Positions 1 to 32,236 of a stretch of DNA of 32,236 bases are shown here, one piece after another. The stretch lies in assembly GCA_010093815.1 (NCBI GenBank), contig ML996571.1; one strand, 5' to 3'. Numbering within the stretch: the first letter of the stretch is position 1; each line of letters begins with the position of its first letter. Source of the stretch: Pseudovirgaria hyperparasitica. Its lineage: Eukaryota. Below the pieces are notes generated by a model. That model saw nothing but the letters and a program-made list of their open reading frames with translations, was not told where the DNA came from and ran no database searches. A program made the position numbers and the translations under genes.

Positions 1-2071
1 CAACACACGCAGGCTGGTTTCTCCGCTGGCTTACCGTACATGCAGTTCCACATGAACGCTCACAGTCTACGGAGTGGCCACTTAGGCAGTCGGACAGGTC
101 CTGGTATCAGCATCGTCATCGAGATCATCACCAGGACCAACGACCGGGGCAGCACATCTACCGCCTCCGTCGTGAACGGTGAACGCCTCGATATCATGAG
201 ACCACGATTTCTGACAGCGCGAGAGGCGCCGTTTGAGTCACAGCTTTTGATGTTTCTTCGCTTGATACTCCCTGTATGTGTGCCTTTGACGTGCGCACTC
301 ACTGATATTGATCAAATGACACCTTTCAGCCATGCCACGATGGTTGTCCTCGTGCCTGCTCATGGAGTCGTGTGGTGTCAGCCGTTCCATTTTGCATGAT
401 ACAAGCATTGCTTATTCCTGGCCATTCTGCTTTCTCGGGTCGAACGCCAGCGGTCTGGTCGGTGATACGAGCCATGCGTAGCACTTGGCTCAATAATGGT
501 ACTATGTATACGGCAAGTAGACGACAGCACACAATGCAGATGCACGTCGTGAACATTGGATGCATCGCTCTCAAGCTTTTCCGCCCTATGCATTTCAACA
601 GGCATATATCCCGTCCCGTCTACATAATGCTAATACCCAATACCGAGACACGTCGTCCGTTACTTGTTACTATGCTTTTGATGATATGTCAGATACGCCC
701 AGACGGCGATTCATGTGCTGAGAAATACGCCACCTGCTGTGTACTATACACTCCCGTTCATCATATCAACCAACTATTCAAGCCACGACCACAACTTGTC
801 TCGTGTGTGCAATCTCACCCCAAAAAGTCAATATATCATATATTTTGACTCGTAATCGTTAGCTGGAAAGTCTCAGCCCTCTGCCAACCATCTTGGCTAA
901 TGAGCTGGACTATGTTCTAAAAATTATCATTACCATTATTCTGTCGGCCGCCACACACACTTCAGCTTGCTGAGTTTCTCGTACAAAGGCTAACTTATGG
1001 ATCTGTTACGATGGTGGAGCGAGTGGACCTCATTGACCCCGTAGTTCCTGAGTGGAACCAAATGCCAATTGCTGCTTCGCGAACTGTACCTTGGAACGTC
1101 CTCTAGCTTTTGAAAGATCCGGTAACACCAGCCGCCAGCGCGAAGTGGGTGTGGGTATTGCGGACACCAGCGTATACCTCGCGTGCTCGACCCCGAAATT
1201 CTAAGCCACAGCCACAGATTATGAACTCATTCTTGACAAAAACTCCCGACGATGAGCGTCTAGGCCATGAACGACGGCCCAATATTTACGGCATGGCCGC
1301 CGCTGGCTCGCTCGGCATCTTGAGTGTGTTGAGTGGAGTTCGCTAGAAGTAAGGGCAACCATACCACGTTACGTTAGGGGTAAATAGAATTGACTATAGG
1401 GCTGGCACGCCGGACTGGATACAAGGGATACACTTAGGGCTGCTCGACAATGAATGTTAGTGGACGGACTGCTGCTGGGGACCCCCCTGGGCTTCAAAGC
1501 CTCGTGTTGGCAGTTGTTGCAGAGGCAGTTGCACATCCATCATGATCCCCAGGGATAGACACATCATCACTCACTTTGCATAGTCTTATTCGTTCACGTC
1601 AGGAAAATGGGCGACTCACAACAGCTGCTGCTGGACATCAGAAGTCCAGACGGTCATGCAACGAAACGCCTCTCATCACCACCTGAGTCCAGCCTCCAGT
1701 GCCTATGCAACTCTGATCATGTCCCCACCGTATGGCTTGCGCTTACTTACCTCTTCGGACCTTGCCAATGCCTCCCAATCGGGAAATGACAGGATCCGAT
1801 AACGAAGCCATGCCCGTTTCTTCGCTTGGCTGCCTGAGAGAAACTGATTCTTGACTTTGAGCCTAGACACTATACGGGCGATGGTCCGTCTGCTAAGGTT
1901 CTTATACACGCCCGCATCGCCCTGTTATCGATATATTCTTCATCTGTGGTTTTCGTCTTCATCTCCATCTTCACCTTCATCTGCCCCTTTTGTACCCTAC
2001 CCTTCATCACGCTCGTTGTCTTTCTTCGCTTTTTAGTTAGGTGTGGTTGTATTCCACACCACTCGTCGCTC

Positions 2072-4285
2072 ATGGCACGCTTCACCTTTGCAAGCCTGTG
2101 TCGCCGGGCTGTTGCACTCGCTTTCACTCTCCCAGCCCTCACAGCCGCTGCTACCGTAGACAGCACCATTCTCATCTTCGCCCGCGATGCAGCCTCAGCT
2201 TCCTCGGGCTATTCTGGTCTACAGGGCTACGGTATTCCCTACCAAACAGTCATTGTGCCATCAGCCGGTATCACACTACCAACCCTGAACTCTTCAACCA
2301 CAGCCGGCAATTACGGTGCCATCGTGGTGATTGGAGAAGTCAGCTACGACTATAGTGGCAGCTTCCGCAGCGCTCTCACCGACGCCCAGTGGGCTCAGCT
2401 ATACGCCTATCAGTCTTCCTTTGGAGTCCGCATGGTCCGACTCGACGTCTATCCTGGTCCCAACTTTGGTGCGACTGCCACTTCCGCGACCGCGGATGAC
2501 CAGCCCATTAGCATTAGCAACATGTCGGCTTTTGCAACTGCAAATCTCAAAGCGTACGCATCCGGTCCTTTCCTTGATTTGATCTATTGATTGATGTGCG
2601 GCTGGGATCTGATCCCTTGCACCCTTGGCTGCATGATCTGAGCGCCCGCATATAATCTATTCCTCGTGGTTGCGTCGAACGTGCACTGACATCAGAACAG
2701 GGGTGCCCAGATGAGTACGGCCGGTCTTTACCATTATCCAGCCTCGATCACGAATACCTCCCTGGCCACCGAGGTCGCCCAATTTGCGACCAGTTCTGGC
2801 CCGGCGACTGCAGCTGTGATCAACAACTTTGGTAGCAACCGACAGCAGATGGTATGGTTTCTGCCATTCGCAACCGAGTGGTCTGCTACGTCGAACTTCT
2901 TGCAGCACGCATGGATCCACTGGGCCACCCGAGGGTTGTACAGCGGGTTCCGCCGCATCTATTTCAGCACCCAGGTCGACGACATGTTCCTGGCCACCGA
3001 GTTGTACGAGCCGGCCGGGACTGAATTCCGCATACGCACCAGCGATCTGAACGGCATCAGGGACTGGATTCCCACAATAAATGCGAAGATGCCTGGAGGT
3101 TCGAGCTACATTCCCGAGATTGGTCACAATGGCAACGGAGATATCGAAGCTGCCGTGACTCTGGACTACAACAACAGTCCCGCCAAGTGTTCCCCTCAAG
3201 AAGCCATCGAGTACGATGAACAAGTCGACACCCCCCTCGAATTCAAGAAGAACCTTGGCAGCGGGACTGACATCTGGCCCGCTACCCCTACTGCCTACGC
3301 CTGGTCGCTGAACTGTGCCAAGCTCGATGCGCTCGAGCAGTGGTGGACAGTCGTCGCAAACCGAGACGCCTTTGCTCACGTTTCACACACCTTCTCGCAC
3401 TCCAGCTTGAACAACGCGACATTTGCCGACGCTAACAAGGAAATCACTTTCAACACGGCCTGGTTCCGGCAGATTGGTTTGTACTCGGCCAAGTACTTCT
3501 CCACCAAAGGTCTGATCCCGCCCGCCATCACGGGTCTGCACAACGGCGATGCCATCCGTGCCTGGATCCAGAACGGCATTACAAACGTCGTCGGAGACAA
3601 CACCCGGCCCGTCCTCCGCAACACCCAGAGCTCCTTCTGGCCCCTGACCTCGACCGTCAACGACAATGGCTACGCAGGGCTGAACATCATCCCGCGCTGG
3701 GCCACGACAATCTACTACAATTGCGACACACCCGACTGCACGCTGCACGAATGGATCAACACCTCCGGCGGCAGCGGCGACTTCCAGAACCTCCTTAAGG
3801 ATGCTCGCACCACAAACTCCCGCAACCTGCTTGGCCTGCACTGGGACCCCTTTATGTTCCACCAGGCCAACCTGCGCTACACTGACATGCCCTCCACCGT
3901 CGTCAACGGCGTCTCCCAGAAGCTCTCCCTAATCCAGATCTGGGTCGAGGTCGTCGTCAACGAGATGGCCCGTCTGACCAACTGGCCCATGATTACGCTC
4001 AAGCACGACGATCTCGGCGCCGCCTTCATTGCGCGCCAGACCCGCGATCAGTGCAGTCCAAAGATCAAATGGACCACCAGCACAGATGGCAAGACCATCA
4101 CCGGCGCCACCGTCACGACTACGAACAACCAGTGCGGCACAAAAGTTCCCGTCACCTTCCCCGGTAAAGTCACGAATACAAATGGCGCGACCACGGAGCA
4201 GGTTGGCGGCGATCCGCTCACGCTCTGGGTCACTATGTCTGGCGCTGCAAAATCCTTCACGCTGCAGACTCCCATTCCTGTCTAA
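2072..4285 (+). CDS. agd3: Secreted GAG deacetylase Agd3 (CBM87 + CE18 + C-terminal beta domain), ~688 aa; exons 2072-2553, 2701-4285
   Basis: Signal-peptide-like start MARFTFASLCRRAVALAFTLPALTAAA. Intron GTACGC..CACTGAC..AACAG (2554-2700) joins ORFs 1946-2590 and 2711-4285 in frame (ANLKA-GAQMSTAGLYHYPA). CE18 catalytic motifs STQVDDMFL and SHTFSH; also GHNGNGDIE, IPPAITGLHNGD, PRWATTIYYNCD, PFMFHQANL. Confidence 0.93.
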
Positions 4286-7269
4286 GCGAGGAATCGCAAT
4301 CGCGGATCCTGTCGTCGTTCTTTGCGTTTCACTTTTTCCGGGGGTTTTATTTTTACTACACATGCCATGTACATATTGGTCTCTCTTTTCGTATGACATC
4401 AGCCAGCCTAAATGACTCTGCATCCTCACAACAACAATCCATTTCCATATCCCAACTTCTATTACTTCCCTCATTTATTCGGTCTTTCAGTCATTCACTC
4501 ATCTTTATTTAATCTTAATTTGCGAGGAATGAAACATACCGGTTACATTCCAAGCAAACAAAAAAGCGAAGCATTCCAGTGGCGCACGTGTGTGTGTGCG
4601 TGCGGTGTAGTGTGGTGTGTTGTATCTATCTAGTCGGAGTAGGGGTAGTACACGGAACAGGAGTAGTAGCGAATCTTCATGACCGTAATGATGATATTGG
4701 GTATTGAATGCTATTCCGTGTGTTTCAATGTTGTGGCGACTTGATTGAGTGAATGTCTTGAGTTTATTGTTTTGTTTTGTCTTGTTTTAGGAGCAAGGTA
4801 TAATAAGACATACACGGACGAGGAACGTATATGGTGGAGAATGTGGTTGCTGGTGGGTGTTGGGGTAGGTGTGATGTGATCTGTTCTGCGGCTTTTGTGA
4901 TTGAATCTGCGTACTTTGGTCTGTGTAGTACTGCCTACGGTCTGTGATGTGCGGTGCGAGATGTGATTTGCTCTGCGGTCTGCGTTCCCAATTCTACGTC
5001 CTTATTACCGCCATGCAGACATACCCACGTTCTGACTGTCCCCTCTTAGTCCCACAATATACAAACAAACGCAGACGGGCACGCACAAAGTCCCCACAGA
5101 CAAACACAATTGCACACACCGCTACCTCAACTTACCACTCCCACGACCACTCCCACGACCACAATTACCACCACCAACTACCGCAATAAAATTCCGAGAG
5201 GACAGGAGAAATTCGATAACGCGCGGCTACATACATGCAGGCAGCATACGCACTGACGCATGCATCTTGATGGAAGGATCGATAAAGTACCTCGGAAAGT
5301 TCCGACCGAGGGTGGGCGGCTCGGTGTCGGTGTCGGAGTTAGGAGATTGTGGGATTGGGGAATGAGGAGGTGGATAGTGGACGGTGGATGTTTGTGGATT
5401 AAGTTGTGAATATTGTGAATCTTGAGTGTGGGCTTGTGGATGCGCATGCGCATATGTAAAGTCTGTCAGATTATGTATGATACTATAAATCATATATACC
5501 ACTCAACAGCTCAGGAATTCTATTGTGGCCACTGTGAGGTGTGATGCAAGAGCAACGCAATGTAATACAAATGCACTGCAATGTCGCGATATGTAACGCA
5601 TCAGCCATGTTTACGGCAATAATGTCCGATAGCGCAGCGCTATCGTTTTGATGATGTATCAATGAAGCAGCCAAAAGCCAAAAACCAAAAGACGACAGAA
5701 AAGAAAAGCAGAAAAAAACCCCAAGACAAAAAAGAAGAAAAAGGTGTATGCTGTCAGTGGATCCTGGCGGTATTGGGGCCCACCAACCAATCAGATTGTG
5801 TCTTGGTACTCCCAGATCTGTCTACCGCTGCCCTCGCCGCATCGTGTCGGAGCATGGCATGGCATCGCGTGCATGACGCAGGGCCTTTACGAGCAGGGGT
5901 CAGGGCGGTAGGATTGACAAAGAAAAAAGAGGAAAGCGGACAAATTTTTGCGTTCGGCCAGCGCGTGAGTCAAGTGCGTGTATGTGTGTTAATATCGTCA
6001 CTGTTTTCACCGATCAACTCGAGAATGCAAACGTCAGGAACCAGAAAAGTTACAGCGATAGCCGAATATTATGAATCTGCAATGACTCTCTGCTCGATAT
6101 TGGATTCAATGGGGCTACTGGAGATGAGGCTGATGAAGGGCCGTGATCCGGGTCAGCGGGCGCCTGGGCCGGCCTTCGATTGAGTGTGATCCGAGCATTT
6201 ATGGTGGGATGTGCAGAAAGTATGATATATTGCTACTAAACTCAGAATTTGCAAAAATGTGTGGATTCGTAATTGCGATGGTGGGGAGAAGTGAATTAAG
6301 GGGGGGATCCCTCCGCCTGAAGTGTGTTAGGGCGACGGCTAAGCGGCTTAGGAGGGACTTTCCAGTATGCCGGCGCTAAGAGGTGGAATGGAAGGGACGA
6401 TCTTGGGACTCGTACGCTAAGCCGGAGGTCATCCCCGCGAAGCCGCATTCTTTACCATACGGTTTCGGTTTTGATTTGGAATGCTTACATACGCAGTATT
6501 GTTTCGGCGTACGTGCACCCGGCCCTCGCCTGTCTCTCCTCGCTTTGTCGCATGTCAGAATTCTGCCAAACACTTCATTCACCCCTTACCCTACCCTCAC
6601 TTTCGCTCCCCCCTACCCCCCCCTCCCCTTCTCTTTCTTCAATCCCCACTTCTAAGACACCTTTCTAGGTTCCTTTCATGATCGACGGACCCGTCCTGCT
6701 CAAGGGTTCTCGCTGCACCTTGCTGCATATTCATGCACCTAAGTATCGAAATTTTGCTACGCGTGCCATGGAGCACGAATGTCGTGGCCGCTTCACAAAG
6801 GCCATGCTCTTGTCGGAGAAAATCATAGCCCCCGTCCCTGTAGGACGACGGTGGTACCAGAAATAGTAATTCCCGAATCATGGTCCATGGTTACGCCAAA
6901 GTAACCTTCGCGCCCGTCGGCAAAACCAGGCTCATCACGTGTTTCCGTGCGAAGTTCTAGACTTCCAAAGGTTCTCATTCAGACGAGTTTTGATGCTAAG
7001 CTGCATGCAGATGGATCGCTGCTGAGCCTCAAAGCTTCGTCCTCGCTCGCTGTGCCCCCTCCCCAGGTTCTCCGACCTCTACACGTCTTTACCACGATCT
7101 CAGGGCGGTTCCTGTGTCCATGATATCTTCTTCATAAAGTTCTCCTGGCTTTATACGCTCGGCTATGCATCTATAGCCCTTTCTTGTACACCCAGCAACT
7201 CCTTCCAAGGTTCATTCGTTTTCTTTCTTGTGTTCTTATATTCATATCCGTGCTTGTAGATCTTTTGTA

Positions 7270-8378
7270 ATGTCGTCTTCCCCTCCGCCAAAAGAGTTTG
7301 CCCAGCATGAGACTGCCGTTCGCGACGGCTGGTGGGCGCGAATGTCCAAACGGACAAAGATTCTCCTCGCCGCACTCATCGCGGTCATCATCATCGGTCT
7401 CGCAGTCGGCCTGGGTGTCGGTCTGACTGTCGGTGGTGGTAACGATGATGGCGACGGCAACTCTGGCGACGACTCGGGGCCCACCGGACCAGCTGCGACC
7501 TCTGGCCCTCGTCCCACCGGTGTATGGCAGCCCGCCGTAAACGCGAGCTGGCAGATCATCCTCCAAGCTCCGATCGAGCTGTCCAGCGACGCAACCAGTG
7601 TGACGCCGGACGTCGAAATCTATGACATCGATCTCTTCACCAATGATCAGGAGGTCTTCGACACGCTGCGACGACTGGGGAAGAAAATTATCTGCTACTT
7701 CAGCGCCGGTTCGTACGAGCCCGGTCGTCCCGACTCCGGCAATTTCGCAGACTCGGACAAGGGCAAGGAACTGGATGGCTGGCCGGGCGAGCATTGGCTG
7801 AATCTGTCGAGCGAGAATGTGCGCAACATCATGCAAAAGCGTATCCAGCTCGCGCATGACAAAGGGTGTGATGCAATTGACCCCGACAACGTCGATGGAT
7901 ATGTTTGTCTCCCCCAATAAACAGTGCGTAAATGACCAGACAAATGCTAATGCCCGTGTAGAACAACGACAATGGCCTCGACCTGACCCCAGACGACTCG
8001 GTCGCCTTCATGGAGTACCTCTCGTCTGTGTCACTCCCGCTCAACCTCTCCATGGGTCTCAAGAACGCCGGCGACATCATCGACCACGTCCTCAACATCA
8101 CTCACTTCTCTGTCAACGAGCAGTGTGTCCAGTACGCCGAGTGCGAACAGTTCTCTGCCTACATCAACGACACGAAGCCCGTCTTCCACATCGAATACCC
8201 CGACGATGTGACCTCGCTTTCGACGGATAAGCGCAATGGGTACTGCGAGGATCAAGGAGACGCAGCGTATAGCAACAATTTTAGCACGGTGCTGAAGAAC
8301 ATGAATCTTGATGGCTACGTCGATTACTGCAGCGGAATGTCCGCTACAACACCTTTGAACACGACCGGCTTGTCGTAG
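7270..8378 (+). CDS. ega3: Endo-alpha-1,4-galactosaminidase Ega3 (GH114), type II membrane-anchored, ~349 aa; exons 7270-7902, 7962-8378
   Basis: Basic patch then TM helix (KRTKILLAALIAVIIIGLAVGLGVGLTV) and Gly/Asp/Pro linker. GH114 motifs WQPAVNASWQIIL, ICYFSAGSYE, DGWPGEHWL, catalytic DPDNVDGY and NEQC, KPVFHIEY. Intron GTTTGT..GCTAAT..TAG (7903-7961) is frame-consistent. Confidence 0.93.
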
Positions 8379-11300
8379 GCTTCAATCCGCACTTTCTGGC
8401 ATGAATAATCTTCCTGACATGCTTCGTTCGCTTCATGTACCTATCTCCCTCTAACTCTCTAAACCTTTCTATCTTTCATCACATTTCCGTTTGTACACCT
8501 GCTCAAAAGCATCAGCAGCAGTACCATCAGCATAGTATAGCATAGCATAGCATCAACGGGGAATTCCGGGGTTCGGCGCTGAGGATATGGCTTGCGGTCC
8601 CGATATCAAACTGTTCTATATACCCCCTATGATCTATTCTCTCGAAGATCCATACCTCCTTTGAATGAATATAATTCTGATTTTTCCTCAATATCTATCA
8701 CCCGTTATCTCGAGACTCTGTACGTTGCGAAATCGGCTGCAGGAGACTTTCCATATCTTTCCTGTCGTGTTCATATACATGGGCCATCTCACCATGTTCT
8801 ATGCTATGTCACGCTTCAAATATCAAATCTCACAGCACGTCCCTCCATGTCTCATTTCACCACACTCCCTCTACCTCTTCACACTCTCCTTTATTAACAT
8901 CTAGCCTCATCTACGCTCATTCGAGAACATCCACATCTACAGCCACATTTCTCTCACCCCTCCCTCCCCCTCCCCCCTTCAACTTTCGTCCTTTGTTCTT
9001 CGCGCTTCTCGAACAATATACGTACCATGGTTCATGTGACAGGACTAGCTTCAATATACACGTACAACGCACGTGCGATGGCCACAAATAGCCACGCCAT
9101 AAGGGGGTATGAGTCTGGATGCAAGTATGAATAGTCTACCAGAAAGCATATCCAGTGCCATGTTGAGGCGTGTGGCGTACGTGGCTAAAGCATGCAACGT
9201 GTGGCGCGTCATGTGGAATGTGGCACGTGGCGCGAGGTGGAAATTACCGATGACCTCACTAGTAGTCCGGAGCACGGCCCGGATGACGGACATGAGGGGA
9301 GGGAAGGTGCAAAAGCCCGGTTCCGACGTTCGAGTTTCTCGTCGTCGTTGTTTCAATAATTTGGGCTGCGACTGGGCGATTGGGAGGGCCTGAGAGGTGG
9401 GTGGTTGATGGTTGTGTGGTTGTATGGCCGTCTGGAATGAACGCATGGATCGATCGATCGATGGGTCAGTCGAACAACTACTCCCGAAGTCTACCGCTTC
9501 AAAGTTCGCACCCAGAGTTCGAAAATCGAACATCTTCGGCAACGCATCTCGCATTACCAGGTACACCAGACCACACTACTCATCCATCGCACCAGATTTC
9601 GATACCGACGCTACACGGCACTTTGCATCGCGTTGATCCAGTCTTTCACCCCGCTCTCCCACTGCTGTTTCGCTGAGATCGATCGCGATCCAGCGGCTCT
9701 GCGGCTGTTGGTCGGTAGATGTACCGTGCCATGTGGTCGGGACGAGCGGCTGTCTTTACAGAGGGAGTTTGGGAGAGAGGAGGCGAGCTAGAATAAGGGA
9801 TGTGGATTTATGGGATCTGGTAATGGTGTGGGGTTTTGCTGGATGCGTACGTATGTTTGGATGGTACGATGCGACTGGTCGATCGGAGTAGGGAAGATCT
9901 CTCGTTGTGGAATTCTTCCGACTCAGAATGTAGGTAACTACCGTTCTGCCAGCAGTCTAGTATGATGCACCGCGAACAGGAACGACGGCAGGCAAGCAGA
10001 GAGGCAGGGGATCGATGATACAACACTATCTGATCATCAAAAAATGTCTCCTCTGCACTCGTGCTGTAGAATACACACAAAGGGGGGTCCAAGGTCCACC
10101 GTTGAATTGATTCCAGGTGTACAACAACCAAGTTTTGGCACACTGTGTCTTCGGTTAGCACGCTGACCTGATACCAGCATGATGATAAACCCAAACCCCA
10201 CCTGAACTCACATCCGACCGAAATTTGAAGTTGAGATCATCAAGGAGCACAACACAGCCTGGTTGTGGATGATACGTACACCACTGTCCTCGATGATCCC
10301 ATCTTAGAACATGCTAATCAACGTTGCACGCATACACGACGCACCACCCGTTCAGCTCGGCCGATCCATCACCATCCCCCCTTCTAGAGCTCGCTTGCCC
10401 ACCACAAAGTAGCACCATGACACTTATTCTCCGTCTGTGTATCCTAAGCCACATTTACGACAGACCAGAAGCACACAACAGGCCGGACGCGTACAGCGTC
10501 AAGTACGAGAACCCGAGCACGAACCATGTACCTCTTAAAGGGGGAATTCGCGTGCATGCTAAGAATCGGTACCTGAACTAACCCACTATTGACTCACTAA
10601 ATGATTACTTAACTAACAAACGAGCATTCGACGGCCTGAGGTTAAGGCATATAGTTTCAAGCTAGAGGGTAGGAAGTTCTCTTTTTTTGCGCTTGACGGT
10701 TCGACTGGATGAATAGCATGAACACTTGCTCCCGCGGGAATTAATTGGCCGTGTGGTAGGGCGTTGGATTTCGGCCTTGTTTTCTCTTCTCATCTTTCCT
10801 TGTCGGTGAGTTGGGAGTCCTGACTTTGTTGTTATCTTGTGGAGATTACACAGACGCAGATGAATGGTTCATTTGGCGATCGATGTACTTCGTAGATATC
10901 CCGTGCTTTGCGTGTGTTTTGTGTTATGCTCTGCCGGAGCGAGTTCGAGATATGATTGACTCTTCCTACAATTCATACACAATGAAGGCCACGGCGGGCT
11001 GCGAGCGGCGACGTCCAATGTTCAACACACCCAAAGCACGATATTCACATGCATCAATGCATGCGCGCATACAAATAGTACATGCAGACATACATCTATG
11101 CAGGTAGGCAAAGCAAGCGCCAATAGTCGCGCGCGCCACGCAGCATTATAGCAAAGCCACCAATCCCGCTTCCACCTACTTCTGCCAACTTGTCAATTAG
11201 TTCTGCGCGAAACGCCCCCTACGGACCTATAGCATTAATGCATCGTCTGCCTTTTTAACCTTCAGTACGATACATCTGACAAGAACGGTTTGCATGTGCT

Positions 11301-14300
11301 TGCATATGAGATACGGCCTGCATGCGACGAGCCTGATGGGATCTCGCTTCGTGTTGTGTCCAATGCTGCAGTTCCGATCTTGTAACGTGCAGGAGTACCA
11401 TTTCTGGATCAGCGCAGAGCCGCGATGCTGTGCCGCCGGCCAAGTTGACTTATCGATAGGTTGACGATCCAGCTGCCAGGCGCACGGCACCGATCTGATT
11501 ATGAGGGTGTTGCCATGCACAATGACTGTACTCCCAAGCACAAACGTACACGATACATTCTCGTGTTTTCTGCTGACGTACTTGCCGTGCCGCCCACAGC
11601 TTGATCAGGCCATTACGGATACCGATTCCGTCAATATCGGATTTTGCATATTCGCTTCTCAGGGCATAAGGGCGTCGGAAGTACAATACATGGCTTGCGC
11701 ACCCAAGAGGCGTGGGAAAGCCATGCTCATAATGGCAAGACCTCAATGCTCCGCCTGTGGAATACAAGCGCATCGCAAATGCAACTGAGTCACGACTCGA
11801 CCGCAGGCCGTCGTCGTTGACGTGTACATACATATCTGGCTAAGCCTGAGGCAGAACTGCTGAGCCTCGGCGACCTTGTTCTAGCTTCCCCCCGGTCCCC
11901 TGGCATGGCATGGATGTGATGTCGTAGCAATAAGATCTCCCGGCTATTATGATATTCTCCGGTGTGGTACGCTGCGCTTATGTGCATTCTCGTATTCATC
12001 CCAAAATGCATGCATAAATACATATGTATACAGTCCATTGCGCCGGGGCGGGGGCGGTCTCTCTCACTCGAGTCACAGCTCATTGCATGGCATTCGCATC
12101 GCATCGCAGCTCACGCCCACGAGCAATACTCTTGCATAGCACGGTTCTCCTTTCCCGCCCCCGGCACCCCCAATCCACGCATTTCAGCTCACCAGGCCCT
12201 CCATTTATCACGACGTCGGGTACTACGGTAAGCACGCATAAAGTAAAGGCTCGTTTCAATGCGAACGAAGACAAAATCTCAGCAACGCCATTGTGCCATG
12301 CCATACAACGTACCAACACTCATGCCATGATGCCATGCCACGCCCACAGCCGCAACGCACGCACACCACAGACACGAGCGAAGAACACAGATCCGAGAGA
12401 GTTGAAGCACGCAATCGCTTACACTCATCATCAACACATGGCACAATTCGCCGCCCCATTTCCCCCTCCTCCCTCCCAACAGTGCCACGATGCTGTGATG
12501 CGTATGCCCTCGTATATGCTACGCCCGCGTGGCACACAATAACCTGTAGTATCACATCGCGTGCGCGTTCAATACTCAAACCGCCCCCGGGTACATGCTA
12601 CGTACTGTGTGTATGTATGTATCGGACAATATAATTCCACGCACGACACGGCACGGCACGGCAAGCGAGCGCCGCAGCACGCTCTGAGTTGGTCTGTATG
12701 CTGACGCCAAGGGTGTCCGTGGGCATGTTTGTGTAGGTATCTATTTCATCGAAGCGACGGCGAGGGGAAGGGGGCTGATTACTATGTGCAAGAGGGATTA
12801 GATGAATCAATGGATGGATGAGGCGGCATTTAATCGGGTCGGGGATGTCTTTGAGGAAGGCAGATGTTGGATAGAGGGACAGGTAGACACGTAGACAAGT
12901 GACAGACAGATGACAGACAGATAGACACGGCGAACGTGGAGAAGAACGGAAGGAAGGCAGGAAGGATGCTCGATCATGCATGTATGTACCAAGGTTTGTA
13001 TGCAAAAATTTTGCTTGCTTGCATGGCATGTCATATGTACAGTTGGGCAAGCGGGTTACTAATTAGATGAGATTCTGGGGGAACGCCGATGCGGTGTTTG
13101 TATATCCTGTACTTGGGCTCACTCTCGTCCACAGCGAAATCTTGCAAGCGGCAGGGACAGGCATGCAATACTTTCTTTCGAAGCTTCCCTCCTGCTGGAT
13201 TCTCGAGCGAGATCCGCCCGTGCTGACTTCTGGTGGGTTCCTTGGGCAGGGCCAGGTTCCAAGACGGCGCTGGAATCCCGAGGGCGGGTGACACCGCAGC
13301 AAGGAGTCAATATTGGAAACATAATACGCGCAAGTTGCAGATTCCTGGTATTAGTGGTGTTTGTTGAAGAGATCGGGCTGCGATCTGGTGTGGATCTCGA
13401 TGTGGGTGTGGAATGAATGAGTGCATCCATGGCGTGTGTTTGCATGGGCGTCGCGCGCTGCTGGGTCTCTCTCTCTCTCTCTATCTCGCTGGTCCACTCC
13501 TCTGCATGATGACCAACTATGAGCACCACTGGGCCTGGCACTGGCACCACCACATGAACGGATGTTATTTGTGAGAATGTGGTCTAGTCGCTTTGGTGTT
13601 AGGCTCAGGGCAGTCGATTTAGAGTTGCTGATCATGGCTGGCGAGGCGCTGGCTGATTCATTGCTTTGACGGGCGCCAAACTATGCTTCCCCTCGCAGCA
13701 TTAGGGCCTTCTTGCATCCCTCCGCTCTACTACCACCCCCCCCTCCCCCTACATTCTCTACCCCTTGCCTCGCGTCCCTCGGAAACATCAGGGTGGCCCC
13801 TGTTCGAGCCTGTGTGGGGAGCATCGCTCACCCTTGTAAAGAATGTTTTCGCGGTTTCCATCAAACACTGACCTGGCGAATCTTCTTGGCGACCACTTTC
13901 GTCCTTCTTTCCGTACCGTTTCTATCCTCGGCTCGAGACCCATGTGGTGCATCGTCTTGTCCGTCTAACCGCTATCGGAAGAATGCAGTCCATTTCTTGC
14001 TTCATCGGGCAGTCATATGGAAGACCGTGGAGAAAACTTTGCAAGAGGTGCATAGTAATAACCAGGTCCCAAATCTCACATTTCCAGGGTGTGTACATCA
14101 TGTCGTGTTCTTGTCGGCTAAAGGCTGACCATCTCGTCATTTTCGACTTCGATGTCGCTTTCACATTGAGTTTATGCGAGTCACGGAATCTCTTCAAACA
14201 ATAGCCAAGCCACAGTCGGTAACCGGGTAATCTATTCAGATCGGTACTCTTTGTCTAAACAGGGACGCCCTCCTAGGAACTTGCTAATCACCTCCACACA

Positions 14301-14318
14301 ACATTTGCATACCCGGTT

Positions 14319-15356
14319 TCAGCGTAGACCACGAATGCTAGACAGCAAGGCTACATATTCTCCAAATTGCGGACTGAAGCTTTGATAATAGGCTGAGTCT
14401 AGGGATGTCAAGAAAACATGACCTGTCAGTAGCTGCAAGTGATCGGCCAAACATTTTAGCGATTCTTCGGTGATATCTGGCAAAGAGTGGACTAGTGATA
14501 CCAGGTTGCGCTTGTTGTAGTTCAAATCATCAAGCTGATGCGAGATTCCCATCTCCATCCAGGCTGAATAGGTTTGCTCAAAGACGACTGTCAGATCTGC
14601 ATATGCCATGTACCGCTGGTCAGGAATATAGCCGGGATTGTGCACTGCTGCTTTGTGAGCACTCAAACCACGCAGTCGATTCTCAAGCGCGCATTTTCAA
14701 TCTGCACATGCGACAGCGTGCTGGTGGTACATGCTGACCCACGAAGCCTGTGAAATAGATTGACTGACCAACAAAACTCTCTCCGAAGCCGTCTGACTCT
14801 TGTACGGCAGTAGAGACAGCTTGCATGTACGCATCGGCGTTTGCATCGTAGTGAGTAGGTGTCTCGTCGAAAAAGACGCCGTCCATGGTCATGTTCGCAC
14901 TCTTCTCCGCCCAGGCGGCGTACATGGCAATCTCAGCCAGAGTGAGATCCAGGGCTTTGCTTCCATAGTCGGTGGCGACGTAGCCTAGAGTCCGAACGTT
15001 GTCAAACTCATTCAACTTTGGAATCTCTCGTGTATAGTTCGCGTCTGGTAGCGCGCTGCTGCCAGGACCCTAGATTGGCTGACTTAAGTAACATTACAGA
15101 GGTGCATTGGGGCCGCGGCCCACACACACAGGGGGGAGGGGGTGCCGCACTCACGGAATGAGGGTTGACCACCACGGTAAAATCCAGGTCAGGATACTGC
15201 CAGGCGCTGCGTACCATATATCGTCAGTGTCATCCGCCCAAACAATAGCCTGAAGCTGGAGGGTAGATTGAAACCATACGCTTGGTACAACTGGTCCCAC
15301 GCTCCGGGGTTGGGATAAATGTATAGCGGAACAAAAACAGATGGAGGAGGCGCCAT
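14319..15356 (-). CDS. sph3: Spherulin-4 family alpha-1,4-N-acetylgalactosaminidase Sph3 (GH135), ~251 aa; exons 15356-15280, 15206-15155, 15069-14769, 14644-14319
   Basis: Motifs VPLYIYP, FTVVVNPHSGPG, LGYVAT, DGVFFDE, VHNPG, TVVFEQTY assemble in frame across three GT-AG introns (15279-15207, 15154-15070, 14768-14645). Confidence 0.9.
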
Positions 15357-16149
15357 GATGACCAGCGACCGGCCGCAAAGTAACCATTCGAAGTCAGTGA
15401 TGTCTTTGGCGGCAGTGATAGACACTCACTTACTACCTAGTGATGTACGAGTAAGAAATGCAAAGTCTGACCGGATAATTGATGTCGGACTAGACCGAAG
15501 TGGGACCGACCAGTTAAAGCGAGGGCGCGTGCGCCGTTTCAAGATATCGTTCAGCACGAAAGGGGCTAATACGTGCTATAGACCACCTTTCAAGCGGGTA
15601 CCGTTCAACGCGAGGTAAAAAGTAGCAACTCTGTTGATTGATCCAGAATCTAGATGCTGATATTCAGCTTATAACCGGGTCGATTCGAAGGCAGCTAGGA
15701 TTGTCGGATCAGCTATTCTGCCAGACTATTCTGGGATGGAGGTTCCGAGTTACAAATTGTTTTTTAATTCAAACGGAACGTGAAGCGCAGATGCCAAGTA
15801 AATAAAGCCACAAGAATAATAGCCCAGTCGGCCTGTGACCTGTGACTAGGGGGGAGGGGGGCTCTAGTCAGTGAATGCTTGCGAGCCCCCTGGTGGAGAG
15901 GGTCGAATTCCAGTCCAGCCAGGACTGTTTTGACAGCCTGCCACAATTCCATTCCATCGCCTACCTACTTGATGGTCCATGCAACATCCGATGCAAGCAC
16001 GCTATTACCGCGCGAACGACAGAATCCAAACCGTGAATACTCTTGCTGCGGAGCGATGCGGCAAGAATATTGAATGCTCGCTCTGACGCTGCCACTGTGC
16101 CTGTTCCCGTCCGGGTGCCTGTGCGTTGGTACAACATCACACTTTTTAG

Positions 16150-16181
<32 letters not shown>

Positions 16182-16366
16182 CCTGTCCTCATCCGCACTA
16201 CCTTTGCCTACATCAGCCCATATACAGAACATCGTTCCTCCAACCTCTATCTTGCAACCGTAAATCCTTGCATTCTCTCGGGGTCCCAGCAATATCAGTC
16301 TTTTCCATACCTTTCGCCATATTCTCTACGGCCGATAGCCTCAAGAATTTCCTGGTCGTCCTATTA
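15357..16366. promoter_or_regulatory. Divergent sph3/uge3 promoter region (~1 kb)
   Basis: Lies between the two start codons of head-to-head genes; contains a (TA)15 tract followed by a pyrimidine-rich leader toward uge3. Confidence 0.7.
16151..16180. repeat. (TA)15 microsatellite
   Basis: Perfect 30-bp TA run read directly. Confidence 0.97.
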
Positions 16367-17737
16367 ATGGCTACCTACACCTTGTCCGGTGCATCGTCTC
16401 CGGCTCGATCGCTATCCTCTTTGTCCATTTCCAGTGACGGAGACGTCGGCACACCAGATACTCAACGGTCTGTGATTTTTGATGAAGACGACGCGATCAC
16501 TGACCCTCTCGATGTCGAGACTGATAACCGGAATTATATTTTGGTCGTTGGAGGACTTGGATACATAGGATCCCATACCACCCTCGAGCTTCTCAAGGCC
16601 AACTATAACGTCATCGTAGTCGACGACTTGAGCAACTCATATCGCGATGTACTGGACCGGGTTTCACATTTGGCTTCTGTCCACTTCAAGGCCTGCGGGT
16701 TACCAATGCCAGCACTCAGATTTCACAATTCCGACTACCGCGCTCCGACAATGCGTGCTCTTCTCTCGAGTTATGGATCGTATATGGTAGCCGATAACTC
16801 TAGCGGAGAGCAGACATTGAAGCAGGTGTCAAGAATCACTGGCGTTATCCACTTCGCAGCTTTCAAATCCGTCGAGGAGAGTATCCAGAAGCCCCTGGCG
16901 TATTACATGAACAATGTGTGCGGCATGGTTGACTTCCTTGCTCTTCTACAGGAGTTCGGTATCCAAAACTTCGTCTTTTCCTCTTCAGCAACTGTGTACG
17001 GCGAGGCCGCAAATAGGGGAGTACCGCTAAAGGAAGAGCACATGGTCTTGCATACCGAAACCTATCTCAACGACTCCGGTTTCGAACAGACTCAAAGCCC
17101 CGGGTCCATGGGGTTGACTTCGCCTTACGGACGGTCCAAGTATATGTGCGAAGCAATCCTGGCAGATATTGCCAAAGCTGATCCTTCGTGGAAAATCACA
17201 GCTCTGCGATATTTCAACCCTGTTGGGTGTCACAGCTCCGGGCTTCTGGGCGAAGACCCACGACAAAAGCCAACCAATTTGATTCCAGTCGTAGCAACTG
17301 TTCTTACTGGTCAGAGACCCGTTCTGAGCGTCTTTGGAACTGACTGGGAGACCTCAGACGGTACTGCTGTTCGGGACTTCATCCACGTGCAAGACCTCGC
17401 ACGAGGGCACATCGCCGCATTGGCCGCTTCTGCGAATGGTGTAGTGAAAGAACCATACAGAGCCTACAACCTGGGAACAGGACATGGCCACAGCGTCCGA
17501 GAGGTTGTTGCTAGCCTTGAGAACGCATCCAGTCGACATATTCCCGTGCAAGAAGTTGGCCGCCGGGCGGGTGACGTTGGCTCATGTGTTGCTCGAGTTG
17601 ACAGAGCTGAGCGTGAGCTCAGCTGGAAGGCCGAAAAGACTCTTGCGGACTGTGCGGTCGATGTCTGGAACTTCACAAAGGGTCGTTGTGAGAAGCCGGT
17701 TATCCTACGGACGGATTCCGGCATCGCGATGAAATAA
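16367..17737 (+). CDS. uge3: UDP-glucose/UDP-GlcNAc 4-epimerase Uge3, 456 aa, intronless
   Basis: First ATG of ORF 16043-17737 is at 16367. Rossmann GGLGYIG, HFAAFKSVEES, FSSSATVYG, YGRSK (YxxxK), LRYFNPVG, DGTAVRDFIHV, RRAGDVGSC; Ser/Asp-rich N-terminal extension; cluster context. Confidence 0.94.
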   Translation: MATYTLSGASSPARSLSSLSISSDGDVGTPDTQRSVIFDEDDAITDPLDVETDNRNYILVVGGLGYIGSHTTLELLKANYNVIVVDDLSNSYRDVLDRVSHLASVHFKACGLPMPALRFHNSDYRAPTMRALLSSYGSYMVADNSSGEQTLKQVSRITGVIHFAAFKSVEESIQKPLAYYMNNVCGMVDFLALLQEFGIQNFVFSSSATVYGEAANRGVPLKEEHMVLHTETYLNDSGFEQTQSPGSMGLTSPYGRSKYMCEAILADIAKADPSWKITALRYFNPVGCHSSGLLGEDPRQKPTNLIPVVATVLTGQRPVLSVFGTDWETSDGTAVRDFIHVQDLARGHIAALAASANGVVKEPYRAYNLGTGHGHSVREVVASLENASSRHIPVQEVGRRAGDVGSCVARVDRAERELSWKAEKTLADCAVDVWNFTKGRCEKPVILRTDSGIAMK

Positions 17738-18272
17738 TCACCTTTATCTCTTCTTTGTGTTTCTATCTTCTATCTCTTCTTTTCTGTCTTGCGAGCATAT
17801 GCATTGAGTGCCGATCAAAAGGACTAGCATTATTGAGCATTTCTAGCGGGCGTTCAGCAATATTCTGGAACTTTCGCTCTTGTTTTGAACAAATGATGTA
17901 TTAGAGATTTGATTCTCACACAGAGACGACATAATAGACATTTAGGCTAGCGTGCCCTCCATATGAGAACCCTGGAATAAAGAATTCCACACTTGTCGTT
18001 GTTCTTATCAGCGTGAAAGTGCGTTGCCTTACAAGTTCGAGACCAGCATCAGATCCGCTGTTAGCAGTCTGCTACCACGTCAGACCTGGATGGATACCCG
18101 ATCAAAGGTCTCGGTATTGCGTTCATTATCGTCGGTCAGGCGCGGTCATGCTTCCCCTGTATTCTAGCTGGCGTTACTAGTCGCTGCTATGGAGGCTTGA
18201 AGACTCCACAAACATTTCGATTGACCATTCTCCCGGCTATAGTGAACGGGTGGGCTGACAGTACGGATGCGA

Positions 18273-18314
18273 GATTCTGGATGCTGGATTCTGGATGCTG
18301 GATTCTGGATGCTG
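18273..18314. repeat. 14-bp tandem repeat GATTCTGGATGCTG x3
   Basis: Three perfect copies read directly, in the uge3-TF intergenic region. Confidence 0.9.
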
Positions 18315-19152
18315 GAACACCACCTGGTAGGGTATAACGCTTATCTAGGCTACTGAGAGGTAGGTTGTGTAGATTTGAGGCTCACGATAAACTCCTCGAC
18401 CCTATAGAGGAGTATGCAAGAATCAGTCGAAGCGAGGGTATCGAGACTGTGAAATTCAACCTGAACTACAGCTATGTCGCAAAGTCTCATCTGAGATGGT
18501 CGAACATGGCGTGCCAGCTACGACATATATGGCTTACCACTCAGGACCGCGATATAGTCCTGAACATTGTGGTGTACCCACACAGCTGCTGGGCCCACGG
18601 TCAGTTGGCTTTTCTGGCGAGCTATTATAGCACACTTAAGACTTTCTATGTACGACAGTAGTGATACAGGCACAAAGATCCGATGGTCGTGTGGAGGGGA
18701 TGACAGAACCGTGACTCAATCTACCTTAGTCATTATTTACTAATATAATCCACTACTTTCCGTACCCAAACGCTTGGTATTCCTTCTGCAAGATCTATTA
18801 CTCGGCGGGCCTACGGTTCGAGACTTCGAGCTGCACTTAATGGAATTAAAATGTAGTCTAGATGTCCGATACATGATGGAAATGGAAAAAGGGTTGGGCA
18901 GAGGTTTGGGCAAGTCGAGCCAAATGCTTCCATTCTCCATCCATTCACGTGGTAGCACAATTGTTTCAAATAACTTCTGTCCTCCCTTACCGCTCGTCTG
19001 CGTCTTTCTTCTTATACTGCAACAAGCTTTTATCTCATTCTCACCAAACCTCCATCGGTTCCCGTCTCCTGTCAATCCAGAACCTTTCAACATTGCAAAG
19101 CATACCCCCTGTACTAAGCCTTGTATGTGTCGTGCCGACCACCGTCCGTGCC

Positions 19153-21366
19153 ATGGACACCGACCTCTCCACTCAGAACGATGAGATCGTCTTCAGTTCT
19201 ACCGCTTCGTGGTCCTGGGATGGAAACAATGACGAGCACGATTCTTTGTCAAACAACGGGCTCGCAAACCAATATCTACCTGATGGGCAGTCGTCGAAGA
19301 CCAGGAATAGCGGCCCTAGTCCACCGGCGGCCAATAGGGCTTCCGTATCAGTGGCTTGTGTTTCTTGCCGAAGCCGCCATCTAAAATGTGATGGTATGTA
19401 GGACCGAATTGTGAGAGAAATAATGTATCTAATCTATTCCCAGGTGGAAGCAGATGCTCTCGATGCAAAGCAGATGGAACCGAATGTTCATATGTGAAAT
19501 CTCGCCGTGGTTGGAAAGGCCCGCGGCGATCCAGGCTACAACATCAACCGAACAACACTGGTGAGTAGGGCAGGCCTAGGGAACGCTCTGTTCTCCCAGT
19601 CGTCTACACTGCATTGCCGTAGGTTCCCTGACTTTTATCTTTATGTAGGTCTTGTGTCGCCGAATCCTTCGATCTCTAGGCAACTGCCTGCAGCTAGCGA
19701 ATATGCTCTTGTGGCTTCACCCTCCTCAACTCTTCTGGGCATCACAGCATTGTCAGGTAGGGAGCTTGTCTCTGTGAATGGCCTCAGAACATCTGAATCT
19801 CCCTCAACTTCGGAACAAGTCATTCCATTCTGCCACCACAAGGCCACTTTGGATGAGCATTTATCGCGGCCGGCCATCAAGCAGTACTACGACACCTTCG
19901 CTCCAGCTCATCCAATTTTACCACATCGGGAGCTGACAGCCGAGCTCATACAGAGACATGGGCTGAAACACTTGGAGGTAGCAATGCAATACGTTGCTTG
20001 TCGTTACGTGTTTCCATCTGAGAGCGAAAAGCTCAAGAACGAGCTAGGACTGTTGTTCTCCAATGGAGATCCACCTCGTGATGGCTTCACGGTGCAAACT
20101 CTTATTTTATTTGCAATAGGCTTGCATGCCAACGATGAGCCGGCTCGTGCACTGGAGGCGCTGGACATGGCGATCTCAATTGCGATAGAAATTGAGATGA
20201 ACTACGCTCGATTTTCGACAAGCGCAGGTGATGGGGACAGGGTTCTCGAGGAGAGTTGGAGGAGGACCTGGTGGCAACTCTTCGTTCTAGATGCATTCTT
20301 TGCTGGAATCAACAAGAAATCAGACTTCAGATTGCGAATCGTCGAGACGGATGTGCCGTTGCCATGCGAGGAGAAAGAGTTTACTTCTTGCGTGAGTAGA
20401 CTTTCTCCACTCTGGATCTGTCCATACCCCCAACACGTCTGTCGTTTTCCTAAGTGTCCGTCAATTCGATTATATGTGATAGCTGCCACTATACCAGACG
20501 CCATGCGACTTGGATTTTATGGATGTCCAGGCGAACCAATACTGACTGTAATACCAGCGTATACCTCCAGGCCATACCGTGGACTCATTTGAGTCTGACA
20601 TTTTTTCGAATACCGACAAATGCTTCTCTTCCTTCGCCTACATGGTTCACGCAGCAAAGATCCTTGGTTCTGTACTACAGATCGATCCAAGCGGCGCAAC
20701 AGACAAAGTAGTGAATCAAGTTGACACTGCGCTTTCTGCATGGATGCTCAATCTTCCATGCTCTAAACGAGAGGTAATGTCCAGAAGTGAAACTGTGGAT
20801 GAGGTACTCCTCCAGGCTCAGATGATTATTGCCTGGTGAGCAAGCCCTAGCCCCTAGCCTTCACTACACCAGCACTGACACATGATAGCGCAAACATAAT
20901 GCTTCACCGTCCCCGTTCCGCCCTCGAAGTCGACCCGGTCGGCGATATTAAAACATGTGTAACTCCTGGTGAGTTTGTGGGCACGACACAAGCACGGGAG
21001 GTCCACACCGTGAAGGCCATAAAGGCGGCCGAAGACATATCCGACTTGATGAAACTGCCTTCACCACTGAACAAACGTTCTCCTTTCTTCACTTGTGCTG
21101 TCGTCATGGCGTCGGTAGTCCACCTCTCGTACTGGTCCTTCATAGTACCGGATGGTGAAGATCTGCCTATCAAAGATCTGATTCGACTAGACACAGGAGC
21201 CTTACGACACCTCTCTGAAATATGGCCGATAGCTGGTACCTGTCTTGGTCAGGTGAAGGGAGTTGCTCAAGAGATGTTTGCCTCGAAGAAAGCTATCAGT
21301 TTGCATACCTGGAAGAACATGCACGGCGAATTCCAGCATATGATAGATGAGACTGTCAGCAGGTAA
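19153..21366 (+). CDS. Zn(II)2Cys6 transcription factor with fungal middle-homology region, ~618 aa; exons 19153-19393, 19444-19560, 19649-20391, 20558-20835, 20889-21366
   Basis: Spliced CVSCRSRHLKCDGGSRCSRCKADGTECSYVKSRRG fits C-x2-C-x6-C-x5-C-x2-C-x6-C. MHR motifs YYDTFAPAHPILP, LEESWRRTWWQLFVLD, VPLPCEE, LHRPRS. Four GT-AG introns keep the frame (1857 nt total). Confidence 0.9.
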
Positions 21367-21999
21367 TATTGGTGTAATATTGCTTTAACTTTCAAGATGT
21401 TGTTAGTTTCTAGCAATGGGTATCAACATCGACTCAGTAGATAATACCGAATCTACAATCACATTTGCCTTGAATAGATCAAGATACTGTTATCACTATC
21501 TAGGAAGATGTGTCGTATTGTAGCAGCCTTTGCGTATATAACATCCAATGTTGAACTGCGCTCATTCCGTGATATACATTGAGGAGTCGCTTTACAGTCA
21601 ATGGCCTGGATTTCGACTGCAAGGTTACTGTACGGATGTCTGGTCTTGCACAGCCCTTTTTTGCCCGAATGACTGCGTGTGTAACAACGCCCACACCAAT
21701 TGTTGACGCCCATACAGCGTACTTTCATGTCAGGCAAGCATTCTCCCCTCATGAAGCCATGCGAATATGGAGTTCGTGTCTCAATTGTCCCACTACATGG
21801 CTAATGCGCCCCACGTGGCCTTCCATTGTGTTGTCTTCCTGCCGCTCCTCAGAGTGGTCTTCTAAGTGGTTCCAGCGTGGCCCATTCCCATTCTCATTTC
21901 GGAGTACAGCGCACTCGCGGCCAGTTTCACCCTCAGGGCAAGACCTTATGCAGTGCTCCAATATGCACATAGTAATCTAAGCGACTGGAGGCACAGGGC

Positions 22000-22321
22000 T
22001 TATGCGTCGCCATCTTGAACCTTTTGTATCTTGCGATATTCCTCTTCGAGTGCCTTTGACATGGCAAAATCGGCCGTACGCTCCCGTTTCAGACGTTGTT
22101 GTTCTAGATCACGGATGACACCTGCATGCATAGCCTGTTCATGTTAATGTTACCCTAATTGACCAAGGGTGCGGCGTCGAATTGCAGTATATTCGGACGT
22201 GATAACTGAAATGCGAAAGACGTACAGCTTTATCGTTCGTCTGAGCTTGGTGAACGAACACAACTATCCCGATTGCGCTCAGAGAGGTCAAAGCAAGTGT
22301 AACTTTGGATGCGGTTGACAT
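22000..22321 (-). CDS. PET117: Cytochrome c oxidase assembly factor Pet117, 76 aa; exons 22321-22226, 22134-22000
   Basis: MSTASKVTLALTSLSAIGIVVFVHQAQTNDKA / AMHAGVIRDLEQQRLKRERTADFAMSKALEEEYRKIQKVQDGDA*; intron GTACGT..AACAG (22225-22135). Confidence 0.9.
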
Positions 22322-22518
22322 TTTCGGTGCTTGTTGTTGGTAGGAAAAATGTTGCTACCTTGAGGGCATCAAGTCGGTGGTCGCTAGGAGCTTGGACCTT
22401 CCATCTGATAGCCAAGCTCTTACAGCGAGCACCCGCCGCAACGAACATCCACTTGGAGCCCACGTCAACGACAACGGCGTTTTTCTAGCAAGAGACCAGA
22501 TATCACGAACAAGCAAAT
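22322..22518. promoter_or_regulatory. Compact divergent PET117/VMA10 promoter (197 bp ATG to ATG)
   Basis: Distance between the two inferred start codons. Confidence 0.7.
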
Positions 22519-23111
22519 ATGGTACGATGGTTTTCCAACCAGTGAACGCATGTGCTGACGCTCTACGAGTCCGCTCAACAGTCTGTCGGGATTCAAACAC
22601 TACTTGATGTGAGACGCTCCGCTCAGCAGGCTGTCTGTTAGAGACTGACGTGTTCCTAGGCCGAACGAGAGGCGCAGAAGATAGTCCAAAAAGGTGCGTA
22701 CACTGTATAAAGCCACTGTGCGGTTTCAATGCTAATATTGCTCAGCCAGAGAGTGTACGTAGCCCATTGCCGCTCCAGGGTAATTAGTTAATACATACAG
22801 ACCGAACAAAGCGGGTCAAGGATGCACGAAGTGAAGCACAGAAGGAGATAGATGAATACAAGAACCAGAAGGAAGAAGAGTTCAAGAAGTTCGAGAAGGA
22901 GGTAGGGCACCAAGAGCATCGTGCGGAAAGGCCATGACTGATATCAATTTAGCACTCAAGCGGAAACGAGAAGGCTGAGGAGGATGCTAAAAAGGACACC
23001 GATGGCAAAGTGAAAGAGATCGAGGCGATTGGCAAAAAGAGCGGAGGGAGCGTCGTTGACCAGCTACTAAAATGCGTGACGGAACCACAACCTGAAGCCC
23101 CTGCTTCATGA
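22519..23111 (+). CDS. VMA10: V-type proton ATPase subunit G, ~114 aa; exons 22519-22521, 22570-22608, 22660-22693, 22746-22754, 22801-22901, 22953-23111
   Basis: Spliced M-SAQQSVGIQTLLD-AEREAQKIVQK-ARE-YRTKRVKDARSEAQKEIDEYKNQKEEEFKKFEKE-HSSGNEKAEEDAKKDT..EPQPEAPAS*; five introns with branch-like motifs; missed by the ORF track. Confidence 0.93.
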
Positions 23112-25679
23112 TTGCTCATGACCAGAGACATATCAGGTTCGCTCTTCATCAAAGAATAGACTCGTTTACTTCGGAATAGCTACCACAGTTGATATTGCAT
23201 CTCTTACTCTGAGGATCACTCACTGCGATGTAAAGCTTGTCACCCAGACCTCACTTTGTACTCAAGTTGTCGTCAGCATTCCTATCTCACTCAGTCGCTC
23301 CCCAGGTGTACAATATAGAACTGGACTTTACGGCATTTGAACCATTACCCACACAATGAATGGCCTTCTGGTGACAGGAGGCAAAAATAAGGCTACTTGG
23401 TGTACATCTCTGTACACCCAGGTATAAATGAGAACGAGCCGCCTCTTCCCGCCACTCATGTGGCTCAAGTGCCTGCGAGAAGTAGAGATTCTTCGGGCCA
23501 AGGTAACGGTCCAGGCGGCGGGTAAATTTTAGGGGGGCCCTACTCTTAGCCGCGCGCTATTACGTAACTCTATATAAGATAGCTACTAGAAGAATAGGGG
23601 GAATTTCTCGGTTCTACTAAAATATAGAGTTAATAAACTTATAATATATAACTAGGGTCTAGTACTAGAAAAGATAACTAACCTTATAAACTTAGTAATA
23701 GTAGTATATATAGCTATACTTATTAGTAAAACCGTGATAAACGTAGAGAGTAATACTATACCTATATTCTATTCTAGAACTATTACCCTACCTATAAACG
23801 ATAGTCTACCCTCTATTAGAAATTATATAGTAGTAGTATTAAAGAAGCTTTAAAACTATAAAGTAATAGTTCTAGTAATAGTTCTAGTAATAGTCCTATA
23901 GTCTCTATATATATTTATAGGCGTGCCGTAGGCCAATTTTTTTTTTAGATATATATATAATATTATTTTAGAAATCTTAAGATTCATAGAGAGAAATATT
24001 AGAATTATTACTTAAGTATATACTTATCTATAGTCTAAATTATATAAAATAGAGAAGAAAGAAAGGATAATTTAAGAGATAGATAAATAGTTATAATAGT
24101 AATTTAAATATTATTATATATATATAGATTAAGATATACTTCTACCTAGGTATACTCTAGAAGTAGATATTATATTTAATTTCTAGTTATTATTAGGAAG
24201 ATTATATAGTTTTCTTAGAAAGAACGGTACTTTTAGAGATATAAACTTAACCTATTAATTTAGAAACCTTAAGAATAATCGTTAATTAAGTTAGAATTAA
24301 TACTTAGATATATAGTATATATTCTAAGGAACTAGTATACTATTTAGCTTCATGTATTTACTAGTAATACTTTAGAGTATTCTTAGTATTAATAATAGTC
24401 TTAAAGATCTAGATAGATATTATTATATCTAAAATATTAAGGATAGTTATATAATAGGTTAGATTTACTACTTAAGTATATATAATCTATAGTCTAGATT
24501 ATATATAAAAGAGAGTAAAGGAAAAAGAAAGATTTATAAGAGATAGATAAAAGAATATAATAGTAATTCTATTAATATTATATATATATATTAATATACT
24601 TTCTAACTAGTTGTCCTAAGGGAGTGGCGTTTCCTTTAGTTTTTAGTATTTACTAGTAATATTATAGGATCTTTTTATAATTACCGACTTTAAACTCTTT
24701 CTATATAAGAATATCTCGTTAAACCTAGGTATTTAACTAGTATATACTACTCTTACCTCCGCTATATCTTTATTATTATACTTATATTAAATTTTCCTTA
24801 CTTTATTAAGAGATTTAATCTAGTTTATTAGTCTTTCTAAACTATATTTATCTAATATTATAAAGTCTTAGAGGAATAAGGTATTATTTTTATAGAGTAT
24901 ATAGATAGCTATTATAGTCTATTTAGTTAAATAATTAGTATACTTCTAGTAGAAAAAACGAGTTCTAATATACCTTCTATTTAGAGTATAACTTCTTAAA
25001 TACCTCCTATATCTATAGGTTAATAGAATTATATAGCTATATCTAGTACTTTAGTAGTACTAGGACATCTTTTAGAAAGACTAAGGTTCTATAGTACTAG
25101 TCCTATATAAGTTAAGGAAGATCTAAGCTATACGCTCGTGCTATATCTACTAGCTATACTATATTAGTATTAGTAAATTAAATTATCTTCCCTTTTATTA
25201 TAATTTTACGGCTAATACCCTTATTCTCTTATGAATCTTAGGGTATAGCTATCTAAGACTATATTACTAAGTCGTTAATAAAAGACGTAATATTATCTAC
25301 TATATTCTACTTCTATCTTTATTTTAGTCTAGCTATAAGACTTATAATCTATTATACTACTTATTATTAAAACCGATTTACTTATATTAGATTATTAATA
25401 TTTATATTAATCTAGAAAGAATATTACTTAGATATAGTAACCTCCATGTAAAGGAGTAATAGTAGTTACTAAATTTATTAAGGATTCTAGGTTTATACTA
25501 AGGTAGCTTTGGTTTAACCGAAGCCTAAGGGTTTATTAACATTAGGAAAGATACGGCGCTCCTAAGTACTTCTAAGTACTCTCTAAGTATTCTTTTATCC
25601 TATTATATTTATTAGGTAGATCTACTTACTATCTATTCTAACGGAACGGCTTTATATAATTTATACTAAGTATTCCGCT

Positions 25680-25830
25680 TATATTAAACGTCCCGTTTAT
25701 TCTAAACGTACTAGTTATACTAAACGTCCCGTTTATACTAAACGTACTAGTTATACTAAACGTCCCGTTAGTACTAAACGTACTAGTTATACTAAACGTC
25801 CCGTTTATACTAAACGTACCGTTTATACTA
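25680..25830. repeat. 18-bp tandem repeat (~8 units), mostly alternating TATACTAAACGTCCCGTT / TATACTAAACGTACTAGT
   Basis: Read directly; the alternation gives a 36-bp higher-order period. Confidence 0.9.
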
Positions 25831-25942
25831 ACGGAATAATTAGTACTAGTTATTTTCTTAATACTAATTAGCTTACTAGTACTACTTATTTACTATATAC
25901 TAATAACTCTTATAGAATAAATAGTATCTAGTATTTTAGCTT

Positions 25943-26048
25943 CTCTATCTACTCTATCTACTCTATCTACTCTATCTACTCTATNNNNNNNNNNCTCTAT
26001 CTACTCTATCTACTCTATCTACTCTATCTACTCTATATACTCTATCTA
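25943..26048. repeat. 9-bp tandem repeat CTCTATCTA spanning an assembly gap (N10, 25985-25994)
   Basis: Read directly; true copy number unknown because of the gap. Confidence 0.92.
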
Positions 26049-26244
26049 TTTTAATAGAACTCTCCTTTCTAAAGTAATATCTTTATCTAAAGTATCTCTA
26101 TAACTCTATATATCTTATTATTCTAAATTATATCTTTAGTATATTTAATTATAGTCTTTAAATTTAATACTAGAAAGATAATATATAATAGAGAGTAGAG
26201 GTTTAAAATTAATTAGACTAGGAACTTAAATTAAATGGTACTAT

Positions 26245-26406
26245 TGTAAGAATAGGGTTATTAGATAGTAGTATAGTTAGATAGAACAATAGGGTGTATT
26301 CTATTATAGAATAAATTACTACTGAACCCTTTCGGTAGGAATCTAAGAGTATATATATAAAGGGACGCCGATCTATCTAGTACATAACTATTTACCGCCC
26401 TTTACA
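26245..26406 (-). repeat. 3' LTR (162 bp) of Ty3/Gypsy element
   Basis: TGTAA...TTACA termini and internal TATA-like tract. On the minus strand it is preceded by purine-rich GAGTTAGAAGATAA (RIPped PPT candidate). Flanking ACTAT (26240-26244) is the candidate TSD. The 5' LTR is outside the window. Confidence 0.7.
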
Positions 26407-26958
26407 TTATCTTCTAACTCTATTAGCTAAGGTATATATAGATCGGGTTCTACCTAAGGCTAAGTTCTAATAATTATCCCTTCCCTCTAGAAAGCTACCC
26501 TTAGCGACCTAGATTATTATCTATCTCTATATCCCTATTCTAAGTCTTATAAGACCTTAGTTATTCTCTACGCTTCGTCTTAGATACTTACTAATATTTA
26601 CTAATCTAAGATTTATATAAGCGTTTTCCTAACAAACTAAATTTTATCTATCTTAACTTCTTATATAGGTAAGATTACCTAATTAGGCCTAGCGTATCAC
26701 GTAATATAATTAGATAAGCCCGGGTACTACCTATATTAAAATCTTTTCTTAGAAATATTCCTTTCTTTAAAAAACTTCTTAACTCTTTATAGAGTTTTTT
26801 AGATTATTAGGTATATCACCCGATTCTTATAGATATAGATTTATATAGATTTACTATAATTTAGTACGATTTACGTAATTTACTAATTTTTATACTATCC
26901 TTAGCTAGTAATAATATAATTCGTAATAATCTATATAAATTAGTAATAATTATAATAT

Positions 26959-27938
26959 AGTTTCCTAAAATCTCGACGCTCTAAAGTAATCGGTATAGAA
27001 ATAGGCGCCTTTAAATAATCTCTATCTTATATATATTACTAATATATTAAAAGCTATTAATCTACCCTAACCTAGGCCGGGCTCTAATAATCTAGCTATA
27101 TATTATTATAGTTATCGCTTTCCATCATATATTACTCACAGTAGTACTAAATCTATAATATACAGTACTTACATAACTAAGAAGCGTTATTACTTATAGA
27201 TATTTAAGTAAGTTCGAAGAACTTTACGTAGATTTACTTATATTAGTATAGATTACTACTAGGCCTCTAGTAACCCCTACTAATAAGAAGCGTGGTACTA
27301 CCAATCGTAACACCTTAGAGAAGGCTTTCTATAAGCTATATACCTAAGGCAAGGGTTACACCTAGGAGTACGATTCTAATAAGATCCGTAAGGATTTATT
27401 AGAATCTACTATAGCTATTATTACCGCGATTACTAGGTAATATCGTTTTTCTTAAATCGTTATAGATTCTTACTAATATATATTAATCTCTATAATAGTA
27501 CTAAAATCTCTACTACTTCGGACTTCTTTCTATATACCGGTAATATTAGAATTCCTAGAAAAGGTTCTAGTAAAAAGGCTAAGGTTCCTTCCTCGCGCGT
27601 ACTAAAGAGCTATAAATTTAGGGAAGATAGCTCTAATCTAGAAGTTTCTATACTAAAGGTATATGGTTCTATACCGATTATTAAATCTTTTCGCTAATTT
27701 ATATAATTCTTAGCATACCCGCGCCGGTCCATCCCTCTCCATCCCAGGTCCCGCCGCTCTATAGGTTTCTATAGAGGAGTTTATAGCTATAAGGCGCGCT
27801 ATATAGAATTTACAGCATCAGAACGAAAGGCTAGAGACTTATATTATAAAGCTCTATACTATGCTAAATAAGAACTAGCGGAAGGAATTAGATATAACCA
27901 TCGCGGTAATTAGTACTTCTACTTCTACTCTAACTTAA
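26959..27938 (+). pseudogene. Relic spliced gene antisense to gag-pol (~250 codons; putative Cys cluster + C-terminal coiled coil)
   Basis: Candidate GT-AG introns 26993-27053, 27208-27262, 27437-27498, 27659-27713 (55-62 bp) join five exons in one frame. Exon 27499-27658 is stop-free and the others contain only TAA/TAG. Start codon not identified. Confidence 0.6.
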
Positions 27939-28293
27939 TCGGTTTAGATCTATACTAATTAGTACTAATATATCTCTTTTATCTAGCGTTTTTAGTTTTT
28001 CAGTTTTAATTTTAAAGCGATCTTACTTCTTCTAGATAGATTAGTATAAGTTTATATAGATCTATATAGATCTTTATATTTTCTTTTAGCTTTCTTAATT
28101 TTATCTTTCTTTAATAATAACTTCTTTAATCTCTTTAGTAATCTATACCAATCTATACCAATCGGCACCGACTTTCAATGTCCATTTCTCTTAGTAAATC
28201 ATTTTTCTAAGTCTCTTTTTTAGTTAAATTTTTAAAGTTCTAAGTTCAAACTTTCTAAGGAAGTTCCTTAATTCCTTAGAATGTTTTAAAGAT

Positions 28294-31200
28294 CTATATC
28301 TCTTTTACCTTCTTCCTTTTAGGCGGCCGTTCTTAGCGCTAAACTATACTAAAAAATATCGAATTGCCGTACTTTAGTATAATTCTCTATAATTCCGCGG
28401 CTTCCTTTACTAATCGCTACTTATATACTAATATCGCTACTTTACTAATGTTTATTATAGGTTCCTAAGTATCTTTATTAGGATTATATCCTTTCTAATA
28501 AATTTTATATAGCTATATACTATCTTCGGCGCGTTACTAGCTAAGTATCTACTTAACTTCGTAGATATCTATACCTTCTTACGTAACTACTTTATATAGT
28601 ATCTATTTAGAATAATCCAGTAATAATAAGGCATAAAATGGCTCGAGAAGCGTAATATAGAATATATTATATATCTTTAACGTAGGAGGGAGTTATAACT
28701 CGTACGCCTGGTTATTAATTACACGAGTAATCTTATATAGACCTATTATTATATAGTTAAGCTTCTTCTTTAGCCTAATACTACGAATATTCTTACTATT
28801 TAGTAAAACTTTATCCCTAACATTAAAGATCATAGGTTTTCTACCCTTGTTATGGTGCGATTTACTATAATTCATAGTATCTTATAGTAACTTTATAACG
28901 CTTCTTTACGTTTAGAATAGTTCTATAGTAATTTCTATTACTTTAATGTTAGGTCGTTCTACTTTAAACTAAGTTCCTAAGAACTATATATTATGGTTCT
29001 AACCGAAGTTTACTTCGAACGGACTTACGTAGGTTAACACATATCAGCTATTATTATACGCGAATTCCGCGATATAGACTAACCTTACCTAGTTATTCTA
29101 CTTATAGTTATAATATACGCGTAAATACGCCTCGACTATCTAATTCTACCGCTCTATCTATCTATCTATTTATAGGTAGAACGTAGTACTAAGTTTCCGC
29201 TTAATTCCTAGTATATAGTAGAAATCCTTCTAAAATTTAGACGTTATCTATAGATCTCTATCCGAAACTATACCATTTAGTATACCGTGGAGCCGGACTA
29301 CGTCACGGAGTAGTATATCTATAAGATCCGGTGCTTAGATCGTCTTTCTTATAGAGATATAGTATAATATCTTCGTAAATCTATCTAGAACTATAAGTAA
29401 ACTATTATAAATATGCCTAGAATACTTACTTAGGGGCAGATCTATAATAAAATCTATCAATAATTCCTTCTATACCTTCTTTAGCATAGGTAATAGCCTT
29501 AATTCGCTATATAGTAAGTGTCTATATACTTTCGTATACTGGTAAACGTTATACGTTTTTACGTAGTCTTTTATATATTTATAAAGACCCGGCTAGTCGT
29601 ACGTCCTTCGGATTAAATCGACCGTTCTTATAATACTAAAGTACCCTACTAACGCGTAATCGTGCTATTCCCTTAAAATATTAATTTATAAGCCGCCTTC
29701 CGGCACGTAGAGTCGGCCTTAGAAGTAGATNNNNNNNNNNACTAACTATCTATGTTATTCTATAACGATTTCTTATAATCTTCACGCCGCGATAGAGGAT
29801 TAGCTTTATTCTCTCTTCTAGCTTTATATAAGATTTTAAAGTTAAATATTAACATCTACTTAGCCTAACGTACTTATTAGTAATTAAGAACCTTAGTTAA
29901 TATAAAGTAACGTAGATTTATATAATCTAATAATAATTCGATCTAATATACGGAGCCTTCTAAATAATATTACTATTACTTAAAACTCTTAACGATTACG
30001 AGTAGTTCCTAGTCATGCGTGTTATAACGCGTCTCTATATTAGCTATTTTACGGGAAAAGAAAGCGACCGGGTACCATTATACCTTATCTTTTATATCTT
30101 TATATAGTTAACTAATAATTCTAGTAATTATAAATTCTAACGCATTAGTTTTAACCTAAATATACTTCTTAGAATTAAAATACCTAAGAATCGGCGTAGT
30201 TATAAAGTAATTCTTTAACGATCGGAACGTATCTCGCGCTTCCGGCGTTAACTATATCTCGACCGACTTAGCTTTACGCTATACTCGCCCACCTATAGAG
30301 ATTTTACCGCCATTCTCTATGAGTTTATTAAGCGGCGCCGTAATTCATAAGAAGCCTATAATGAATTTATAATAATAGTTCACGAAACCTATAAATGTTC
30401 TAATTTAATATATAGTAGTAGGTTCTAGCCATTCCATGATAGTCTTTACACGCTCCGGCTCCATTTTTAGACCGCTATATATCATAATAAAGCCGAGAAA
30501 CCTAACTTCTTATTAGTGAAACTCGCATTTAGATAATTTTACGTAGAGTTTATACTACCTTAGACGATTTAGCACCGATTTCACGTATTCTTTATAATCC
30601 TACATGCTATCGGAGTAAATTAGTATATCATCAAGATAAACTACGTAAATCACGTTAAGTAATCCTACGAGTATAGTATTAATATATCCTTAAAACGCTT
30701 CTAGCGCATTTATTAGCCTAAATGGTATAATAGTATACTTAAAATAACTATATCTAGTCCGAAATGCGGTTTTCTACTTATCTCCGTAACAAATTTAAAG
30801 CCGGTAATATATATCTCGTAAATCTAGCTTCGTAAAGTACTTTGCCTTCGTTAATTAGTATAAAGATTTACTAACTAGCGGTAATAGATAACGATTCTTC
30901 TTAGTCACCGTATTTAGTACCTAATAGTTAACGTATAGGCGTAAACTTCCGTCTTTCTTCTTCACGAAGAGAATAGATACGCCGGCCAATAACGTACTAT
31001 AATATATCTAGCCTCTTTCGAGGTATTCTTTAATATATTTATAAAGAACTTCGAGTTCTAGTCTCGAAAGTAGGTAAAGTAGACTATAAGGGATATCTAC
31101 TCCCTCTTCGAGCTTAATCTTTAGCTTATACGGCCCATAATTAGGGAGAAGTAACGCATCTCCTACCGAAAATATATCCGTATACTACGAATATACGTTA

Positions 31201-31808
31201 GGTAGCGTGTCTTCGCCCTAATTATTACTATCATCCTTATCTTTATCGATAATCGATAAGAACGCAAGATAGATTAGCGATAATCGGGTCCGCACGGCGA
31301 GGTTCTATGCCTCCTTACTAATAGTTATAACTTACTAGTATAATTTACCATAGTATTATTAGAACGTTAATGTCTCCTTCTAAAAATCAAGGATAGAGTT
31401 TAGGCGTCTAAGCTAAGGCATCCCTAGAATCATATTCTATTAGCTAATATTAGCCATAATAAATTCATTAGACATCTACTATTTTATTATCTTCGAGTCA
31501 TGAACTTCGTAATTCGTTATAGCTTTACCTAAAGTTCTAACTTTATATCTATTAACTATAATGGTTCGGCTAACTTTACCGAGATTATACGATAATCTAT
31601 ACTCCTTTACGAGAATTAATAAAATATAGTTATCTTCTATACTAGTGTCCACGAGGGCCTATATAGTTTTATTACCATTTACTATAGGTAACGATACTTT
31701 TAGTAATATTAGGTCTTTACTTGCCGGAAGGCGCTATAGCTCCTTCTAAGTATATATAATTTAGCTAAGAACGCGGTTAGGTCTTATATACTAGCCTATT
31801 CTTTTTTC
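28294..31808 (-). pseudogene. pol: pol polyprotein relic (protease, RT, RNase H, integrase, chromodomain)
   Basis: PR ALVDTS (de-RIP DTG) ~31650; RT KKDGSLRL ~30950, KTAFRT, YLDDILIYS ~30630; RH YPVAFFSRK ~30065; IN HDYALVG, DFIIDLP, VSDRD, IIGLYKI..AYEL ~28720; chromodomain YEVK*IL..YKIY*KGY..DT*EP..NI ~28450-28565. N10 gap at 29731-29740. End coordinate approximate. Confidence 0.92.
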
Positions 31809-32236
31809 GGATTCTTATAGTTAGGCGAAATATATTCTATTTCTCTATACTTATAGTAACGAAGTGCGCTATAATCCTACTATTTTACGATAGGCGTTAT
31901 ATTTAAGCCTATGCCTTATGCTTTTCCGCGTTAAGAAGTACCGCCTTAATTATTTCGGTATCCTCTTAACGCGTTTCTACCCTAATTTACGCTCTTCTAG
32001 CGCTAATCGCGGTAAGGTTACTCTTGATCGAACGTATTCGATCGACCTTATTTCTAACCCGTATAGGGTTCGTCGGTTTTACCTAGAGAGCCGCGTTCCT
32101 TAAGGATGCGGTAGTATTTATTAGCTTTCTCCTCTAATTTATATAGATAGTTAAAACTTAATAATACTATTTCTAGTCTTTCGTGGATTAACGGAAGTAG
32201 TACTTCGCGAAACTAGAATATATAAATATTTTTCTA
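31796..32236 (-). pseudogene. gag: gag C-terminal relic with CCHC zinc knuckle
   Basis: RYYKYREIEYISPNYKNPKKE* restores to C-x2-C-x4-H-x4-C when TAT/TAC codons are de-RIPped; stop at 31798-31796. Confidence 0.8.

Follow-up and report, generated by a model that had tools for sequence, protein, structure and literature searches.

A family-wide region separating pol from the 3' LTR in a RIP-inactivated Ty3/Gypsy element, possibly the relic of an antisense accessory gene

The accessory genes of LTR retrotransposons are little understood. In the vertebrate retrovirus HTLV-1, the 3' LTR drives expression of hbz, an antisense, spliced gene for a bZIP protein. Among fungi, brtn is said to have been described by Zhao et al. 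in 2011 (Virology 417:248) in Boty-like (BcGypsy1) Ty3/Gypsy elements of Botrytis cinerea and Sclerotinia. Where the literature treats it, brtn is presented as an extra antisense gene of Boty (Botrytis, Sclerotinia), of the aORF-3R type (PMC7264820 section 5; PMC8365987 section 22; PMC4227169), and it was the only antisense accessory gene of a fungal LTR retrotransposon returned by a full-text literature search. Plant elements with antisense ORFs of this type, situated after pol and ahead of the 3' LTR, include Grande (gene23), RIRE2, Retand and PvRetro13, as described in the relevant parts of two sources (PMC7264820; PMC11963269). The passages of the review that deal with aORF-3R genes describe their proteins as lacking clear database similarity and give a known function for none of them (PMC7264820).

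Here, a window of 32,236 nt (the whole stretch of DNA that was analysed) was examined for a gene of this kind. It contains a Ty3/Gypsy element inactivated by RIP, of which the 3' two-thirds fall within the window and which lies on the minus strand; the proposed antisense features lie on the plus strand. The parts of the element are as follows.

26245..26472, minus strand: 3' LTR, 228 nt (contig depth, joints and loose ends; read from sequence)
26473..28293, no strand assigned: extra internal region (spacer) from the pol end to the 3' LTR, RIP-mutated and family-wide
26477..26488, minus strand: polypurine tract AGAGGGAAGGGA, separated from the downstream LTR by 4 nt (read from sequence)
28294..29745, minus strand: C-terminal half of pol, with integrase, SH3_Tf2-1, putative degraded chromodomain and basic tail (Pfam, tblastn)
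about 28563-28438, minus strand: putative degraded chromodomain (weak Pfam Chromo match)
28815-28636, minus strand: SH3_Tf2-1 (Pfam)
about 29682-29529, minus strand: Integrase_H2C2 (Pfam)
29784..30938, minus strand: RT and RNase H of pol (Pfam, tblastn)

A preliminary description of this DNA had recognized a fungal Ty3/Gypsy chromovirus. RT, RNase H and integrase are all present on the minus strand by Pfam and tblastn (RVT_1, 6.4e-22; RT_RNaseH_2, 9.9e-16; Integrase_H2C2, 7.2e-8; SH3_Tf2-1, 1.1e-10) and follow one another in this order, which characterizes Ty3/Gypsy elements (Metaviridae). Homology to pol spans 30938-28423 (tblastn, 120 relatives), with 28423 as the last homology-supported residue, and the basic tail of pol closes at the stop 28294-28296. 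The element is probably a chromovirus. Relatives bearing PF00385 align as far as 28423-28447, and Pfam Chromo gave a weak match at about 28563-28438 (E=0.058; 13.8 bits, under the cut-off of 25.1); the BLASTP alignment of pol with the relative P0008 stops short of the P0008 chromodomain. The 3' LTR begins TG (TA in the RIPped copy of the window) TTAGAAC and finishes TTACA, and has both the TG..CA ends and the preceding polypurine tract of a Ty3/Gypsy LTR. From its end inward, summed contig depth was 70k below 26265, 533k in the bin 26266-26471 and 285k in the next bin; joints at 26470 in X1 and X4 showed CA (plus strand) where the window copy has TA, and loose ends occurred at 26244/26245 in X4 and X5. 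From the depth doubling, the joints and the loose ends we infer LTR limits of 26472-26245; the window does not extend to the 5' LTR, and the LTR assignment is that of the 3' copy alone.

The spacer between pol and the 3' LTR measured 1.82-1.95 kb, in agreement with the gap of about 1.9 kb reported earlier, and in the window element 2055 nt separate the pol end from the LTR end. Two compact fungal chromoviruses at metagenome loci (L002 and L007) have 39-41% identity to the RT/RNase H of the window, arrange their pol domains alike and also have a short LTR, but their pol stops lie only 460 and 397 nt ahead of the next gag ORF, LTR included. The stretch from pol to the 3' LTR is thus about 1.6-1.8 kb longer in the window family than in these compact relatives. 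The sense ORFs of 272 and 343 aa that follow pol in L002 and L007 were considered as an extra gene but proved to represent gag from the following unit. Among 80 related metagenome loci, 29 had a candidate LTR pair, and in 21 of these 29 the spacer was 0.55-0.96 kb long, so that long spacers as such are common in the group; in most loci, the spacers of these relatives have 51-62% GC, and they are open in all frames and similar on both strands.

The spacer belongs to a high-copy family and is carried family-wide. In the public run X1, 25451 contigs were placed on the window at >=80% identity, and summed depth was 197k-339k over the spacer segment with the proposed gene compared to 170k-359k over pol. 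As spacer depth equals pol depth, the spacer is part of the high-copy family, and the segment is kept in other copies, as expected of the element-borne region that the preliminary description had proposed. Parts of the spacer were skipped by single contigs only. The claim that the element is RIP-mutated was also borne out. RIP-affected DNA has a TpA/ApT index well above 0.89 and a (CpA+TpG)/(ApC+GpT) index well below 1.03; the RIPped DNA of the window gave 1.5-1.64 and 0.06-0.25, and its spacer 1.5 and 0.23, compared to 0.69 and 1.22 for the host part of the window. Differences between copies in X1 were transitions at 328 of 330 places. Under every reading discussed below, the element copy in the window is dead.

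Boty resembles the window element, as far as a comparison by description goes, in belonging to the Ty3/Gypsy elements of ascomycetes, in having a chromodomain (a putative one in the window element) and in carrying, from pol to the 3' LTR, additional sequence for which an antisense gene is proposed. However, brtn was reported from intact copies, whereas all copies seen of the window family were RIP-mutated and had no open gene, and no named Boty protein was among the 240 pol relatives listed. The plant aORF-3R genes are like the window spacer in position, in orientation as proposed here, in being carried by most members of a family and in having no similarity to known proteins, but they reside in non-chromovirus (Tat/Retand) elements with much longer internal regions, and a sequence relation was neither expected nor found. 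The location typical of aORF-3R genes, between pol and the 3' LTR in most copies, was found for the DNA region 26473-28293, not for an ORF. The likeness to HTLV-1 hbz is no more than an analogy: both would be accessory genes that lie antisense near the 3' end of a retroelement and are spliced.

The gene proposed on the plus strand of the spacer has the following parts.

26993..27053, plus strand: proposed intron 1, 61 nt, GTATAG..AAAAG, CTAAT present
27056..27207, plus strand: proposed exon 2, Tyr-rich at 27104-27193, no coding-like purine/pyrimidine signal
27208..27262, plus strand: proposed intron 2, 55 nt, GTAAGT..ACTAG, no branch motif; the purine-phase track changes frame here
27263..27436, plus strand: proposed exon 3, the strongest coding-like segment, 2 in-frame TAA/TAG stops
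27437..27498, plus strand: proposed intron 3, 62 nt, GTAATA..AATAG, CTAAT present; also reads as open frame
27499..27658, plus strand: proposed exon 4, within the stop-free frame 27437-27694 of 86 codons (frame reading)
27659..27713, plus strand: proposed intron 4, 55 nt, GTATAT..CTTAG, CTAAT present
27714..27938, plus strand: proposed exon 5 (..EEFIAIRRAI*NLQHQNERLETYIIKLYTML..), 4 in-frame TAA/TAG stops including the terminal one

The preliminary description had read this structure accurately as far as the letters go: the four GT..AG segments of 61, 55, 62 and 55 bp are present on the plus strand, three of the four contain CTAAT, and the peptide of the last exon was correctly read. Its statement that they splice into one frame stood in part, in that the junctions do give a frame of 249 codons, but 8 stops of the RIP type, all TAA or TAG, remain in it and it is not an intact ORF; the other two frames have 23 and 31. 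No ATG was found upstream of the spliced model, and ATG occurs on the plus strand of the spacer only at 27663, 27861, 28178 and 28281. The use of the GT..AG segments as evidence of a gene did not hold, since individually such segments occur at chance density: 129 segments of 45-90 nt were observed compared to 118 in dinucleotide shuffles, and 8 segments of 50-70 nt with a branch motif compared to 9.8. With four introns chosen freely, 8 or fewer stops were reached in 119/200 shuffles.

We compared the openness of the spacer with that of shuffled and control sequence in several ways. The best spliced path on the plus strand had 4 stops, compared to 7.7-8.1 +/- 1.8 in shuffles (4/200; 9-11/300), while the minus strand showed no openness in the same path test (184/300). 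The strand opposite integrase, which is known not to code and served as a control, did nearly as well as the plus strand (14-18/300). The longest plus-strand ORF (27437-27694, 86 codons) was matched in length by 35/2000 local shuffles, but by 115/500 on an element-wide count that took in both strands, and ORFs of 40-72 codons are frequent on both strands of RIPped DNA. The proposed frame has 3.0 stops per 100 codons, and 9 and 12 off-frame; host ORFs subjected to simulated RIP had 3.8-4.6 in frame and 8-10 off-frame. The better-than-chance values correspond to p of about 0.02-0.04, in correlated tests on a region that had been chosen by eye beforehand. These comparisons indicate that the plus-strand frames of the spacer are unusually open, modestly beyond chance.

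RIP changes are transitions only, and the purine content of each codon position therefore survives RIP. Purine frequencies at codon positions 1/2/3 were 0.64/0.45/0.40 in exons 3-5, close to the 0.58/0.45/0.40 of host ORFs, compared to 0.48/0.41/0.37 in other open plus-strand frames; exon 3 by itself had R1 = 0.67 and R3 = 0.35. A log-likelihood ratio (LLR) model of purine/pyrimidine (RY) triplets, trained on the host genes of the window, gave +9.5 bits over 57 codons for exon 3, +8.6 over 53 for exon 4 and +6.2 over 74 for exon 5. In 627 control windows (best of three frames) the mean was about 1, with an SD of about 2.6 and a maximum of 9.0, which exon 3 exceeds. The best RY chain on the plus strand of the spacer scored 41.9, compared to 30.8 +/- 4.8 in block shuffles (3/150). 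Flexible RY chains in control regions, however, reach 25-37 bits, and when GT..AG was required (phase-0 junctions only), the spacer was not significant (39/150). The phase of the signal shifts at proposed introns 2-4. A simple R1-R3 phase track is blind to strand, because RNY is self-complementary, but the triplet asymmetries (RYY > RRY and YRR < YYR) favour plus as the coding strand. The host-trained model gave no signal on pol itself, and so detects host-like composition rather than coding as such. Exons 3-5 thus show a weak coding-like signal that is RIP-invariant and resembles that of host genes. A purine/pyrimidine codon pattern that is proof against RIP is a usable tracer for coding relics where stop counts and homology fail.

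Exon 2 had been read as a Zn(II)2Cys6-like cluster whose cysteines RIP had turned into tyrosines. The Tyr spacing at codons 27104-27193 is as reported, Y-x2-Y-x4-Y-x10-Y-x2-Y-x6-Y, and TGY to TAY fits a RIP-type change; YRY codons, which before RIP could have encoded Tyr, His or Cys, made up 12/50 in exon 2, compared to 10% for the host genes and 15% for control ORFs. However, the canonical Zn2Cys6 motif is C-x2-C-x6-C-x5-12-C-x2-C-x6-8-C, and the spacing x2-x4-x10-x2-x6 is non-canonical. Tyr constitutes 8-10% of codons in all six frames, and a Tyr in RIPped DNA may go back to Tyr, His or Cys. The sole match to the canonical spacing in RIPped DNA is on the other strand, with a stop inside, and there is none on the plus strand, while the RIPped DNA has 16 instances of a looser pattern. 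Neither Zn_clus nor any other Pfam family matched at E<=10, although RIP damage would weaken a true match, and the best-supported 40 of 456 family differences included no A>G change at position 2 of any of the six Tyr codons, which start at 27104, 27113, 27128, 27161, 27170 and 27191. Exon 2 (R1/R2/R3 = 0.48/0.52/0.34; G1 0.04; LLR +1.4 bits) is also the sole proposed exon without a coding-like signal. The zinc cluster is thus unsupported, and a four-intron antisense gene with Zn(II)2Cys6 in exon 2 followed by a coiled coil, acting as an element-borne transcription regulator, is very improbable. The coiled coil and the role as regulator or anti-silencing factor are conjectures of the preliminary description.

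Homology searches gave no relative of the spacer. Pfam at E<=10 returned no family in any of the six frames, and Rfam returned no match. A word-based protein search with plus-strand frame F1 (27264-27938) and an exhaustive phmmer search with plus-strand frame F0 (26474-28303) against 1.84 billion representatives at E<=0.001 found no homologue, and nothing similar to the spacer was found in 80 related chromovirus loci (tblastn; best E 0.76); the third plus-strand frame and the sense frames were covered by the Pfam and 80-locus searches only. By comparison, pol, which is equally RIPped, still gave 1.7e-47 in a protein search.

We tentatively consider that the spacer is what mutation has left of an aORF-3R-type accessory gene in antisense, which is the likeliest single reading and still a little short of probable. 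Such a gene would have lain on the plus strand over roughly 27260-27940 (exons 3-5) and would have been broken by short fungal-type introns; these could outlast retrotransposition, since the element's own transcript would carry them in antisense. It would once have been translated from a start codon, across exact splice junctions that are so far predicted ones, and may have had some function. It is also quite possible that the spacer is non-coding, whether as an extended 3' untranslated or cis-acting sequence or as junk that became fixed, and that the frame arose by chance in TA-rich RIPped DNA with free choice of introns and frames. The chance density of intron-like segments, the ease with which shuffles equal the model's 8 stops or, element-wide, the 86-codon ORF, the abundance of shorter ORFs on both strands and the near-equal score of the integrase-antisense control all fit such an origin, as do the long spacers of related elements and a frame with neither a homologue in any search nor a start codon. 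Yet exons 3-5 beat shuffles in both openness and purine periodicity, at the p values given above, and match host genes closely, and the minus strand of the spacer lacks this openness. Moreover, the retention of an extra 1.6-1.8 kb in hundreds of copies of a compact retroelement suggests some use.

A further explanation, which we regard as improbable, is that the spacer is captured or nested foreign DNA fixed in a master copy, perhaps a host gene fragment or a reversed transposon piece, with no role for the element. The purine/pyrimidine profile of exons 3-5 does resemble the host genes of the window rather than pol, the region is absent in compact relatives, and an antisense orientation and introns are generally expected of a captured host gene. 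But no host or transposon protein matched any frame searched, and the equality of spacer and pol depth indicates that X1 contains no separate high-copy source element. For family-wide plant aORFs, the section of the review on their origin disfavours transduction (PMC7264820 section 6). Nor do flanking inverted repeats mark a nested element, as the candidate pair 26987-27013 / 27654-27680 (78%) was one of 11 similar pairs at chance level.

The antisense accessory gene, if real, would be a second fungal example, this one with introns, implying that such genes arise repeatedly, and would provide a second protein for study; with the copy dead and the gene unproven, its immediate value is small. 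The fullest form of this reading is rather unlikely. In it, a very successful ascomycete chromovirus lineage would have acquired a multi-intron, host-like antisense gene of some 200-250 codons, without known relatives and present in every copy, as a second independent fungal case after brtn, kept only as a RIP fossil whose frame can be traced by the purine/pyrimidine pattern.

Finally, the 86-codon ORF was considered as a protein in its own right. A protein atlas returned no match to it, and it had a protein-language-model recognition score of 1067, compared to the 2300 reached by 91% of known-family proteins; RIP damage or intron read-through could also cause such a low score.

The AT-rich part of the window shows the hallmarks of repeat-induced point mutation (RIP). 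Positions 1-23400, with ~50% GC, contain long open frames; the one at 16037-17737 is similar to epimerase-family proteins of ascomycetes. Positions 23400-32236 have a GC content of 20-34%. The indices TpA/ApT and (CpA+TpG)/(ApC+GpT) were 1.5-1.64 and 0.06-0.25 in the AT-rich part, compared to 0.69 and 1.22 for the host sequence. Two tandem arrays occupy the RIPped flank, at 25660-25848 (period 18/36 nt) and 25943-26048 (period 9 nt). On the - strand, Pfam matches (stops read as X) ran in the order RVT_1, RT_RNaseH_2/RT_RNaseH, Integrase_H2C2 and SH3_Tf2-1. The integrase half retrieved 188 relatives (top match E=1.7e-47, ~40% identity), and in tblastn the 120 relatives listed covered 30938-29784 and, in a different frame, 29745-28423. 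Because the degraded chromodomain scored under the family cut-off of Pfam Chromo (E=0.058), this Ty3/Gypsy element is, from its sequence, likely rather than formally a chromovirus. Its gag and 5' LTR lie outside the window, past its end, and on any reading the window copy is dead.

Contigs of four public sequencing runs (X1, X3, X4 and X5) were mapped to 26060-32236 at a minimum of 80% identity. In X1, 25451 contigs matched this region, and the element family is therefore high-copy; transitions made up 328 of the 330 places differing between copies. Summed X1 depth per bin was 170k-381k from 26472 to 32236, 533k at 26266-26471 and 70k below 26265. At 26470, an edge is common to joints in X1 and X4, and loose ends were found at 26244/26245 in X4 and X5. 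The LTR starts with TG in an X1 contig where the window copy has TA, and the repeat terminates in ...TTACA at 26245. Depth rise, joints, loose ends, an adjacent tract and the repeat ends thus define the 3' LTR.

Features of the element and its flank
25985-25994: assembly gap (run of 10 N), interrupting the 9-nt tandem array
26472-26245, - strand: 3' LTR, 228 nt
26488-26477, - strand: tract AGAGGGAAGGGA; TA-TTAGAAC begins 4 nt later
26993-27053, 27208-27262, 27437-27498 and 27659-27713, + strand: GT..AG segments, CTAAT in three of the four
29731-29740: assembly gap (run of N) inside pol

Pol and the LTR are 1.82 kb apart when measured from the first stop past the basic tail (28294-28296), and 1.95 kb apart when measured from the last residue with homology support, in agreement with the ~1.9 kb of the preliminary description, which had placed a spliced antisense gene (26959-27938) in this spacer (26473-28293). 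Single contigs join the LTR edge at 26470 to element-internal points, 29063 (X4) and 32178 (X1), and are probably deleted derivatives without the spacer and part of pol. Run X3, labelled as a different species, contained short low-depth contigs, 92-96% identical to the element, at 26415-26973, 27949-28162 and 28299-28503; for RIP-mutated DNA to be so alike points to a close relationship, a wrong label or carry-over from one sample to another.

We compared the spacer with 80 related chromovirus loci from metagenome contigs, 35-41% identical to the window's RT/RNase H. The two closest contigs wrapping around a unit (L002:4038-5313 and L007:3230-4655, compact units of ~5.2 kb each) give a baseline for a normal pol-to-LTR distance: the ORF after pol was gag (Retrotrans_gag 6.6e-16 and 8.9e-15) and, with the LTR counted in, started 460 and 397 nt past the pol stop, compared to 2055 nt from pol end to LTR end in the window. 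The window's element family therefore carries ~1.6 kb extra. An automatic procedure gave a candidate LTR pair in 29/80 loci, with spacers of 0.55-0.96 kb in 21 of these; these spacers have a high GC content and every frame in them is open, so that openness is no guide to what they hold. In six frames, no likeness to the window's spacer was found among the 80 loci (best E 0.76).

The spacer also gave no match in Pfam (six frames, E<=10) or Rfam, nor did its 86-codon + frame in a protein atlas. A word-based protein search with 27264-27938 retrieved no homologue, and an exhaustive phmmer search with the 610-residue + frame containing exons 2 and 4 had no match among 1.84 billion representatives. 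RIP alone is insufficient to account for this silence, because the equally mutated pol was readily recognised. One review notes that the antisense accessory proteins known so far all lack relatives in the databases; its cases of an antisense ORF between pol and the 3' LTR (aORF-3R) include maize Grande, rice RIRE2, Silene Retand and Phaseolus PvRetro13 (PMC7264820). Three sources describe a fungal case, the gene brtn in Boty of Botrytis cinerea and Sclerotinia (PMC7264820, PMC8365987, PMC4227169), and our full-text literature search returned no other fungal aORF-3R. "LTR Retrotransposons in Fungi" leaves antisense or additional ORFs unmentioned (PMC3248453). If real, the gene would be a further example of this already described type.

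All four GT..AG segments of the preliminary description (61, 55, 62 and 55 nt) are present, and its spliced frame has 249 codons with 8 stops (TAA or TAG only), compared to 23 and 31 in the other frames. Intron-like segments as such were not enriched (129 vs 118 in dinucleotide shuffles; with branch motif, 8 vs 9.8). With four freely placed GT..AG introns, a dynamic program reached 8 stops or fewer in 119/200 shuffles, so the model is in itself unremarkable. The best spliced path on the real + strand had 4 stops, vs 7.7-8.1 +/- 1.8 in shuffles (matched in 4/200; block shuffles 9-11/300). This path test gave no signal on the - strand of the same DNA, and 14-18/300 on the strand antisense to integrase, which is certainly non-coding. 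The longest + frame (27437-27694, 86 codons) was matched in 35/2000 local shuffles, and its length in 115/500 whole-element shuffles of both strands. The + strand openness of the spacer is suggestive, no more.

Because RIP produces only C-to-T and G-to-A changes, each base keeps its purine/pyrimidine (RY) class, and purine content per codon position (R1/R2/R3) is therefore a fossil of the pre-RIP sequence.

Purine content (R1/R2/R3) and stops per 100 codons
Host ORFs: 0.58/0.45/0.40; 3.8-4.6 after simulated RIP, 8-10 off-frame
Exons 3-5: 0.64/0.45/0.40; 2.7 in-frame
Exons 2-5: 0.60/0.47/0.39; 3.0, off-frame 9 and 12
Other open + frames in RIPped DNA: 0.48/0.41/0.37; 0 (selected stop-free)
Pol, sense: 0.56-0.58/0.51-0.53/0.52-0.53; 6.5-6.8

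An RY-triplet log-likelihood ratio trained on host ORFs gave +1.4, +9.5, +8.6 and +6.2 bits for exons 2 (27056-27207), 3 (27263-27436), 4 (27499-27658) and 5 (27714-27938), and a mean of ~1 (SD ~2.6, maximum 9.0) in the best frame of each of 627 control windows (55 codons). The signal switched phase at proposed introns 2, 3 and 4, and the triplet asymmetries (RYY > RRY, YRR < YYR) favour the + strand. A free best-chain search on the + strand of the spacer reached 41.9 bits, vs 30.8 +/- 4.8 in block shuffles (3/150) and 25-37 in controls. Open-frame selection alone yields periodicity (R1-R3 of 0.107 +/- 0.053 in shuffles), and the observed 0.21 was reached in 12/500. The RY and periodicity tests, each with p ~0.02-0.04, share information and are not independent. 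Pol had no signal under the host-trained model, which therefore detects host-like composition and not coding in general.

We weighed three mutually alternative readings of the spacer. X1 contig depth over 26959-27938 was the same as over pol, so that the segment is constant in the family and no insertion private to the window copy; its absence from other copies, which would have spoken against an antisense gene, was thus not seen. We regard foreign DNA, captured or nested and with no role, as rather improbable. A non-coding spacer with frames open by chance agrees with the shuffles and the integrase control, and the composition of exons 3-5 speaks against it; its probability is substantial, if clearly under one half. 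That the spacer is what remains of an accessory gene in antisense, with introns, for which those exons give the best support, comes just short of an even chance. The exact four-intron model, a special case of this reading, is unlikely.

A Zn2Cys6 domain in such a gene is highly improbable. The Tyr spacing and last-exon peptide of the preliminary description were correctly read. The zinc cluster proposed from that spacing is not supported: the canonical motif has x6 where the Tyr spacing has x4, Tyr accounts for 8-10% of codons whichever frame of the RIPped DNA is read, exon 2 is the only proposed exon without coding-like signal, and no Pfam match supports the cluster. A TAY codon after RIP may descend from TAY, CAY or TGY, and the share of YRY codons in exon 2 (12/50) does not differ significantly from the 15% of control frames. 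The loose Tyr pattern occurred 16 times in 8.8 kb, vs 2.1 in shuffles, mostly within tandem repeats. With either Tyr or Cys accepted, the canonical spacing has a sole match in RIPped DNA, at 27307-27390 of the - (sense) strand; it has a stop inside and three real Cys (..RCNPCLRYIAYRKPSLRC..), and shows how easily such patterns arise here.

The RY model also scored sequence elsewhere in the window. A 364-codon open frame of the host part (19498-20592, + strand) averaged -1.9 bits per 55 codons when the remaining two host ORFs served as the training set, and there may be no real gene in that frame. Beyond the LTR, in RIPped DNA, the - strand of 23400-25227 holds a strong host-like codon chain, 37.0 bits vs 25.0 +/- 3.8 in shuffles (1/150), or 23.9 vs 16.2 bits with GT..AG junctions (5/150), and a further gene or transposon may have left this trace.
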